A stretch of 64,000 nucleotides of DNA from Thermoproteota archaeon (GTDB lineage: Archaea; Korarchaeota; Korarchaeia; Korarchaeales; Korarchaeaceae): the NCBI GenBank assembly GCA_027491435.1, contig JAOZFG010000035.1, forward strand, positions 64,001 through 128,000, read 5' to 3'. The translations under genes were made by a program, and so were the position numbers. This document shows, piece after piece, positions 1-64,000 of the stretch (its first letter is position 1; each line of letters opens with the position of its first letter). The notes under the pieces are model-generated. The model did no database searches, was not told the DNA's origin, and saw only the letters and a program-made list of their open reading frames with translations.

Positions 1-2016
1 AATATAACGGCAATTTTCAGGGGAGAGGAGGTTTCTGGAACCTGGGATGACAAGCTAAACAGCTGGATAATAGAACTCAACGATACCCTGTTGCAGGTGA
101 CCTCCAACAACACCGCCACTGTGTTTGAGGAGGCCTTATCTGAAGGGGGGGATAACCTCACGTTAAGCTTGGATAACAAGGTTTACAAACTGGTCAAGCT
201 CAGGCTTAGCCAAGGAAAGCTCATCTATGAGCTGGTGGGTCCGACGGTTAAGTCACTGGGCGAGTTTAGGGAAATACCTTTGGCTGAAATGGATTGGTCT
301 TGGACCTATCTATGGTATAACTCCGGCTCTGAGAGCTTCCTTGTCAGGGCTAGGATACTAGGGCCTATGAAATACGTATACTTCACCCCGGAATGCCCTG
401 AGTGCACGGTGAACGCCTCCTCAGGTGAGACGACTTTTGTGTTTGATGGGACTTTGAGAGCCTCCATTAATGGGGAGATAAGGGCCCCAGATTCCGCTTT
501 AACTGGCAGTTACGTCAACGCCACTTTCGTTGTGGGAGAAGCTGACCAGGTAAACGTGCTCCTGCCGAGCGGAGAAGGCCTGATCTATAGGCCTGGCAAC
601 CATTCGATTCCCCTGTCTGTCAGGTTCTACGTGCCACCAGTTACGGGGGAAGTGGAGTCCAGGTTCTTCCTGACGTGGTTTGCCTCGGGTAGAGCCTTCG
701 GAATTTCTAAACAGATAAAGCTTGAAAGGGCTGTATCGGCTGAGTTGTTGAATGGGAGTGAGGTCATCCTCATACAGGGCAAGGGAGAAGTACAAGTTGT
801 CGTGGAGAACTACTCGCCAAACCCCGTGAAGGTAGTCAACATGAGGATGACCGTATCCGAGGGGACCAGGACGTACCAGCTGATCTTCCCGGTGGACGTT
901 GACGTCTACAGGGACCATTCAAAGCTTATAGCCCTGCCCCTGTCAATAAAGCCGGGGGTTTACAGGGCTTTCCTAGAGGCTGAGATTGAGGATCTGGTGA
1001 CGAGGAGGAACGTTACCCTCCCGATAGGGGAGCTCCTAGTCAGGTCCATAGGGGAGCTCCCGGTGAAGGTTAACCTCACGTTCTCTCCCTTAGTACCCAA
1101 CGTAGGCGATGAGGTCGTCCTAAAAGTTCTTATTAAGCCTAACATCGAAGTTAAGGATGTGGCTATAAAGGTGAGGAGTGAGCCTGGGCTGAAGAGCCTA
1201 AATCGGACATCGGTTAAGTTGGATAAGGTTAAATCCGACATAGTAGAGGAGTTCAAGTTCAAGGCCGTCGATCCTGGCACCTCGAAGGTAATCGTGCAGG
1301 TCGATTACAGGCTGCCCGATGGTAGAGCTGGCTCGGTGAGGGACCAGGTGAGCGTCCCCGTCGGGGGGGTTAGGGGAAAGGTTTTCGTGAACTCTAACGT
1401 GTCTAAGGTGTTCGTTGGGCAGGAGTTCCCCCTTGTAGTTATGGTCAAAGATTGTGAGGGCGAGGCCGAGGTTCACCTGCCTAGATGGGTTAAGGTAGTG
1501 AGGGTTAATGGGGAGGTCGAGGGCAACGTCGTCAAGTTCAACGCCCCCGGTGACCTCTACATGACTTTGAGCGTGGAGAAGCCGGGCAACTACACCATAC
1601 CCACTTACGTGGCCGTCAACGGCTCCATAATACCGACTAACCCTGTGAGGGTGGAAGTTTCAGGTCCTATGGGCGAGAAGGAGAAGCGATCCCTCCTGTC
1701 CAAAGTAGCGGAGCTCAAGAGGAGGTTCAAGACCGTTAAAGAAGCTCTCTCTAGCAAGGAGGCCGAGGCCGTTGACAGGCTGGAGAGGATGTTCAGCGAG
1801 TTAGATGAGGCCCTGAACTCTGGGAATGTCAGGAGGGCTGAATCCCTCATATCAGAGATAGATAAGGAGATTTCGAAGCTTGAGGGCAAGATATCGGAGG
1901 CTGGCATCCTAAAGAACTTAATGAGTTACGTTCTCATAGGATTCGTATTAGCTGTGATAGCCGCAATGGTAATCATCCTGAAGTTCAGGGGGAAGGAAAG
2001 GCTTGAAACTCCGTGA
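1..2016 (+). CDS. Large membrane-anchored surface/exported protein (Ig/CARDB-like beta domains, C-terminal coiled coil and TM helix); 5'-truncated
   Basis: Frame is open from base 1, so the true start lies upstream. Val/Pro-rich beta repeats with many N-x-S/T sequons, then a charged helical region and a TM helix (YVLIGFVLAVIAAMVIIL) followed by KFRGK. Confidence 0.6.
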   Translation, partial: NITAIFRGEEVSGTWDDKLNSWIIELNDTLLQVTSNNTATVFEEALSEGGDNLTLSLDNKVYKLVKLRLSQGKLIYELVGPTVKSLGEFREIPLAEMDWSWTYLWYNSGSESFLVRARILGPMKYVYFTPECPECTVNASSGETTFVFDGTLRASINGEIRAPDSALTGSYVNATFVVGEADQVNVLLPSGEGLIYRPGNHSIPLSVRFYVPPVTGEVESRFFLTWFASGRAFGISKQIKLERAVSAELLNGSEVILIQGKGEVQVVVENYSPNPVKVVNMRMTVSEGTRTYQLIFPVDVDVYRDHSKLIALPLSIKPGVYRAFLEAEIEDLVTRRNVTLPIGELLVRSIGELPVKVNLTFSPLVPNVGDEVVLKVLIKPNIEVKDVAIKVRSEPGLKSLNRTSVKLDKVKSDIVEEFKFKAVDPGTSKVIVQVDYRLPDGRAGSVRDQVSVPVGGVRGKVFVNSNVSKVFVGQEFPLVVMVKDCEGEAEVHLPRWVKVVRVNGEVEGNVVKFNAPGDLYMTLSVEKPGNYTIPTYVAVNGSIIPTNPVRVEVSGPMGEKEKRSLLSKVAELKRRFKTVKEALSSKEAEAVDRLERMFSELDEALNSGNVRRAESLISEIDKEISKLEGKISEAGILKNLMSYVLIGFVLAVIAAMVIILKFRGKERLETP

Positions 2017-3055
2017 GTGGGCTTCCTCACAGGCCTCTAAGGTTAGAGACTCGTTGGCGGGTGTGGATAAGGCTTTGATACTCTACCCACCCTCTCCTGA
2101 CGGGATAGCCTCAAACGTGATAGTGGGGGAGCTCATAAGCCAGTTAGGCGTTGAGGTGAGCGAGCAGCCAATAACGCCCGAGCTCATGATAGAAGTCATC
2201 CCCTACAACATAGGGGTGGTTGATTCCATAGTCTTCGTGGACATCCTGCCCAACGGGCCAGGGTTGTTGAAACTGGCCGTAAACGAGTTCAAGTCGGTAA
2301 TGGCTTTTGATCACGGGGGCATGCCATACGAGATGCCCCCTTTTGTCAGGATAAATCCATTTGAACCTGGGGTCTCCACGAGCCTGATATCTTACCTAGT
2401 ATCCGTCTCTATGAACGGTGAGAACGAAATTTTGTCGTGGATTTCCGTGGCTGGCTTCTACGGTGAGTGCAGCTCGATTGATTGTGAGGAGGTGAGGAAA
2501 GAGGCTCAACTCTTCTGGCCTGACCTAACTGATGATCAGATAAGCCTCTTACAGGACTCCCTGGTGTCGGCATCTTACCTGGGGGAGGACTGGATACAGA
2601 TCGCCTCTGCCGCCTTACAGGAGTCCTATGATGATCCTTCTTGGTTCCTCACTGGTAATTCAGCCACTTCAAGCGTGATAAAGTCTAGAGTGGAGGAGAC
2701 CAAGCAGAGGATAAAGGAGCTACTTTCTGAGAGGCCCCGCTCCTTCTCAGGACTCCTGGCCTGGGAGGTTGACGAGGCCTTCAAGAGGGACGTCATCTCC
2801 CTTATAGCCCACACAGAGCTTGAGATCCCCACAGCCACATACCACGTGGACGAGCCGCTGGGCCTAGTGTCAGTAAGGTTTGATCACAGGATAAACCCTG
2901 TAAACGAGGTAAGGAAGTCCCTCTCCGGAGTTGAACACTCATTTTACGGGGGCTGGGGTTTCCTGTCCATGATAGTCGATTCCGCCCACCTGGAGTTCGC
3001 TTTAAACACCGTGAGTAAAATATTAAGGGAATCTTCTGGTGGTTCAATAAGGTAA
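2003..3055 (+). CDS. DHH/RecJ-like phosphoesterase homolog with degenerate motifs
   Basis: Motif layout ILYPPSPDG / IVFVD / AFDHG / INP...STS follows DHH motifs I-IV, but key residues are altered. Confidence 0.6.
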   Translation: MKLREWASSQASKVRDSLAGVDKALILYPPSPDGIASNVIVGELISQLGVEVSEQPITPELMIEVIPYNIGVVDSIVFVDILPNGPGLLKLAVNEFKSVMAFDHGGMPYEMPPFVRINPFEPGVSTSLISYLVSVSMNGENEILSWISVAGFYGECSSIDCEEVRKEAQLFWPDLTDDQISLLQDSLVSASYLGEDWIQIASAALQESYDDPSWFLTGNSATSSVIKSRVEETKQRIKELLSERPRSFSGLLAWEVDEAFKRDVISLIAHTELEIPTATYHVDEPLGLVSVRFDHRINPVNEVRKSLSGVEHSFYGGWGFLSMIVDSAHLEFALNTVSKILRESSGGSIR

Positions 3056-3078
3056 TGCCGATGGGAGGATGAGATGGG

Positions 3079-3405
3079 TTGCCCATTAGAATTGCAGTTG
3101 CCACAGATGATGGTAAATTCGTGAAGGAAGGCCCCTTCCACGAAGCTAAATACTTTGCAATATATGAGGTATCTGGTAGAAGCCCTACCAGGATTGAGTT
3201 GAGGGTCAACACCAGGAGGGGCTCCAGGAGAGGTCCCTCTTCAGTTCTCGAAATACTGAGGGATTGCGAGGTGCTCATATCCAAGAGCTTCGACGCCGAG
3301 TCTAGGGAGGTCATAGAGTCGAGGGGCATAATAACCCTTGAGACTGACAGCAAGGAGCTGGAATCGGCTGTTTTAGAGGTAGCGGAGAAGCTTGCCAGGC
3401 TTTAA
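3079..3405 (+). CDS. NifB/NifX-family (FeMo-cofactor-binding-like) protein
   Basis: RIAVATDDG...GPFHEAKYFAIYEV...DCEVLISKSF pattern. Confidence 0.8.
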   Translation: MPIRIAVATDDGKFVKEGPFHEAKYFAIYEVSGRSPTRIELRVNTRRGSRRGPSSVLEILRDCEVLISKSFDAESREVIESRGIITLETDSKELESAVLEVAEKLARL

Positions 3406-4132
3406 GGTTGACTGGAAGTCCAGAGAGATATTTTCCAAGCTCCACGTCCCCCCAGACCTGCCGGTGGTGATAAGGGTTGATGGGTGGAATTTCCACGACG
3501 TGAGCGAGAGGGCGAGGCTGAACAGGCCCTTCGACAAGAGGCTGATTAAGTCCCTGGTGATGGCCTCCGTTAGGGTCATTAGGTCAGGGCTTCCTGTGGT
3601 ATTTGCTTTTTCCTTCTCCGACGAGATTTCCTACGTGCTGGAGCCCCCCCTTCCCTGGGGAGGCCGGGTCGAAAAGCTAGTTTCGGTGCTGGCATCTCTA
3701 ACCTCTTCCACCGTTTCCAGATGGCTGGGCACGCTCACCTCCTTCGACGGCAGGGTTGTAGTGTTAAAAAGAGAGGAGATCTCTGACTACCTGAACTGGA
3801 GGCAAATGGAGGCCTGGAGGAACGCATTGAACTCTTATGCCTTGTTGGCTTTGGAGGCTGAGGGATATAGGGGCAGGGATGCGGCTGAGAAGTTGAGGGG
3901 GATGAAAGCCCCGGAGCTACACGACCTCATATTTAAGACCCTGAAGGTCAACGTGGCCAAGGTGCCGGCCTGGCAGCGAAGGGGCGTCGTCGTCAGGAGG
4001 AAGAGGTACCTGAAGAGGGTAAACGAAGGCGTCGTCAGGAGGAAGATCACCGTCGACTGGAGCCCTCCCCTCTTCTCCACAGAGGAAGGCCGGAGGTACG
4101 TGTTAGAGGCCTTGGAAAAGGATAAAAGGTAG
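3392..4132 (+). CDS. thg1: tRNA(His) guanylyltransferase / Thg1-like 3'-5' polymerase
   Basis: VIRVDGWNFH, FSDEIS, FDGRV, YLNWRQ..AWRN and PAWQRRG motifs. Confidence 0.93.
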   Translation: MPGFKVDWKSREIFSKLHVPPDLPVVIRVDGWNFHDVSERARLNRPFDKRLIKSLVMASVRVIRSGLPVVFAFSFSDEISYVLEPPLPWGGRVEKLVSVLASLTSSTVSRWLGTLTSFDGRVVVLKREEISDYLNWRQMEAWRNALNSYALLALEAEGYRGRDAAEKLRGMKAPELHDLIFKTLKVNVAKVPAWQRRGVVVRRKRYLKRVNEGVVRRKITVDWSPPLFSTEEGRRYVLEALEKDKR

Positions 4133-4148
4133 GAGTTCCCCGAGGCCT

Positions 4149-4655
4149 ATGCTGCTGGGTATAATATCAGACACTCATGATGACCTGGACGTCATAGATA
4201 GAGCTTTAGAGCTCTTTCAGAAGTACGGGGTTGACGAGGTAATTCACCTGGGCGACTTGGTCTCTCCATTCGCCCTAAAGCCCTTCATAAATTCGGGTAT
4301 ACCCACTACCCTGTTCAGGGGGAACAACGACGCCGAAGCCCTAACAGCGGTCATGGCCCTAAAGGAGGAGGTGAACTACATGCCGGCCCCGGCCTTACTG
4401 GAGAGGGGGGAGTCACGCATCCTGGCCTTCCACGGGTTCGGTCCCAAGGATTTGACCAAGTTGGTAGCAATCAAGTTGGCCGAGACCGGTCAGTACGATT
4501 TCGTAATTTACGGGCACACCCATGAGGTGCACCTTGAGGATATCGGGAAGACCAAGGTCCTAAACCCGGGTGAGGCGTGTGGGAAGCTAACGGGTAAGAG
4601 GACCGTGGCCTTGCTCGACACTTACGAGAAGAGCGCTGAAATACTGGAACTTTAA
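4149..4655 (+). CDS. YfcE/MJ0936-type metallophosphoesterase
   Basis: SDTHD, HLGD, GNND, FHG, YGHTH and NPGE motifs. Confidence 0.9.
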   Translation: MLLGIISDTHDDLDVIDRALELFQKYGVDEVIHLGDLVSPFALKPFINSGIPTTLFRGNNDAEALTAVMALKEEVNYMPAPALLERGESRILAFHGFGPKDLTKLVAIKLAETGQYDFVIYGHTHEVHLEDIGKTKVLNPGEACGKLTGKRTVALLDTYEKSAEILEL

Positions 4656-5650
4656 CCTTTTTTGGAGATTCTCCTGAGCATTATGAGGTAGGCGAGGAGC
4701 CCGAAAACCAGCTCGTTTATGAAGACCGTTATCGTGGAGGAGAGCAGGGTTATAGCTAAAGCTACCTCCTTACTTATTCCCAGGGCTGCAAGCATGCCTG
4801 TCATGGCCCATTCCCTGACGCCCGTGTTTCCGGGGATGCCTATCGGTATGAGCACCAGGATTATGGAGACAGAGTATATGAAGGCCCCCAAGAATGGGTC
4901 CAGGGATATGCCCATGGCCGAGAAGTAGATGAATATGGGCAACATGTCGAACAGCCAGTTTAGGAATGAGCAGGTTAGCGACTTTGCCAGCTTGCCTCTC
5001 TGCCTCAGTAGCCTGTTGAAGGTGCTCACGTACTCCCTGACTTGATCCTTAGCCCCGGACAAGTCTCTCTTGAAGGCTCTCTCTATTAAGCCAATTAACT
5101 TGAGGAGGAAGCTCTCGCTCATGCTTATCTTAACTATCCCAACGATCAGGAGGACCATCATTATAACTGCGCTTATGATGCCTGTAGTCAGGTCGCCGGG
5201 AGACCCAAGGTGGGAGAAGAAGAAGGACATGCCCAGCACGATGCTCACCAGGAAGGGTATTATCATGACCACCCTGTGAGCCACGACGGTAGAGGTAGCC
5301 TTGCCGGCCTGCAGGTTGGCCCTCTTATTTATCAGGTAGATCCTGAGGACCTCGCCTGAGGCGGAGCCTGTGGGGATGAGTAGGTTCATGAAGAGGCTGG
5401 CCCAGCTTATCAGGAAGACGTCTATAAAGCCGACCTTCTCATCTAGGAGGACGTACCATCCAAGAGCATAGAAGAATACGCCTAGGTGTATGGAAAGGAA
5501 GGCTAGAAGGACCGGAACGGGCCCAACTTCAGCTATCTTTTCCATAGCCCCCTCCAGGTCAAAGGCCGCTAACAGGGGGATTATGAGCACCAGCCCTAGA
5601 AGCATTAGCAACACTGTCTTTCGGCTTACGGCAGGCTTCTCGTGCATCAA
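4652..5650 (-). CDS. UPF0104 / lysylphosphatidylglycerol-synthase TM domain (putative flippase)
   Basis: Multi-TM protein with NLLIPTGSASGEVLR and IPIGIPGNTGVREW motifs. Confidence 0.85.
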   Translation of the reverse strand: MMHEKPAVSRKTVLLMLLGLVLIIPLLAAFDLEGAMEKIAEVGPVPVLLAFLSIHLGVFFYALGWYVLLDEKVGFIDVFLISWASLFMNLLIPTGSASGEVLRIYLINKRANLQAGKATSTVVAHRVVMIIPFLVSIVLGMSFFFSHLGSPGDLTTGIISAVIMMVLLIVGIVKISMSESFLLKLIGLIERAFKRDLSGAKDQVREYVSTFNRLLRQRGKLAKSLTCSFLNWLFDMLPIFIYFSAMGISLDPFLGAFIYSVSIILVLIPIGIPGNTGVREWAMTGMLAALGISKEVALAITLLSSTITVFINELVFGLLAYLIMLRRISKKG

Positions 5651-5727
5651 GATCCCTAGAGACGCTTCTATAAAAGATTTATTGTAAAAACGAGAATGGT
5701 AAAGGAAGTCTCTAGGAGAAGTCGAAC

Positions 5728-6636
5728 CTATTCCCAGTATGAGATGAACTCCATCGCGGCTATCTCATCCCAGCTTGGGAGGCTCAAAGTCGTGCCTGGC
5801 CTGCTTATCTTCAGGGCCGCAGCTGAGTTGGCCAGCCTTATGGACCTTAACACTTCAAAGCCCCTGTGTCTAGCTACTAAGTAGGCCGCGGCGAACACGT
5901 CTCCAGCCCCTGTGGTGTCCACGACCTTGACGTCTATGGCCTTGACGTCTATCAGTTCCCCGTCCGCCCAGGCTATGGCGCCGCCGGACCCCTTCTTTAT
6001 TATCACCTCATCTGGGCCCTCCCTGCCTATCTTCTTCGCCGCCTCAACCAAATCTTCCTCTTTCGATAGGAGCTTAGCCTCTTTAGCGTTGAGAAATATC
6101 CTCTTAACCCTCTTAACCAGGTTCCAGACCTCGTATGAGTTTTTACGTAACACCCTAGTCCCGGGATCCCAAGAGACCTCCTTGGTGAGCTCAGTCACCG
6201 CCCTGGCTATTGGCACCTCAACGCTGGCCATGTGAACCTCGTCCGCCACCCTTAACACCTCCTCCCTTTCCATTATGTCCTTGGGACTTAGCTCCAGGTT
6301 AGCTCCTAGGCTCTCTATCATCCTCCTGGACTCTCCCAGGACGTTGAGCACTACGACAATTCCAGTTCTCCTCCCGTCCACCACCTTGACGTGTTCCACG
6401 TCTACCCCGCCCTCCCTCATGCTCTTCAGATAGAGCTCCCCCAAGGTATCGTTGCCGACAGAAGCTATCATGGCGACCTTGGCCCCTAGCTTAGAGGCCG
6501 CCAGGGCGAAGTTTGAAGCCGAACCTCCCGAAGTGACTGTAGCCGCTAAGGAGGGAACTGATTCATCCTGATCTGGTATTCTCTCAACAAAAACCGTTAT
6601 GTCCACGTTGGCGTTGCCCACGGACACGAACCTCAT
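5728..6636 (-). CDS. PfkB-family carbohydrate/nucleoside kinase
   Basis: GGSASNFA...LG, VGNDTLG and DTTGAGDVFAA signatures. Confidence 0.92.
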   Translation of the reverse strand: MRFVSVGNANVDITVFVERIPDQDESVPSLAATVTSGGSASNFALAASKLGAKVAMIASVGNDTLGELYLKSMREGGVDVEHVKVVDGRRTGIVVVLNVLGESRRMIESLGANLELSPKDIMEREEVLRVADEVHMASVEVPIARAVTELTKEVSWDPGTRVLRKNSYEVWNLVKRVKRIFLNAKEAKLLSKEEDLVEAAKKIGREGPDEVIIKKGSGGAIAWADGELIDVKAIDVKVVDTTGAGDVFAAAYLVARHRGFEVLRSIRLANSAAALKISRPGTTLSLPSWDEIAAMEFISYWE

Positions 6637-7220
6637 ATCAATCCCTTATCCCTTAGGGCTTTAACCACGTCCGAGTGGACTTCCTCCGGACCTTGGGAGG
6701 CATCTATTTTAACGGTTACATCCCTCCAAGGGGGCTTCTCGCTAAGCTTCAGGTAGAGCTCCCTCACCCTGGAAAGCCTTTTAAGGTCCCTGTCGAAGGC
6801 CCCCTTCCTGAGCACCCTGGAGTAGGCCACTTCCGGGGGCAGATCCAGCAGCACCACCAAGTCGGGCAGCCTCGCGAACCTGTTTATCTCCTTGACCCAG
6901 GAAATGGGTAGCTTTGAGCCCTGATAGGCCAGAGATGAGAGCAGGTACCTATCGCTGATAACGTAAACGTTGTCCGATAGAGCTTTCTCAATTTCCCTAA
7001 GGTGCTCAAGCCTATCGGCGGCGAAAAGTAAAGCTACGGTTTCTTCCCTTAAACTGATTCTCCCCTCCACAAAGTCCCTGAGTACGGCCCCTATGACTCC
7101 TTTCGTGGGCTCTTCGGTGAGCCAGACCTTGTATCCCTCCCTAACCAGCCTATCCCTCAATAGCCTGGCCTGAAGCGTCTTGCCCGCCCCATCTATGCCC
7201 TCGAAGGTTATGAAGCTCAT
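6633..7220 (-). CDS. tmk: Thymidylate kinase
   Basis: FITFEGIDGAGKT P-loop, LLFAADR and SDRYLLSSLAYQG. Confidence 0.95.
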   Translation of the reverse strand: MSFITFEGIDGAGKTLQARLLRDRLVREGYKVWLTEEPTKGVIGAVLRDFVEGRISLREETVALLFAADRLEHLREIEKALSDNVYVISDRYLLSSLAYQGSKLPISWVKEINRFARLPDLVVLLDLPPEVAYSRVLRKGAFDRDLKRLSRVRELYLKLSEKPPWRDVTVKIDASQGPEEVHSDVVKALRDKGLI

Positions 7221-7290
7221 TCCCCTAATATTGAGCAGGTCCCTGAAAAGGTTACCTACCCATTTTTAACTGGTGAGGGGGCGTTACCAT

Positions 7291-8193
7291 ATGCTGATAG
7301 TTGGCCCCGACGATGAGTTCAACAGGAAGCTGGCCTCCCTCCTCAAAGTCGACCTGGTCCCCATAGAGAGGAGGAAGTTCCCAGATGGAGAGCTTTGCCC
7401 CAGGATAATGGGAGAAGTTAGCGGTGAGGACGTGATAGTGTCTATGAGGATGAAGGCCGGCGCCGCTGACGTAAACGATTACCTAGTCGAGCTTCTATTG
7501 ACCGCTAGGAATTTAAGGGAGCACATGAACGCTAATGGGATATGGGCCGTCATACCCTACTTCCCCTACGCTAGGCAAGATGAGATATTCAGAAAAGGTG
7601 AGCCCTTGAGCTCCAAGTACGTGGCTGAGCTCCTAGAGGAGTCGGGCGTTGATGGGGTCTTCAGCGTGACCGTTCACCTTCATAGGAGAAAGTCCTTCGG
7701 CGAATTGTTCTCCAAGGCTAGGGCAGTTAATGTGGACGGAATGAAGTCCCTTGCTAGGTACTTGAAGACTTTAAATTTGGAGAACCCCTTCGTCTTGGGG
7801 CCTGATACCGAAAGCATAGTGTGGGCCAGAGATCTGGCTAGGTACCTAGGAACCGAGGACTACGATTCCTTCAAGAAGGAGAGGGACCTGGCCACCGGGG
7901 AGATAAAGACCACGGCCAAGGAATTGGACCTAAAGGGAAGGGTTGTGATCGTAGCAGATGACATAGTGTCTACAGGCGGTACCATGGCAAACGCCGTGAG
8001 AGAGGCCAAGAGAATGGGGGCCAAGCTGGTGATCTCCGCCTTCGTGCACCCGGTGTTGGCCAGGGGGGCCTTTGACAGGATCCTTGGAGCTGGGGCAGAC
8101 GTGATTGTAGGAACGGACACCCTAGAATGGGCCGGCTCCAAGGCCACGGTGGTTGAAGAGCTGGCCGAAAGTCTGAAGGAGGTGCTCCCTTGA
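7291..8193 (+). CDS. prs: Ribose-phosphate pyrophosphokinase
   Basis: FPDGE, PYFPYARQD and DDIVSTGGTM motifs. ATG 7291 follows a GGTGAGG RBS. Confidence 0.95.
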   Translation: MLIVGPDDEFNRKLASLLKVDLVPIERRKFPDGELCPRIMGEVSGEDVIVSMRMKAGAADVNDYLVELLLTARNLREHMNANGIWAVIPYFPYARQDEIFRKGEPLSSKYVAELLEESGVDGVFSVTVHLHRRKSFGELFSKARAVNVDGMKSLARYLKTLNLENPFVLGPDTESIVWARDLARYLGTEDYDSFKKERDLATGEIKTTAKELDLKGRVVIVADDIVSTGGTMANAVREAKRMGAKLVISAFVHPVLARGAFDRILGAGADVIVGTDTLEWAGSKATVVEELAESLKEVLP

Positions 8194-8558
8194 AGAAGCC
8201 CCTTGCTGGACTCATATTAGGGGGGCTTGGGGTCGCGTCCCTCTACATGTCCTCTTACCTGATGAGGGTTCCCTTGGCCATGATGCTGGGGGCGCTCACC
8301 GGGCTCTCCTTCCTTTACCTAGCCTACGGGGTCATCAAGGGGTATAGGTGGGGGTTTTATGGGGGCGTAGCTGTCTTCTCAGTTCTATCAGTCATAGGAC
8401 TGCTACTCCTCCCTACGATGGCCCCAGAAGGCCTTCTGCTGCTTGCTATCTCAGCCCCCACGTTGGCTTACATGCTCTGGAGTAGGAGGCCCAGGGAAGA
8501 GGGAACCCATCGGCAGGAGGAGGGGGAGCAGGTCAGCGAGGAGGACCTCCTCTTCTGA
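8190..8558 (+). CDS. Small membrane protein (about 4 TM) with acidic tail
   Basis: Hydrophobic segments; 4-nt overlap with the prs stop. Confidence 0.7.
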   Translation: MKKPLAGLILGGLGVASLYMSSYLMRVPLAMMLGALTGLSFLYLAYGVIKGYRWGFYGGVAVFSVLSVIGLLLLPTMAPEGLLLLAISAPTLAYMLWSRRPREEGTHRQEEGEQVSEEDLLF

Positions 8559-8636
8559 AACTTTTTCTTAAGTTTTACGCGTGGATCACACACATTTATT
8601 ACCCCCTCCTGCCCACCATAACCGGAAGGTGGGAGC

Positions 8637-9650
8637 ATACCCAAGAAGAAGGCAGTTGAAAAGGAGGAAGAGGTTAACGACGTTGAGGAAGTCCAAGTTG
8701 AGGATTATTCCGTAGACGTAGACTTGACTGAGCTGGAGGGAGTGGGGCCTGCCACGGCCAAGAGGCTCCTTGAGGCTGGATTCACCACCCTGGAGTCCAT
8801 AGCCATGTCAACTCCTGCCGAGCTTGCCATGTACGCTGGGATAGGGGAAACCGTAGCTCAGAAGATAATACAGGCCGCGAGGAAGAAGCTGAACATAGAC
8901 GTCATGTCAGCTTACGAGTACTACCAGCAGAGGAAGACCGTACAAAGGATAACCACGGGATCCAAGGCTCTAGACGAGCTCCTGGGTGGAGGAGTAGAGA
9001 CCCAATCCATCACCGAGATATACGGGCCTTATGGATCGGGAAAGACTCAGTTCGCTCATCAAATGGCTGTAACCGTTCAGCTTCCCCCTGAGAGGGGTGG
9101 CCTTGGAAGGTCAGCCCTATTCATAGACACCGAAGGCACCTTCAGGCCTGAGAGGATAGTTCAAATAGCTGAGAGGTTCGGGCTGGATCCGGAGGAGACG
9201 CTCAAGAACATACTATATGCCAGGGCCTTCACTAGCGATCACCAGATGCTGGTTACCGAGAGGGCTGAGCCTTACATAAAGGAGAGAAACATAGGCATCA
9301 TAATTGTGGACTCGCTGATAAGCCACTTCAGGGGGGAGTACGTCGGAAGGGAGAGCTTGGCCGAGAGACAGCAGAAGCTGAACAAGTACCTCCATAAGCT
9401 GCTCAGGCTAGCCCTGGGCTACAACTTGGCGGTGCTGGTGACCAATCAGGTGGTGGCAGATCCATCGGCCTTCTTCACAGACCCCAACAGGCCCGCTGGA
9501 GGTCACGTCCTAGGCCACGGGGTGACCGCTAGGCTCTACATAAAGAGGGGAAAGAAGGATAGGAGGGTAGTTAAGCTAGTTAAGAGCCCTTACTTGCCCG
9601 AGGGAACTGTCGAGATAGTGATAACCGAGGGGGGCATCCAGGACGTCTAA
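8637..9650 (+). CDS. radA: DNA repair and recombination protein RadA (probable ATA start at 8637; ORF track starts at 8724)
   Basis: HhH N-domain (LEGVGPATA), GPYGSGKTQ Walker [12 protein letters not shown] and IIVDS. In-frame extension to ATA 8637 lies behind a GGAAGGTGGGAG RBS. Confidence 0.95.
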
Positions 9651-10336
9651 GCCCCCCTCTCGTATTCCTCCTTCTTCCTGTCGTAGGCGTCTCTCGACAT
9701 CACTGGCCTGGCAGGCACCCCGAGCACCACAGTATCTGGGGGAACGTCCTTAGTCACCACAGCTCCGGCCCCTATCACGGCCCCTCTGCCTACCTTGATT
9801 CCAGATATCAGGACTGAGTTAGCCCCTACAACGGCTTCATCTTCTATGTGCACTCCCAGCAGCCTCCTGCTGGCTGGGTACCTGTCGTTAGTTATCACCA
9901 CGAACGGGGCTAGGAACACGTTGTTCCCTATGACGCTCTCAGGGGGTATGTAGTTTCCGCTCTGAATGCTGACGTTCCTGCCTATGTTGACCCTGCCGTC
10001 CACTATGGTGTGAGAGCCCACCACCGTACCGTCCCCTATAACCGTGTCCTCCCTTATCAGCACCCCGTGACCCGTTTGCACGCTCTTGCCTATTCTGACC
10101 CTCTCGTAAATCACTGAGTGGCTCCTTATGAAGGAACTCTCTCCTATGACCGCCCCTTCGCTAACCTCATCGTAGGCCTCCAGGGAGGGGCTAATGCCCT
10201 TTATCTTCCTGTATGTTGGGTAGCCCACCACGGTGTATATGCCTAAAATGGACCCTTCACCTATTTCGCTGGGCCCCAGGACTGTGACATCTCCCTCCAG
10301 CTTGCCCCTCAAGGAAGCCTTTTTAGACAAGAACAT
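9647..10336 (-). CDS. Hexapeptide-repeat (left-handed beta-helix) sugar N-acetyltransferase
   Basis: Hexapeptide repeats, TNDRYP and [11 protein letters not shown]...GVPAR. Start reassigned to ATG 10336 after a GGTGAT RBS. Confidence 0.88.
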
Positions 10337-10354
10337 GGGATCACCGAGGGAAGG

Positions 10355-10582
10355 ATGGAGCGGAAAATAAAGGTGTTTATCCTGGGAAGTGAGAGGGAGG
10401 TCCCCTGGAACACCAGAGTGGAGGACGTGCACAAGATGATAGGCACTAATAGGTGGAACGCTCTAATACTGGTGAACGGCGAGCCGGCGCCCGATGACAT
10501 GTACTTGGAGGAAGGCGACCTAGTGGCTTGGATGAGGATAACTTACCACGAGAGCCCGGTGTCTAAGGATGAGGGCCTGTGA
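10355..10582 (+). CDS. ThiS/MoaD (TtuB-like) ubiquitin-fold protein lacking the C-terminal GG
   Basis: [19 protein letters not shown] beta-grasp pattern; overlaps the ttuA start. Confidence 0.7.
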
Positions 10583-11513
10583 CCTCTGTGGAAGGAAGGC
10601 CGTGATAAAGGACTTCAACGCTGGGATAGCTCTCTGTGAGAGGTGCTTGTTCGAGTCAGTCAAGGAGAGGGCATTCCGGGTCCTCAAGAGCGAGTTAAGG
10701 CCTGACGATAGGGTCATGGTGGCCCTCTCCGGGGGAAAGGACAGCTCCCTGGCCCTTTACCTGACTAAGATGTACGCTGACGATGTGGGATTGGAGGTAG
10801 TGGCCCTCACGGTGGATGAGGGCACCTTCTACAGGAAGGCCTCCATCCAGATAGCCAAGAAGCTGGCCAGCTCCCTGGGGGTTGAACACGTGGTCGTTAG
10901 CATGGAAGAAGTGCACGGAGTGTCAATAGAAGAACTCCACCACAAGCTACCTAAGGGACATAAGAGGAGCGCCTGCACCTACTGCGGCGTCCTGAGGAGG
11001 CAAACCATTAACGCCGCTGCCAGGGAACTGGGGGCTACAGCCGTGGTCACAGGCCACAACCTGGATGACGTGGTTCAGACTGGATTAATGAACCTGATGA
11101 GGGGCGACGTCAACGCTTTAGGTAAGCTCTTCGTGCACGAGAGGAGGATTGAGGTGGGCCTAATTCCCAGGGTGAAACCCCTCAAGAGAGTTTATGAGAG
11201 GGAAGTGGCCGCCCTGGTTTTGGCCTTAAGGATACCCGCCCACCTGGGCAAGTGTCCCTACACGCAGGGCATGAGGATAGGGATAAGGAAGTCCGTAGAC
11301 GAGTTGGAGGAGGAGTTCCCCGGATCTAAGCTCAGGGCTTTAGAGATACTGGAGGCCATGGCCAGGTCATATAAGGAGGAGGTGAAGCTCAGGAAGTGTG
11401 AGGTCTGTGGAGAGCCAACCACCTCGAGGCTTTGTAAGGCCTGTCAGATGAAAAAAGAGTTGTCGGAGGTACTCAACAGGACCCTTCTTAAGCCCTTAGA
11501 GCTTAGACTCTGA
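10569..11513 (+). CDS. ttuA: tRNA 2-thiolation enzyme, TtuA/Ncs6 family
   Basis: N- and C-terminal Zn fingers, SGGKDS PP-loop, CTYC, GHNLDD and CPY. Confidence 0.9.
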   Translation: MRACDLCGRKAVIKDFNAGIALCERCLFESVKERAFRVLKSELRPDDRVMVALSGGKDSSLALYLTKMYADDVGLEVVALTVDEGTFYRKASIQIAKKLASSLGVEHVVVSMEEVHGVSIEELHHKLPKGHKRSACTYCGVLRRQTINAAARELGATAVVTGHNLDDVVQTGLMNLMRGDVNALGKLFVHERRIEVGLIPRVKPLKRVYEREVAALVLALRIPAHLGKCPYTQGMRIGIRKSVDELEEEFPGSKLRALEILEAMARSYKEEVKLRKCEVCGEPTTSRLCKACQMKKELSEVLNRTLLKPLELRL

Positions 11514-12807
11514 AGGGTTTGAGGTCAGATGCCTTGGGCACGTACCTCAGGGCCTTGGAAGTTGGCCTAAGCCCGTACTCTAGGGCCCTGTCAGAGAGGT
11601 TGAGCACCAAAGGCATGACGTCCCTTCCCTTAAGGTGGCCTAGGGCACCCAGGATCACGCTCATCTCGTCGAAGTTAGGTACGTCGTCCCTCCTCAACCC
11701 CTTACCGTAGAAGAGTATGGGCACAGGATCGCCTGTGTGCTTGCCCAGCTCTGAGGGGGTGGAGTGGTCTCCCGTCACCACTATCAGAAGATCCTCAGGC
11801 GGATCCACTAGCCTCTCTAACGCCAGGTCAACCCTCTCAATTACCCTCTTCTTGAGCTCAGGATCCCTCTTGTGGGAAGCTGTGTCAGTGCCCTTCACGT
11901 GAACGAACACGAAGTCATACTCTTCGAGCAGGTCTATGGCTTTACTCACCTTGGCGTCGAAGTCGGAGTCTGGAAGTCCAGTAGCTCCGGGAGGGTGGTA
12001 GACGTCAAAGCCTAAGGCCCTGGCGACGCCTTTATACAGGGGGCCTGCAGCCACTGCCGCTGGCCTGAATCCCCACCTGTCTTGAAAGCTCTCCAGGGAG
12101 ACTTTCGAGCTTCCCCCCCTTGGTAGGACTATGTTGGCGGGGGGCTTCCCCTCTGACTCCCTCCTCCTGTTAACTTCGTGATCCTTCAGCCTCATGTAGG
12201 CCTCCCTGAGGAACTCCGAGAGCGCCTTAGCCGTCTTCTCAGCCCTGCTGACCAAAGGTTGGGGCTCTATTACTGGATAACCTACCTCGTGAGGGTCAGC
12301 GTCCGTTACCTCCGGGTGAAGCCCCTCACCCCTGAGCACTAGAAAGCCCCTGTGCTCTAAGGTGTGCCTGAACTCCGCCTTCACCTCCCCGTTGAGCAGG
12401 TCCATCTCCTCTATCTCTTTAGCCAGCTCCTCAGCGTCCTCGCCCGAGATCCTGCCGGCTCTCCTGTCGATCACCACTAATTTCCCGTTGACCTGTTTAA
12501 CCGTGGCGAAGTTGGCCCTAAAAGCCACGCCCTGGCCCAGATCTACGCCCTCACCCAGGGCCTCTAACACACCCCTCCCCGGGTACTCCCTCACAACGTC
12601 GTATCCGAAGATGGACAAGTGTCCCGTGTCGCTACCAGGGGGTACGCCCACGTCGACTGGGTGTAGCAACCCGGTCAATCCCTTGGAGGCCATGAGATCT
12701 AGGGAGGGGATCTCGGCCGCTTGGAGGGGAGTAAGCCAACCTAACCCCCTACACGGCCTGTCGCCCAAGCCGTCTAGTATTAGCATCAAGACTTTCCGCA
12801 TAGACAA
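11503..12807 (-). CDS. apgM: 2,3-bisphosphoglycerate-independent phosphoglycerate mutase, archaeal type
   Basis: LDGLGD, PGSDTGH, HVKGTDTASH, TGDHSTP and HTGDPVP. Confidence 0.93.
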   Translation of the reverse strand: MSMRKVLMLILDGLGDRPCRGLGWLTPLQAAEIPSLDLMASKGLTGLLHPVDVGVPPGSDTGHLSIFGYDVVREYPGRGVLEALGEGVDLGQGVAFRANFATVKQVNGKLVVIDRRAGRISGEDAEELAKEIEEMDLLNGEVKAEFRHTLEHRGFLVLRGEGLHPEVTDADPHEVGYPVIEPQPLVSRAEKTAKALSEFLREAYMRLKDHEVNRRRESEGKPPANIVLPRGGSSKVSLESFQDRWGFRPAAVAAGPLYKGVARALGFDVYHPPGATGLPDSDFDAKVSKAIDLLEEYDFVFVHVKGTDTASHKRDPELKKRVIERVDLALERLVDPPEDLLIVVTGDHSTPSELGKHTGDPVPILFYGKGLRRDDVPNFDEMSVILGALGHLKGRDVMPLVLNLSDRALEYGLRPTSKALRYVPKASDLKPFRV

Positions 12808-12862
12808 GTGTCCGGGTTATCTATTAAAAAGGAGTGGGGTGTCTTAAACTGAGGTCCCGACG

Positions 12863-13633
12863 ATGGTATGGATGAGGAGAGTGGACTACACTGACCCCTC
12901 TGAGGCTAAAGCTAAGGTGGCCATAGCTGGCTTTCCTGGTATAGCCAACGTGGGAGAGCAGGTGATAACTTACCTGATCAAGGAGCTGAACGCCACGCTC
13001 GTCTCTAAAATCTACTCGGAGCACCTCATATTCCCCGGGAACATGGTGGGAATCTCCGTATCCAGTGACGGGAGCTTCTCAATACCGGCAGTGTCAGTAT
13101 TCAAGATCCCGGACAGCGAGCTAGTTATCGTCACCAGTGACGTTCAGCCAGTCATATGGGGAGGGATGGAGGTAGCGGCTGAAGTGTTCAAAGTTTTAAA
13201 GCAGATGGGCGTCGACAGGGTGGTAATAATCACAGGTTTCGTAGATGAGAGTTTGGCAGGCCAGGTGCTGGTCACGGGGGAGGATGAGGACCTGGTGAAG
13301 TCCTTCCTGGAGAATGGAGCCATAGAGAAGCCTGTCATAAAGTCCATCATAGGTTTAGCTGGCGTGATGATGACCTTGGCTAAGTTGGAGGGGGTTAAGG
13401 TTACCTCCCTAACGGGGGTCTCCCAGGATTACTCGCCCGATCCCAGGGCTGCTAGGGAAGTCCTTAAGGTGTTGGACGGGGCCTTCAACCTTAAGATAAA
13501 CTTTGAGCAGATAGATAAGCAGATTGAGGAGTTAGAGAAGGTTAGGAAGGAGATACTTGCGGAGATAGAGAGGAGGCTTAAAGAGCAAATGCAAGCTGGT
13601 GGTCCCGATGAGTCCTCGGAGTACGTCGGGTGA
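12863..13633 (+). CDS. PAC2-family proteasome assembly chaperone homolog
   Basis: AGFPGIANVG, IGLAGV and PDPRAA motifs. Confidence 0.88.
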   Translation: MVWMRRVDYTDPSEAKAKVAIAGFPGIANVGEQVITYLIKELNATLVSKIYSEHLIFPGNMVGISVSSDGSFSIPAVSVFKIPDSELVIVTSDVQPVIWGGMEVAAEVFKVLKQMGVDRVVIITGFVDESLAGQVLVTGEDEDLVKSFLENGAIEKPVIKSIIGLAGVMMTLAKLEGVKVTSLTGVSQDYSPDPRAAREVLKVLDGAFNLKINFEQIDKQIEELEKVRKEILAEIERRLKEQMQAGGPDESSEYVG

Positions 13634-13643
13634 AGAGCCTCCG

Positions 13644-13988
13644 ATGAGGAGGCTGAGGGAGAAGCTCACTAAAGAGAACATGTGGCTGTACGTCCTGTCA
13701 ATCCTCAGGGAGAGGCCCGCCTACCCCTACGAGATCTCTGACATAATAGAGAGGAAGTTCGGCTGGAGGCCAGCCAGGGTAACCGCCTACATAGTGCTTA
13801 GATCCCTCCTATCCAGGGGGTACGTAAAGATGGTTAAAAAAAGAGGGAAAACTGGTAAAATGAGGAATTATTATGAAATAACTGATTCTGGAAGGAAGCT
13901 CTTCGAGAAAGGAATAAAGTTCCTAGAGGAGACCAGGGAGAGGCTACTCAACCCCCCAGAGGACGGGCCTGATGAAGATCTGGTTTGA
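13644..13988 (+). CDS. PadR-family transcriptional regulator
   Basis: LYVLSIL...YPYEI...Y..L..L...GYV...RNYYEITDSGR wHTH pattern. ATG 13644 follows GGTGA. Confidence 0.88.
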   Translation: MRRLREKLTKENMWLYVLSILRERPAYPYEISDIIERKFGWRPARVTAYIVLRSLLSRGYVKMVKKRGKTGKMRNYYEITDSGRKLFEKGIKFLEETRERLLNPPEDGPDEDLV

Positions 13989-14982
13989 CGTGATAACTCC
14001 TAAACAAGCGAGGCTAATGGCTTCTATAGCTCGTTACCTAGAGGAGAGGGGCTACGAGACCCTGATAACCAGCAAAGGGTATAGGGAGACGAGATGGGTT
14101 CTGAACTCGTTAGGAGTCAGGTACAGGGAGGTGGGAGCCTATGGGGAGGACTTGGTGAGTAAGTTAATCAATTACGCGGATAGGGTTAGAGAGCTGGCTT
14201 TGATAGTCCACAAGGAGGCTCCAGACTACCTGGTGTCCTTCTCCTCACCGGAGGCCACTAGAGTTGCTTTCGGTCTCGGTATCAAGGTTATAAACATGAA
14301 CGACACGCCTCACGCTGTTCACGTGGCCAAGCTGACCTTCCCCCTGACCTGGAGGCTGGTCTTCTCCAAAGCCATACCTGAGGAGCTCTTGCTCTCTTTA
14401 GGGGCGTCAAAAGAGTCTTTAGTTCCCTACGACGGAGTTGACGAGCTAGCCTGGCTTAAGGAGGTTGAGATTAAGGAGGAGAGGTTTGACGAGTTCACCG
14501 TGTTCGTCAGGATGGAGGAAAGCAAGGCCTCCTACCTCCTACACCTACAGGGTAGCCCTAACATCAGGGTTATAGAGAGGTTGGCTGAGCTAGGGGTTAG
14601 GGTCTTGGCTATGCCCAGGTACGAGAGCCAAGCAGAATTCCTGAAGGGCCTTGACGTTGAGGTTCTCAGCCCAGGAGACACCGTGAAGCTCTTTCAGAAG
14701 GTCCACGTGGTGATCACCGGCGGTGGCACTATGGCGAGGGAGGCTGCCCTGCTGGGCACGCCTGCAATATCTACCTTCCCCCTCGACGTCCCGCTCTACG
14801 TTAACGTCTACCTCAGGGAAAGGGGGCTACCAGTCTGGAGGATAAGGTCTCCGGATGATGTGGTCAAGAAGGTCCTCGAACTTAAGGACAACTATCGAGA
14901 TTATAGGGAAGTGGCCGCTAGGGTCAGGGAGGAGATGGAAGATCCTAGGGAGGTAATCTGCAGGTTGCTGGAGGGGGTTTAG
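13972..14982 (+). CDS. DUF354 family glycosyltransferase-like protein
   Basis: MKIWFDVITPKQ, SPEATRVAFGLG and GGGTMAREAALLGTP. Confidence 0.88.
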   Translation: MKIWFDVITPKQARLMASIARYLEERGYETLITSKGYRETRWVLNSLGVRYREVGAYGEDLVSKLINYADRVRELALIVHKEAPDYLVSFSSPEATRVAFGLGIKVINMNDTPHAVHVAKLTFPLTWRLVFSKAIPEELLLSLGASKESLVPYDGVDELAWLKEVEIKEERFDEFTVFVRMEESKASYLLHLQGSPNIRVIERLAELGVRVLAMPRYESQAEFLKGLDVEVLSPGDTVKLFQKVHVVITGGGTMAREAALLGTPAISTFPLDVPLYVNVYLRERGLPVWRIRSPDDVVKKVLELKDNYRDYREVAARVREEMEDPREVICRLLEGV

Positions 14983-15222
14983 ATGGACGCTTACTTCGGA
15001 TGCGGTGATTGGGAAGGTATCAGGATAGAGGAGGGTGAGGACTTCTCCTCCCTGGTGAGTAAGCTTCTTAGGGCCGACAGGCTGATAGTGGACACTGACT
15101 GCGACAGCCCTGACGCCTCCTTAATCGCTTACGTGGCGAGGCTCCTCGACCTCAAGGTTTACTGGGTTGGGAAGAGGGGGCCCAGGGGGCAGCTCAGGAG
15201 GTTGGTGACCGGGAGGCTGTGA
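14983..15222 (+). CDS. Hypothetical protein
   Basis: Abuts the DUF354 gene with a GGGGG RBS and typical codon use. Confidence 0.6.
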   Translation: MDAYFGCGDWEGIRIEEGEDFSSLVSKLLRADRLIVDTDCDSPDASLIAYVARLLDLKVYWVGKRGPRGQLRRLVTGRL

Positions 15223-16525
15223 GCCTGTACTTCCTGGAGATTCCCTCGGCTGCCGACGCCACCGGGTCCACGACATCTATTATCTCGGGCTGATAGGCGA
15301 ACTCCATAAGCCTGATATCCTGCACCCTGAAGCCTGCGTATATAGCTGCGGTCAGGAAAGTTAGGTGTTGCCTTATCCTCCTGCCGAAAAGCTGTGCCCC
15401 TATTAGCCTGCCATCAGGCGTGGTGACCAGCCACACGAGGACCCTCCTCTTCTCAGGCATGTACCTGGGGAGGTCGAATCCGGAGAACCTGAAGGACAGG
15501 TAATTCATTCCCAGCCTGCTAGCCTGTGTGGCGGATATCCCAACACCTCCGAAGGAGAACTCCCCCACCTTTACCACGTAAGGGGATAGGGCCCCCTTGT
15601 ACTTAACCACCTTACCGATCACGTTCTCCCCAGCTATCCTGCCCTGAACCAGGGCAGTGGAAGCTAACCCCGTTGTTGTAAGTCTTCCAGTCACGAAGTC
15701 CCTCACCTCAGCTACGTCTCCAGCTGCTAGGACGTGCTCCGTGGAGTAGAGGTATTCGTCCACCTTTACACCGGACTCCCCGAGGGGAAGGCCCGACCTT
15801 CTAGCCAGATCCACGTTCGGCTTGGCTCCGGTCACCACTATGGCTGTTTCCGCCTCAATGGCACCTCTGTTGGTGATCACCTCCTTAAGCTTGCCCCCCT
15901 CGCCTTTCAGCTCCTGAAGGGCAGTCTTCAGGGAAACGTTGACTCCCATATCCTTGAGGTGCTTCGCCACAGTGGAGGCTATGGGCGGATCCACCTTCCC
16001 TGGCATGAGCTGTTCCATCATCTCTATCAGGGTCACGTCCCTCCCGGTGGAGGCCAGCTCAGCGGCCACCTCTATTCCGGTGGCGCTACCTCCAACTACT
16101 ACTACCTTATTGCCCAGAACCTTGAGCAGGGATTCCACCGATTCGACGTCCCACACCGTGCCTACTCCCTCCAGGTGAAGGCCTTCAACGGGAGGAAAGG
16201 TGGGCTTAAGCCCAGTGGCCAGTATCAGCTTGTCGTAAGGCAAGGAATCGGTGGAGCCGTCCCTCTCGAAGATCACCTCTTTAGCTTCCCGATTGATCAG
16301 CTTGGCCGTAGCGCCAGTTAGCACCCTGACTTTACCCTTGGGGACCTTCTCTATCACGTCCTCCAGCCTCAACTTCCCACCTAAGACGGCGGGAAGCGAG
16401 CACGGATGGTAAGCCACGTAGCTATGTTTCTCCAGGACGGTAACCTGGGAATCAGGGCTGACCTTCTTCACGACGGCCGCGGCAGTCTGGCCGGCGGTTC
16501 CGTGCCCTACAACGACCACGTCCAT
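15194..16525 (-). CDS. FAD-dependent NAD(P)H oxidase / CoA-disulfide reductase family
   Basis: GHGTAG, single redox Cys (YHPCSLP), ATG, GGSATGIE, AAGD and a C-terminal dimerisation domain (FAYQP). Confidence 0.88.
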   Translation of the reverse strand: MDVVVVGHGTAGQTAAAVVKKVSPDSQVTVLEKHSYVAYHPCSLPAVLGGKLRLEDVIEKVPKGKVRVLTGATAKLINREAKEVIFERDGSTDSLPYDKLILATGLKPTFPPVEGLHLEGVGTVWDVESVESLLKVLGNKVVVVGGSATGIEVAAELASTGRDVTLIEMMEQLMPGKVDPPIASTVAKHLKDMGVNVSLKTALQELKGEGGKLKEVITNRGAIEAETAIVVTGAKPNVDLARRSGLPLGESGVKVDEYLYSTEHVLAAGDVAEVRDFVTGRLTTTGLASTALVQGRIAGENVIGKVVKYKGALSPYVVKVGEFSFGGVGISATQASRLGMNYLSFRFSGFDLPRYMPEKRRVLVWLVTTPDGRLIGAQLFGRRIRQHLTFLTAAIYAGFRVQDIRLMEFAYQPEIIDVVDPVASAAEGISRKYRLTASRSPTS

Positions 16526-16584
16526 ATGTATTCCAGATGGAACGATTTAAAATGCCTGCCCCTCTCTATACTGGGGAGATGTGA

Positions 16585-17352
16585 TTGGCGTTTACCAAGC
16601 TCGTAGAATTAAAAAGGGTGGAGATGAGAAACCCCCTGCTAATCCAAGGGGTGCCTGGACTGGGGCTGGTGGGAAAAATTGCGGTTAGCTTCCTAATAGA
16701 CAAGATGCACGCCGAGAAAGTGGTGGAGATCTACAGCGATTACCTCACCTTGCCTGAAGGCTCCCCCGGCGTCAAACTTGAAGAGGATGGGATAAAGCCC
16801 ATCACCTATGACATATACTGGACCAGGGGAAACGGAAGGGACCTCCTCCTTCTCACCTCAGAGGTCCAGCCCCTCACGATAGGCCAGTATGCTATAGCCA
16901 ACCTGGTGCTCGATTACGCCGTGGAGAAGGGGGTTGATACCGTGATAACCCTTGGAGGCTACGTCCCCGGAAGCCCGGACGTTAAGGGAGTTTTCGCCTG
17001 CACTAACGACAAGGAGTTCATGGAAGAGCTGAAGGCCCATGGGGTTAACCCGCTAAGCGGGGGGTACGTCACAGGAGCAGCTGGCCTGCTGGTGGGCCTA
17101 GCTGAGCTACGCGGTTTGAAGAGCGCGTGCCTCTTAGGAACCACAGAGGGAACTTTTCCGGACCCTAGAGCCTCTAAAATGGTTCTTGAGGTGATTAAAT
17201 CGTTATACAGAGTTAAAGTCGATTTGCAGGAGCTGGAGGTAGAGGCAGAGCTCGCTGAGAGGATATTGACCAAGGAGCTGGAGGAGAGGAGAGCTCCTCC
17301 GGAGTTCAAGACTGAGGGGCCTGAGGAAAGGGGGTTACCCTACCACCTGTGA
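16585..17352 (+). CDS. PAC2-family proteasome assembly chaperone homolog (second paralog)
   Basis: QGVPGLGLVGKIA, TLGGY, GAAGLL and PDPRAS. Confidence 0.9.
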   Translation: MAFTKLVELKRVEMRNPLLIQGVPGLGLVGKIAVSFLIDKMHAEKVVEIYSDYLTLPEGSPGVKLEEDGIKPITYDIYWTRGNGRDLLLLTSEVQPLTIGQYAIANLVLDYAVEKGVDTVITLGGYVPGSPDVKGVFACTNDKEFMEELKAHGVNPLSGGYVTGAAGLLVGLAELRGLKSACLLGTTEGTFPDPRASKMVLEVIKSLYRVKVDLQELEVEAELAERILTKELEERRAPPEFKTEGPEERGLPYHL

Positions 17353-17361
17353 GGTGGGACA

Positions 17362-18360
17362 ATGCCTAGGGATGACGAAATCCCGGTTTATACCCCCGAG
17401 CTCCCGCCTTACAGGCCCCCCAAGGTAGGAGGATGGATCATAGCTATCGGAGTTCTGGTGATAGTGGTTATATTCCTCCTATTCCTCAGCATTTACACGG
17501 TGGACCTGGGTTACGCAGCCGTCACCGTTGACCCGTTCACCAGCGAGGTGTCCAAGGTTCCAGTAGTGGGACCCAGGGTGGCGTTTAAGGCCCCCTGGCA
17601 GCAGGTGAAGAAAGTTTACATAGCTACCGATGCTATACACATGTGGACTGACATAAACGCTGCTAGGCTTGGGATAGGCTCCGCGGTGGGCGAGTACCCT
17701 GCTATAGAGGCCCTGACTCAGGACGGCCTCCAGGCTTGGGTCGACCTGACTGTTAGGTGGCACATCCTCCCCAGCGCCGTCCCCAAAATAGTCGAATCGT
17801 ATCCGGCCTTGGACTTTGAGGAGAAGCTGATAATACCTGAGATAAGGAAGATAGCCAGGGACATAGTCGCCAAGTACAAGGCGGCCATAATTCCGGAGAA
17901 GAGAACTGAGATAGGGGCTAAGATATTGGAGGCCCTTAAGGAGGTCCTTTCAAAGGACCCCTCAACTGGCGGGGGCATCATAATAGATGACGTATACGTG
18001 AGGAACATAAAGCTCCCTGACAAGTTCCTGCAGGCCATACAGGACAAGCTGACTTCTCAACAGAGGATGATAGCCGCTTTATACGAGAGGAACAGGACTA
18101 TAGTCTTGGCCAACGCCTCTGCCATGGCGAAGGTGTTAGAGGCCAAGGGAGAGGCCCTCTCAAGAATAATAATCGCTAACGGCACTGCGCAGTCGATAAG
18201 GCTGCTCATAGAAGTTGGTGGGAAGCCCGAGGACATAATACCGCTCATAATCTACCTGCAGGGGTTGAAGGAGATAGCGGCCAGCAACGCTACAATAGTC
18301 CTTACCACGGGAGGTCAACAGGTCCCCGTGATGCTTCCCATAAAGGGTGTTAAGGAATGA
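17362..18360 (+). CDS. SPFH/band-7 (prohibitin-like) membrane protein
   Basis: N-terminal TM, TQDGLQAWVDLTVRW, VRNIKLP and an Ala-rich coiled coil. Confidence 0.9.
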   Translation: MPRDDEIPVYTPELPPYRPPKVGGWIIAIGVLVIVVIFLLFLSIYTVDLGYAAVTVDPFTSEVSKVPVVGPRVAFKAPWQQVKKVYIATDAIHMWTDINAARLGIGSAVGEYPAIEALTQDGLQAWVDLTVRWHILPSAVPKIVESYPALDFEEKLIIPEIRKIARDIVAKYKAAIIPEKRTEIGAKILEALKEVLSKDPSTGGGIIIDDVYVRNIKLPDKFLQAIQDKLTSQQRMIAALYERNRTIVLANASAMAKVLEAKGEALSRIIIANGTAQSIRLLIEVGGKPEDIIPLIIYLQGLKEIAASNATIVLTTGGQQVPVMLPIKGVKE

Positions 18361-18770
18361 GGCGCCTGAAGGTAAAGGAAGTGATCGCAGTCAGGTTCGA
18401 GGAGGGTGAAGAGCTCTCAGAAAGCCTCTCAAAGCTTCTGGAGGAGGCAGACGTTAGGGCCGGCATCATATCTGGGATAGGAGGTTTCTCCAGCGGGGCC
18501 GTTGGTGTGTTCGATCCTGAGAGGGGAGGTTACAGGGAAGTAGAGTTCAACGAGTTCATGGAGGTGGCTAGCCTCAAGGGAAACGTCAGCGTTAAGGGTG
18601 GTAAGCCCTTCTACCACATACACGTGGTGTTAGGAAATGAAAGCAGGGTTCTGGCCGGACACTTCCTCAGGGGCAAGGTGCAGGGCACAATGGAGGTGTT
18701 CATAACCGTGCTTGACGGGGAGATCCAAAGGAGGGTGAAAAAAGGCCACCTGGTCCTCCTGGACCTCTAA
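18357..18770 (+). CDS. PPC/DUF296 domain protein
   Basis: GIGG, EVASLKGNV, HIHVVLG and AGH. Confidence 0.9.
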   Translation: MRRLKVKEVIAVRFEEGEELSESLSKLLEEADVRAGIISGIGGFSSGAVGVFDPERGGYREVEFNEFMEVASLKGNVSVKGGKPFYHIHVVLGNESRVLAGHFLRGKVQGTMEVFITVLDGEIQRRVKKGHLVLLDL

Positions 18771-19633
18771 GCCATGTTTTTTAGCGACTCCTCCAACCTC
18801 TTCACCAATTCTTCCAGTTGTTCCATAGCCCTGCTCACCGTTTTGTTGAACTTCTGGCAGTCAAGGGAGTGCAGACTTATGTCAAGCCTTAAGGGAGTTA
18901 TGGACACGGCCCTCTCCACCATCAAGGCGTAAAGGTCGGTCCCTCTCATGTTCTCAGTCACGGGAACCGGGTTTCCTCCAAGCCAGTAGTACGGCTTCCC
19001 CCTGGGATCTGACCTCTCCAGTACGTAGTTCTCGAACTTTATCTTGGCTAGTCTGGTCACCCTTACCGGGGTGTCGCCAGAAAGTTTGAAGGGGAAGTTC
19101 ACGTTGAGCAGGTCGACCCCTGGGGGGAGACCCCTCTCCAGCATCCACGAGCCTATCTCAGCCGCTAACTCCGCATGTTTCAAGAACTTGTCCATGGGCC
19201 TGGGGTCTATTCCAGAGGGTATCTCCACGCTAAAGGCCACTGACGTAAGACCGAGCAGGTAGCCTTGAAGGGCCGCCGCTATGGTACCGCTTGTGAATAT
19301 GTTGTCCAAAGTTATGTTGTCCCCGACGTTTATTCCCGACATGATCAGGTCTGGCTTGGCCTCCATTATGTACTTGACCGCCACGGTCACGGCATCCCCG
19401 GGGGTGCCGCTCACCGTGTAAGCTAGCCTGTAGCCGAATCTGCCCAGCTTCACGGGTATCCTCCTTATGCGAAGTGGCTTGTGTAGCGTTATCCCTTTAC
19501 CGGCAGCGCTCATCTCGTGCTCTGGGACTACGGCAAAAGTCTCACCTAGCTCCTTCTCCAGGACTTTGAACCAGAGAGCCTTGAACGGAGGGGCGTGGGC
19601 CCCGTCATCGTTTGTAAGCAATATGTGGTACAT
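18767..19633 (-). CDS. surE: 5'/3'-nucleotidase SurE
   Basis: ILLTNDDG, SGTPGD, SGINVG.N, SGTIAAA and LNVNFP. Confidence 0.95.
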   Translation of the reverse strand: MYHILLTNDDGAHAPPFKALWFKVLEKELGETFAVVPEHEMSAAGKGITLHKPLRIRRIPVKLGRFGYRLAYTVSGTPGDAVTVAVKYIMEAKPDLIMSGINVGDNITLDNIFTSGTIAAALQGYLLGLTSVAFSVEIPSGIDPRPMDKFLKHAELAAEIGSWMLERGLPPGVDLLNVNFPFKLSGDTPVRVTRLAKIKFENYVLERSDPRGKPYYWLGGNPVPVTENMRGTDLYALMVERAVSITPLRLDISLHSLDCQKFNKTVSRAMEQLEELVKRLEESLKNMA

Positions 19634-19669
19634 TCTCCCCCCTTAAAAATGAGAGGACGGGGCTTAAAA

Positions 19670-20374
19670 TCACTCCCTGAGGGATTTAACCACCCTCATC
19701 GCGTAATCCTCTTCCTGTTGCACCCCTATGGTTACGTCCTTGGTCTCCTCCTTACCGTTAAGCCTGACGGCAATCACGTTGTGAGGGACCGCGGACACCC
19801 CGTAGAGGTCAGCCAAGTCTGGGTTCTCGTAAGCCTCTACGCAGTCGGCTTCCACAACTCCCTTAAGCTCTATTGCAAACTTGTTGGCCAAGAGGACCTG
19901 ATGAGGGCAATAGGGACACGTGGGTGTAACGAAGATCATTATGTGGGCTTCCTTATCGGAGTTTGAGGCCATCTTCAGTATCTCCTTGGTCTTAAGGCCG
20001 AGCTGACTTTCGTCCCTGCTAACCAGTATTATTGTCTCCACGAAGGCCCAGGCCTCGTATCCTGTGGGGGCCCCGGTGTACCTTATCTTGTAGCCGGCAT
20101 CAGGGTCGATAAGGACTGTTGGAGTCCTGGACACGTTGTACTTCTCGATTATTTCGGGTTCCATCCTTATGTCGTAGACCTTAACCTTTATCTTGTCGGT
20201 AAGCTCGGAGAGTTCGTTTAACATTTGCTCAGTCCAGTTGGTGTACTCCTCATTGTGAGGCCCCTTTATCAGCACCAATTCCACGGTTCTAATCATCTCA
20301 GCGTCGAACCGGCTCTTCAGTTGGGCGGCTACCTCATCGTTTATTATCCTCTCCCCAGAGTGTACGTGTCCCAT
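19670..20374 (-). CDS. Protein disulfide oxidoreductase (two thioredoxin units; only the C-terminal CPYC retained)
   Basis: IRYTGAPTGYE linker, FVTPTCPYCP and cis-Pro loop VSAVP. Confidence 0.85.
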   Translation of the reverse strand: MGHVHSGERIINDEVAAQLKSRFDAEMIRTVELVLIKGPHNEEYTNWTEQMLNELSELTDKIKVKVYDIRMEPEIIEKYNVSRTPTVLIDPDAGYKIRYTGAPTGYEAWAFVETIILVSRDESQLGLKTKEILKMASNSDKEAHIMIFVTPTCPYCPHQVLLANKFAIELKGVVEADCVEAYENPDLADLYGVSAVPHNVIAVRLNGKEETKDVTIGVQQEEDYAMRVVKSLRE

Positions 20375-20443
20375 GATTCATCCCAATGGAACGGACTGAA
20401 GACCTATTTAAATTAGTATCACAATTTTACAATTCGATCAGTC

Positions 20444-21055
20444 ATGACGTGGGTTAACGGCGTTAAAATCAATCAAATATACGATCGAAAAGGGAGAAAG
20501 GGGGGCACAAATTTTAGGAGAAAGTCCATTCTTGTTTCCTATGTTGGCGTCTTTTCCGCCCTGTCAGTGGGCGTGAGGCTCGCCAAGCACGCCGCCTTCG
20601 GCTCTTTCCAGTTCATCAACATACCCCTGCTCTTCTCCATGCTTGCAGGTGCCCTGTTCGGTTTTAAGGTGGGATTTGGCGTGGGCTTCGTCTCCTTCTT
20701 GGTTTCGGACTCAATGCTAGGGTTGGGGCTGTGGACCTTGGTTGACGGGCTGATCTGTGGGTCTATAGGCGGCCTCTGGGCCAAGGTCGAGGACAGGGAT
20801 TTCACGATCAACTTCTTGCTGGGCTACCTTTCCACTTTCGCTTACGACGTGCTCACCTCATGGATCCTATACGTGATGGTGGGCTTTAACCCCGTAGAAG
20901 CCTTTCTGATAGGATTCGTTGGCCTTTTCCTGCCGGTAGCCGGTGGGGGCGTACTGTTAATAGGCCCTCTGACTGAAAGCAGCACCGCCCTAGCTCTAGC
21001 CTTTGTGCTCCCCAAGATGAGAAACTGGCTCTACAGCTCCGGTTATGTCGTATAA
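20444..21055 (+). CDS. ECF transporter S component (start uncertain)
   Basis: Multi-TM protein; GALFGFKVGFGVGFVSFLVSD...GLGLWT pattern. Confidence 0.75.
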   Translation: MTWVNGVKINQIYDRKGRKGGTNFRRKSILVSYVGVFSALSVGVRLAKHAAFGSFQFINIPLLFSMLAGALFGFKVGFGVGFVSFLVSDSMLGLGLWTLVDGLICGSIGGLWAKVEDRDFTINFLLGYLSTFAYDVLTSWILYVMVGFNPVEAFLIGFVGLFLPVAGGGVLLIGPLTESSTALALAFVLPKMRNWLYSSGYVV

Positions 21056-21263
21056 AGAGGCCTAACTACCTTATGCCATCAAGCGACCTCAACCGAGTAG
21101 CTAAGATGACAGAACGCCCAATTTTAGATTAGGTCCTAAGCTTCCTAAACGATATTTTTTAGCCAACACCCGGGAACATATGAAAGGTTTAGGCGGAGCG
21201 ATCGGGTAACAACTCGGGTTAACTTTTTACCTTTTGAGCCCACGATAAGTTAGGGGGTCGTTT

Positions 21264-21827
21264 TTGATAGAGATCGTGTGGCACGGTAGAGGCGGCCAAG
21301 GAGTTTGGAGCGGCTCGGCCGTCCTGGCCTATGCCGCAATTAAGGCCGGAAAGTACGCCCAGTCCTTCCCTCAGTTCGGACCTGAGAGGATAGGTGGACC
21401 CGTCACCGCATACAACAGAGTAGACGACAAGCCGATAGTTGAGAGGGGTCCCATATACGAGCCAGACATCGTGATAGTGATAGACCCCTCCTTAGTGAAG
21501 CCCAGGTACAGGGAGAGGATAACGAGGGGGCTCAAGGAGGGGGGAACCCTCCTGGTTAACACGACACTAGAGCCTGGCGAGGTGAGGAGGGAGTTCAACG
21601 TACCTGACTCCGTGAAGGTTTGGACCGTAGACGCCACGACCATAGCTCTGGAGGAGATAGGCAGGGCTTCGCCCAACACCACCATGTTGGGCGCCCTGAT
21701 AAAGGCCACAGGCCTCCTTGACGTCCAGTACTTGGAGCAGGGAATCCTCTGGAGGTGGCCTGGTGAAGTAGGTCAGAAGAACATAAACGCCCTGAAGAGA
21801 GCTTTAAGGGAGGTTAGGGGAGGTTAG
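21264..21827 (+). CDS. porC: Pyruvate/2-oxoacid:ferredoxin oxidoreductase gamma subunit
   Basis: HGRGGQG, FPQFGPER.G and PNTTMLGA. Confidence 0.92.
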   Translation: MIEIVWHGRGGQGVWSGSAVLAYAAIKAGKYAQSFPQFGPERIGGPVTAYNRVDDKPIVERGPIYEPDIVIVIDPSLVKPRYRERITRGLKEGGTLLVNTTLEPGEVRREFNVPDSVKVWTVDATTIALEEIGRASPNTTMLGALIKATGLLDVQYLEQGILWRWPGEVGQKNINALKRALREVRGG

Positions 21828-21830
21828 ATT

Positions 21831-22106
21831 ATGGAAGTACCGGTTTTAGGTTGGAAAGATCTTCCTATGGCTGCTGTCCCTTTTGTCAGCTCTAAGGCCT
21901 ACGATACTGGGGAGTGGGCCGTATTCCAGCCTAAGATAAACCCAGATAAGTGTGTGAAGTGTGGGCTCTGTTGGATGTACTGTCCCGACAGCGTCTACAG
22001 GTGGGATGGGGAAGGGATCCCCGAGCCGGACCTAGGACACTGCAAGGGCTGCGGCATATGCGCTGAGGAGTGCCCAACTAAGGCTATCGAGATGGTCAGG
22101 GTTTGA
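21831..22106 (+). CDS. porD: Pyruvate/2-oxoacid:ferredoxin oxidoreductase delta subunit (2x[4Fe-4S])
   Basis: TGEW, CVKCGLCWMYCP and CKGCGICAEECP. Confidence 0.93.
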   Translation: MEVPVLGWKDLPMAAVPFVSSKAYDTGEWAVFQPKINPDKCVKCGLCWMYCPDSVYRWDGEGIPEPDLGHCKGCGICAEECPTKAIEMVRV

Positions 22107-22117
22107 GGGGTGGTAGA

Positions 22118-23356
22118 ATGCAGGAGTTGAAGAAGGTTGAGCAAACCATGCTGGCCCTCAACGGCGATGAGGCTGTAGCTTGGGCTGTAAAGCAGTCGAA
22201 CGTGGACGTGGTGGCTGCTTACCCGATAACTCCTCAGACCATAATAGTTGAGAGGATCTCCGAGTTCTACCACAATGGGGAGATAGACATCGAGTTCATA
22301 AAGGTAGAGAGCGAGCACAGCGCCCTGAGCGCCTCCTGGGGGGCCAGTATAGCCGGAGCCAGGGCTTTCACGGCCACAGCTGCCAACGGGTTAGCGCTGA
22401 TGTGGGAGATACTGTACATAGTTGCCTCCACTAGAGCCCCTGTGGTCATGGCAGTCGTTAACAGGGCCTTGAGCGCCCCCATAAACATACATAACGATCA
22501 CAGCGACAGCATGGGGGCCAGGGACGCTGGCTGGATACAGATATACAGTGAAGATGCCCAGGAGGCTTACGATAACACCATAATGGCCTTCAGGATCGCT
22601 GAGGAGGCTATGTTCCCCGTGATGGTCACGCTGGATGGATTTACCATATCGCATACCCTCCAGAATGTTCTGGTGCTCCCGGACGAAGTTGTGTCCGAAT
22701 TCGTAGGTGAGAGGAAAGTCCCTAGGATAAAGTTACCCATGATCTACGGTGAGAAGGAGATACCCTTGATGCTCAACCCCAAGTACCCAGTGTCTTTCGG
22801 ACCATTAGATCTCTACGACTACTACTTCGAGCACAAGGTCCAGCAGAACGAAGCTATGAAGGCCTCCGTACCCATAATAGAGAAGGTGCACAGGGAGTTC
22901 GCTGAGATAAGCGGCAGGTCATATGAGCCGGTTCACTTCATACCTTACAGGACAGAGGACGCTGATGTCATCCTGGTAGGGCTTTCGTCCACCATGAGCG
23001 TCGTCAAGAAGGTAGTTGACGAGCTTAGAGAGGAGGGTAAGAAGGTTGGAGCCATAAGGCTCAGGGTCTTCAGGCCGTTCCCGGCTGAAATGCTGAGGAA
23101 AGAGCTTTCCAAGTTTTCAGCCGTTGGGGTATTGGATAGGTCGTTGAGCTTTGGCGGTGAGGGTGGACCCGTGTTCACTGAGGTGAGGTCAGCCATGTAT
23201 AGCGCCCAGAGCAGGCCCCCCATAGTGGACTTCGTGTACGGACTTGGAGGTAGGGAGCTGCCCCCCAAACTGATCAAGAAGGCCTTCGAGGACGTCCTGG
23301 CCATGAAGGAAGAGCCGGAAACCCCTGTTATAAAGTATTTGGGAGTTAGGGAGTGA
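22118..23356 (+). CDS. porA: Pyruvate/2-oxoacid:ferredoxin oxidoreductase alpha subunit
   Basis: AYPITPQT, ESEHSA, NRALSAPINIHNDH and GLGGR. Confidence 0.93.
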   Translation: MQELKKVEQTMLALNGDEAVAWAVKQSNVDVVAAYPITPQTIIVERISEFYHNGEIDIEFIKVESEHSALSASWGASIAGARAFTATAANGLALMWEILYIVASTRAPVVMAVVNRALSAPINIHNDHSDSMGARDAGWIQIYSEDAQEAYDNTIMAFRIAEEAMFPVMVTLDGFTISHTLQNVLVLPDEVVSEFVGERKVPRIKLPMIYGEKEIPLMLNPKYPVSFGPLDLYDYYFEHKVQQNEAMKASVPIIEKVHREFAEISGRSYEPVHFIPYRTEDADVILVGLSSTMSVVKKVVDELREEGKKVGAIRLRVFRPFPAEMLRKELSKFSAVGVLDRSLSFGGEGGPVFTEVRSAMYSAQSRPPIVDFVYGLGGRELPPKLIKKAFEDVLAMKEEPETPVIKYLGVRE

Positions 23357-23361
23357 TCCTT

Positions 23362-24345
23362 ATGCAGGCGGTCTGGAGACCGGATATAAAGGAGTTAGCT
23401 AGAAAGGAGCTTGAGACTAGGCCTTTTGAATCTGGTCACAGGCTATGCGCTGGATGTGGGGCTGGCATTATAGTTAGGCAAATACTGATGGCCGCCAGAA
23501 AACCGGTGGTCTGGATAAACGCTACTGGCTGCGTAGAGGTGGCCACTACTATATTCCCTTACACATCTTGGAACGTTCCCTGGGCTCATAACGCCTTTGA
23601 AAACGCTGCTGCCGTTGGATCTGGAGTTGAAGCTGCCCAGAAGAAGTTGAAGAGGGCCGGAAGGTTTGCTGACGATCCAGACGTGGAGTTAGATTATGAC
23701 ATAGTAGTGCTGGGAGGAGACGGAGGCACTTACGATATAGGGCTTCAGTCCCTCTCAGGCGCCCTCGAGAGGAGACATAAGTTCATGTACGTGCTTTACG
23801 ATAATGAGGCCTACATGAATACGGGCATACAGAGGTCAGGAGGAACTCCCTTTGGAGCTAGGACCACTACCACTCCTGTGGGGAAGGTAATAAAGGGCAA
23901 GCCCCTCTTTAAGAAGCCCATAATGGACATAGTGGTGGCTCACCAGATACCTTACGCTGCTACAGTATCCCCTGCCTATTGGAATGATGCAGTCATGAAG
24001 TTCAGGAAGGGATTTGAGGCTGAAGGCCCCGCTTTCATACACGCTTTCTCCACCTGCCCTCTCGGATGGGGTAGCAGGCCGGAGGACACGGTAAAGCTCA
24101 TGAAACTGGCCGTAGAAACATGTGTTTTCCCGCTTTACGAGGTGATCAACGGGGAGTACAGGTTGAACGGTCCTTCCCTGGCTATAGCTAAGAATCCCGA
24201 CAAGAAGAAGCCTGTAGAGGAGTACTTAAAGCTTCAGGGAAGATTTAGACACATGTTTAAGCCGGAGAACAAGTGGATGATAGAGAAGTTCCAGGAGTGG
24301 GTAGACAAGCAGTGGGAGCTCCTCCTTAAGAAGGCAGGATTTTAA
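23362..24345 (+). CDS. porB: Pyruvate/2-oxoacid:ferredoxin oxidoreductase beta subunit
   Basis: GHRLCAGC, ATGC and the GGDGG...DNEAYMNTGIQRS TPP motif. Confidence 0.93.
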   Translation: MQAVWRPDIKELARKELETRPFESGHRLCAGCGAGIIVRQILMAARKPVVWINATGCVEVATTIFPYTSWNVPWAHNAFENAAAVGSGVEAAQKKLKRAGRFADDPDVELDYDIVVLGGDGGTYDIGLQSLSGALERRHKFMYVLYDNEAYMNTGIQRSGGTPFGARTTTTPVGKVIKGKPLFKKPIMDIVVAHQIPYAATVSPAYWNDAVMKFRKGFEAEGPAFIHAFSTCPLGWGSRPEDTVKLMKLAVETCVFPLYEVINGEYRLNGPSLAIAKNPDKKKPVEEYLKLQGRFRHMFKPENKWMIEKFQEWVDKQWELLLKKAGF

Positions 24346-24364
24346 CTCCCCTCTCTTTTTTTAA
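24346..24364 (+). terminator. Oligo-T terminator after the por operon
   Basis: ctcccctctcttttttt immediately follows the porB stop. Confidence 0.5.
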
Positions 24365-24365
24365 G

Positions 24366-25682
24366 GTGATTTCTTTGAACCGGCGCAATGCAGTGCTACT
24401 CGCCACGCTAGCCTTCGTTATTTCATTGGGATTCGGGGCGATAAGCCCTATACTTCCCTACTACCTGATATATTTGGAAGGAGGTTTGAAAACGCTCCCT
24501 GAGGAGCTGGGAACCATATCTAAGGCCTCAAACTATGCCATGGAATTTGGTTTGATGATGTCTGCCTTCATGCTCACTAGGGCTTTATTGGCCAGGTACT
24601 TCGGATCCAAAAGTGACAAGGTTGGCAGAAAGAGGATAATACTGGTGGGCTCCATATTTTACTCCCTCATAGCCTACGCCTACATGATGGCCACTTCTAA
24701 CCTCCACCTTTACCTAATAAGGGCCTTCCAAGGGGCGGCTTCCGCAATGGTTTGGCCTGTAGCCGAGGCCCTGCTAATGGATTCCGTGGAGGAAGAGAGG
24801 AGGGGCCGAATAATGGCCCTGTATATGATGACCACCAATCTCGCCATGATGATAGGGCCGGCGGTTGGCGCGGGGCTCTACAAAGTAGGAGTTGGGGTCC
24901 TAGGCATCAAGGACGTGGGATGGGCCCTTAGATTCCCCTTCCTCAGCTTAGCTGTTATTTCAGCTATATCAATCCCCACATCGCTTATGTTGAAGGAGGT
25001 GGCCATAACTAAGAGGACCATAGGTTTTAAAGATGAGAACGACGTGGAGCCCTGGGTCGACAGGAGCATAAAGGTTTTGTACGTTATGGGCCTGGCCAAC
25101 GGGTTTGCCATGGGCTTCGCCGCCCCCCTCATGTCCATATACATAATTCAATTCATCTCCGCCGACCCCGCGGCCATAGCCTTGGTCATGACCGTGTCTA
25201 GCTTGATAGGAATGAGCTTCGCATACCCCGCCGGCAGGCTGTCCGATAAAGTTGGCAGGAGACCCCTCATAATAGCTGGAGGCTTAGTTTCCAGGCTCTC
25301 GACTCTGATCCTTCCCCTAATAAAAGACCTGACGGGATTGACGATAATATCCACCATAAGGTCCGTGGCTTTTAACGCCTATATTCCATCCTTTAGAGCC
25401 CTTCAGGCCGACTTGGCCCCACCTAAGATAAGGGGCAGGGTATTTGGCACTGTACAAGCAATGTTTAACGTTGGGGCTATGATGGGGCCCGTGATAGGGG
25501 GTTACCTATACCAACTTTACGCCGCTAAGAAGTTAGAGCTGGTAGGGGTGGAGCTGCCGGGAGAGGCTCTCCCCTTCTGGGTCAGTGCCGTAATAGGATT
25601 TATCAGCCTGACCCTGTTCATACTGATGGTCGAGGACCCGAAAGTTCGACGTAAGCTGGAGTTCCAAGCTGAACTTGATTAA
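24366..25682 (+). CDS. MFS transporter
   Basis: About 12 TM; two motif-A copies (GSKSDKVGRKR and GRLSDKVGRR). Confidence 0.92.
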   Translation: MISLNRRNAVLLATLAFVISLGFGAISPILPYYLIYLEGGLKTLPEELGTISKASNYAMEFGLMMSAFMLTRALLARYFGSKSDKVGRKRIILVGSIFYSLIAYAYMMATSNLHLYLIRAFQGAASAMVWPVAEALLMDSVEEERRGRIMALYMMTTNLAMMIGPAVGAGLYKVGVGVLGIKDVGWALRFPFLSLAVISAISIPTSLMLKEVAITKRTIGFKDENDVEPWVDRSIKVLYVMGLANGFAMGFAAPLMSIYIIQFISADPAAIALVMTVSSLIGMSFAYPAGRLSDKVGRRPLIIAGGLVSRLSTLILPLIKDLTGLTIISTIRSVAFNAYIPSFRALQADLAPPKIRGRVFGTVQAMFNVGAMMGPVIGGYLYQLYAAKKLELVGVELPGEALPFWVSAVIGFISLTLFILMVEDPKVRRKLEFQAELD

Positions 25683-25813
25683 ATGACTGAAATCATCTAA
25701 CCGATTTAAAGCGATTCTCTATAGGCTTCAGCGGCACATTGAACGGCCGCCCTGCAAGGGTTTCTTCAACAGCATTCACACATCCATTTAAGCTTTGAGA
25801 GTTGAGTTAAAGG

Positions 25814-26320
25814 CTAGCTTTCGATGATTAAATCCCCTCCAGCGCCTCCAGATGCCTTGCCCCCAGTGTAGTAGTAGAAGGCTTGGAGGTTCATGAGGCC
25901 ATAAACCTTTATCGAGTAACTGTTGGTCGGGGAGAGGGCCATGGGGCAAGTTATCCCGGATATGACGACTACCTCCCCCTTATTCCATTCCCCGTTTCCA
26001 TCCGATTCTATAATATTTATGGTCTTGCCTGGAATGAACACGGGGTCACAGTATTCATTGTTAACGAATATCTCCCATTTATCCGGACTGACTACATCCT
26101 CGAAACTTATAGCCGATGGCCCGTCGTTTCTTATGAAAATGGTCATGAAGCCATCATCTATCTGGACGTTGATTATTGAGGCAGTCAGGCTGTTATGTCC
26201 GAAGATCCTAGAGAGGGAGTTCATGACGTATCCTCCAACAGGAGTGACGGTTAGGAGCGCTGTTGAGACCGCTACCATGAGTAACACTACTTCCACCACA
26301 ACCCTGGAAAGCCCCCTCAT
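25814..26320 (-). CDS. Archaeal type IV pilin / ArlF-G-like protein with class III signal peptide
   Basis: MRG|LSRVVVEVVLLMVAV prepilin-like cleavage site and hydrophobic helix; IFIRNDG and W..GEVV beta-sandwich motifs. Confidence 0.7.
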   Translation of the reverse strand: MRGLSRVVVEVVLLMVAVSTALLTVTPVGGYVMNSLSRIFGHNSLTASIINVQIDDGFMTIFIRNDGPSAISFEDVVSPDKWEIFVNNEYCDPVFIPGKTINIIESDGNGEWNKGEVVVISGITCPMALSPTNSYSIKVYGLMNLQAFYYYTGGKASGGAGGDLIIES

Positions 26321-26419
26321 AAGTAAATTCTCCCCGGCCAAGAGATAAAAATTACTTGTGAAGTCCCGTGACTGACAATGAGATGTTTACAATTTTGTTG
26401 CTTTTACTGGCGTTAAGTT

Positions 26420-26860
26420 TCAGGTGGCCTTCCTCCTCTCGCTCTGAAACTTCTGTATCACCTTTATGACCTCTTCAGAGATCTCAGCGAATTGTCTGAG
26501 CTCTTCTAATAGCTTGGAATATTTGTCAGATCCCTTGCTTAATCCCTCTAACCTCTCCATAAGAGGCTCTACGTATTCTTTAAGTATTCTAGTTGGGAAA
26601 AGCAGGAGTTGATTGAAGGGACTCCTAGCGGTGTATATCTTGCTCCTCCCGACCTTCTCGTAGTAAACTAGGCCATCGTGCTCTAACAACCTTAGAGAGG
26701 TTGAGACAGTGGATTTACCCAGTCCGGTAAGCTTGGACAGCTCATTTATTGTCAACGGCTTTTCTGATAGGAGCAGCATCGCGTAAACTCGGCTGGCTGC
26801 GGGGGGGTAGCCCAGGCTCTCCAGTATCTTCTCTATGTAGAACCTGACCTCCCTGTCCAT
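26420..26860 (-). CDS. GbsR/TrmB/MarR-type wHTH transcriptional regulator
   Basis: LGYPPAASRVYAMLLLSEKPLTINELSKLTGLGKSTVSTSLRLL. Confidence 0.88.
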   Translation of the reverse strand: MDREVRFYIEKILESLGYPPAASRVYAMLLLSEKPLTINELSKLTGLGKSTVSTSLRLLEHDGLVYYEKVGRSKIYTARSPFNQLLLFPTRILKEYVEPLMERLEGLSKGSDKYSKLLEELRQFAEISEEVIKVIQKFQSERRKAT

Positions 26861-27000
26861 ACTTCAGAGCGGAACTCAGAAGATTAAAACGTACCGATTG
26901 ATCAGATAAATCAGAATAAACAGATATAACAAATCTAACGGATAGAACTAAAATTACAAAAATTTTTATATGATCGGGTATATTGAGGAGTAGTGATACC

Positions 27001-27264
27001 ATGACTGAGGAGAAGAAGAAGGGTGGATTTTCCAGAGTGATAAAGGCCATGGGGGACGTGGTTAAGGAGACCATAGACGTCGCCAAAGAGGGGGTCGAAA
27101 CTACCGCCGACGTCGTTAAGGAGGTAACCTCCACCGCCGCTGAGGCGGCCAGGAGCGGCGTTGAGAAGGCGGCCGAGGTAGTCGATAAGGTAGCTGAGGA
27201 AACAGAAGAAACCGCTGTTAAGGCGGCAGAAGAAACTAAGAAGACGGTGGAGAAGAGGAAGTAA
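27001..27264 (+). CDS. Small Ala/Glu/Lys/Thr/Val-rich repeat protein (LEA/apolipoprotein-like amphipathic helix)
   Basis: ATG 27001 follows GAGGAGTAGTGAT. Approximate 11-residue periodicity; TATA-like TTTATA upstream and an oligo-T tract downstream. Confidence 0.75.
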   Translation: MTEEKKKGGFSRVIKAMGDVVKETIDVAKEGVETTADVVKEVTSTAAEAARSGVEKAAEVVDKVAEETEETAVKAAEETKKTVEKRK

Positions 27265-27330
27265 AATCCTCCCTCCTAATTTTTTTAGTTTAATAGCCCA
27301 AGCACACGTTAAATAGGATAGGTTCCCTGT

Positions 27331-27738
27331 ATGACTATGTACAGGGAGCGAATTAGGTTCTCCACAAGAGGGGAGCTAGACGTTGTGGATATAACCGAGG
27401 AAGTCAGAGCCATAGTTAAAAGAAGCGGGATAAAGGAGGGATTCGCTTTAATCTTTGCCCCTCATGCGACTGGAGCCATAATCCTGAATGAAAATGACCC
27501 GGACTTGCTAGAGGACATAAGGTGGTGGCTCTCACATGTAGTGCCTCTGAGAGAATATAAGCATCCCATAAATGCGAGATCTCACCTGAGGTCCATCTTA
27601 ATGGCTCCGTCAAAGGTAGTGCCTGTTTTAGGGGGCGACCTGTATTTGGGAACTTGGCAGAGCGTGATGTGGGTAGAAGTGGATACCAGACCCAGAAGGA
27701 GGGAGGTCCTGGTCATGGTGTTCGGCGAATCCCAGTAA
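27331..27738 (+). CDS. yjbQ: YjbQ/UPF0047 family protein
   Basis: PHATGAI.LNE, NARSHL and LYLGTWQ motifs. Confidence 0.92.
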   Translation: MTMYRERIRFSTRGELDVVDITEEVRAIVKRSGIKEGFALIFAPHATGAIILNENDPDLLEDIRWWLSHVVPLREYKHPINARSHLRSILMAPSKVVPVLGGDLYLGTWQSVMWVEVDTRPRRREVLVMVFGESQ

Positions 27739-27873
27739 AGCTTCCAGATTTAGTTCACCTGGATAAGCTGGTGTAGCGCTCAACCGCTACAATCCACATG
27801 TCGAAGCCCCAGGGATTGCGGCTAAACTAGAGAGGACATGAAATTACTTCCCACCCGTGTTCGTTGTTGAGAA

Positions 27874-28286
27874 TTAAGACTTATCTCCCTCAGCCTTTAC
27901 CGCTTTTCTTACAAGTTCGTCCAAATCGTAGTACTCTAGATCCTCAGCTAGAGCTATAGCGGCATGGATTGAATCGAAAAAAGAGAGTGGACGTTTCCTC
28001 CTCAGCTCAGCAGCTTTAGATACGACATCAAGCGTTATATCTGAAAAATGTGGTTTTGTATACCTGCTTATCAGTGATCTCATAGCCGAGAAAACGCGGT
28101 TAATTTCCCCTTCAGCCAATCCTCGGGATTTCAACATGAGGGATAGTTCTATGAGTGACGCTGGCGAGATGAAAATTTTTATATCGTGTCCCCTGGTCTG
28201 TCCAAGTAATTTTATAGCTCACCGTGATTCCCGTCCCTTGGATTGAGCGACAATAAGAATCCCGTCTCTAGGAGGGCTTTTATCAC
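27874..28286 (-). pseudogene. vapC: Frameshifted PIN-domain (VapC) toxin
   Basis: GTG 28286 reads IKALLETGFLLSLNPRDGNH, then shifts frame with a TGA near 28220. It continues AIKLLGQ...ISPASLIELSLMLKS...LSFFDSIHAA. Confidence 0.8.
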
Positions 28287-28520
28287 GAAGACGCCTCTTT
28301 AAAGGCCTTACGTTCCGCAACCTTCCTGAGTTCTCTAGAGAAGGTTAAATCACCTAACAAATCCTCTAGGACCTTCTCAGGGTCCTCTAATTTCCTTATC
28401 AGGACATCCCCCTCCTCTAATGCGGATCACCTTGTCCCCCTCTCTCAAACCAAGCTTCTTCCTCCAACCTCTTTGGAATCGTTACTCTTCCCCTACCGTC
28501 CACCACAGCCTCCGCTTCAT
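28283..28520 (-). pseudogene. Frameshifted AbrB/MazE-type antitoxin
   Basis: Reads EAVVDGRGRVTIPKRL / RKKLGLREGDKVIR / LEEGDVLIRKLEDPEKVLEDLLG...* across two frameshifts. Its stop overlaps the vapC GTG (GTGA). Confidence 0.8.
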
Positions 28521-29152
28521 CACGATGACTTTGTGGGCCCACTCATAAAATTTTTTCCACTCAATGGCGGTTCTCTTCCTCTACTTCCTCTCGAGTAGCC
28601 TTGGCAGCGGTTACAAGCAAAGCCTATTAATGTTGTGATTAAACGAATGCGTTAGCCCAGATCCCTCACATTACGGAAGTTCTTACATGCCGACAGCCTA
28701 CCTTACTCCCTTTCTGTGGCAGGAGATTAACTAGTTTGAGGTCGAGCCCAGAAGTTCTCTCATTTTAAGAATGCTTGAATAGGCCCAGCGCTTAAGCCTG
28801 TCTTAGGTCTCCATGACTAACGTGGCCTTTCACCCCCTTGCATACGCTAGGTTGGTACTTACTACCCCCAGGTTAACTTACACTTTCACCCGCTCTATAC
28901 CTAGCTAAGGGGCTGTGGCGCTGGGTCATCGAAGTGAGACGTCCCCTCCTTCACTTCCTCAGGTATGCGGTCCGCTGAGCCTCAGGCCAAAGAGCGAGAT
29001 TTTACTGACAACGGAGGCTCGCCCTATGACAAGTTGAGTTCCTTTCCAGTTACAAGACCAGTGAACCCCTTAAAGATCTGAGACAAGGCTTAATCTCTTG
29101 TTATTAGGGGGAATTTTTATTTTGTGTTTAGGTCAAACATGCTTGATGTGAG

Positions 29153-30673
29153 GTGGAGTACAGGGATATTTTCCTGGGCATTAGGGCTCAAGTTCCAGAT
29201 GGGTGGCTTGTGTTAGCCAATAACAATACCCTATCCGCCCACCACCCCTACATGCTTACCAAGATGATCTTCTCGTCCCGACTCGACGCTAACACCCTTC
29301 TTAGGGAGCTGGTAAGCTACGTACAATCGCTGATAAGGGCTCCCCTAAACGCTAGGTTGTTTAGAGGTGAGGGGTTCCTTGAGGCTAAGGGTTATGCTCC
29401 AGGGTCTATTATACAGCAGGCGATGAGGATCCCTCCAGGAGAGTACGTGATAAGGGTATATCAACGAAAACCGACCCAAGGTTGGGCATCTCACGCACAG
29501 TACCTCAAGGAGCTGGATAGCTACATGAAGTTCGAACTTTTGGGTTCAATCGAGGCCAGAAAGGTTGACGTACCCGATCCCTCGAGGGGTATGGTGGCCT
29601 TCAAGACCCTGGTCCCGAGCTCATCTCAGGTTAGGTGTTATGCCCAAAGAGAGGCCCCAGTAATGGACATTAGGGGTAAGGGCTACCTGATATCCATGAT
29701 TCCCCCGATCACTTACGCTTACGGAAATCCGATGATAGTTCAGCCCTACATGATGTTAGGGGCAAAGGTTAGCCCCTACATGGACGCCTTCAGCTACGCG
29801 AGGAGCGCGTTAACGTCCATGGGGGAGGAGGTTAAGGATATAAGGCCTGCACCTATGCCTGGAAGTTTAACTCACTTGGTACTGGCTAAACTTGGATCCA
29901 CCCTATTGACAGGTCAACAACCGATGTTCAGCTCAGCCCTGGCTGAGTTGGACGACGGTTATGCTTGGGTCACCACCATAGGGGAGAGTTTCATGGGAGC
30001 CCAGCTATGGAGCGCTTACATATACTTAGCCAGGGGCAAGAATGCCCTATGGATACTCCAGAGCATAGCAGCACACTTCAGGGTTGAATTGGGGTGGAGT
30101 AAAACCCTTAAGAGGGAGAGTAACATGACCTACAGGTCGGTACTGGATTCGATCAGGTCCACCAGCAGGCTTAGCAGGCAAATAGCGAGGTCACTAGAGG
30201 CCAGCAGGCTTAGCAGTTACCAGCCCGACTACAGCTTTAATCAGAACTACAGCGATTGGTCAGACGATTCTGGTTACGACAGCCCGGACTATGATAGCGA
30301 GTGGAAGGAGGAGCCGGACACTGGGACGGGCATGGACACCTTCTACGTTGACAGCTACGGTCAGGTAAGGAACATAGACCTAGGGGAGGATGTCTCCTTC
30401 TACGAGATAGATGCGGAGGGCGCTTTAAGGGATGAGGAGGGCAATGAAGTTGGATATGTGGAGGACGGTTACGTCTACGACAATCAAGGGAATAGGCTAG
30501 GCTGGTTGGACGCCTCCATAAGCGATGATTGGCAGATGGAGAGGTTAGAGCAGGAGAGCTCAGACCCCTCAGAAGTCTTCGGCTACTACGATTGGGGAGC
30601 CCAGGTAAATGAGGAGTCTACGGAGACGCCCTACTACGTCACCAAAGAAGATGATGAGGACGAGGAGTACTAA
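29153..30673 (+). CDS. Hypothetical protein with long Asp/Glu/Tyr-rich C-terminal region
   Basis: 506-aa ORF with normal codon use; no family recognised. Confidence 0.8.
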   Translation: MEYRDIFLGIRAQVPDGWLVLANNNTLSAHHPYMLTKMIFSSRLDANTLLRELVSYVQSLIRAPLNARLFRGEGFLEAKGYAPGSIIQQAMRIPPGEYVIRVYQRKPTQGWASHAQYLKELDSYMKFELLGSIEARKVDVPDPSRGMVAFKTLVPSSSQVRCYAQREAPVMDIRGKGYLISMIPPITYAYGNPMIVQPYMMLGAKVSPYMDAFSYARSALTSMGEEVKDIRPAPMPGSLTHLVLAKLGSTLLTGQQPMFSSALAELDDGYAWVTTIGESFMGAQLWSAYIYLARGKNALWILQSIAAHFRVELGWSKTLKRESNMTYRSVLDSIRSTSRLSRQIARSLEASRLSSYQPDYSFNQNYSDWSDDSGYDSPDYDSEWKEEPDTGTGMDTFYVDSYGQVRNIDLGEDVSFYEIDAEGALRDEEGNEVGYVEDGYVYDNQGNRLGWLDASISDDWQMERLEQESSDPSEVFGYYDWGAQVNEESTETPYYVTKEDDEDEEY

Positions 30674-30710
30674 CGACAACTTCTTTTTTCCTGAAAGGTC
30701 CCCTTTACCG

Positions 30711-31298
30711 ATGCGTATGAGGGTGGGCGTCCTAAGGAGGTCAGCTCTAGTGGTGGTGGACGTCCAGAAGGACTTCATGCCAGGCGGGAGCCTGCCCGTA
30801 CCCGATGGAGATAAAGTGGTGCAGCCATTAAACGAAGTTATCAGGGAGTTTCAGGCGAGGAGGCTCCCTATGTTCTTCACCAGGGACTGGCACCCGCCCA
30901 ACCATATGTCCTTTAGGGAGAGGGGAGGTTCTTGGCCGCCTCACTGTGTACAGGGAACGGAGGGGGCCGAGTTTCACCCTGACCTTTTGGTTCCAGAGGA
31001 GGCTATCGTGATTAGTAAGGCAACCGAGCCGGACAAGGAGGCCTATTCCGGATTCGAGGGAACGGAGCTAGAGAGGCTGTTAAGGGAGAAGGGGGTTAAG
31101 AGGCTCTTCATCGGAGGCGTGGCCACGGACTACTGTGTGAGGGCCACCGTGCTAGACGGGTTAAGGTTGGGATTTGAGGTTATAGTCCTGGAGGACGCCG
31201 TGAAGGGAGTAGCCAAGGAAACCGCGGAGAAGGCCCTGAGGGAGATGGTGCTCGGCGGGGCCATACTAGCCAGAACCGATGAGCTCCTATTCGAGTAG
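30711..31298 (+). CDS. pncA: Nicotinamidase/pyrazinamidase (isochorismatase family)
   Basis: VVDVQKDFMPGGSL, DWHP..H, WPPHC and GVATDYCV. Start reassigned past the upstream gene's stop. Confidence 0.92.
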   Translation: MRMRVGVLRRSALVVVDVQKDFMPGGSLPVPDGDKVVQPLNEVIREFQARRLPMFFTRDWHPPNHMSFRERGGSWPPHCVQGTEGAEFHPDLLVPEEAIVISKATEPDKEAYSGFEGTELERLLREKGVKRLFIGGVATDYCVRATVLDGLRLGFEVIVLEDAVKGVAKETAEKALREMVLGGAILARTDELLFE

Positions 31299-31306
31299 GT
31301 GTCCCT

Positions 31307-31894
31307 ATGAGGAGGGCCCCTCTCGCCTATCGCTTGGTTTACGCTGTCGAGTACAGGGAAGTTTACAGGCCACTCCTGAAGTTCATAGAGAGGGATGGCG
31401 GAAGCGTAGTCGTTGACGTCGGAGGAGGTTACGGGATAGCCAGCGAAATGATAGCTGAACACGTAGATAAGCTGATAATGGTAGAGATAGAGCCTGAGAT
31501 GGCCGTAAAGGCTAGAGATAGGTTGTCCAAGTTCGGACACGTCAGCGTGGTCGTGGCCGACGCCTGCCACCTGCCCCTCAGGGATAAGGTGGTTGACACG
31601 GTCTTCTTCTTCGACTCGTTACATCACATAAGGGAGTCCGAGTGCGCCTTAAGAGAGGCGGCCAGGGTTCTCAAGCCCCTGGGTAAGCTGGCCATATTTG
31701 ACTTTGATGGGAGCAGGCTCATGACCAAGCTGTTGAGCCTTGTGGAGAAGGCCTTCGGGCTCTGGTCTAGCTTCTATCCCAAGGGAAAGCTCATTTCCAT
31801 GCTTGAAGGGATGAACTTCTCCATAGACTACGTAGAGGAGGGTAAGCTCGGGGAGCTTAACCTAGTGGCCACTAAACTTCCTCAGCGTCGTTGA
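31307..31894 (+). CDS. Class I SAM-dependent methyltransferase
   Basis: VVDVGGGYG, ADACHLP, SLHH and RVLKPLG. Confidence 0.9.
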   Translation: MRRAPLAYRLVYAVEYREVYRPLLKFIERDGGSVVVDVGGGYGIASEMIAEHVDKLIMVEIEPEMAVKARDRLSKFGHVSVVVADACHLPLRDKVVDTVFFFDSLHHIRESECALREAARVLKPLGKLAIFDFDGSRLMTKLLSLVEKAFGLWSSFYPKGKLISMLEGMNFSIDYVEEGKLGELNLVATKLPQRR

Positions 31895-32132
31895 GGGTCA
31901 TCGGTTTTGACCTCTCCTCCTCTGACCTCTTTTTCAGCAGGTAAACCAGGCCTAACACGAACTTAGCTATTACCGCCGTTATTCCCAGTAAATAGAGTGC
32001 CAGGGCTATTATCCCTATGATTAACAGCAACAGGACGGCTAAGAGCGCCCATACCCTCCATATAATGGGGAAGAGTATTATCAGGAGAGCTACTGTTATA
32101 GCTGCCAGAATTAAGGCTACTGCAGTCCTCAT
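31872..32132 (-). CDS. Small membrane protein
   Basis: Long hydrophobic stretch with a charged tail; co-oriented with the AIM24 gene. Confidence 0.7.
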   Translation of the reverse strand: MRTAVALILAAITVALLIILFPIIWRVWALLAVLLLLIIGIIALALYLLGITAVIAKFVLGLVYLLKKRSEEERSKPMTLNDAEEV

Positions 32133-32133
32133 G

Positions 32134-32820
32134 TTAACTCCTCTTGGGGAGGAAGGGCACTATAGCCGCAGCTAGCGCTGGGAGGCTCATGCTCTGCAGT
32201 ATAACCCTACCGGGCCCCGTCAACTTGGCCAGGAAGAGCCCTTCTCCTCCAAATAACATTGTTTTTAGGCCGCCTGCCCTCTCGACCTCGTACTCCACTG
32301 TAGACTCGAAGGCCACGATGTGCCCGGTGTCTACCCTGAGCACCTGCCCGGGCTTCAGGTTGTACTTAATGAAGTCCCCCGCTCCAGTTATCCACATGGT
32401 TCCCACTCCCGTAGCTTTCTGAAGGATGAACCCCTCTCCCCCGAAGAAGCCCGCGCTTAGCCTCCTGGTCAGCGTGGTTGACACGTCTACCCCCTCTTCA
32501 GCCGCCAAGAATGCGCCCCTCTCCAGAATATAGTCAGTGGAACCGTCAAGCTCCAGGGCCATTATCTTCCCAGGATAGCTTCCCGAGAAGGCCACTATTC
32601 CAGGCCCGCCCACGGCCTCATACTCCACTAGGAAGAAAGTCTCCCCGGAGATGACCCTGCTCAGGCCCTTCAATATACCCCCTCTGGCCTTAGCTTCCAT
32701 CCTGACGTTGCCAGACATGTGATTTAGCGCTCCGGCCTGAGAGTATATTCTCTCCCCAGGGTTTATCTCAATGATAACCATCTGGAGGTTGTCCCCTACT
32801 ATCTTATACCTCATAAGCAC
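32134..32820 (-). CDS. AIM24 / TIGR00266 family protein
   Basis: GETFF, GFFGGEGFILQ, VDTGHIVAF and GGEGLFL..LTGPGRVILQS. Confidence 0.92.
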   Translation of the reverse strand: MLMRYKIVGDNLQMVIIEINPGERIYSQAGALNHMSGNVRMEAKARGGILKGLSRVISGETFFLVEYEAVGGPGIVAFSGSYPGKIMALELDGSTDYILERGAFLAAEEGVDVSTTLTRRLSAGFFGGEGFILQKATGVGTMWITGAGDFIKYNLKPGQVLRVDTGHIVAFESTVEYEVERAGGLKTMLFGGEGLFLAKLTGPGRVILQSMSLPALAAAIVPFLPKRS

Positions 32821-32842
32821 TCCCTCTAAAAAAGAAGGGTCA

Positions 32843-33880
32843 CTATATGTAACCCTTAGCCCTCATCAACTCGGCCAGCAGGATAGCTTGACCCGCCGCT
32901 CCCCTGACCGTGTTATGGCCTAGAGTTAGTAGGAGCAGGGAGTCCTTAGAGCTGCCCTTGCGAACCCTCCCCACGGTCACTGACATGCCCTCGCCAGCCC
33001 ACCTGTCGTACCTGGGCTGGGGCCTGTTGGGCTCCTCCCTGACTACTATCGGCCTCTCAGGAGCCGTGGGCAGGCCCATCCTCTGGGGCTCACTTACGTA
33101 GTTCGATAAAGCTCTCTTAGCCTCATCTACGTCAACCTCCTCGTCGAACTCTAGGTGAAGGGCCACAAGATGTCCATCTAGCACGGGAACCCTGACACAA
33201 GTTGCTTGTACCTGAAAGTTAGCCATTTCCACAGTCTCTCCATTAAATTTGCCCAAGAGCTTCCTGCTCTCCCTTACCAGCTTCTCCTCCTCTGAGGGTA
33301 TGTAGGGGATGAGGTTGTCCACTATGTCGTAGGACGGCACCCCCGGATAACCGGCTCCAGAGAGGGCCTGGTAGCTACAGACATTAACTTTCCTGACGCG
33401 ATACTTGTCGTGGAGGGGCTTCATTGGAAGCACAGCCATTGTAGTCGTGCAGTTTGGATCCGTGGCCGCGGGCCCCAGCCCCTCGGCCCTCTGAACCTCA
33501 ATCAAGGCCAGGTGGTCTGGGTTCACATCTGGTATGATTAGGGGGACCAGGGGTTCCATCCTGAGGGCGCTGGCGTTGCTTACCAAAGGTATGTTAGCTT
33601 TCATTATCTCTGGCTCTATCACCTTGGCCTCCGAGGAGGGGAGGGCCGAGAATATGAGGTCTACGCCCTTAAGCGAGGACAGGTCCGTGGGCTGGACCTC
33701 TATCTCAGCCACGTCCTCCGGCAAGGGAGATTCAATCCTCCAGTTGACCGCCTCCCCGTACTTCTTACCGACGCTTGCCTTGCCCGTCAACACTGAGATC
33801 TCAAACCAGGGGTGCTTGTGGAGCATCTGAACGAACCTCTGGCCTACGGCCCCTGTAGCCCCTAACACGGCTACCTTCAT
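32843..33880 (-). CDS. asd: Aspartate-semialdehyde dehydrogenase (archaeal type)
   Basis: GATGAVGQ, PNCTT, QALSGAGYPG, RVPVLDGH and HNTVRGAAG. Confidence 0.95.
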   Translation of the reverse strand: MKVAVLGATGAVGQRFVQMLHKHPWFEISVLTGKASVGKKYGEAVNWRIESPLPEDVAEIEVQPTDLSSLKGVDLIFSALPSSEAKVIEPEIMKANIPLVSNASALRMEPLVPLIIPDVNPDHLALIEVQRAEGLGPAATDPNCTTTMAVLPMKPLHDKYRVRKVNVCSYQALSGAGYPGVPSYDIVDNLIPYIPSEEEKLVRESRKLLGKFNGETVEMANFQVQATCVRVPVLDGHLVALHLEFDEEVDVDEAKRALSNYVSEPQRMGLPTAPERPIVVREEPNRPQPRYDRWAGEGMSVTVGRVRKGSSKDSLLLLTLGHNTVRGAAGQAILLAELMRAKGYI

Positions 33881-33889
33881 GGGATCACC

Positions 33890-35053
33890 TCAGGCCAGCA
33901 CCGACCTCAAGTGGGTGGCCACCTCTTCCCTCTTTTCCCAGTCCACGAATATGGCAACCCTGTTGTGAACGGTCTGCACCCCGAATATATTTATCCCCCT
34001 TTCCGCCAAGGGCTCGGTGATCTTACTGACTATCCCGGGGATTTCCTCTATGGCCGCGCCCCAAACCTTTATCATGGCTAGTCCTTCCTTTAAGGTCACG
34101 GCCTTCACCTTGCCCTGATCTACGAGCTTGTGAGCTTCTTCCAGTACTTTTTCCACGTTAGAGTCTACGTAAACTATGGCCGCGTTATCCAAGTAGCTTA
34201 TGGATATTGAGTCCTTGAAGTTGTGAGGTATCTTTTCCTTAAGCACTAGGGTTATCATGCTGACCTTCTTAGGGTGAACGTCCACCTCCAGCGGTGGTAT
34301 GTACCCGCTCACCACGGTTCCGCCTGACGTCAGCCCCTCCTCTTCTGCCGGGACAACCCTGAGCCTTATCTTAGGAGTTAGGTACCTTAGGGCCTTATGA
34401 TGCAGCACTTTAGCCCCTCCTAGAGAGACTAGGAGGGCCTCTGAGGCGTCGAGTTCATCTAGTTTTTTAGCGTCCCTCATGACCTTGGGATCTGCTGTGA
34501 GGACACCGGGGGAGTCCTTGACCAGTATCACCTCATCTGCTTTGAGGCACCTGGCCAGCACAACTGCCGTCGTGTCGGAGCCTCCCCTGCCAAGGGTAGT
34601 GAGTCTCCCATCCCTTGACTTGCCTAAATAACCACAGACTACCGGCACTGAATCCTTTAAGAGAGGCTCCAGGTTTGATATGGTCGCCCCACAAGTCCTA
34701 TGTAGGTCGACGTTCGCGTCGCCGAACCTCTCATCTGTATACACGGGCCAGAAAGGAGAGCTGGGGTCTATGGCCACTGCCTTGACTCCAAGCCTGTTGA
34801 GGGACGCTGCCATCAGCCTGGCAGAGAGTACCTCACCTAAGCCGGCTATGGAGTCCAACATTTCCTCGTCAGCTCCCACTTCCTTACCTAACTGTATCAG
34901 CCTGTCGGTCTCCCCCTTCATTGCCGATACCACTAACACGATCTTGTGCCCCATTTCCAGCTCTTTCTTCACCTTTTTAGCCATTAGATAGAAGTCTCTG
35001 GGCTTTTTGAGTACGCTCCCCCCTAGCTTAACCACTACCTTCTTTCCCACCAT
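33890..35053 (-). CDS. lysC: Aspartate kinase with C-terminal ACT domain
   Basis: VVKLGGS, VVSAM..ETD, TTLGRGGSDTTA and TADPK. Confidence 0.93.
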   Translation of the reverse strand: MVGKKVVVKLGGSVLKKPRDFYLMAKKVKKELEMGHKIVLVVSAMKGETDRLIQLGKEVGADEEMLDSIAGLGEVLSARLMAASLNRLGVKAVAIDPSSPFWPVYTDERFGDANVDLHRTCGATISNLEPLLKDSVPVVCGYLGKSRDGRLTTLGRGGSDTTAVVLARCLKADEVILVKDSPGVLTADPKVMRDAKKLDELDASEALLVSLGGAKVLHHKALRYLTPKIRLRVVPAEEEGLTSGGTVVSGYIPPLEVDVHPKKVSMITLVLKEKIPHNFKDSISISYLDNAAIVYVDSNVEKVLEEAHKLVDQGKVKAVTLKEGLAMIKVWGAAIEEIPGIVSKITEPLAERGINIFGVQTVHNRVAIFVDWEKREEVATHLRSVLA

Positions 35054-35301
35054 TTCACCCCCGACAGGGCCTCAGCGATTATCTCCCCCGCTTTGGTGAG
35101 CCTTACTGGTTCTCCATTACCGAACTCCACCAACTTCAGCTTTCTCAGGTCCCTGAGGGCGAACCAGTAGGACGATAGCGGTATGTTTAACTTGTTTTCG
35201 GCGATCTTAGCCAGGGTGGAGGCGGATACCCTACCGTTGTTTTCCCTTACCAAGCTTATCACTGCCTTCTGCCTCTGGGTTAGTTTGAAAAGCCCAAACA
35301 T
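35035..35301 (-). CDS. Small winged-HTH protein leading the ask-asd operon (may start at ATA 35337)
   Basis: LNIPLSSYWFALRDLRKLKLVEF...VRLTKAG wHTH pattern; overlaps the ask start. Confidence 0.75.
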   Translation of the reverse strand: MFGLFKLTQRQKAVISLVRENNGRVSASTLAKIAENKLNIPLSSYWFALRDLRKLKLVEFGNGEPVRLTKAGEIIAEALSGVKWWERR

Positions 35302-35321
35302 AATGAGGGATTCCCTCAGGT

Positions 35322-35381
35322 TTAAATCAGTCGATATTGGCGGGACATCACCATCTCCCCTCCAAATTGGCGGGACATCAT
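35322..35381 (-). other. Putative leader ORF MMSRQFGGEMVMSRQYRLI* containing a 30-bp-period direct repeat
   Basis: GAGGTGGAG RBS directly before ATGATG. ATTGGCGGGACATCA occurs at 35336 and 35366; TATA-like TTTATAA at ~35418-35424. Confidence 0.45.
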
Positions 35382-35490
35382 CTCCACCTCGCCTTTTCGC
35401 CGTGATCTCCTATTATCCTTATAAAGTTATCGTGTGATCCAGATCGAACTTTGACTATTAACTTCGTCATAATTTGTTAATAATTTAAAT

Positions 35491-35910
35491 TTAGTAGTCC
35501 TTAAGGTGAACCGCCTCCACGATGACTGAGGCCTTCCTAATCAGCTCCTCATCTGCCGTCAACAGTATGGCCCTCTCCGATTTAGCCAAGGCCATGTAAA
35601 CGGCGTCGTAGTATGTGATGTTACTACTCACTGATAGGAAGATCGCTTCTAATAGTTCGCTCTCCTTCAGCTCCCTCCAAACTTTCAGCTTGAGGAACGT
35701 GTCTAAGGCTGAGGCGGCCTCTTCCTCTTCAATGAACCCTAACTTGACAGCCTTCCAGAGGGAGTTACCGACCTCGTAAACTACTAGGGAGGGAGCCACT
35801 ACGTCTATTTCCCCTTTAAGGAAGTCCTCAAGCACTTTAGCAGCTTTATCCGAAAGCTCTTCATTTAATAAGAACCTAGCAGCAACTGAAGCGTCGAGTA
35901 CGTACTTCAC
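35491..35910 (-). CDS. vapC: PIN-domain toxin VapC
   Basis: YVLDASVA, YEVGNSL, TYYDAVY and LLTAD. Confidence 0.92.
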   Translation of the reverse strand: MKYVLDASVAARFLLNEELSDKAAKVLEDFLKGEIDVVAPSLVVYEVGNSLWKAVKLGFIEEEEAASALDTFLKLKVWRELKESELLEAIFLSVSSNITYYDAVYMALAKSERAILLTADEELIRKASVIVEAVHLKDY

Positions 35911-36125
35911 CTGCTCCTTCCCTCCCTCACTGTCGAGTCCACGAACCCCCTTGGAACTTTCCTCTTTCCCTCCTTTAGCTCCTTTAACAACTTTTCAGCC
36001 GCTTTCCTCTTCTCTTCTAGCTCTATTCTCCTCCTTATCGCCTCTCTTATGTATTCAGACCAGTTTATCTTAACCTCCCTCATCTTCCTCTTGAGCTCCT
36101 CGTCAATCCTAATTGTTATGCTCAT
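35907..36125 (-). CDS. vapB: RHH antitoxin VapB
   Basis: ITIRIDEELKRKM...INWSEYIREAI; overlaps the vapC start. Confidence 0.88.
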   Translation of the reverse strand: MSITIRIDEELKRKMREVKINWSEYIREAIRRRIELEEKRKAAEKLLKELKEGKRKVPRGFVDSTVREGRSR

Positions 36126-36310
36126 ACGTTATTACAACTAGTATTTACATTTAAGTTTGGAAGCGACGTTCGCGCCAAGTTAGGCCCGAATTTACGATAA
36201 ACGCACTTTGTAGTCCGTTTATCAAACCTTCAAGTATATAGTTTTTGTCGAAGATGATAAAGTTAATTAGCTAACGGGCACCCATATTTCAAAATACGGA
36301 GGTGGTTTAA

Positions 36311-38041
36311 TTGGTCGGAATACTTGAGACCCCCTCCCTCTGGATAATCGGTGCCCTTGTCGCCTATGGCATAGCTTACTCAGTCTACGCCAAATGGGTC
36401 GACGAGAAGATATGGGAGGTCAGCGAGTCGAGAACTACTCCGGCCCACATGTACATGGATGGAGTTGAGTACTTCCCCGTCAGCAGGTACGTCCTCTACG
36501 GGTTCCAGTTCAAGAGCATTGCAGCTTTAGGACCTATACTGGGGCCTTTCATAGCCGTCGCTTACGGCTGGGTCCCAGCCCTGATATGGATAATATTGGG
36601 TAACTTCTTCATAGGGTGGGTTCAGGACTACAGCGCTATAATGCTTACAGTTAGGAATGAAGGCAGGTCTCTCGGCCCTCTCGTCTATAGCGTTGCTGGA
36701 GAAAGGGGAAGGAAAATACTTCTGTCCTACCTGCTGTTCTACCTGCTCATAATATCAGCGGTGTTCATATACCTGGTCTCCCTGTTCTGGAACATATTCC
36801 CGGGATCCTTCATAGCCACCTTGGGCATAATGGTGACCGCCTTCATAACCGGGGAGCTCCTCTACAAATATAAGATGGATATATTCGTCGTGACTGGTTT
36901 GGCCATAGTGCTCACCTTGATAAGCGTCGGCATTGGTACCGTGGTGGCCTGGCCGCCCAAGGACTTCCTGGGCAAGGACTGGACCGTTACCTTCTGGTCC
37001 CTGGTGCTGGCAGTCATACTCTTCTACGGAGCCATAGCTCCGCTGCCTAAGTTCATAACCCCGATGAACTTCGTCTCAGTGTTCCCTGCGATAGGCGGGG
37101 TGCTCCTAATAATACTCGGAGCCTTGCTCACCCCGATATTTGGGATAACGGTTAACCAGCCCACCTTCAAGGGGTGGTATGTAGAGAACGTCGGGCCCAT
37201 ATTCCCGATACTCTTCGTCTCCATAGCATGTGGCGCCATATCCGGATGGCACAGCTTAGTGGGCACTTCCACCACTGGAAAGCAACTCGACGTTGAGACT
37301 GACGCAAGGCCCGTTGGAGCTGGCGCCATGCTCACCGAAGGCCTCCTGGCCACTGCAGCCCTTGCATCCTACATGGTCGTCTCCGCCGACGTGATAAAGG
37401 CTGGTAAGATAGGGGCTTTCGTCACCGGGGCTACACTGCTCACCAAGTCCTACCTGGGAGGAGACGTCGCTGCCGCTTACCTCAAGACGTTCTTCTCTAT
37501 ATTCCTGGTGATATACGCCATAACCGTGCAGACCCTCGTCACCAGGTACTGGCGTGTCTTCAGTGCTGAACTCTTCACCGGAAACTGGTCCTGGCTCGGC
37601 AACAAGTACGTGGCCACTGCGGTCGGCCTTATAATACCCATAGTGTTCGCCCTCTCCGGAAGCTGGATAAATCTCTGGATATACTTCGGAGGAAGCAACC
37701 AGCTCCTCGCCAGCTTAGCCCTTACGTTAGTTGCGGTGTACGTGGTTAGGATGAAGAAGCCAAGCTGGTACGCTGCAGTGCCAGCAATGTTCATGACAAT
37801 AGTCACTTTATCAGCTTTGCTTTGGGAGATATACACGTTCGGCCTTAGCACCTTCGGTATAAAGAAGCCTTTGGCCAAGCCGCCTCTCTCCAATTACCCG
37901 GCCGCTGCCTGGGCTCTCAACGCAGTGTTCTTCCTGATAGGCATCGCTTTATTCGTTTTAGGCCTCTACATGAGCTATCTCCTCTGGACAGCCTTCTTCA
38001 AGTCCAGAAAAGGGGAAGTAGAGGTTACGGCTAGAGCCTAA
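36311..38041 (+). CDS. cstA: Carbon starvation protein A (CstA) family transporter
   Basis: TPAHMYMDGVEYFP, FKSIAALGPILGP, GWVPALIWI, IACGAISGWHSL, GAMLTEG and FGGSNQLLA; GGAGGTG RBS. Confidence 0.93.
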   Translation: MVGILETPSLWIIGALVAYGIAYSVYAKWVDEKIWEVSESRTTPAHMYMDGVEYFPVSRYVLYGFQFKSIAALGPILGPFIAVAYGWVPALIWIILGNFFIGWVQDYSAIMLTVRNEGRSLGPLVYSVAGERGRKILLSYLLFYLLIISAVFIYLVSLFWNIFPGSFIATLGIMVTAFITGELLYKYKMDIFVVTGLAIVLTLISVGIGTVVAWPPKDFLGKDWTVTFWSLVLAVILFYGAIAPLPKFITPMNFVSVFPAIGGVLLIILGALLTPIFGITVNQPTFKGWYVENVGPIFPILFVSIACGAISGWHSLVGTSTTGKQLDVETDARPVGAGAMLTEGLLATAALASYMVVSADVIKAGKIGAFVTGATLLTKSYLGGDVAAAYLKTFFSIFLVIYAITVQTLVTRYWRVFSAELFTGNWSWLGNKYVATAVGLIIPIVFALSGSWINLWIYFGGSNQLLASLALTLVAVYVVRMKKPSWYAAVPAMFMTIVTLSALLWEIYTFGLSTFGIKKPLAKPPLSNYPAAAWALNAVFFLIGIALFVLGLYMSYLLWTAFFKSRKGEVEVTARA

Positions 38042-38066
38042 AATACACCACTTCTTTTTTATTCTT
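38042..38066 (+). terminator. Possible internal oligo-T terminator between cstA and the downstream genes
   Basis: cacttcttttttattctt just after the cstA stop. Confidence 0.35.
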
Positions 38067-38085
38067 GGGATAGTTCGTAAAGGGG

Positions 38086-38397
38086 GTGTGTATATTGCCA
38101 TTATTCGGTAGAAAGAAGAAGAGAGAGAAAAAAGATAAGGGGGATGCAGGGGTCAAGGACGCCGTAAAGGGCGTCCTCTACGGGTTTGCAGTACATGGGG
38201 CTGCAACTGCTGCTCTTAAGACTAGAATGCACATGGAGCACCTGTTTATGCTCATGACGCTGGGAGACATGCTGGGATTCCCGATAATTCCCCCGTACTA
38301 CTCGTTGAGAATTCTTCCTTACGTGGTTCCTAACATAAAGTCTTGGAAGGAGAGGCTGTTCAGGGAGAGGGACTTTACCGACCTGTTGAGCGGCTAG
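38086..38397 (+). CDS. Small CstA/ArsA-associated protein (resembles the cory-CC-star-type proteins)
   Basis: EHLFMLMTLGDMLGFPIIPPYYSLRILPY core; located between cstA and the ArsA genes. TTG 38095 is an alternative start. Confidence 0.75.
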   Translation: MCILPLFGRKKKREKKDKGDAGVKDAVKGVLYGFAVHGAATAALKTRMHMEHLFMLMTLGDMLGFPIIPPYYSLRILPYVVPNIKSWKERLFRERDFTDLLSG

Positions 38398-38406
38398 GGT
38401 GTCTAA

Positions 38407-39408
38407 ATGGTTGGTTTAGCAGAGTTCTTCGAGAGGAAGCCTAACGTAGAAGTGGTGGTCTTTGCTGGAAAGGGAGGTCTGGGCAAGACCACCAGCAGCG
38501 CCGCCCTAAGTTACCACATGGCCGTAAATGAGGGTAAGAAAGTGCTATGCTTCAGCACAGACCCACAAGCCTCGTTGAGCGACATATTTGAGAGAGATCT
38601 CTTCGGTAAAGGCGTCGTCGAGGTGGCTCCTAACCTCCACGTCGTAGAGATTGACGCCGATAAGAGAATAGCTGAATATCAGCAGGAAATAAAGCAGAAG
38701 ATATTAGACATGTACGGCATGGACGAGTTACCCAAGGAGATAGAGGAGTATATAGATAGCACTTCGGCTGAGCCTGCTATGTATGAGTCAGCGACCTACG
38801 ATGCCATGGCTGACCTGGTGGCCTCTAAGGAGTACGACCTCTATGTGTTCGACATGCCCCCATTCGGCCATGGAGTTAGGATGGTCGCTATGGCTGAAAT
38901 CCTGAGCGCTTGGGTGGATAAGATTGCCGAAGCCAGAAAGGAGGCCGCTGAGTACGAGGAGGTAGCTGCTATATTGAAGGGCGGCGGTCCTTCAGAGGAC
39001 TTGGTGCTCAAGGAGTTAGAAGATATAAGGGACAAGATGAACACATTCACTAAGTTGATGACCGATCCGGATAAGACAGCCTTCTTCATGGTCTTAGTGC
39101 CTGAGAAGATGGCTATCCTGGACACTGAAAGGGCTCTGGCCATGTTTAAAGAGTTAGGAATTGAGATGTCTGGAGTGGTCGTCAACCAGATATATCCTAG
39201 AGAGCTTTTGAGCAGGCCAGACCTGCCGGAGCTACTGAGGAAGAAGATAGAGTCTCAAGAGAAGCACCTAATGGAGATAAGGGAGAAGTTCGGCAACTTA
39301 GTGGCTGCCCTTATACCCATGTTCGATAGGGAGCCCAAGGGCCTTGAAATGATAGCCAAGGTGGCTGAGGAGCTCATGCACTCTAGGAGGGAGCTCTTAT
39401 GGTGGTGA
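38407..39408 (+). CDS. ArsA/Get3-family ATPase, single domain (copy 1)
   Basis: GKGGLGKTT, STDPQ, FDMPPFGH and VVNQ motifs. Confidence 0.92.
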   Translation: MVGLAEFFERKPNVEVVVFAGKGGLGKTTSSAALSYHMAVNEGKKVLCFSTDPQASLSDIFERDLFGKGVVEVAPNLHVVEIDADKRIAEYQQEIKQKILDMYGMDELPKEIEEYIDSTSAEPAMYESATYDAMADLVASKEYDLYVFDMPPFGHGVRMVAMAEILSAWVDKIAEARKEAAEYEEVAAILKGGGPSEDLVLKELEDIRDKMNTFTKLMTDPDKTAFFMVLVPEKMAILDTERALAMFKELGIEMSGVVVNQIYPRELLSRPDLPELLRKKIESQEKHLMEIREKFGNLVAALIPMFDREPKGLEMIAKVAEELMHSRRELLWW

Positions 39409-40436
39409 CGGTCAATAAGGTTTTACTCCCCGAGTTCCTCAAGTCCAAGCCCAACCTGAAGTTCCTGTTCACCGGAGGAAAGGGCGGAGTTGGCAAGACG
39501 GTATCGGCTGCTGGCTTGGCCTACAGGTTCTCCCAAGAGGGGAAGAGAACCTTGCTCGTCTCCTTAAACCCAGTCCACTCGTTGAGTAGCCTCTTCGCAC
39601 AAGACCTTAAGGGAGGCGTCATAAAGCCCGTTGAAGGTGCTGAGAACCTCTTCGCCCTTGAGGTGGAGATAGACGACATAGTGGAGAAGTACAAGAAGAA
39701 CATAGCTAGGAGGCTCTCGGAGTTCCTGAAGTGGGCGGACATACCCCTTGACCCTAAGCCGTTCATAGACATAGCCACCACTAACCCGGCGTTCCAGGAG
39801 TCGGCCATGTTCGACAAGATGATGGACGTGGTCCTAGAGCAGGGAGAGGAGTTCGACGTGGTGGTCTTCGACACCGCGGCCGTAGCTAACGCGGCTAGGC
39901 TAATAGGTTTGAGTAAGATATATGGGCTCTGGCTTGAAAGGATGATAAAGAGCAGGGAAGAGGCTCTATCGCTCAGAGTTAAGCTGTCCTTCAGGAAGGA
40001 AAAGGTGATGGAGGAGATAAAGAAGGACCCGCTAATGGCAGATCTCATATCAATGCAGGAGAGGTTTAACAAGGTCAAGCAGATCCTGTTAAACGAGGAG
40101 AAGACTGCTTTCTTCTTCGTGACGCTCCCCCTGGCCCTGCCCATAGCGGTGGTGAAGAGGTTCATAAAGATGGTAAGAGGGTTCGACATACCGGTGGGCG
40201 GCGTGATAGTCAACCAGATCATACCCAAGAAGGTAGCAGAGGCCACCACCAACGAGTACTTGAAGAACAAGTACAGGGAGCAGCTGGAGTACATGAGGAT
40301 AATAGAGAGCGATTTAGGCGAGCTCGTTAGGTCCTACATACCTACTTACCCTGGGGAAGTTGTAGGGCTCGATATGCTGGCCAGGCTATCAGAAGACATG
40401 TTCACGTGGGTTCCTGACTTTCTAGATGAGCTTTAA
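39399..40436 (+). CDS. ArsA/Get3-family ATPase-like protein (copy 2, degenerate switch motifs)
   Basis: GKGGVGKT intact; switch I reads SLNPVH and switch II reads DTAAVANA. Confidence 0.9.
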   Translation: MVVTVNKVLLPEFLKSKPNLKFLFTGGKGGVGKTVSAAGLAYRFSQEGKRTLLVSLNPVHSLSSLFAQDLKGGVIKPVEGAENLFALEVEIDDIVEKYKKNIARRLSEFLKWADIPLDPKPFIDIATTNPAFQESAMFDKMMDVVLEQGEEFDVVVFDTAAVANAARLIGLSKIYGLWLERMIKSREEALSLRVKLSFRKEKVMEEIKKDPLMADLISMQERFNKVKQILLNEEKTAFFFVTLPLALPIAVVKRFIKMVRGFDIPVGGVIVNQIIPKKVAEATTNEYLKNKYREQLEYMRIIESDLGELVRSYIPTYPGEVVGLDMLARLSEDMFTWVPDFLDEL

Positions 40437-41133
40437 CGGGCTTAACCCTCACCCTTTCTTCTCCTGAGTAGACGAGCATCCTGTTTCCCCTGGCAAATCC
40501 TACCAGAGTGATATTGTAAAGCTTGCCCAGTCTGGCCGCCTGAGCTGTGACAGCTGCCTTACTGGCTGCGAACCCAACTGAGCCCTTCCTCAATATACCA
40601 ACTATCCCTCTGGTTATCCTGCAGGAGAGGGCTAGGAAGTGCTCTTCTGGGTTGTACTCCTTAAGGTACATTCTCCCTAAAATTTTGTAGAGGAGGGTGT
40701 GCCTGCTAACGTCCTCCATCACCTCCTTGACCTGACCAGACTTATCGAATATTCCCATTACGTGCGTGGCCCCAGTAACCTTGTGTACTCTAGAGGAAGC
40801 CATCAAGGAGTTCACAGCCTTGAGTATGACTTCAGAATCAAGGATGGGTGCCCTAATAGATCCCCCACTGCCGATCGGCTTGCCCTTGACGTTGATCAGG
40901 TAGGCGTCATCACCCTTTAGAACGCTGACCCTGCTAAGCTCCTCAAGGGAGTACCCATGATAGATAAGCATTCCCGCCACTAGATCCACTACATCCGTTG
41001 GTGAGCCGTAGATAGTAATGGAGCTTCCTCCAATTCTGAAGGTAAAAGTTACCTCATTTGCTAGAATGTCTTCTAATTCTCTAGAGGAGCCGTCAACTAC
41101 CTCTATCACCTTTACCTTGGACGTAGGCTCCAA
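40402..41133 (-). CDS. fdhD: FdhD/NarQ formate dehydrogenase accessory family protein
   Basis: TGATH, EDVSRH..LYK..G, SCR, SKAAVT and ITLVGFARG. Confidence 0.82.
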   Translation of the reverse strand: MEPTSKVKVIEVVDGSSRELEDILANEVTFTFRIGGSSITIYGSPTDVVDLVAGMLIYHGYSLEELSRVSVLKGDDAYLINVKGKPIGSGGSIRAPILDSEVILKAVNSLMASSRVHKVTGATHVMGIFDKSGQVKEVMEDVSRHTLLYKILGRMYLKEYNPEEHFLALSCRITRGIVGILRKGSVGFAASKAAVTAQAARLGKLYNITLVGFARGNRMLVYSGEERVRVKPVKAHLESQEPT

Positions 41134-41716
41134 CTAAATCACCCGCCTTCAGAAGGGCCCCTCCCAACACTAGCATAAGCTCTCCTCTCAAGAGTATTCC
41201 TTCTTCTCCCTTGCTCCTTATCGTCCCCAGGAGCAACCCGTAGATCAGGCCGCTGAGCCACAATTTAAGGGAGAGGTCTGATACCGTGACCCTGAGGAGG
41301 GAGGCGCTAACGTTGAGGAGAATTTGATTGAAAGTTCTCCAAATGATTATGAAAAACATGCTTGGAATTGCTGCTAATAACAGGGATATGGCAATCACTT
41401 TAATCCTCCTTAGAAGCTTCAGGTCGTGCACTGAGTATACGATCCTTGACCCCAGGTCGGATCCGCTTTTGAAGGCCAAGAACACGAACAGGGTGAACAA
41501 GGAGGGGGGCTTCACCGCTATCAAGGCGAGCAGGCCCACCAATATCCAGGAGAGAGTGTATATCAAATCTATTGCGTTTCTCTTAGCTAGCTTAGATCTT
41601 GTGACCTTAGCCACTGCCTTGCTAACCAACGACTGAATCAGGTAAGCCAGGGTGGGCAAGAAGTCCATCAAGCCCATTATCACAACTAGTAGGAAGAAAA
41701 GTACGTCAGCTAACAT
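41093..41716 (-). CDS. Hypothetical membrane protein
   Basis: Several hydrophobic segments; overlaps the fdhD start. Confidence 0.7.
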   Translation of the reverse strand: MLADVLFFLLVVIMGLMDFLPTLAYLIQSLVSKAVAKVTRSKLAKRNAIDLIYTLSWILVGLLALIAVKPPSLFTLFVFLAFKSGSDLGSRIVYSVHDLKLLRRIKVIAISLLLAAIPSMFFIIIWRTFNQILLNVSASLLRVTVSDLSLKLWLSGLIYGLLLGTIRSKGEEGILLRGELMLVLGGALLKAGDLVGAYVQGKGDRGS

Positions 41717-41765
41717 CGATAAACCTGGAACCTAAACATAAAAAGGGCTCCCTGGGCGTGATGAT

Positions 41766-42092
41766 ATGGATCTGGAGGAGGTCTTCGAAGAGATCAGGGA
41801 GGTTCATAAGAGGGACCCTGAGAGTGCCCTCTCCCTGATGAAGTCCCTGGCCAAAGAGCTTAAGGAGAGGATTGCCGGTGACTGGGATGGTTCCGTTCCC
41901 CTCTCCCAGTACGCCAGCTCCAGGAAGTATCCGGACTTCTTTCACGAGATGGCTGACAGGATAGAGTGGTCCTTCAAGTTCGTGGAGGAAGCTACTATTA
42001 ACGAGCTGTTGATGGCCCTTTCCTCACTAGGATTTCTCATGGAGGTTTACAGGAGGTTGGGGGAAAGTTCAAAAAAGGCTTCAAGTAGATAA
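41766..42092 (+). CDS. Hypothetical helical protein
   Basis: Typical codon use; first of three co-oriented genes. Confidence 0.7.
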   Translation: MDLEEVFEEIREVHKRDPESALSLMKSLAKELKERIAGDWDGSVPLSQYASSRKYPDFFHEMADRIEWSFKFVEEATINELLMALSSLGFLMEVYRRLGESSKKASSR

Positions 42093-42107
42093 AGGAGGAG
42101 GGTCCAT

Positions 42108-42815
42108 ATGAGCGAGTGGGAAGGCTTCGACTTTGAAGAGGAGGAAGAGATCAGCTATGGTTTCTCGGACTACCTGTTGGCGCCAATAAAGTTCGCCTCA
42201 GGAACCTTTAAGGCCGTGAGGCAGAAGCCCAAGCTCACCTACTGGATAGCTCTTCTGCTCATAGCCACGCTATTCGCTTTGATTCCATCTTACATACAGG
42301 CCTCTAAGGTAGAGATCAAGGTAGTAGGGGAGGGAGTAAGCGAGGACGTGATCAAAATGGTGGAGGCCACTCAAGAGATGTTCATGAAGAACCCAGCCTT
42401 CCTGGGAATCACCATATTCATCTCCTCCCTGATAATACAGCTCGTCGGAGGAGTCGTCTACTTCCTCATCAGCAAGGTCATGGGAGGTGAGGGCTCCTTC
42501 AGCTCCCACCTGATGGTTGTGGGCATGACTTCCGTTCCTACAATAGTGATGAGCTTGCTGGAGATACCTTTCTTCATGACCTCGCCGCCCATTCAAATAA
42601 CTATAGATCTGAGAACCGGAAAGAGCCAGGGGGCTGTGGCGAGCGATCCCATGCTTCAGGTGCTCTCAATGTTAATGGCCCTCTGGTCAGCGGCCGTAAT
42701 ATACTACGGAGCCAAGTATACTTCTAAGCTGGACAGCGATGAGAAGGCCTTGATCGTGGCCTTCATCATGTACCTGGTGCTCATCCTTCCGGTCATCCTC
42801 TCCCTGGTGATCTGA
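42108..42815 (+). CDS. Yip1-family membrane protein
   Basis: LLAP...F..V start, KVMGGEGSF and LWSA...YYG five-TM pattern; GGAGG RBS. Confidence 0.8.
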   Translation: MSEWEGFDFEEEEEISYGFSDYLLAPIKFASGTFKAVRQKPKLTYWIALLLIATLFALIPSYIQASKVEIKVVGEGVSEDVIKMVEATQEMFMKNPAFLGITIFISSLIIQLVGGVVYFLISKVMGGEGSFSSHLMVVGMTSVPTIVMSLLEIPFFMTSPPIQITIDLRTGKSQGAVASDPMLQVLSMLMALWSAAVIYYGAKYTSKLDSDEKALIVAFIMYLVLILPVILSLVI

Positions 42816-44218
42816 TGAGGTTAGACGCCCCCTTGGGATTGAGGGTCCTAGCACACCTGGTGGACCTGTTGCCGATAACGCTACTCTACATTGCAGCCTA
42901 CCTGGCCTTAGGTGAGACCACCTCCTTCCTGGCGCTATCAATTTTAGGCTCAGTTCTGGTGCTCTCTATCGTGCTTTACTTCTCCCTGTTCGAGGCGTTC
43001 TTCTCGACTACCCCTGGGAAGAAGTTGATGAACCTGTACGTCATATCAGCAGATCCCATCGGCCCCCTGGCCCCGAGACAGGCGTTCGTCAGGAACGTAC
43101 TTAGGTTCACGGACATCTTCCTGCTTTACCTACCCACCTTTCTGATCAAGAGGAGGATAGGCGATCTTTTGGCTGGAACTGCCGTGGTCTCAGATGAGCT
43201 AGCTACCCTGAAAGTGAGGGGCTTTGAGGAAAGCATAGCTGAGGCCCTCCTCCCTATAGTTGAGAGTAAGCTTGAGAGAACTGATGAGGTAACTAAGTCC
43301 AAGCTCCTGGAGTTGAGCAGTAAAGCGGAGGTGCCTCCCTTTGTAGAGTCCTTGGACACGACGGATGAGGTAAAGAGGGTGCTGGCCGCCATAATTCAGT
43401 GGCCTGATAAGTTCAAGAGGGCCTTCACCCCTAAGGAACTATCTCAGACTTACAAGGTGGCATCTCAACTAGCTTATAGGCCTGAGGATAGGGAGGAGCT
43501 ACTCGAGATAGCTAAAGCTGTGGAGGCCCTACAACTGACCAAGAGGAGGCCGAAACCCGGTTTATCAGTCAGATCCCTTGGCAGGGCTCCGGTTGAGTTC
43601 AGGCCCTTAATACCATATTTCCTGTTGTCAGCCGCCCTTTTGTTAACTATATCATATCTGGCAGCCATACTAAGACCAGACCCCCTGATTAAGGCTCTAA
43701 GGGAACTCTTCGGGACGACAGACAGGAGAGCCTTAGCCAACACGGCCTACGTCTTCTCTGTGATATTCCTCAACAACATGAGGGTTGTCCTACTGATACT
43801 AGGGCTAAGCCCAACCGTGGTGATACCCCTACTCATGCTACTGGTCAACGGAATGACAATAGGCGGGCTTCTAGGAACTTATGCAGCTCAAGGAAAGGCC
43901 CTTCAGGCCATACTGCTCATACTCCCTCATGGAGTCCCTGAGCTCACGGCCATCTTTATAGTCACGGCCCTCTCACTTAAGGCGGCTAAGATAGTGATAC
44001 TTCCGCCGAAAATAGGCAGGGTTAAAGCCCTAAGGGAGCTTTTCCTGGGAAGCCTTGAAATACTGGCCGTGGCCACTGCGCTTATACTCTACGCGGCTGT
44101 GATAGAGGCGGCGATCACCAAACCGCTCTCATCAGATCCCATGAAGGGAGTTGCCTTCTCCCTGGCGGAGGCTCTAGTAATTTACTTCTTCTTGCTGAAG
44201 GCTAGAAACTCCTCTTAA
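42815..44218 (+). CDS. RDD-domain + SpoIIM (DUF95) fusion membrane protein
   Basis: N-terminal R.LAHLVD...TPGKKLMNL...RN.LR..D...RIGDLLAGTAVV; C-terminal IFLNN...NG...LILPHGVPEL...AAVIEA. Confidence 0.85.
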   Translation: MRLDAPLGLRVLAHLVDLLPITLLYIAAYLALGETTSFLALSILGSVLVLSIVLYFSLFEAFFSTTPGKKLMNLYVISADPIGPLAPRQAFVRNVLRFTDIFLLYLPTFLIKRRIGDLLAGTAVVSDELATLKVRGFEESIAEALLPIVESKLERTDEVTKSKLLELSSKAEVPPFVESLDTTDEVKRVLAAIIQWPDKFKRAFTPKELSQTYKVASQLAYRPEDREELLEIAKAVEALQLTKRRPKPGLSVRSLGRAPVEFRPLIPYFLLSAALLLTISYLAAILRPDPLIKALRELFGTTDRRALANTAYVFSVIFLNNMRVVLLILGLSPTVVIPLLMLLVNGMTIGGLLGTYAAQGKALQAILLILPHGVPELTAIFIVTALSLKAAKIVILPPKIGRVKALRELFLGSLEILAVATALILYAAVIEAAITKPLSSDPMKGVAFSLAEALVIYFFLLKARNSS

Positions 44219-45029
44219 CGGCGAATTCGGCTATTTTCCTTAACTTTTCTTTAGCTTCGCTATCCTCAAGAGGTTCAAGCCCTCTAAACGCTTTCTCTAT
44301 GAAATTATCGGCCAACTCGCTCAAGAAGCCTAGGTCACCTTCCCTTACTAATGAGGAGAGTTCCCTCTCTCCTCCCCAGTCCAGGAGGTCGTCTTTTATC
44401 TGGTAAGCCAATCCTAGGTACCTGCCGTAAGAGGCCATGTTATCGGCCAAGTCTACCCTACCAGCGATTATGGCGCCTAGTCTTGATGATGCTTCAAAGA
44501 GGGTTGCCGTTTTAAGCTCCAGGACCTTTAAGTAGTCGTCTAGGCTTATGGGTTCCCCCTCCCTCATAAGCCTGACCTCCAACAATTCTCCCTCTGCCAT
44601 TCTCTTGGAGGCCCAGGAGAGAACTTCCCCGACCTGCTTGTTCTCATACATGCTAGCTACCCTCAACACGAGGGCTAGGATGAAGTCAGCGGCCAGAATT
44701 GCCATCTCCTTACCGTTATCGACGTGAAAGGCGTTCTTCCCCCTCCTCTCAACGTCACCGTCTATTAGGTCGTCATGTATGAGGGAGGCCGTGTGAATGA
44801 GTTCTATGGCCACAGCTGCAGGCTCCGGATTGCCCTTGCCTCCGCAGGCCTCGTGAGACAGCAACAGTATTATTGGCCTGACCCTCTTCCCCCCTCTCAT
44901 GAATTTCATCAAGGGGTTGAAAAAGAGGGAGTCCTTCTCCTGAGCCATCAACTCATCTAAAGCTTCGTTCACTCTCTTGGCGTACGGTTCCAATGATTTT
45001 AGCAAGCGTTCCATGTCACTTGTCTGCAC
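44202..45029 (-). CDS. trans-Isoprenyl diphosphate synthase (polyprenyl synthetase)
   Basis: GGKRVRP, HTASLIHDDLID...RRG, KTATLF and QIKDDLLD. Confidence 0.92.
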   Translation of the reverse strand: MQTSDMERLLKSLEPYAKRVNEALDELMAQEKDSLFFNPLMKFMRGGKRVRPIILLLSHEACGGKGNPEPAAVAIELIHTASLIHDDLIDGDVERRGKNAFHVDNGKEMAILAADFILALVLRVASMYENKQVGEVLSWASKRMAEGELLEVRLMREGEPISLDDYLKVLELKTATLFEASSRLGAIIAGRVDLADNMASYGRYLGLAYQIKDDLLDWGGERELSSLVREGDLGFLSELADNFIEKAFRGLEPLEDSEAKEKLRKIAEFAVKRSF

Positions 45030-45053
45030 AGTCTGTTCCCCGGGAAGGGCCCC

Positions 45054-45797
45054 CTACTCTTCTATAAGTATGCTCCTCCTCTTAACGACTCTGTCGGCGT
45101 ACACCACTATTCCATTATCCGTAATTTCGAAGGGATGCCTCTTCATCGAGTGCGCTGTTCCCCTCATCTTCCAAACTATTAGGCTCCTCACTAGCTCCCC
45201 ATCCCATTCGTCTAGGTCGAGCCTTATGATCCCGTCGGCGGCGTGTTCCACCCCAGGTCCTCCGAATCCCCTCTCCGTGACGCCGACCTGGCTTATTAGG
45301 ATTGAAGTTGTGCCCATCCCAGAGAGCACCTTCTTGAGCAGGAGCACGGTCTTCCTGGCCACCACCGGCTTAGTTAAGTAGAGGGCAGTGACAGAGTCTA
45401 CTACCACCCTCTCAGCTCCAACTTCCTCTATAGCCCTCCTTAACTGGTCTATGAGCGAGTGAACGTCCTCAGGGTCGGCGACCACGTACTTCTCCCTCTT
45501 AGCCGCAGCCCCTATTCCTCCTGTGTAAGCGTCAACTATGGCAAACTTGCCCTCCTCCTCGAAGGGCCTAGGGTCCCAACCGAAGGCCGACATGTTTATC
45601 CTCACCTGTACTGGGTGCTCCTCCAATGCAACGTAAACGCTGCCTTGACCCTCTTTAAGCCCGTTGTACAGGTACTGCATACCGAAGATCGTCTTGCCGG
45701 TTCCAGGCCCTCCTGACAAGAGGACTACGTTCCTCTCAGGTATCCCACCTTTTAGGATTTCATCCATCCCAGGTATCCCTGTCTTTATCCTCCTCAA
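45054..45797 (-). CDS. Single-domain KaiC-like ATPase
   Basis: [22 protein letters not shown] and WKMRGT.H. Confidence 0.92.
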
Positions 45798-45849
45798 ACT
45801 GTCACCCCCTATAATCAGGCTTAATAAGATTAAAGTTACGTGGTTCTAG

Positions 45850-47235
45850 GTGATCCTCTTGAAGCCCTTTCCGAATGAAGGGAAGGACCTGACTGGCGCC
45901 CTGAGGAGGGGCGAAATAACAGTAGCCGTGTATGGGCTTGGACATGTGGGCGCCCCTCTCTTGGCAGCTTGGTTACTCGCTGGGGCTAGGGGAATAGGGG
46001 TTGACGTCGACCCAGAGAAGGTCGACTTGGTGAACTCAGGTAAGAGCCCGGTTATGGAGCCCGGGGTCGATGAGGTTTTCAGTAAGGCCGTCGAGGAGGG
46101 CAGATTAAGGGCGACTACCTCTGGCGCTGACGCCGCCAGCGAGTCGGACGTCATGTTGATAGCGGTGCCCACCAAGCTCTCCGGGGACGGGTGGCCCAGG
46201 AAACCTGACTTAACGCATGTTAAGGAGGTGGCTAGGGAAATAGGGAAAGGGCTTCAAAAGGGTGATTTAGTGATCTTGGAGAGTAGTTCACCCCCAGGGA
46301 CCACTAGAAAAGTTCTCAAGCCCATTTTAGAGGATGAAAGCGGGCTTAAGGCGGAGGAGGATTTTGGTTTGGTGTACAGTCCGGAGAGGATAGCTGAGGG
46401 GAGGGCCCTTAAGGACATAGTCGAATCCTACCCCAAAGTAATAGGGGGGATAGGACCTAAGAGCTCGGCTACGGCCTCTGAACTCTATGGGGTGATCGCA
46501 TCCAAGGGCGTTATAGAGGTCAGCAACGACCTAGTTGCTGAGTTCGAGAAGTTGGCTGAGGGAATTTACAGGGACGTCAACATAGCTTTAGCAAACGAGT
46601 TAGCCGAGCTTTGCAGGGTTTTGGGCATAGATTATGATGAGGTCAGGTTGGCCGCTAATAGTCAGCCCTACTCTCACCTTCACAGGCCCGGAACTGGAGT
46701 GGGAGGGCTCTGCATCCCTGTTTACCCCCACTTCCTGGCCTGGGTCGCCAACGAGAATTCAGTAAAGCTGGAGTTGGTTAAGACGGGCAGGAGGATAAAT
46801 GAGGAGATGCCGAGGAGGGTTGCTGAACTGGTGGAGCAGGGGATGGAGAGGCTCGGGCTTAAGTATGAGGTCTCTATACTGGGGCTGGCTTTCAGGGGAG
46901 ATGTAGCTGATTCGAGGCTCTCCCCAACCTACGACCTGATAAAGGAACTGCAGGATAGAGGGATTTCCGTGAAGGTTGTACACGATCCCCTGATAGCAGA
47001 AGATCCCCTGCTCGAGGAGCTGGGGGTTGGACTCACCAAGGAGCTAGAGAAGGCGCTCAAGGCGCCCGCTGTGGTTATCTCGACGGATCACTCCCAGTAC
47101 AGGATGAAGGCCAGCGAGTTCTTCGGGATGGGTGAGTTCATCCTCCTGGTGGACGGCAGACACGTCATAGAGGTTGATGAAGTTCCTAGGGGGAAGGCCT
47201 ACGTTGGGGTGGGAAGGCCCTGGATCATCCCCTGA
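45850..47235 (+). CDS. Nucleotide-sugar (UDP-HexNAc) dehydrogenase
   Basis: GLGHVG, ESSSPPGTT, SPER, RDVNIALANE, GVGGLCIP and AFRGDVADSRLSP. Confidence 0.92.
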   Translation: MILLKPFPNEGKDLTGALRRGEITVAVYGLGHVGAPLLAAWLLAGARGIGVDVDPEKVDLVNSGKSPVMEPGVDEVFSKAVEEGRLRATTSGADAASESDVMLIAVPTKLSGDGWPRKPDLTHVKEVAREIGKGLQKGDLVILESSSPPGTTRKVLKPILEDESGLKAEEDFGLVYSPERIAEGRALKDIVESYPKVIGGIGPKSSATASELYGVIASKGVIEVSNDLVAEFEKLAEGIYRDVNIALANELAELCRVLGIDYDEVRLAANSQPYSHLHRPGTGVGGLCIPVYPHFLAWVANENSVKLELVKTGRRINEEMPRRVAELVEQGMERLGLKYEVSILGLAFRGDVADSRLSPTYDLIKELQDRGISVKVVHDPLIAEDPLLEELGVGLTKELEKALKAPAVVISTDHSQYRMKASEFFGMGEFILLVDGRHVIEVDEVPRGKAYVGVGRPWIIP

Positions 47236-47797
47236 GGAGCCTCCTCACGAAGCTTATGGTGAATATCTCCAGCAAAGACTCCATGGCTGCCAAGGCCCCC
47301 CACAAGTCAACTTCAGAGGCCACCACTGGCCCATGTCTCCTTATTATCACGGCGTTCACGCCTGACATGGCAGAAGCCACTGCCTCCGCAAGCTCCTCAG
47401 TTCCGTATGGCCTCCAACCTATCACCTTAACCCCTTTGAGCAGTATTTTCGCCTCTTCAGTCCAGTCCCTCTCCTCAAATAGTTCTGAGGAGGTGAAGAG
47501 GTTCGCCATTCCCGTTATTAGGGGGTGATGGCAGTGGAGAACGGCCTTGACGTCCGGCCTCCTCTTGTATATTTGGAGGTGCATCCTCCACTCAGAGCTC
47601 GGCTTTCCTCCCCTAGGATCGCCATCCCACGTCACGAAAACCACGTCCTCAGGGCTCAGGTTCCCCTTGAATTTGCCTGATGGGGTTATATAGATCCCGT
47701 CGTCGGCCCTTATGCTAGCGTTTCCTCCAGCTCCAGTGGTTAGCCCCTTGAGGTGGGCTACCCTCATAACTTCAGCTACCTCGTCGGGATTCACCAT
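47225..47797 (-). CDS. Class II aldolase/adducin family (fuculose-1-phosphate aldolase-like)
   Basis: GGNASIR, ITPSG, PSSEWRMH, HCH and RHG. Confidence 0.9.
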   Translation of the reverse strand: MVNPDEVAEVMRVAHLKGLTTGAGGNASIRADDGIYITPSGKFKGNLSPEDVVFVTWDGDPRGGKPSSEWRMHLQIYKRRPDVKAVLHCHHPLITGMANLFTSSELFEERDWTEEAKILLKGVKVIGWRPYGTEELAEAVASAMSGVNAVIIRRHGPVVASEVDLWGALAAMESLLEIFTISFVRRLLRG

Positions 47798-48483
47798 GTG
47801 TAGCCCCACCACCAGTACTCTGGGTAACGCCCTTGCCTATACATCCTTACCCTGTCCCTAAGGGGGAGCGACATTACCACTCCAGCTATAAAGCCGCCTA
47901 TGTGGGCCCAATAGGCTACCCCTGTCCTCTCCCCTATTAAGGCTGGTATCAACTGCCAGAGGAACCAGAAGCCTATGTAGTACTTAGCGGGAATTCTCTC
48001 GACCACCACGTAGAAGTAGATGAATACGAGCGTGAGTATGTTGGCCTCCGGGTAAAATATCATGTAAGCCCCCAGGACCCCGCTTATAGCACCGGATGCG
48101 CCGACCGCAGGTATCATGGAGGTGGGGAACATGACCGTGTGGAGGAGATCTGCTGCTAACCCGGAAATGAGGTAGAAGATCAGGTACTGCACTTTGCCAT
48201 AGGCCGCCTCCACGTTGTCCCCGAATATGTAGAGGTAGAGCATGTTGCCTATTAGGTGAAGCCACCCCCCGTGCATGAACATGGAGGTGAAGAGCCTGTA
48301 GAAGTTGGCCGAGGGGTTGTCCAGGAAAAGGGCTGGTATGTACCCGTACTCGTATATGAGGTACTGGAACCTGTCGGGCCCGCCGGCTATCTGCCATAGG
48401 AACACTATCACGTTGGCTGCGATGAGCATATAGGTGACGTAAGGGGTCTCGGGACTAGGGTTTTCATCCCTATACGGTATCAA
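47791..48483 (-). CDS. Rhomboid intramembrane serine protease
   Basis: MFMHGGWLHLIGNM, GASGAI and AYWAHIGG. Confidence 0.95.
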   Translation of the reverse strand: MIPYRDENPSPETPYVTYMLIAANVIVFLWQIAGGPDRFQYLIYEYGYIPALFLDNPSANFYRLFTSMFMHGGWLHLIGNMLYLYIFGDNVEAAYGKVQYLIFYLISGLAADLLHTVMFPTSMIPAVGASGAISGVLGAYMIFYPEANILTLVFIYFYVVVERIPAKYYIGFWFLWQLIPALIGERTGVAYWAHIGGFIAGVVMSLPLRDRVRMYRQGRYPEYWWWGYTW

Positions 48484-48497
48484 CTCAGAACCTCCCG

Positions 48498-48555
48498 GGC
48501 TCAGCTGACTCTCTTAAGGGCATCGAAGCCCTCTTGCCGAATAGTCATCATCGCC
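48498..48555 (-). ncRNA. C/D box guide sRNA, predicted to target 23S rRNA helix 69 (C1920, E. coli numbering)
   Basis: Box C ATGATGA (48551-48545), box D CTGA (48504-48501), 40-nt interior and short GGC/GCC terminal stem. The D guide is complementary to CUGACUCUCUUAAGG. Confidence 0.8.
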
Positions 48556-48574
48556 TAGTAAGTAGAGGGCCTCA

Positions 48575-48590
48575 ATAAAAAAATAATGTG
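48575..48590 (-). terminator. Oligo-T terminator after the second oxidoreductase operon
   Basis: T-run on the minus strand (aaaaaaa on +) just past the gamma-subunit stop. Confidence 0.4.
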
Positions 48591-48600
48591 ATGGGAAGAG

Positions 48601-49164
48601 CTACATCCCCTTTATCAGTTTAACGAGTTCCTTTCCTACTTCCCTTCCCCTTCTGGCGGCCTTTATATTCAGGTCTATGAACTGGGGCTTAACAAGCATC
48701 CTTATCGCTTCTTCTAAGTTTTCAAGCGGAATTATCTCGATGGCCTCGGTAAGGACGCCCAGCATGAACATGTTAGCCACTATTCTATGGCCTAGCTTTT
48801 CAGCCTCATCTGTGGCGGGAACCTTGAATATGAGCCTGGCCTTCCCCTCTACAGGGTCAAAGTACTTGATCATTGAGGAGTCGGCAATTATAACGGTCTT
48901 TGAGATGTCGTACCTCTTGGAGAACCTGTTCAAAGAGTCCTGATTCATAACGACCCAGAAGTCGGGGGATATCACCTTGGGGTAGTCTATCTCTTCATCC
49001 GAGATAACTACTTCAGACCTAGTGGACCCCAGCCTGGCCTCAGGCCCGTAGGTGTAGGTGGACGCTGCAAAGTAATTGCTGAGCACCGTAGCTTGAGCTA
49101 AGACAGCGCCTGACAGAACTATTCCCTGACCTCCAAAACCGGACAGCATTATTTCAATCCTCAA
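48601..49164 (-). CDS. korC: 2-oxoacid:ferredoxin oxidoreductase gamma subunit
   Basis: SGFGGQG, YGPEARLG and ANMFMLG. Confidence 0.9.
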   Translation of the reverse strand: MRIEIMLSGFGGQGIVLSGAVLAQATVLSNYFAASTYTYGPEARLGSTRSEVVISDEEIDYPKVISPDFWVVMNQDSLNRFSKRYDISKTVIIADSSMIKYFDPVEGKARLIFKVPATDEAEKLGHRIVANMFMLGVLTEAIEIIPLENLEEAIRMLVKPQFIDLNIKAARRGREVGKELVKLIKGM

Positions 49165-49498
49165 GCCACCACACCCCCTCCTTCACTATCCTGTCCCTCT
49201 CCTCTACTCTAGGAAGCCAGGGCTTCTCGTACTTCTCCTCCACCTCCTTCAGCATCTTCTCCTCTTCCTCGTCTATTATCACCTGTATGGCGAAGTCAGG
49301 ACAGTAGAACTCGCACAGGCGGCACCTCCTGCACTGATCCAGCCTCACGGCGACGGGCTTCTTCACTCCCCTCCAGTTTCTCTCCTTAGAGATCTCGAAA
49401 ACGTCCCAAGGACAGGCCCAGATGCAGAGGTAGCATCCTTTACACAGCTTGTCGCTGACTATGATATCTTTTACGCCAACTCCCGGCTTCATGTACAT
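49154..49498 (-). CDS. korD: 2-oxoacid:ferredoxin oxidoreductase delta subunit (2x[4Fe-4S])
   Basis: CKGCYLCIWACP and CRRCRLCEFYCPDFAI. ATG 49498 follows GGAGGTGAT. Confidence 0.88.
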   Translation of the reverse strand: MYMKPGVGVKDIIVSDKLCKGCYLCIWACPWDVFEISKERNWRGVKKPVAVRLDQCRRCRLCEFYCPDFAIQVIIDEEEEKMLKEVEEKYEKPWLPRVEERDRIVKEGVWWLED

Positions 49499-49502
49499 GA
49501 GA

Positions 49503-50357
49503 TCACCTCCCACCCTTCTTCTGAGCCTTCTCGATTATCTTGTAGACTTGCTCGGTGTACTCGGGCCTGTCAGTTCTGTGTAGGAACTCTCCCACTACTA
49601 TCTTGCCCTGAAGCTCCTCGGGGCTCATGGTCTTGGCCTTCCCTAGGGGGACTGAGACCTCCTTGAACCAGTCCATCATGTCCCTGGGGTCGGGCTTGCC
49701 TAATATGTACCTGCCAGCGTAAGTGGGGCACTGGAAGACTATCTCTATTGCCGCGAACCCCTTGTGCTTTATAGCCTTCTTTATGCTGTTCTTAGCTTGC
49801 ACGAAATGGTAGGTCGTCCACCTGGCTAGATAGGTAGCTCCAGCAGCTTCGAGTAACTTCATCAGGTCGAAGTTAGGCTCTATATTCCCGTAGGGTGTAG
49901 TGTTTGTCCTAGCCCCTTGAGGAGTGGTTGGTGACATTTGCCCTCCGGTGAGCGAGTAAAGCATGTTAGTCGCTATTATGGCGGTGAGGTCCACGTTTCT
50001 CCTAGCGGCGTGTATTAAGTGGTTCCCACCTATGCCCATGCTGTCCCCGTCTCCCATCACGACTATTACGTTAAGATCTGGTTTAGACAGCTTCAGCGCT
50101 GTAGCGAAGGCTAGAGCTCTGCCGTGAAGCGTGTGAGCGGCGTCCCTTCTGAAGTAGAGGGGAACCCACCCTGAGCAGCCTATGCCCGATACGAAGGCAG
50201 TTCTCTTCCACTCCTCCTCTCCTAGCTCCTCGAAAGCCATCAGGATCATTCTTTCTATTATTCCTAGCCCACAGCCTGGACAAAAGGCGTGGGGCATTAT
50301 CTCGGTTCTCATATACTTCTTAGCAAGATAATGCTCGAAATCCCTCTCAGAGAACAT
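49503..50357 (-). CDS. korB: 2-oxoacid:ferredoxin oxidoreductase beta subunit
   Basis: FCPGCG, SGIGC, HTLHGR, GDGD..GIGGNH and TGGQMSPT. Confidence 0.92.
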   Translation of the reverse strand: MFSERDFEHYLAKKYMRTEIMPHAFCPGCGLGIIERMILMAFEELGEEEWKRTAFVSGIGCSGWVPLYFRRDAAHTLHGRALAFATALKLSKPDLNVIVVMGDGDSMGIGGNHLIHAARRNVDLTAIIATNMLYSLTGGQMSPTTPQGARTNTTPYGNIEPNFDLMKLLEAAGATYLARWTTYHFVQAKNSIKKAIKHKGFAAIEIVFQCPTYAGRYILGKPDPRDMMDWFKEVSVPLGKAKTMSPEELQGKIVVGEFLHRTDRPEYTEQVYKIIEKAQKKGGR

Positions 50358-50361
50358 GAGA

Positions 50362-51513
50362 TCACCTCGCCACCCTCTTTATAGCTGCTAGCACCTCATC
50401 AGGGTGGTGTAGTAGTCCTCCCACCTTGGTCAAGGACATCACCTCGGCCATGCCCTTTGAGGCCCTCTCCACTTCCCTCACCATCTTGCCCATGTTCATC
50501 TCCGGAACCACTATTGCCTTCACTTGAGAGGCCACTTCTTGAACTTTCTTATCGTAGAACGGCCATAGCGTGATCAGTTTTAACATTCCTGCCTTGATGC
50601 CGAGCTTTCTGGCCTCCCTAACCGCCCTCAATGAGGTCCTAGCCGACGAACCGTATGAGATCACAGCTACCTCGGCGTCGTCCAACATGTACTCCTCATA
50701 CATGGATATCTTGTCCACATTCTTCTCTATCTTGTACCAGAGCCTCCTAATGGTCCTGTTAGCAGCTGCGTGATCAGTGCCTATCCTATGGCCGAATTCG
50801 TCGTGCATGACGCTCTCCACCAGGACGTTGTAGCCGTCTCCGAAGGCGGGCATGGGGGTAACCCACTCACCAGGCTTCTTAGGCAGATAGGGGATGTACT
50901 GCTCGGGGGGCACGTCGGGCTTCTTCCTCTCTACAACCTCTATCTCCTCCAGAGGAGGCACCTTAACCGGTTCCCTAACATGTGCGATAACCTCATCGGC
51001 CAGAATGATGACGGGATTCCTGTAGGTCTCAGACAGGTTAAACGCCTTAATCGTAAGGTCGAACACTTCCTGAACGCTTGAGGGAGCCAGCACTATTGAG
51101 GCGTAATCTCCATGGCTCCCCCACCTGGCCTGCATTACGTCTCCCTGCGAGGGAAGGGTAACCAGACCTGTGGAGGGCCCTCCCCTTTGGACGTTCACTA
51201 GAACCAGGGGAGTTTCGGTTATTATGGCATAACCTAGGCCTTCCTGCATCAAGGAGAAACCTGGACCGCTAGTTGCGGTCATAGATTTCCTTCCGCCCCA
51301 CGAGGCGCCTATGACGGCGAGGATGGATCCGAGCTCATCCTCCATCTGGATGAAAATGCCGCCAACCTGAGGGAGTCTGTAAGACATCCTCTCAGCAATT
51401 TCCGTAGCCGGAGTGATGGGGTACCCGGCAAAAAATCGGCAACCGGCAATTATTGCGCCCTCTACGACGGCTTCATCTCCCTGCATCAGGTGGACGCCGG
51501 GCTCAAGGGACAA
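50362..51513 (-). CDS. korA: 2-oxoacid:ferredoxin oxidoreductase alpha subunit
   Basis: GYPITPATE, QMEDE, ATSGPGFSLM and QRGGPSTG. Confidence 0.92.
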   Translation of the reverse strand: MSLEPGVHLMQGDEAVVEGAIIAGCRFFAGYPITPATEIAERMSYRLPQVGGIFIQMEDELGSILAVIGASWGGRKSMTATSGPGFSLMQEGLGYAIITETPLVLVNVQRGGPSTGLVTLPSQGDVMQARWGSHGDYASIVLAPSSVQEVFDLTIKAFNLSETYRNPVIILADEVIAHVREPVKVPPLEEIEVVERKKPDVPPEQYIPYLPKKPGEWVTPMPAFGDGYNVLVESVMHDEFGHRIGTDHAAANRTIRRLWYKIEKNVDKISMYEEYMLDDAEVAVISYGSSARTSLRAVREARKLGIKAGMLKLITLWPFYDKKVQEVASQVKAIVVPEMNMGKMVREVERASKGMAEVMSLTKVGGLLHHPDEVLAAIKRVAR

Positions 51514-51546
51514 CTTTCACACCGGCCTTTTCTCCCCCCAAGGTTA

Positions 51547-52053
51547 CTAAAAATGTTTTCTGGATTTTGATTTAAGCAGCCTCCCCTCCTCGTCTATCTC
51601 CCCATACCTTATGCGAGAGGACTTTAGGGGCCTCCCGTCCTCGGCCTTCACCAAGGGGACTACCACTATTATGAGCTCCTTCAACCCCTTCTTCTCCCTC
51701 TCCTCGTTTATTAGCAGGGCCCTCTCATAAGTCTCAGGAGTTACCACTATTATCTCAGCGTCTTCATCCTCGCTGGCCGGTCCTATTGGGTCTACTATCC
51801 TTACCACGTGAAAATTGACGTTCTTTTTCCTCAGAAAATCTTCAAGCCTCTTCTTCCTCTCCTCGTAGGAGAGAATGAGCTCATTTAGGGGCTTGCCTGT
51901 GAGCAGAGGGCCGTCAGCCAGTCCGATTAGTAAGTCCTCCGCCAAGTAGGAGGCGACCTCCAACAAGCGCCTGTGCCCTTTATGGAGCCTGTCGAAGGCC
52001 CCTCCAACTATAGCTCTCTTAAAAGGCTTCTTATACGGTTTATGGCCTCCCAA
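51547..52053 (-). CDS. coaD: Phosphopantetheine adenylyltransferase (archaeal type)
   Basis: GGAFDRLHKGH, DPIGP, VTPET and KSSRIR.GEID. Confidence 0.9.
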   Translation of the reverse strand: MGGHKPYKKPFKRAIVGGAFDRLHKGHRRLLEVASYLAEDLLIGLADGPLLTGKPLNELILSYEERKKRLEDFLRKKNVNFHVVRIVDPIGPASEDEDAEIIVVTPETYERALLINEEREKKGLKELIIVVVPLVKAEDGRPLKSSRIRYGEIDEEGRLLKSKSRKHF

Positions 52054-52652
52054 CGTCCAACTACCTCCGCACCTGACTTGACCAGGGAAGGGTCGGGTTC
52101 CTTAGCGGCTATGTATATTACTTTAACCCCTATAGAGGTTGCCTCTTTTGCTAATTCCTGGTCGGCCGTGACCAGTAGTAATTTACCGCTCACCTCCTCT
52201 ACCACGTCTCCTACGGAGATTTCCTCTCCTATCCAGGCCCTGTCCACCAGGTGGAATAGTCCCAGCCTTATCACCTTCTCCCACTCCTTGACAGGGGGCC
52301 CTTTAGATATCACACCTACCTTCACTCCCATATCCCTAGCCTGCAATATCAGATCCACGACTCCAGGCATGGGCTTGAGCAGAGCCCTCTTAACGTCGTG
52401 GTAGGCGACCACTCCTGCGGCTATCACGCCGAAGTCCTCCTTCAGCCCTAGCCTCTTCATCATCTCATTGAAGTGGTAGGGGTAGTCCTCGCCCTTCTCC
52501 TTGACCACCTTTTCTAGGGTCTCTAGAGCCACCTCCTCGTCTATCGGCAGCCCCACATCCCTCATAGCCCTAACAGCCAGCTCCCTAGCCACCGACTTAA
52601 GGTAAGAGGAGTCATAAAGGACGTCATCAACGTCTAAGAGTAACCACCTCAC
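52008..52652 (-). CDS. HAD-superfamily hydrolase
   Basis: LLDVDDVLYD motif I and IAAGVVAYH cap; C-terminal motifs weak. Confidence 0.85.
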   Translation of the reverse strand: MRWLLLDVDDVLYDSSYLKSVARELAVRAMRDVGLPIDEEVALETLEKVVKEKGEDYPYHFNEMMKRLGLKEDFGVIAAGVVAYHDVKRALLKPMPGVVDLILQARDMGVKVGVISKGPPVKEWEKVIRLGLFHLVDRAWIGEEISVGDVVEEVSGKLLLVTADQELAKEATSIGVKVIYIAAKEPDPSLVKSGAEVVGRWEAINRIRSLLREL

Positions 52653-53656
52653 TCTGTAACCACCTTCCCCAACTTCTCAGGTTTGTCGGGGTCCAACCCC
52701 CTCTTAACAGATACGTGATAGGCAAGAAGCTGAAGGGGCACGATCATAACTATTGGGCTTAGCTCACCTAAGTCGGGAGCGGGGAGGTCGCCCCCTTGAC
52801 CTACTCTTATTACTGGGGCCCCGTAAGAGGAGACCTTCCTTAACACCTCACCTATGCTCCTCCAGTCGACGGCTATAACTGGAGTTTTCTCGTTAACCAG
52901 CTGTATTGGTCCATGTAGAAACTCCCTGGCCGCAAATCCCGTGTAGTAGAAGTTACAAGTCTCCCTCAGCTTGAGGGCCGCTTCTAGGGCCGTGGGGTAG
53001 TTGGCGCCCTTTCCTAGCACGAACCCGAATTCTCGATCCTTGATGAACTCGGATATAGGCTCAACGTGCCCAGAAGTGCCCTCTATAACCTCCCTAACCA
53101 CTCTTGGTATGGATCTGAGCTTTTTCATCAACTCTTCATCCTTAGACAGCTTCACAGACAGCATGTATGCTGCCGCCAACTGAGTGGTGTAGCTCTTAGT
53201 CGCCGCCACAGCTCGCTCCACTCCGGCCTTTGTGAAAATTACCTGATCGCTTACCCTAGCCAAGGTGCTCCCCTCCGTGTTAGTTATCGCAATAACTGGG
53301 CAATCGTCGCAGACCTTCCTGAACGATTCCACAGCTATTAGCACGTCTTTACTCTCTCCACTCTGGGAGAACGCTATTAAGGAGGAATTCTCGGCCCTGC
53401 TGGGCATCCAGTTGGGTAACTCGGAGGCCTGAATTGCGGTGGCCCTCTTACCCGAGATCCTCATCAGAGCCCTTTGCAACACCAGAGAGGCATGATAGCT
53501 AGTTCCGCTACCAGTCACGTATATGAACCTCTCGTCCAGAAGTTCCGAAGCCCTCTCCACGGACCCCTCTGACTCCCTTATCGTCTTATCTATGGCTTCA
53601 GGCTGCTCCATTATCTCTTGAAACATGTACTGCCCTGGCGCCTTCCCACCTACCAT
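52649..53656 (-). CDS. SIS-domain sugar-phosphate isomerase/aminase (GlmS C-terminal domain only)
   Basis: EIMEQP, GSGTSYHA, SQSGES, ATKSY, EAALKLRE, HGP and DPDKPEKLGKVV; no glutaminase domain. Confidence 0.88.
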   Translation of the reverse strand: MVGGKAPGQYMFQEIMEQPEAIDKTIRESEGSVERASELLDERFIYVTGSGTSYHASLVLQRALMRISGKRATAIQASELPNWMPSRAENSSLIAFSQSGESKDVLIAVESFRKVCDDCPVIAITNTEGSTLARVSDQVIFTKAGVERAVAATKSYTTQLAAAYMLSVKLSKDEELMKKLRSIPRVVREVIEGTSGHVEPISEFIKDREFGFVLGKGANYPTALEAALKLRETCNFYYTGFAAREFLHGPIQLVNEKTPVIAVDWRSIGEVLRKVSSYGAPVIRVGQGGDLPAPDLGELSPIVMIVPLQLLAYHVSVKRGLDPDKPEKLGKVVTE

Positions 53657-53719
53657 AAGACCCGTGCCTCAGGACGCATCTATTATTTATCCGTAACCGC
53701 CCATATTACAGGTGATGCC

Positions 53720-54802
53720 ATGGACGAGGAATCCATATACTTCTTCGGAAAGCTCTCAGAGGCTTTTGGACCTTCTGGATTTGAAGATGAAGTCTTAAAC
53801 CTCCTCAAAAGCAGGTATTCTCAGTATGCAGACAGGGTAGTTAGCGACAACCTCGGATCCCTCATATTCGTCAAGAGAGGAACGAGCGATGAGCCCAAGG
53901 TTATGGTCTCCGGGCACGTTGATGAGGTAGGTTTCATAGTGACTAGCGTGGATGATAAGGGCTTCCTTAAGTTCGAAACCCTCGGAGGCTGGGTTCCCAC
54001 GACCCTGCCAGCCCATAGGGTGATAGTTAGGGGGAAGAAGGGGGATCACATAGGGGTTATAACCAGCAAGCCCCCACACCTGATGTCCCCTGAGGAGAGG
54101 AAGAAGCCCTTGGAGATAAAGGACCTCTACGTGGATGTTGGGGCCAAGAGCAAGGACGATTTGAAGGAAATGGGCATAAGGATAGGCGATCCCATGGCCC
54201 CGCTGGCCAAGTTCGAGGTCCTCAGGGATGGTAAAGTGTGGCTGGGCAAGGCCTTCGACGATAGGATAGGGGCCTTCATAGGCCTTGAAGTTCTGAAGGC
54301 CTTGAAGGAGGAGGGAATAGCTCACCCTAACACCTATTACGCTGCTGCGACTGTGCAGGAGGAAGTAGGCCTCAGGGGGGCTGAGACAGCGGCAGACGTG
54401 GTTGATCCAGACGTCTTCATAGCCCTTGAAGTCGACATCGCCGGAGACTCCCCGGGAGTACAGCCCTATGAGGCCCCAGCGAAGATGTGTGAAGGCGTTT
54501 CCATACTCACCTGGGACAGGTCCATGATACCCAACAGGAAGTTGAAGGAATTCGTCATAGAGGTGGCTGAGGAAGAGGGGATAAAGTACCAACTCTCAGC
54601 CGTCAGGGGAGGAACTGACGCTGGTAGGGTCCATTTGCACAAGAGAGGCGTTCCATCTATAGTTTTAGGAGTTCCAACCAGGCACATACATTCTCACAGC
54701 TCTATACTTTGTCCTAGCGACGTTGAGGAGGCGATAAAGCTGATGAAGGCCCTGTTAAAGAGGCTGGACGCTGAGACCGTCAGGGGGTTCACCGTCAGAT
54801 GA
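53720..54802 (+). CDS. M42 family aminopeptidase (TET)
   Basis: GHVDEVG, KAFDDR, QEEVGLRGA, GGTDAG and RHIHS. ATG 53720 follows GGTGAT. Confidence 0.93.
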   Translation: MDEESIYFFGKLSEAFGPSGFEDEVLNLLKSRYSQYADRVVSDNLGSLIFVKRGTSDEPKVMVSGHVDEVGFIVTSVDDKGFLKFETLGGWVPTTLPAHRVIVRGKKGDHIGVITSKPPHLMSPEERKKPLEIKDLYVDVGAKSKDDLKEMGIRIGDPMAPLAKFEVLRDGKVWLGKAFDDRIGAFIGLEVLKALKEEGIAHPNTYYAAATVQEEVGLRGAETAADVVDPDVFIALEVDIAGDSPGVQPYEAPAKMCEGVSILTWDRSMIPNRKLKEFVIEVAEEEGIKYQLSAVRGGTDAGRVHLHKRGVPSIVLGVPTRHIHSHSSILCPSDVEEAIKLMKALLKRLDAETVRGFTVR

Positions 54803-56205
54803 AGGAGCTTGAGCTTACTCAACCTATTTCTTGGCTTGACGGCGTTGATCCCAGGACTGGCAGGATAATTCAGGAGGGACATCCCCAGAGGGGGCAGTCC
54901 ATAGCTGGCAAGGTCCTGAGGATTCCCCACTCCTCAGGGTCCACGGTAGGGGCCTACATATTTTTCGCTTTGAAGGAGTACGGGACAGCCCCGGCCAAGA
55001 TAATACTGAAGAAGGCTGACAGCGTGACCATTTCAGCTGAATTAGCTGGCATTCCCGTGGAGATAGAGGGGGGCAAGGAGGTCAGGCTCGATGCTGAAGT
55101 CCCCGAGGAGTTCAAGAGATTCCTTGAGAGGGAGGCCTCCATAGTCGGAGCTGAGGAGTTCGTTAGAGTGAGATCCGTTCACGTCAGCGGGGTGTCTTAC
55201 GCCACCATCGGGGATTGGGGGAGGAAGTGGTTATCTAGGATAAGCGAGAGGGCTAAGGCCAAGGTGATTGCCACTTCCAATCCAGCCGGAATGGACATCT
55301 TGAATTGGAGGGAAATGGGGGTTCCAGAGGACTTCTCTAGGGGCCAGCTGGAGATAGTTGAATACCTGACGAGGATGGGGGTGATGCCCTCCCTGACCTG
55401 CACCCCATATTTAGCGGGCAACCTTCCCAGGAGGGGAGATCACATATCGTGGGGGGAGTCCAGCGCCGTTGCCTTCGCTAACAGCGTAATCGGCGCGAGG
55501 ACCAATAGGGAGGGAGGGGTGAAGACTATAGTGGCGGCCGTAACTGGATTAACTCCCAAGTACGGGATGCATTTGGATGAGAACAGGTTACCCAACTTGA
55601 GGGTTGAGGTTAGCTCCGAGGGATGGAGCTACCTGGATTACACGCTACTTGGATACCTTACAGGAGAAGAGAGCCCGTCTAGCGTCCCTTGTTACACGAT
55701 AACAGGGGAGCTAGATGATATAAAGGGTTTAGGGGCAGGAGGCGCTGCCTCCGGATCAATAGAGATGTTTCACTTGGGCTCCTGTCCAGTAGGCAGGACG
55801 CTGAGGTTCTCTCAAAAGGACTTGGAGGAGCTCAGGGAGAGGATGAGCTCCTTCGATGGCGGAACCGACCTCGTGGTAATAGGATGTCCTCACCTGTCCC
55901 TAAACCAGTTGAGGGAGATCTCCCTCAACCTACTGGGCAGAAAGGCGAAAGTGCCCTTCTGGTTGTACACCTCAAGGGCCGCTTTAGCCCAACTTCCCAG
56001 GTCCACTTTAGCCTCTCTGGAGAGGGCAGGCGTGAAAGTCTGGGCCGACACGTGCATGGTCGTCTCTCCTCTGGAAAGGATGGGCATCAGGAAGGTGACC
56101 ACAAACTCAGCGAAGGCGGCCAAATACTTGAGAAGTCTGAGGGGTTTAGACGTGGAGCTGTTGAGAATTAAAGAAATTGTAGAGAGGTACACTAGTCCAG
56201 CTTGA
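54799..56205 (+). CDS. Aconitase X as a fused small (swivel) + large subunit; probable phosphomevalonate dehydratase
   Basis: N-terminal [12 protein letters not shown]...HP..GQSIAGK...GSTVG. Then SGVSY, CTPY, ESSA, GCPH and DTCMVV with three Fe-S Cys. Confidence 0.85.
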
Positions 56206-57487
56206 GGACTTGCTTGTACCCCTCTAGGTCGAGGAGACCATGTCCTGAGTAGTTAAATAGGATCACCTTCTCTTTACCATCTTCTTTAGCTTTTAAGGCC
56301 TCATCTATGGCTGCCTTTACGGCATGAGCTGTCTCAGGAGCTGGTATTAGCCCCTCAACTTTAGCAAAAAGCGATGCTGCCTTGAAGACGTCCTCCTGCG
56401 GGTAAGCCACTGATCTTATCACCCCCTTGTTCTTCAGCAGGCTGACGGTGGGGGCCGCTCCGTGGTACCTGAGCCCGCCCGCGTGTATGGGCGGAGGAAC
56501 GAACTTATGGCCTAAGGTGTACATTTTTATCAAGGGGGTCGTCTCGGCCGTGTCCCCGAAGTCGTACCTGTATTCCCCGTTGGTAAGGGAAGGTGAAGCT
56601 GTGGGCTCCACCGCTACCACATCGTAGTTATCCCTGCCCTCAAGTATGTCCCTTATGAACGGGAAGACTAGCCCGGCGAAGTTGCTACCCCCTCCCACGC
56701 TTCCTATTAGGACGTCTGGCTTTTCGTCAATTGCTTCCATCTGCTTCTTAGCCTCAATCCCTATGACGGTCTGATGGAGTAAGACGTGATTCAGCACACT
56801 GCCCAGAGCGTACTTAGTCTTCTCGTCCTTTAACGCTGCCTCTATGGCTTCGCTTATCGCTATCCCCAGGGATCCCGGGTGTTCTGGATCCTCTTTTAAG
56901 AACTTCCTACCTACCTCAGTTAGCTCGCTGGGAGAGGGGACTACGTTAGCCCCGTAGAGCTTCATCACGTACTTCCTGTAGGGCTTCTGCATGTAGGATA
57001 CCCTGACCATGAAGACTAAGGCTTCAAGCCCGTTCATGGCCGTGGCGTAAGAGAGGGCGCTTCCCCACTGACCAGCTCCCGTCTCGGTGGTCAGCCTCTC
57101 CAGCCCCTCTTTAGAAGCGTAGTAGGCCTGAGCCAGCGCTGTGTTTAGCTTGTGGCTCCCGGTAGGGGACAAATCCTCCCTCTTGAAGTATATCTTTGCT
57201 GGCGTTCTCAGGTACTCCTCCAACCTCTTAGCCCTATACAAGGGAGTTGGCCTGCCTATTCTTAAGTAAAGCTCCCTTAGCTCGTCAGGTATTCTGATCT
57301 CCTTCTCTTTTGAGAACTCTTGGTCAACGCACTCCTTCACGAAGAGGGGGTAGAATGCCTCGGGTCCTAATGGCTCCTTGGTAGCGGGGTGCAACGGGGG
57401 CGGCAGGTCAGGCAGGTCAGCCACGATATTGTACCAGAACCTGGGAACTTCATCCTTTGGAAGGTCCACTCTGAGGGCTCCGGTCAT
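56192..57487 (-). CDS. trpB2: Tryptophan synthase beta chain, TrpB2 type
   Basis: WYNI, GRPTPL, SHKLN (PLP Lys), [24 protein letters not shown] and SGHGLLD. Confidence 0.95.
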
Positions 57488-57615
57488 AGGACCACCTCCA
57501 GACGCTTCAAAGTCGACAGCTGCCCTTCTCCTGAAGGAGAGTTTGCTGCGGTCGTCCTAGGCTCCTTAAAGAGTAGGGCCTGCATCAGGGAGAGGAGCTC
57601 AGGCAGAAAGCCAAA

Positions 57616-57630
57616 CTAGATCCCCCACAT
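57616..57630 (-). other. Met-Trp-Gly-Ile-stop minigene in the trpB2 leader
   Basis: GGAGGTGTCCT-ATG TGG GGG ATC TAG, starting 143 nt upstream of the trpB2 start. Confidence 0.6.
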
Positions 57631-57643
57631 AGGACACCTCCTG

Positions 57644-57721
57644 GGTGCGTTGCACTACGCACCTCTGTTTTCTTTAAAAAGTTTGCGTTCAGGCTGTTTA
57701 GCATTCCTTAAAATAAGGAAT
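57644..57721 (-). promoter_or_regulatory. trpB2 promoter region: TATA-like box and two inverted repeats
   Basis: TTTTTAAA at ~57673-57680 (minus strand); GGTGCGT-N6-ACGCACC at 57644-57663; ATTCCTTA-N3-TAAGGAAT at 57703-57721. Confidence 0.5.
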
Positions 57722-57769
57722 ACGAACTATACTGTTAACTATTTTTACTATAAGTAGTGAGTAGGGATT

Positions 57770-58033
57770 TTAGTACTCCTCCCCTTCCTCTCCCCAGAAC
57801 TCCTCGGTCTCCCACTCCATCTCTTCTTCCTCTTCCCAGATGTCCTCGTCTTCCCTCCAGGCCTCGTCTTCGATGCCTTCCTCTAAGAGGATAACTTCCT
57901 TAACCTCTCCTCCCTCGATGGTCACCTCGAGCAGAGCTCCGCACTTTGGGCACTGAACTTCCCCCTCGAATTCATCCTCATCGAGGAAGAACTCGTAACC
58001 GCATGACGGGCAGGTTATCTCCGGCACTGTCAA
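57770..58033 (-). CDS. LysW-like Zn-ribbon protein with extended acidic tail
   Basis: CPSCG...GEVQCPKCGALLEV core; C-terminus ...EEFWGEEGEEY. Confidence 0.7.
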   Translation of the reverse strand: MTVPEITCPSCGYEFFLDEDEFEGEVQCPKCGALLEVTIEGGEVKEVILLEEGIEDEAWREDEDIWEEEEEMEWETEEFWGEEGEEY

Positions 58034-58206
58034 CCCCGGGATGCTGAGGAGCCACCCATATATAAGCTTTCGTGAAGGGTTAGCTCTCTCTGAGGGTCTT
58101 TGTAAAGATGTAGGGGGCCCTTAAGACCATGTCGGGGACGCAACGATTATATCTGGAGTAACTCTCTGTCCATTGGCGTCCGGCGGGAGGGCAGGGATCT
58201 GCAGAG

Positions 58207-58902
58207 ATGCTAGCTCTAGGGGTCTCCGACGTCCATTCCCCAATATGGCTGAGAGAGTTGCAGGAAGAGGTCTCCAAGTGGGAGGACAAGGGCGTAGACC
58301 TCGTGCTCGTGGCCGGCGATTTAACCAATAAGGGGAATGTGGTTTATTATAGGAAGGCTATAAAAGTCCTTCTAAGGCTTGGCGCTAAAATAGTGGCAGT
58401 CTTTGGCAACGATGAATATGAGGAGGTGAAGGACAGGATAAGGAGGGATAACCCGGAGGTTATCTTCTTAGAAGATGAGTCGGTGATCTTGGAGCTAGGC
58501 GGAATGGAGGTCGGCATAGTGGGCTCTAAGGGGAGCTTGGAAACCCCCACCTCATGGCAGAGGAGGCACATCCCTGGAATAGAAGAAATTTATGAGGAAA
58601 GGGTAAACTTGGTGGGAGAGCTCTTGAGAGGACTTAAGTCCGACCTCAGGATATTGCTAACCCACTACGCCACCACCAGAGAAACCATGAGGGGTGAGAA
58701 TCCCAAGATATACAGGTTCCTAGGTCATAGGGGATATGAGAGGTACTTCAGGGAGGGGCTCGTCGACGTGGCAGTCCACGGCCACGTGCACAACGGAACG
58801 AAGGTTGCTAAGGTTGGAGGCACGATCGTTTATAACGTGGCGTTTCCACTTTGGAGGACCCTGGTGAAGATAGAGTATGGAGGGCTACAGCCCTTCTTCT
58901 AG
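58207..58902 (+). CDS. Calcineurin-like metallophosphoesterase
   Basis: SDVH, AGD, GNDE, THY and HGHVH. Confidence 0.88.
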   Translation: MLALGVSDVHSPIWLRELQEEVSKWEDKGVDLVLVAGDLTNKGNVVYYRKAIKVLLRLGAKIVAVFGNDEYEEVKDRIRRDNPEVIFLEDESVILELGGMEVGIVGSKGSLETPTSWQRRHIPGIEEIYEERVNLVGELLRGLKSDLRILLTHYATTRETMRGENPKIYRFLGHRGYERYFREGLVDVAVHGHVHNGTKVAKVGGTIVYNVAFPLWRTLVKIEYGGLQPFF

Positions 58903-59867
58903 TAGTTGGATTTGAGAAATTCGATTAACTTATCAGCCGGGCCCTTTATAAGCCCTATCAGGCAGAGGACCCTCTCGAGAGGGGAAAGGTTCAGCTTACC
59001 CCCGCAGGCGTAAGGATGACCTCCTCCGTCGAACTTCCTGCAGGCCACGCTCAGGTCTTGCCCTCCAACTCCTCGGTAGAGGGAGAACCTGACGCAGTTG
59101 TACAGCACCAGAACGAAGTCCACCGGCCTAGCCTCCACCAACCTTTTGGAGGCCTGTGAGCCCGGCCCTCCTCTTGGCCTGAAGTCTATAACGGCGAACT
59201 CTTTACCTGAGGCCGTTCTGTAGAACTTGACCCTGAAAAGGGCTTCCTTTATCCTCTCCTCGTCCCTCTCCATTAATTCCCTAGCCCTCTCCTCCACCTC
59301 AGCTGTGACTATCTCCCCATTTAACAGGTTCTCAGCCACCTTTCTGAGCCATTTACTTCCCCTGCAAACTGTTGCCAGTATTTTGCTCTCCCTTAAGGAG
59401 TAAGTCGCCGTATCGGCGTCGTTAGCAAGTTCCACGAGTTTAGGTATTATGTGGTCTCCGTCAAACACTTCATAGACGAGTTGAGCGGCGCTGGGAGCTG
59501 GCCTAACTATGAAGTTGACCCCGGGCACGTTGACCTCCGGCCACCTGTGGTGATCTATCCAGGTGATCTTCCACCCCTTAGACACCATCTTAACGAGGGC
59601 CCTTTCCACTTTATCCCTGTTGGAGTCATTTACCCCTATGTCGGTGACGTATAGCTCCCTTCCACTGGCGTGGGCGAGGGATTCAAGCACTTGGTGTATC
59701 TTCCTGGGGGTTGAGAACAGTAGAAGCCCGTCCCCCAACTTCTTTCTGAGCACTACGTAGCTGACCACGCCGTCTAAGTCCGTATGGGTTATAAAAATTC
59801 TGGAGGGAAGTGTCCCCAGAATCGACTTAAGCTTAAGCTTCAGAAGCCAGGCTTGATATTTCATCAA
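58899..59867 (-). CDS. DHH/DHHA1 phosphoesterase (NrnA/NrnB-like)
   Basis: HTDLDG, VTD, IDHH, SAA and GGGHPYACG. Confidence 0.88.
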   Translation of the reverse strand: MMKYQAWLLKLKLKSILGTLPSRIFITHTDLDGVVSYVVLRKKLGDGLLLFSTPRKIHQVLESLAHASGRELYVTDIGVNDSNRDKVERALVKMVSKGWKITWIDHHRWPEVNVPGVNFIVRPAPSAAQLVYEVFDGDHIIPKLVELANDADTATYSLRESKILATVCRGSKWLRKVAENLLNGEIVTAEVEERARELMERDEERIKEALFRVKFYRTASGKEFAVIDFRPRGGPGSQASKRLVEARPVDFVLVLYNCVRFSLYRGVGGQDLSVACRKFDGGGHPYACGGKLNLSPLERVLCLIGLIKGPADKLIEFLKSNY

Positions 59868-61371
59868 GAGAGGACCCTGCCAGGAACTTCCTTACAGCAT
59901 CAGGCAGATCCTTAACCTCCACTCTGACCTGCCTCATTGTGTCCCTGTCCCTGAAGGTTACGGTGTCATCTTCAAGGGTCTGGTGATCCACAGTAACGCA
60001 TATTGGTGTGCCTACCTCGTCCATCCTCCTGTACCTCTTGCCTATGCTGCCGGACTCATCGTAGAAGGCGTAGAACCCTTGCTCAATTAGCTGTCTGTAT
60101 ATCTCCCTAGCCCTCTCCGGCAATCCATCTCTCTTGAGAAGGGGAAACACGGCCACTTCAATTGGGGCTATGTGCCTGGGAAGCTGAAGCCAAACCCTCT
60201 CCTCATCCTCCCTGTAGGCAAGCATCAGCTCGTGGAAGATCACCCTGTCCAGGCCTATGGAGGGTTCGTACATGTGAGGGATCACCTTAACACCCCTATC
60301 GGTCATAACGCTTAGGTCCTTACTGGAAACCCTCATGTGCCCCTTGACGTCATAATCGGTCCTGTAAGCGTTGTTCACCAGTTCAACCCACCCCAGGTCT
60401 TCAGTGTAGACCTCCAGATCCCAATGGGCCAAAGCGTAGTGGGCCTTCTCCCCCTCTATCAATTCCCTGTACCTTAACCTGTCCAAGGGAAAGCCCAGAG
60501 TTTCATTGAAGAACTTCTGTACCCTAGCCAACCAGTAGGTTATCAGCGGGTTTATAGTGTAGCCGGTCTCAAGCCCCTCCCTAACAGTCATTTCAGTTAT
60601 ATTACCAGTTTCCCTGTCCTCCCTCTTGAGGAACCTTATCTTGTAGTCCATCAGGGGTTTCAACTTCTCCTCATACTTGCTCTGATCCTCTGGATCGAAG
60701 AATATGTGGAGCTCCAATTGCTGAAACTCCCTCATCCTGATGAGGGTCCTCCTTGGGGAGATCTCGTTCCTGAAAACCCTGCCTACCTGGGCGAGTATAA
60801 AAGGGAGCTTCCCTCTCATGACCATAAAGGAGGTCTTAAACTCGACTACGCTCCCTTGAGTGGTCTCAGGCCTTAAAGCCGCGTTTGGCTCTTCGGCTTC
60901 GGCTCCCACGGCTACGGTAAACATTAGGTTGAACTGTTTTATCTCGGTCCAGTCGAAGGCTCCACACTTGGGACACCTGATCCTGTTTTCCAGCACCAGC
61001 TTCAAGAGCTCTTCATCGGACATGCCTTCTAGGTTTTCCTCTATGCCTAAAGTTTCCTCTATTAACTTATCAACCCTGAACCTGGTGTGGCACCTCTTAC
61101 ACTCTATCAGCCTATCGAAGAAATGCTTTAGGTGGCCAGAGGCTTCGAACACCTTTATCGGCAGTATATGAGGGGTCTCTATCTCGTGAGCTCCTTCAGG
61201 GAGGACCAAGTTCATCCTCCAAAGCTTAATTATCTTCTCTTTCATTCTCAGGCCCAAAGGCCCATATACGTAGAAGCCTGCAGGCGCTCCCGGGTAGAGC
61301 TCCCTAGAGGAAGGCCAGAAGAACCCTCTCCTGAAGGCCAAGTCCACTACCTTGTCATAGATCTGCTGCAT
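59833..61371 (-). CDS. glyS: Glycine--tRNA ligase (alpha2, archaeal/eukaryal type)
   Basis: YGPLG, ASGH, FNLMF, LRPETTQG, FRNEISPR, EPSIGLDR and a GSIGKRYRR anticodon domain. Confidence 0.96.
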   Translation of the reverse strand: MQQIYDKVVDLAFRRGFFWPSSRELYPGAPAGFYVYGPLGLRMKEKIIKLWRMNLVLPEGAHEIETPHILPIKVFEASGHLKHFFDRLIECKRCHTRFRVDKLIEETLGIEENLEGMSDEELLKLVLENRIRCPKCGAFDWTEIKQFNLMFTVAVGAEAEEPNAALRPETTQGSVVEFKTSFMVMRGKLPFILAQVGRVFRNEISPRRTLIRMREFQQLELHIFFDPEDQSKYEEKLKPLMDYKIRFLKREDRETGNITEMTVREGLETGYTINPLITYWLARVQKFFNETLGFPLDRLRYRELIEGEKAHYALAHWDLEVYTEDLGWVELVNNAYRTDYDVKGHMRVSSKDLSVMTDRGVKVIPHMYEPSIGLDRVIFHELMLAYREDEERVWLQLPRHIAPIEVAVFPLLKRDGLPERAREIYRQLIEQGFYAFYDESGSIGKRYRRMDEVGTPICVTVDHQTLEDDTVTFRDRDTMRQVRVEVKDLPDAVRKFLAGSSLDEISSLASEA

Positions 61372-61936
61372 TGGCCCTCACCCAGTCGATTATGACCTTG
61401 GGAACCCCTGCTTCGTTTAAAATTATGTGCTCAATTTCTTTTTCGTTCATCCCCTCAGCCTTTAGCTTTCTGCTTAGATATCTGACAGTTTCCGCATATT
61501 CCCAGAAGTAGACCACCCAGGCGTCGGTCTCCTCCACATAATAGTCAGGTCTGACCTTGCTCCAAGGCTTGAAGTGGAGCGTAGCTACCTTCACTTCTGA
61601 GGCCCCCATATCCTTAACGTGCTGTATTGCCACCAGTAAGCTATCTCCAGTGTCAGCCACGTCGTCGACCAAGAGCACCTTCTCTCCGTCTACTCTGGTG
61701 TTCAGTGGCTCGGTGACCTCAACTATATCCTTGACCTCTAAGGCTGCGTAGTGAGTTATCCTTATCGCCTTGACCTTGTGTACGTCGAGCAGGTCGCTTA
61801 GCAGCCTAGCTACAACCATGCCCCCTCTAAGGATAGGAACCAACAGCGTTGGCCTATAGCCGGACTCTATTATCATGTCGGCTAACCTCATTGAGAGCTC
61901 GAACGCCCTTTCCGGATCCACCCGCAGGAACTTCAT
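61355..61936 (-). CDS. Purine phosphoribosyltransferase (type I PRTase)
   Basis: ILRGG, LVDDVADTGDSL and PDYY...WVVYFWE. ATG 61936 follows GGAGGTG. Confidence 0.9.
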   Translation of the reverse strand: MKFLRVDPERAFELSMRLADMIIESGYRPTLLVPILRGGMVVARLLSDLLDVHKVKAIRITHYAALEVKDIVEVTEPLNTRVDGEKVLLVDDVADTGDSLLVAIQHVKDMGASEVKVATLHFKPWSKVRPDYYVEETDAWVVYFWEYAETVRYLSRKLKAEGMNEKEIEHIILNEAGVPKVIIDWVRANAADL

Positions 61937-61938
61937 CT

Positions 61939-62229
61939 CTACACCTCCGGGCATGTACAGGGTATGTTACCGCATTTTGGACAGCCCTTTCCGTACCTGG
62001 AGATGAAAGCACCTTCTAAGTCCACTCCCAAGAGGTCAGCTACGCTTAAGAGCCAGGCAAACACATCAGCGAACTCTTCTCTAAGAGATGAGGGATCTCC
62101 ATCTCTTATAGCTCTGAATAGCTCACCTACTTCCTCGCCTAGGTGGATCACGGTTCTGTCAACTCCTCTTCTCCTGTCCCTCTTCCCGTAGATGTCCCTT
62201 ATCAGTTTTTGAGCCTCTGATATCCTCAA
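61939..62229 (-). CDS. MazG-like nucleotide pyrophosphohydrolase with C-terminal Cys cluster
   Basis: EEVGEL, EEFADVFAWL and CPKCGNIPCTC. Confidence 0.9.
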   Translation of the reverse strand: MRISEAQKLIRDIYGKRDRRRGVDRTVIHLGEEVGELFRAIRDGDPSSLREEFADVFAWLLSVADLLGVDLEGAFISRYGKGCPKCGNIPCTCPEV

Positions 62230-62239
62230 GAGCGTTCCC

Positions 62240-62401
62240 TCACAGCAGATGGAGCAATAGTATGGTTACGCCAGTTAGCGCTGACAGGAAGACTGGGAAC
62301 CACTTGGGCACCTTGATACCGCCCGCCTCCTCCGTGCTGAAGGTGAGGATACCCGCAACGGACATGGGCATGTAGTTACCCTTCCTCTTACCCTTCGGCA
62401 T
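62240..62401 (-). CDS. secG: Preprotein translocase subunit Sec61-beta (SecG), 53 aa, absent from the ORF track
   Basis: Hand translation gives MPKGKRKGNYMPMSVAGILTFSTEEAGGIKVPKWFPVFLSALTGVTILLLHLL. It has the P.S.AG...F..E...IKV.P motif and a C-terminal TM. Confidence 0.88.
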   Translation of the reverse strand: MPKGKRKGNYMPMSVAGILTFSTEEAGGIKVPKWFPVFLSALTGVTILLLHLL

Positions 62402-62473
62402 AACAACCCCTCGGGGTATTGAATTGCACTATTAAATTTATAGCGACCATCTAGGTTACCGCTCGGAGGCCTG

Positions 62474-63388
62474 ATGAGGGTCAGGTTCAAAAACGGCGTA
62501 GAGGTTGAGGGCAGGGAAACAAGGATACTCCTGGACCCTTTGAAGACCGAGCCCAACGTGACGGCTTTGATAACTCACGCCCACTCTGACCACGTGCCCA
62601 AGGACGTCAGAAGGCCTAAGGGCAGGGTGTTAACCAGTAGGGGAACTGCCAACATAATCAGGAGGAGGTATAAAGGCCAAGTTGAGGTAATCCAGGTGGG
62701 TAGGGAGTACAGGATAGGTGAGTTCCTAGTAAGAGCCTATCCAGTGGGTCACATTTACGGTTCAGTAGGCTACCTGATACAGGGCAAAGAGGCGACCATC
62801 TTTTACACTGGAGACGTGAACCCCAGGGGAGCGTTGACGGCTGAAGAACCCGAGATACCTGAAGTCGACGTCCTGATAGTGGAATCAACGTATGGCCTCC
62901 CCAAGTATAGGTTCCCAGACCAGCTCAGAGTAAGGGCAGATCTGGCCAAGTGGGCGGCAGAGAAAGTTAAACAGGGGAAGAACGCCGTGATAGAGGCCTA
63001 CGTGGTAGGCAAGTCCCAGGAGGTGATAGCCACCCTCAACTGGCTCACCAACTTGGAGGTTGTGGTATCCCCCAAGGTTGCGGAGGTCGCCAGGGCTTAC
63101 GAAGGGGTTAAGCTTGAGTTCAGCGAGGTGAGGCCAAGAGAACCTCACGTGTACGTCACGGGAAGGGCTAACGGCGATAAGGTTGTGGTGTCCGGGTGGG
63201 TAATAGATTACGGAGGGGGCTTCCCTCTGAGCTCTCACGCCGATTTTGACGGCCTCCTGGACGTAGTAGTCAAGTCGGGGGCCAGGAAGATACTTACGGT
63301 ATACGGGTTCTCTAGGTACTTCGCTGAATGGTTAAAAAATAGGGGAAAGAATGCAGAATTCCTCCGGGAAAGCTGGTTAGTTGTCTGA
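62474..63388 (+). CDS. MBL-fold / beta-CASP-like nuclease
   Basis: LLDP, THAHSDH, GHIYGS, YTGD, ESTYG.P, GKSQE and LSSHAD. Confidence 0.88.
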   Translation: MRVRFKNGVEVEGRETRILLDPLKTEPNVTALITHAHSDHVPKDVRRPKGRVLTSRGTANIIRRRYKGQVEVIQVGREYRIGEFLVRAYPVGHIYGSVGYLIQGKEATIFYTGDVNPRGALTAEEPEIPEVDVLIVESTYGLPKYRFPDQLRVRADLAKWAAEKVKQGKNAVIEAYVVGKSQEVIATLNWLTNLEVVVSPKVAEVARAYEGVKLEFSEVRPREPHVYVTGRANGDKVVVSGWVIDYGGGFPLSSHADFDGLLDVVVKSGARKILTVYGFSRYFAEWLKNRGKNAEFLRESWLVV

Positions 63389-63886
63389 TCACTTCTTCTT
63401 GGTGGTTATTCCGGGAATCTCCTCAGGAACAACTGAGGGTCTCTCTTTTATCGTCTCTAGCACTAGGGAAGTGTTGGTGTCCCTGAGCCCAGGTATGCTT
63501 TGTATCTTCCTGAGTATCTCGTTGAGCTCGGACTGGCTTCCAGCTATGACCTTAAGCAGGACGTCGTACTGTCCTGTTATTTCATGGACCTCAAGGACCG
63601 AGTTGCCCAGTATCTCTACGACCTTCCTGGCAACCTCGGAGTGCTTTCCGGGCTCGGTCTCAAGAAGTATTATATACTTGCTACCCTTACCAAGCTTAGA
63701 ATGGTCGATGAGCGCCGTGTACCCTTTCACTATTCCGAGCTCCTCAAGCTTCTTAACCTTCTTCATTACTCCGGCAGGGCTCATTCCCAGCTCTCTAGCT
63801 ATTTGGGTGTAGGTGATCCTTCCATTATCTACGAGCTTCCGGAGGATCTCTATCTCCTTAGCAGTTATTCCCTTAACTCTGGGCAT
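63389..63886 (-). CDS. Lrp/AsnC-family transcriptional regulator
   Basis: IARELGMS...KKLEELGIVKGY and EVHEITGQYD. Confidence 0.93.
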   Translation of the reverse strand: MPRVKGITAKEIEILRKLVDNGRITYTQIARELGMSPAGVMKKVKKLEELGIVKGYTALIDHSKLGKGSKYIILLETEPGKHSEVARKVVEILGNSVLEVHEITGQYDVLLKVIAGSQSELNEILRKIQSIPGLRDTNTSLVLETIKERPSVVPEEIPGITTKKK

Positions 63887-64000
63887 ATTAGATCCCTCCC
63901 AAGGGCTACCCGCATGTTAACTATAGGGGCACTATACCCTACATTTTTTGTGGGTAGAGAGTATATAAAGTTGCCTCATAAAGAGATGCCTAGCTGAGGT

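Follow-up and report, generated by a model that had tools for sequence, protein, structure and literature searches.

The leader of trpB2 in the window, by which we mean the whole 64,000-nucleotide stretch of DNA analysed, probably serves as a translational tryptophan gauge, in which a hungry UGG codon within a short upstream open reading frame (uORF) would trigger a +1 frameshift and so couple translation of the leader to that of trpB2. The genomes compared show directly how this leader is built, that it is conserved and that it is tied exclusively to two tryptophan genes, trpB2 and trpS. The initial annotation of this DNA had already suggested a ribosome-read tryptophan sensor at this place, and the idea of such a sensor is supported; the sensing unit that it proposed, a minigene encoding MWGI, is not, as the overlapping frame MGDLVWLSA is conserved instead.

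Leader elements and the trpB2 gene

The leader elements and the gene are listed in the table. The product of trpB2 scored 696.6 bits against NCBIfam NF009057 (cut-off 366), which places it in the TrpB2 family, and 682.3 bits against TIGR01415, above the cut-off of 518.85 for that family. The TrpA, IGPS and TrpE families had no match in the genome, which is 99.5% complete, and trpB2 is the sole tryptophan-synthesis gene found there. A search for tRNA genes within the window returned none. A look-up of sequencing runs, RNA data included, likewise listed none. The 3' end of 16S rRNA and tRNA(Trp) were sought in the assembly using sequence patterns and ARAGORN and were not found; because of the missing 16S 3' end, SD-like pairing was inferred from the genome's own Shine-Dalgarno (SD) sequences.

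Table. Features of the trpB2 leader and gene in the window (positions are those of the window; SD1 and SD2, first and second SD sequence)
Feature	Position	Strand	Remark
TATA-like box TTTTTAAA	57680-57673	minus	leader promoter
Inverted repeat GGTGCGT-N6-ACGCACC	57663-57644	minus	between TATA box and SD1
SD1 GGAGGTG	57641-57635	minus	ribosome-binding site of uORF
ATG TGG GGG ATC TAG (MWGI-stop)	57630-57616	minus	minigene of the initial annotation; +1 frame, closed by TAG 57618-57616
0-frame uORF GTG GGG GAT CTA GTT TGG CTT TCT GCC TGA (MGDLVWLSA-stop)	57628-57599	minus	conserved
Internal SD-like hexamer GGGGAT	57625-57620	minus	ends 3 nt before shift codon
Proposed +1 shift site GTT TGG C	57616-57610	minus	Trp codon 57613-57611
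+1 frame ORF, 43 codons and TGA (FGFLPE...LEVVL-stop)	57615-57484	minus	covers whole spacer
SD2 GGAGGTG	57499-57493	minus	trpB2 ribosome-binding site, inside +1 ORF
trpB2	56192-57487	minus	stand-alone TrpB-like PLP enzyme, 431 aa; proposed regulated gene

The TATA-like box, the inverted repeat, the two GGAGGTG motifs, the MWGI minigene and the trpB2 ATG were all found where the initial annotation had placed them on the minus strand. It had also drawn attention to two nearly identical cassettes of ribosome-binding site and start codon, which are present in the window but peculiar to it. A TATA box of the TTTTWAA type stands 39-45 nt 5' of the uORF start in all 20 aligned leaders of the genus, and from the usual archaeal spacing after this box the leader transcript would begin near 57650. 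SD1 occurs as GGAGGTG, GGGGGTG or GAGGTG, 5-6 nt 5' of the uORF start in 20/20 leaders. The inverted repeat before SD1 beat shuffled sequences in just two of the 20 leaders, those of the window and of L012, and GGTGCGT/ACGCACC is largely window-specific.

A short frame conserved across the genus

The genus comparison comprised 21 genomes, of which 20 contributed aligned leaders (including that of the window) and one, G016, was looked at separately. A strong SD1, a start codon and GGG GAT YTA GTT TGG were present in 21/21, a count that, like the other genus counts, overstates independence since genomes of one genus are kin. In the alignment, where mean column identity was 66%, an 18-nt block (TGGGGGAT-TAGTTTGGC) contains 17 invariant columns and is more conserved than its flanks, and SD1 and SD2 are also kept. 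GTT TGG C is invariant in the 20 aligned leaders and present in G016.

The uORF of the relatives reads ATG GGG GAT YTA GTT TGG CYN and then a stop, that is, MGDLVW followed by L or P. Codon 7 varies among CTC, CTT, CTA, CTG and CCT, and the stop among TAG, TGA and TAA. This pattern of variation, synonymous at codon 7 and with interchangeable stops, indicates that the uORF is translated. The codons conserved in the uORF are minor ones in this genome (GAT 35%, GTT 23% and CTA 14%), and therefore the constraint acts on the nucleotides.

The congeners carry ATG at the position of GTG 57628 in the window, where an additional, out-of-frame ATG at 57630 stands 2 nt 5' of this GTG. Because of the ATG that the relatives have at the GTG position, we regard ATG 57630 as an out-of-frame by-product of the spacer (..TAT) joined to GTG; it may compete with the GTG start in the window. 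Across the alignment of relatives, which the initial annotation had put forward as one way to check its reading, SD1 and the long frame were kept, whereas the minigene ATG was not.

A stop-free +1 frame leads to the trpB2 start

From GTT/TGG onward, the +1 frame contained no stop in 710 codons over the 20 leaders, compared with 69 and 41 stops in the other sense frames. Dinucleotide shuffling left the +1 frame of a single spacer without a stop in 4-18% of trials. The spacers have eight different lengths, ranging from 87 to 144 nt, and every one of these is a multiple of 3. The +1 frame is also poor in tryptophan codons, with one TGG per 710 codons before trpB2 as against 8 and 8 in the other frames. 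An antisense gene in the spacer was considered and ruled out by stops in all three antisense frames, which numbered 14, 53 and 26 over the 20 spacers.

In 20/20 leaders the +1 frame ends with a stop that shares bases with the trpB2 start or comes immediately after it (ATGA, or ATGCTGA or GTGCTGA), and the same holds for G016. In the window, TGA overlaps the trpB2 ATG (57487) as ATGA. That the frame beyond the minigene TAG stays open and ends in this overlapping TGA had been pointed out in the initial annotation; we saw the same frame, and it is kept in relatives. The ATGA ending had been read as a geometry of translational coupling, and a function for it is supported by the comparison with relatives.

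The peptide encoded by the +1 frame before trpB2 has no sequence conservation among the leaders and ends at the gene start. No internal start for the long frame is conserved across the leaders, and that of L016 has none at all; shortly 5' of the site of the shift, the frame is shut by TAG. From this arrangement we infer that the long frame is entered only from the conserved uORF frame, by a +1 shift at GTT/TGG.

RNA structure and searches for known elements

When 56900-58400 was scanned against Rfam with an E-value limit of 10, whalefall-1 (E 3.4) and psaA (E 5.2) were the only matches, each far under its gathering score, and neither Trp_leader (RF00513) nor the T-box riboswitch matched in the leader region. 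No terminator was found on the minus strand. The lone terminator-like site lies on the plus strand and is the inverted repeat of the initial annotation read backwards.

For 19 leaders, SD2 accessibility was predicted at 37, 65 and 80 °C both for a free uORF and for one masked by a 28-nt ribosome footprint, and masking changed it in no consistent direction. Compared with shuffled spacers, SD2 pairing had a mean z of +0.28 in the genus (19 leaders) and of -0.29 in a second phylum (12 of 14 leaders; two were without a usable site), with no excess masking in either. An anti-SD-like tract and an inverted repeat in the spacer had been pointed out; an anti-SD and hairpin switch made of them gained no support from these folding tests, and folding of the leader with and without a ribosome footprint, as had been proposed, yielded no consistent switch either.

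Proposed shift sites ahead of trpS and in other lineages

All 147 sites collected share one layout, in which an SD-like hexamer is followed by 3 nt, NTT and TGG, with C as the next nucleotide at 120. This hexamer reads GGGGAT in 20/20 trpB2 leaders of the genus, GGTGAC, GGTGGT or GGTGAT in its trpS leaders (16/16), and CGGGAT, AGTGAT, GGGGCT or similar at 109 sites of the second phylum. These G-rich hexamers resemble the SDs of the same leaders (GGGGGTG, GGAGGTG), a likeness drawn from sequence. L048 and the trpS leaders have CTT as the shift codon.

The same site is also found before trpS in the genome of the window and in 16/16 congeners, where the +1 frame is the trpS frame itself. In L198-L203, no ATG, GTG or TTG occurs between the shift site and the conserved N-terminus of tryptophanyl-tRNA synthetase (TrpRS). 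A scan of the window's own genome with a strict motif returned one match only. With a relaxed motif, the whole genome gave 15 matches, among which the only intergenic leaders were those of trpB2 and trpS; three further matches in short-ORF contexts fall within other ORFs.

Similar leaders were found in two other genomes of the phylum (L029 and L030) and in a metagenome-assembled genome (MAG) labelled Micrarchaeota (L048). From the second phylum 69 loci were fetched, and 23 that could not be anchored were excluded (22 without a tblastn hit to the short gene stub and one without a start codon); 41 of 47 anchored trpB2 leaders hold one to three sites. Where these sites are chained, the 0 frame of each later site continues the +1 frame of the one before it. 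Extra 12-mer hits appeared in five genomes of the second phylum, and six of the seven that were fetched lie inside other frames or at gene ends, while the remaining one is a trpS leader. A Bacteroidales MAG (L042) has a classical WWW leader ahead of trpB2.

Proposed mechanism

A shift of frame, a role of tryptophan in triggering it and its coupling to trpB2 are what we deduce from this layout, and the course of events may be pictured as follows. Ribosomes would load at SD1 and begin at GTG 57628, in the short frame (MGDLVW...). With ample Trp-tRNA(Trp), UGG 57613-57611 would be read and translation would terminate a few codons further on, some 110 nt short of trpB2. If charged tRNA(Trp) runs short, the A site would stay empty at UGG while GUU with peptidyl-tRNA(Val) occupies the P site. 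The peptidyl-tRNA(Val) would then slip +1 from GUU onto UUU, aided by the SD-like GGGGAU 3 nt upstream, and the frame would continue with UUU GGC. A ribosome thus shifted would cross the spacer in the stop-free, Trp-poor +1 frame and terminate at the UGA of AUGA, and trpB2 translation would be switched on through termination-reinitiation, through ribosome coverage of the leader, or through both.

Some observations speak against this picture. trpB2 owns a strong SD that is no more base-paired than in shuffled leaders, so predicted pairing would not account for trpB2 being off when tryptophan is plentiful; a ribosome footprint on the uORF has no consistent effect on SD2 accessibility; and tRNA(Val) (GAC) would re-pair with UUU at only two of three positions after the shift.

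In a wider sense, archaea of several phyla might use a dedicated class of hungry-codon recoding switches, made up of an SD-like element, 3 nt, NUU and a codon for whichever amino acid is being sensed; there, a shortage of one charged tRNA would cause a +1 shift, and the shift would switch on the corresponding gene for biosynthesis or aminoacylation. We consider the chances of this generalization to be even. If it is true, the trpS leader would be the true counterpart of RF2 autoregulation, some species (L198-L203) may have no way of making TrpRS other than by the +1 shift, and the response would become ultrasensitive where two or three sites are chained in tandem.

Alternative explanations

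A leader with a short uORF, a strong SD and one invariant Trp codon could also sense tryptophan by stalling without any frameshift, in that a pause at the single UGG relieves RNA structure or, within the spacer, polarity or a premature end of transcription. Control through regulatory codons in a leader peptide is the established bacterial solution, as the WWW leader of L042 illustrates. However, stalling leaves the stop-free +1 frame, the multiple-of-3 spacers, the ATGA ending and the chained sites unexplained, as well as the identity of the +1 frame with the trpS frame in 16/16 leaders, and the leader offers no minus-strand terminator-like site, no consistent fold switch and no match to the Rfam Trp_leader. 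We therefore consider this explanation improbable. Somewhat less credible still is that the long frame is translated at a fixed rate, by non-canonical initiation as one of two overlapping uORFs or by a set-ratio frameshift, and merely delivers ribosomes to trpB2 without sensing tryptophan. The conserved long frame and its ATGA ending would fit such a delivery, and set-ratio frameshifting is a known class according to a review on archaeal recoding (PMC8211752). On the other side, the A-site codon is UGG at each of the 147 sites, the element is found only before trpB2 and trpS, the long frame is without a conserved start codon, and chains of three sites make little sense for a constant supply.

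The recurrence of G/R-D-x-V/F-W in trpB2 leaders of several lineages would be expected if this peptide stalled the ribosome from the exit tunnel in the manner of TnaC and thus sensed free tryptophan. The residues are not kept, though, as trpS leaders have GDLLW, GDFLW or GGSLW and L048 has RGSLW; what is kept is the nucleotide layout of G-rich hexamer, N3, NUU and UGG, with third codon positions fixed on minor codons. Arrest of this kind, at high tryptophan, would moreover need a separate repression logic and leaves the +1 frame unexplained, and it seems very unlikely. Just as unlikely, in our view, is an untranslated operator, that is, the invariant block acting as a protein-binding site or an RNA ligand-binding motif. 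The 18-nt block does stand out from its flanks by its 17 invariant columns, yet the SD at 5-6 nt, the start codon, the variable codon 7 and the interchangeable stop point to translation; the frame relations to trpB2 and trpS are not accounted for, and no Rfam family matched. The least credible explanation is the original one, in which tryptophan is sensed at the UGG of the Met-Trp minigene starting at ATG 57630, or ribosomes pass its UAG and go on into the long frame. SD1 lies 4 nt upstream of this ATG, whose frame is the long frame broken by TAG alone, and E. coli AUGUG sites can initiate in both frames (PMC9841429). The ATG nevertheless occurs only in the window, being absent in 19/19 aligned congeners and in G016, and no start codon opens that frame 5' of the TAG in 20/20 congeners, which tells against readthrough.

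Comparison with known systems

The tryptophan-gated +1 shift that we favour resembles the trpL (RF00513) and pheL attenuators in that Trp codons of an upstream mini-ORF, here predicted to be translated, report charged tRNA(Trp) to a tryptophan biosynthesis gene. The trpL attenuators have tandem Trp codons and a terminator/antiterminator pair, whereas here there is one Trp codon and neither structure was found. Unlike that of trpL and pheL, the proposed read-out lies in a changed reading frame; a 2016 review of frameshifting regards the pheL frameshift as incidental (PMC5009743). TnaC differs in that its arrest needs a conserved peptide, while the peptides here vary (GDLVW, GDLLW, GGSLW, RGSLW, DCFW) and the nucleotide layout is kept.

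In ermCL, as outlined in the same review, some ribosomes shift in the leader ORF, and their translation into the spacer permits downstream initiation (PMC5009743). The feature in common with the trpB2 leader is the frame that continues through the spacer to the downstream gene. The trigger in ermCL is a drug (ketolide) and acts largely independently of peptide sequence, whereas the one proposed here is a single aminoacyl-tRNA at a dedicated site. Regulation of ermC unfolds an mRNA structure that masks the start, whereas no such structure was detected here and masking of SD2 is not supported against shuffles (z +0.28 and -0.29). The yeast Ty1 +1 site, CUU_AGG_C, is like the one proposed here in that slow decoding of an A-site sense codon makes the tRNA on an NUU codon in the P site shift by +1, again as given in that review (PMC5009743). 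In Ty1, however, a constitutively rare tRNA sets a fixed ratio, unlike the supply-dependent shift that we propose. Starvation frameshifting in E. coli is of the same hungry-codon kind; for starvation-induced shifts, the review states that no productive natural examples are known (PMC5009743).

Regarding the last step, ATGA and TGATG overlaps conferred strict coupling in 13 of 14 tested gene pairs, nine of them from an archaeon (PMC6728339). The upstream partner in such termination-reinitiation pairs is a gene, whereas the frame ahead of trpB2 is one that ribosomes would enter only through recoding. For recoding in archaea, a 2021 review names fucA1 as a single cellular -1 frameshift, together with some viral cases and one further case that has been suggested (PMC8211752). 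Our search of the literature, supplements aside, did not turn up a description of a leader of this kind.

Little is known of the ways in which archaea monitor their amino-acid supply post-transcriptionally. If the proposed mechanism is true, charged tRNA would be measured in a new way, by a change of frame rather than an RNA hairpin switch, and the leader would be a sense-codon counterpart of the prfB circuit with a modular design of chained sites. The wider class of hungry-codon switches, if true, would bring the first example of a regulatory programmed frameshift in cellular genes of archaea, and the first natural productive use of starvation-induced frameshifting. Gene callers would miss these uORFs and the true start of some trpS genes, which matters for annotation.

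The prfB system is among the closest known systems to the proposed switch. Its stimulator stands 3 nt from the shift codon, and the shift takes place when the A-site codon's decoding factor runs short, as we propose for the leaders here. With GTT TGG C, the window was judged to fit a pattern of shift codon YTT, T-initial codon and C. The consensus of the prfB +1 shift is CTT_TGA_C with an upstream SD-type stimulator, as described in PMC3711429; a short ORF1 and an NUU shift codon followed by U are common to both, as is, putatively, an upstream SD-type element. The A-site codon of prfB is a stop, in contrast with the sense codon UGG, so the leaders appear to work in a prfB-like way without being members of prfB. 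The prfB +1 frame encodes a functional protein; the trpB2 leader does not share this, but the trpS leaders do (16/16), their +1 frame being the gene itself. TrpRS makes Trp-tRNA(Trp), the lack of which would trigger the shift. Whereas prfB is bacterial, the trpB2 and trpS leaders described here are archaeal.

Layout of the trpB2 leader

Each element of the trpB2 leader was found where the initial annotation had placed it (see the table). The 431-aa ORF is the TrpB-like PLP enzyme TrpB2 (NCBIfam NF009057, 696.6 bits, cut-off 366), and in the window the frame of the Met-Trp minigene MWGI* continues past its TAG for 43 more codons before a TGA that overlaps the trpB2 ATG. Rfam gave no known RNA family at the leader, and the terminator search returned a single terminator-like site, which is the inverted repeat on the opposite strand, and no T-rich terminator. 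There is no tRNA gene within the 64-kb window. Upstream of the leader, the minus strand encodes an 87-aa zinc-ribbon protein (57770-58033) with weak LysW-like matches, whose C-terminal tail contains Trp and is very acidic.

Features of the trpB2 leader (window coordinates) and of the trpS leader (locus L188, contig C5 of the same genome, G000)
Feature	Position	Strand	Basis
TATA-like box TTTTTAAA	57680-57673	minus	sequence
Inverted repeat, 7 bp	57663-57644	minus	sequence
First GGAGGTG (SD1, ribosome-binding site of the uORF)	57641-57635	minus	sequence
ATG TGG GGG ATC TAG (MWGI*)	57630-57616	minus	sequence
Conserved mini-ORF MGDLVWLSA*, start GTG 57628	57628-57599	minus	comparison with relatives
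Trp codon TGG of the conserved mini-ORF	57613-57611	minus	comparison with relatives
Second GGAGGTG (SD2, ribosome-binding site of trpB2)	57499-57493	minus	sequence, after spacer
trpB2 start ATG, 431-aa ORF	57487	minus	sequence
trpS uORF ATG CCC TCG GGT GAC GTA TTT TGG TGA (MPSGDVFW*)	L188:1303-1329	minus	
trpS ORF	L188:138-1319	minus	

A conserved short frame

TrpB2 is present in 36 of 41 related genomes, the phylum of the window being covered by 43 species genomes. All 21 genomes of the genus (20 loci and genome G016) share the same features upstream of trpB2, namely a TATA box 39-45 nt 5' of the start codon of an upstream mini-ORF (uORF), an SD (GGAGGTG, GGGGGTG or GAGGTG) 5-6 nt 5' of that start and, after it, GGG GAT YTA GTT TGG CYN followed by a stop. 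When 20 leaders were aligned, mean column identity was 66% and 17 columns of the conserved block, TGGGGGAT-TAGTTTGGC, were invariant. The uORF peptide is MGDLVW[LP]*, where codon 7 is CTC, CTT, CTA, CTG or CCT and the stop is TAG, TGA or TAA; because third positions are free and stops interchangeable, the short frame is considered to be translated. Its start is GTG (57628) in the window and ATG in the other 19 aligned leaders. Since the ATG at 57630 arises where the spacer end ..TAT adjoins this GTG, and is out of frame, MWGI*, which had been put forward as the tryptophan sensor, is not conserved as a unit, and the mini-ORF that was kept is MGDLVWLSA*. In four other genera of the window's own family, trpB2 lies behind a ParB/SerK-like gene and lacks such a leader. 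At six loci from genera g2-g6 and class relatives (L019, L021-L025), this gene (..PPKTTRHVL..) overlaps or abuts trpB2 and replaces the leader.

A long frame in the +1 register

Taking the junction of GTT and TGG as the origin, we compared the three sense frames of the genus leaders. The 0 frame, which holds the Trp codon, is closed 2 codons after the junction (4 in the window) and the +2 frame after 4-8 codons, whereas the +1 frame (TTT GGC ...) is open for 30-48 codons in 20/20 leaders, and in every one its closing TGA falls on the trpB2 start (ATGA or [AG]TGCTGA). Summed over 20 distinct spacers from genomes that are kin, 710 codons contain 69 stops in the 0 frame, 0 in the +1 frame and 41 in the +2 frame, and the antisense frames contain 14, 53 and 26. 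Eight distances between TGG and the trpB2 start occur, from 87 to 144 nt, every one divisible by three. Dinucleotide shuffling leaves a single spacer open by chance in 4-18% of trials, so it is this repeated, length-varying conservation that carries the evidential weight. TGG occurs once in the +1 frame and 8 times in each of the others, and conservation of the +1 peptide is confined to its overlaps with the uORF and SD2.

The long frame of the initial annotation is thus kept in relatives, whereas its proposed entry through a start codon and UAG readthrough is not. The +1 frame has no conserved internal start, one genus leader (L016) has no internal start at all, and a TAG immediately upstream of the shift site shuts the frame. 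Judged from the sequences, ribosomes in relatives would enter the long frame by shifting +1 out of the conserved short frame, not by UAG readthrough.

The proposed shift site

We collected 147 sites, comprising 20 genus trpB2 leaders, 2 sites of family f4, 109 in a second phylum and 16 trpS leaders. At 147/147 sites a G-rich hexamer is followed, after three nucleotides, by NTT and TGG, with C next in 120. The hexamer, which resembles the SDs of the very same leaders, is GGGGAT in genus trpB2, GGTGAC, GGTGGT or GGTGAT in trpS, and CGGGAT, AGTGAT or GGGGCT in the second phylum. The leader peptides vary (GDLVW, GDLLW, GDFLW, GGSLW, RGSLW, DCFW) and the codons of the site are minor in the genome (GAT 35%, GTT 23%, CTA 14%, TTA 11%); since minor codons are conserved, the constraint acts on the nucleotides and not on the peptide.

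Leaders in other lineages

Two loci from another family of the phylum (L029, L030) carry uORFs MRDNVW.. and MMRDRVW.. before trpB2, with +1 frames of 45 and 58 codons that end no more than 2 and 29 nt from the start of trpB2, and a Micrarchaeota-labelled MAG (L048) has ..AGG GGT TCA CTT TGG.. with a +1 frame that ends 1 nt before the ATG. In the second phylum, TrpB2 is present in 101 of 133 species genomes; 69 trpB2 loci were taken, of which 46 were anchored and 23 left out, and with L026 these gave 47 leaders. Three chained sites were found in 30 leaders, two in 8, one in 3 and none by our criteria in 6. In a chain (..AGTGAT TGT TTT TGG C.. and similar), each site's +1 frame is also the 0 frame of the site that follows, and ATGA on trpB2 closes the last +1 frame in 29/30 leaders of genus g16 (L026, L112-L140), the lone exception being L124, where assignment of the frames failed. 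To reach trpB2 along a chain, a ribosome would have to shift two or three times in succession, for which we propose a steep response. The leaders of the second phylum (L026, L112-L157) also have a conserved TTATTCCCTC-N3-TTTGGG box 30-55 nt 5' of the start.

Upstream of the TATA box, a palindrome-like TGTAYRTTTTTGTACA stands beside ..AAAGATTTAAATA.. in four distant loci (L027, L029, L030, L048) and TGTACAG precedes the box in L003-L009; the window itself has no element of this type. These elements are reminiscent of the TRP boxes, TGTACA, of TrpY, a repressor of methanogens. In a Bacteroidales MAG (L042), trpB2 is preceded by a leader peptide of the classical bacterial type, in which three Trp codons follow one another (MTHHFTYNRWWWHFKSEGS*).

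The trpS leader

Searching the whole genome with a relaxed motif returned 15 matches, 5 of them in short-ORF contexts, among which only two are intergenic leaders, that of trpB2 and the contig C5 site MPSGDVFW*. The gene directly 3' of the latter is tryptophan--tRNA ligase (NF008924, 723.6 bits, cut-off 644), and the +1 frame of the site is the trpS reading frame. The trpS locus was obtained from 17 of the 21 genus genomes, 16 with upstream sequence (L189-L204). All 16 have a uORF of this type (M[TP]GD[LF]LWP*, MQGGSLW.. or MPSGDVFW*), with the UGG one base off the trpS frame, so that a +1 shift enters trpS. In the MQGGSLW-type leaders (L198-L203), the stretch from the shift site to EFKVTPW, the conserved N-terminus of TrpRS, contains no ATG, GTG or TTG; the sole other candidate start is a GTG within the G-rich hexamer, 13 nt from SD1 in the four leaders with a plain SD1 (L198, L199, L201, L202). 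From this arrangement, TrpRS synthesis in these species may depend on the +1 shift, with the same logic as RF2 autoregulation, and the annotated trpS starts may be wrong.

In the second phylum, MPGDCFWPW* precedes trpS in genome G037 (L182:300-400), where a 29-codon +1 frame ends 14 nt into trpS. The TrpRS of the window's genome (C5:181079-182188) is 79% identical to that of L182, far above what is expected for the phylum distance, and the gene may have been transferred together with its leader. A second TrpRS paralogue on contig C1 is 35% identical.

Proposed mechanism

Beyond the anatomy of the leader, which is observed, we infer how it would act. A ribosome in the short frame that meets UGG without Trp-tRNA(Trp) would shift +1, read through the spacer and halt on AUGA, and trpB2 would then be translated by termination-reinitiation; with tryptophan available, the ribosome would terminate ~110 nt upstream of trpB2. 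Of 14 pairs with ATGA/TGATG overlaps that were tested, 13 were strictly coupled (PMC6728339). Polarity, in which a ribosome-free spacer undergoes premature termination or decay, is a possible explanation instead of reinitiation. SD2 is strong and its predicted pairing is no greater than in shuffled leaders, which gives no support for masking of SD2 in the off state. Folding with and without a ribosome footprint on the uORF, the comparison suggested in the initial annotation, showed no consistent change of SD2 accessibility.

The TrpA, IGPS and TrpE families had no match in the 99.5% complete genome and matches in all 14 control genomes, which leaves trpB2 as the sole tryptophan-synthesis gene found. 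By analogy with TrpB2 of T. kodakarensis (Hiyama 2014, as cited in PMC11085991), the product of trpB2 here would use scavenged indole to make tryptophan, and the organism appears to depend on outside indole or tryptophan. Neither tRNA(Trp), with ARAGORN, nor the 16S 3' end, with a pattern search, was found in the assembly.

Comparison with known systems

No description of such a leader was found in the freely available main texts searched. On productive frameshifting at hungry codons, a 2016 review states that "no examples are known", and it judges pheL frameshifting incidental (PMC5009743). Section 7 of a 2021 review names no archaeal recoding beyond fucA1 (-1), cases from viruses and one suggested for Mg-chelatase (PMC8211752). 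The trpB2 leader is no attenuator of the trpL type. In common with the ermC leader, it would have shifted ribosomes continue into the spacer and so switch on the next gene (PMC5009743); it differs in having no drug and no detected masking structure. The trpB2 and trpS sites look like the prfB +1 site, whose consensus is CTT_TGA_C with an SD-type stimulator upstream (PMC3711429), and like the Ty1 +1 site CUU_AGG_C, where a sense codon that is decoded slowly drives the shift (PMC5009743); here, by analogy, that codon would be UGG. We infer that the trpB2 leader belongs to regulatory +1 frameshifting, working like prfB but lacking a defining feature of that family, in that its A-site codon is a sense codon.
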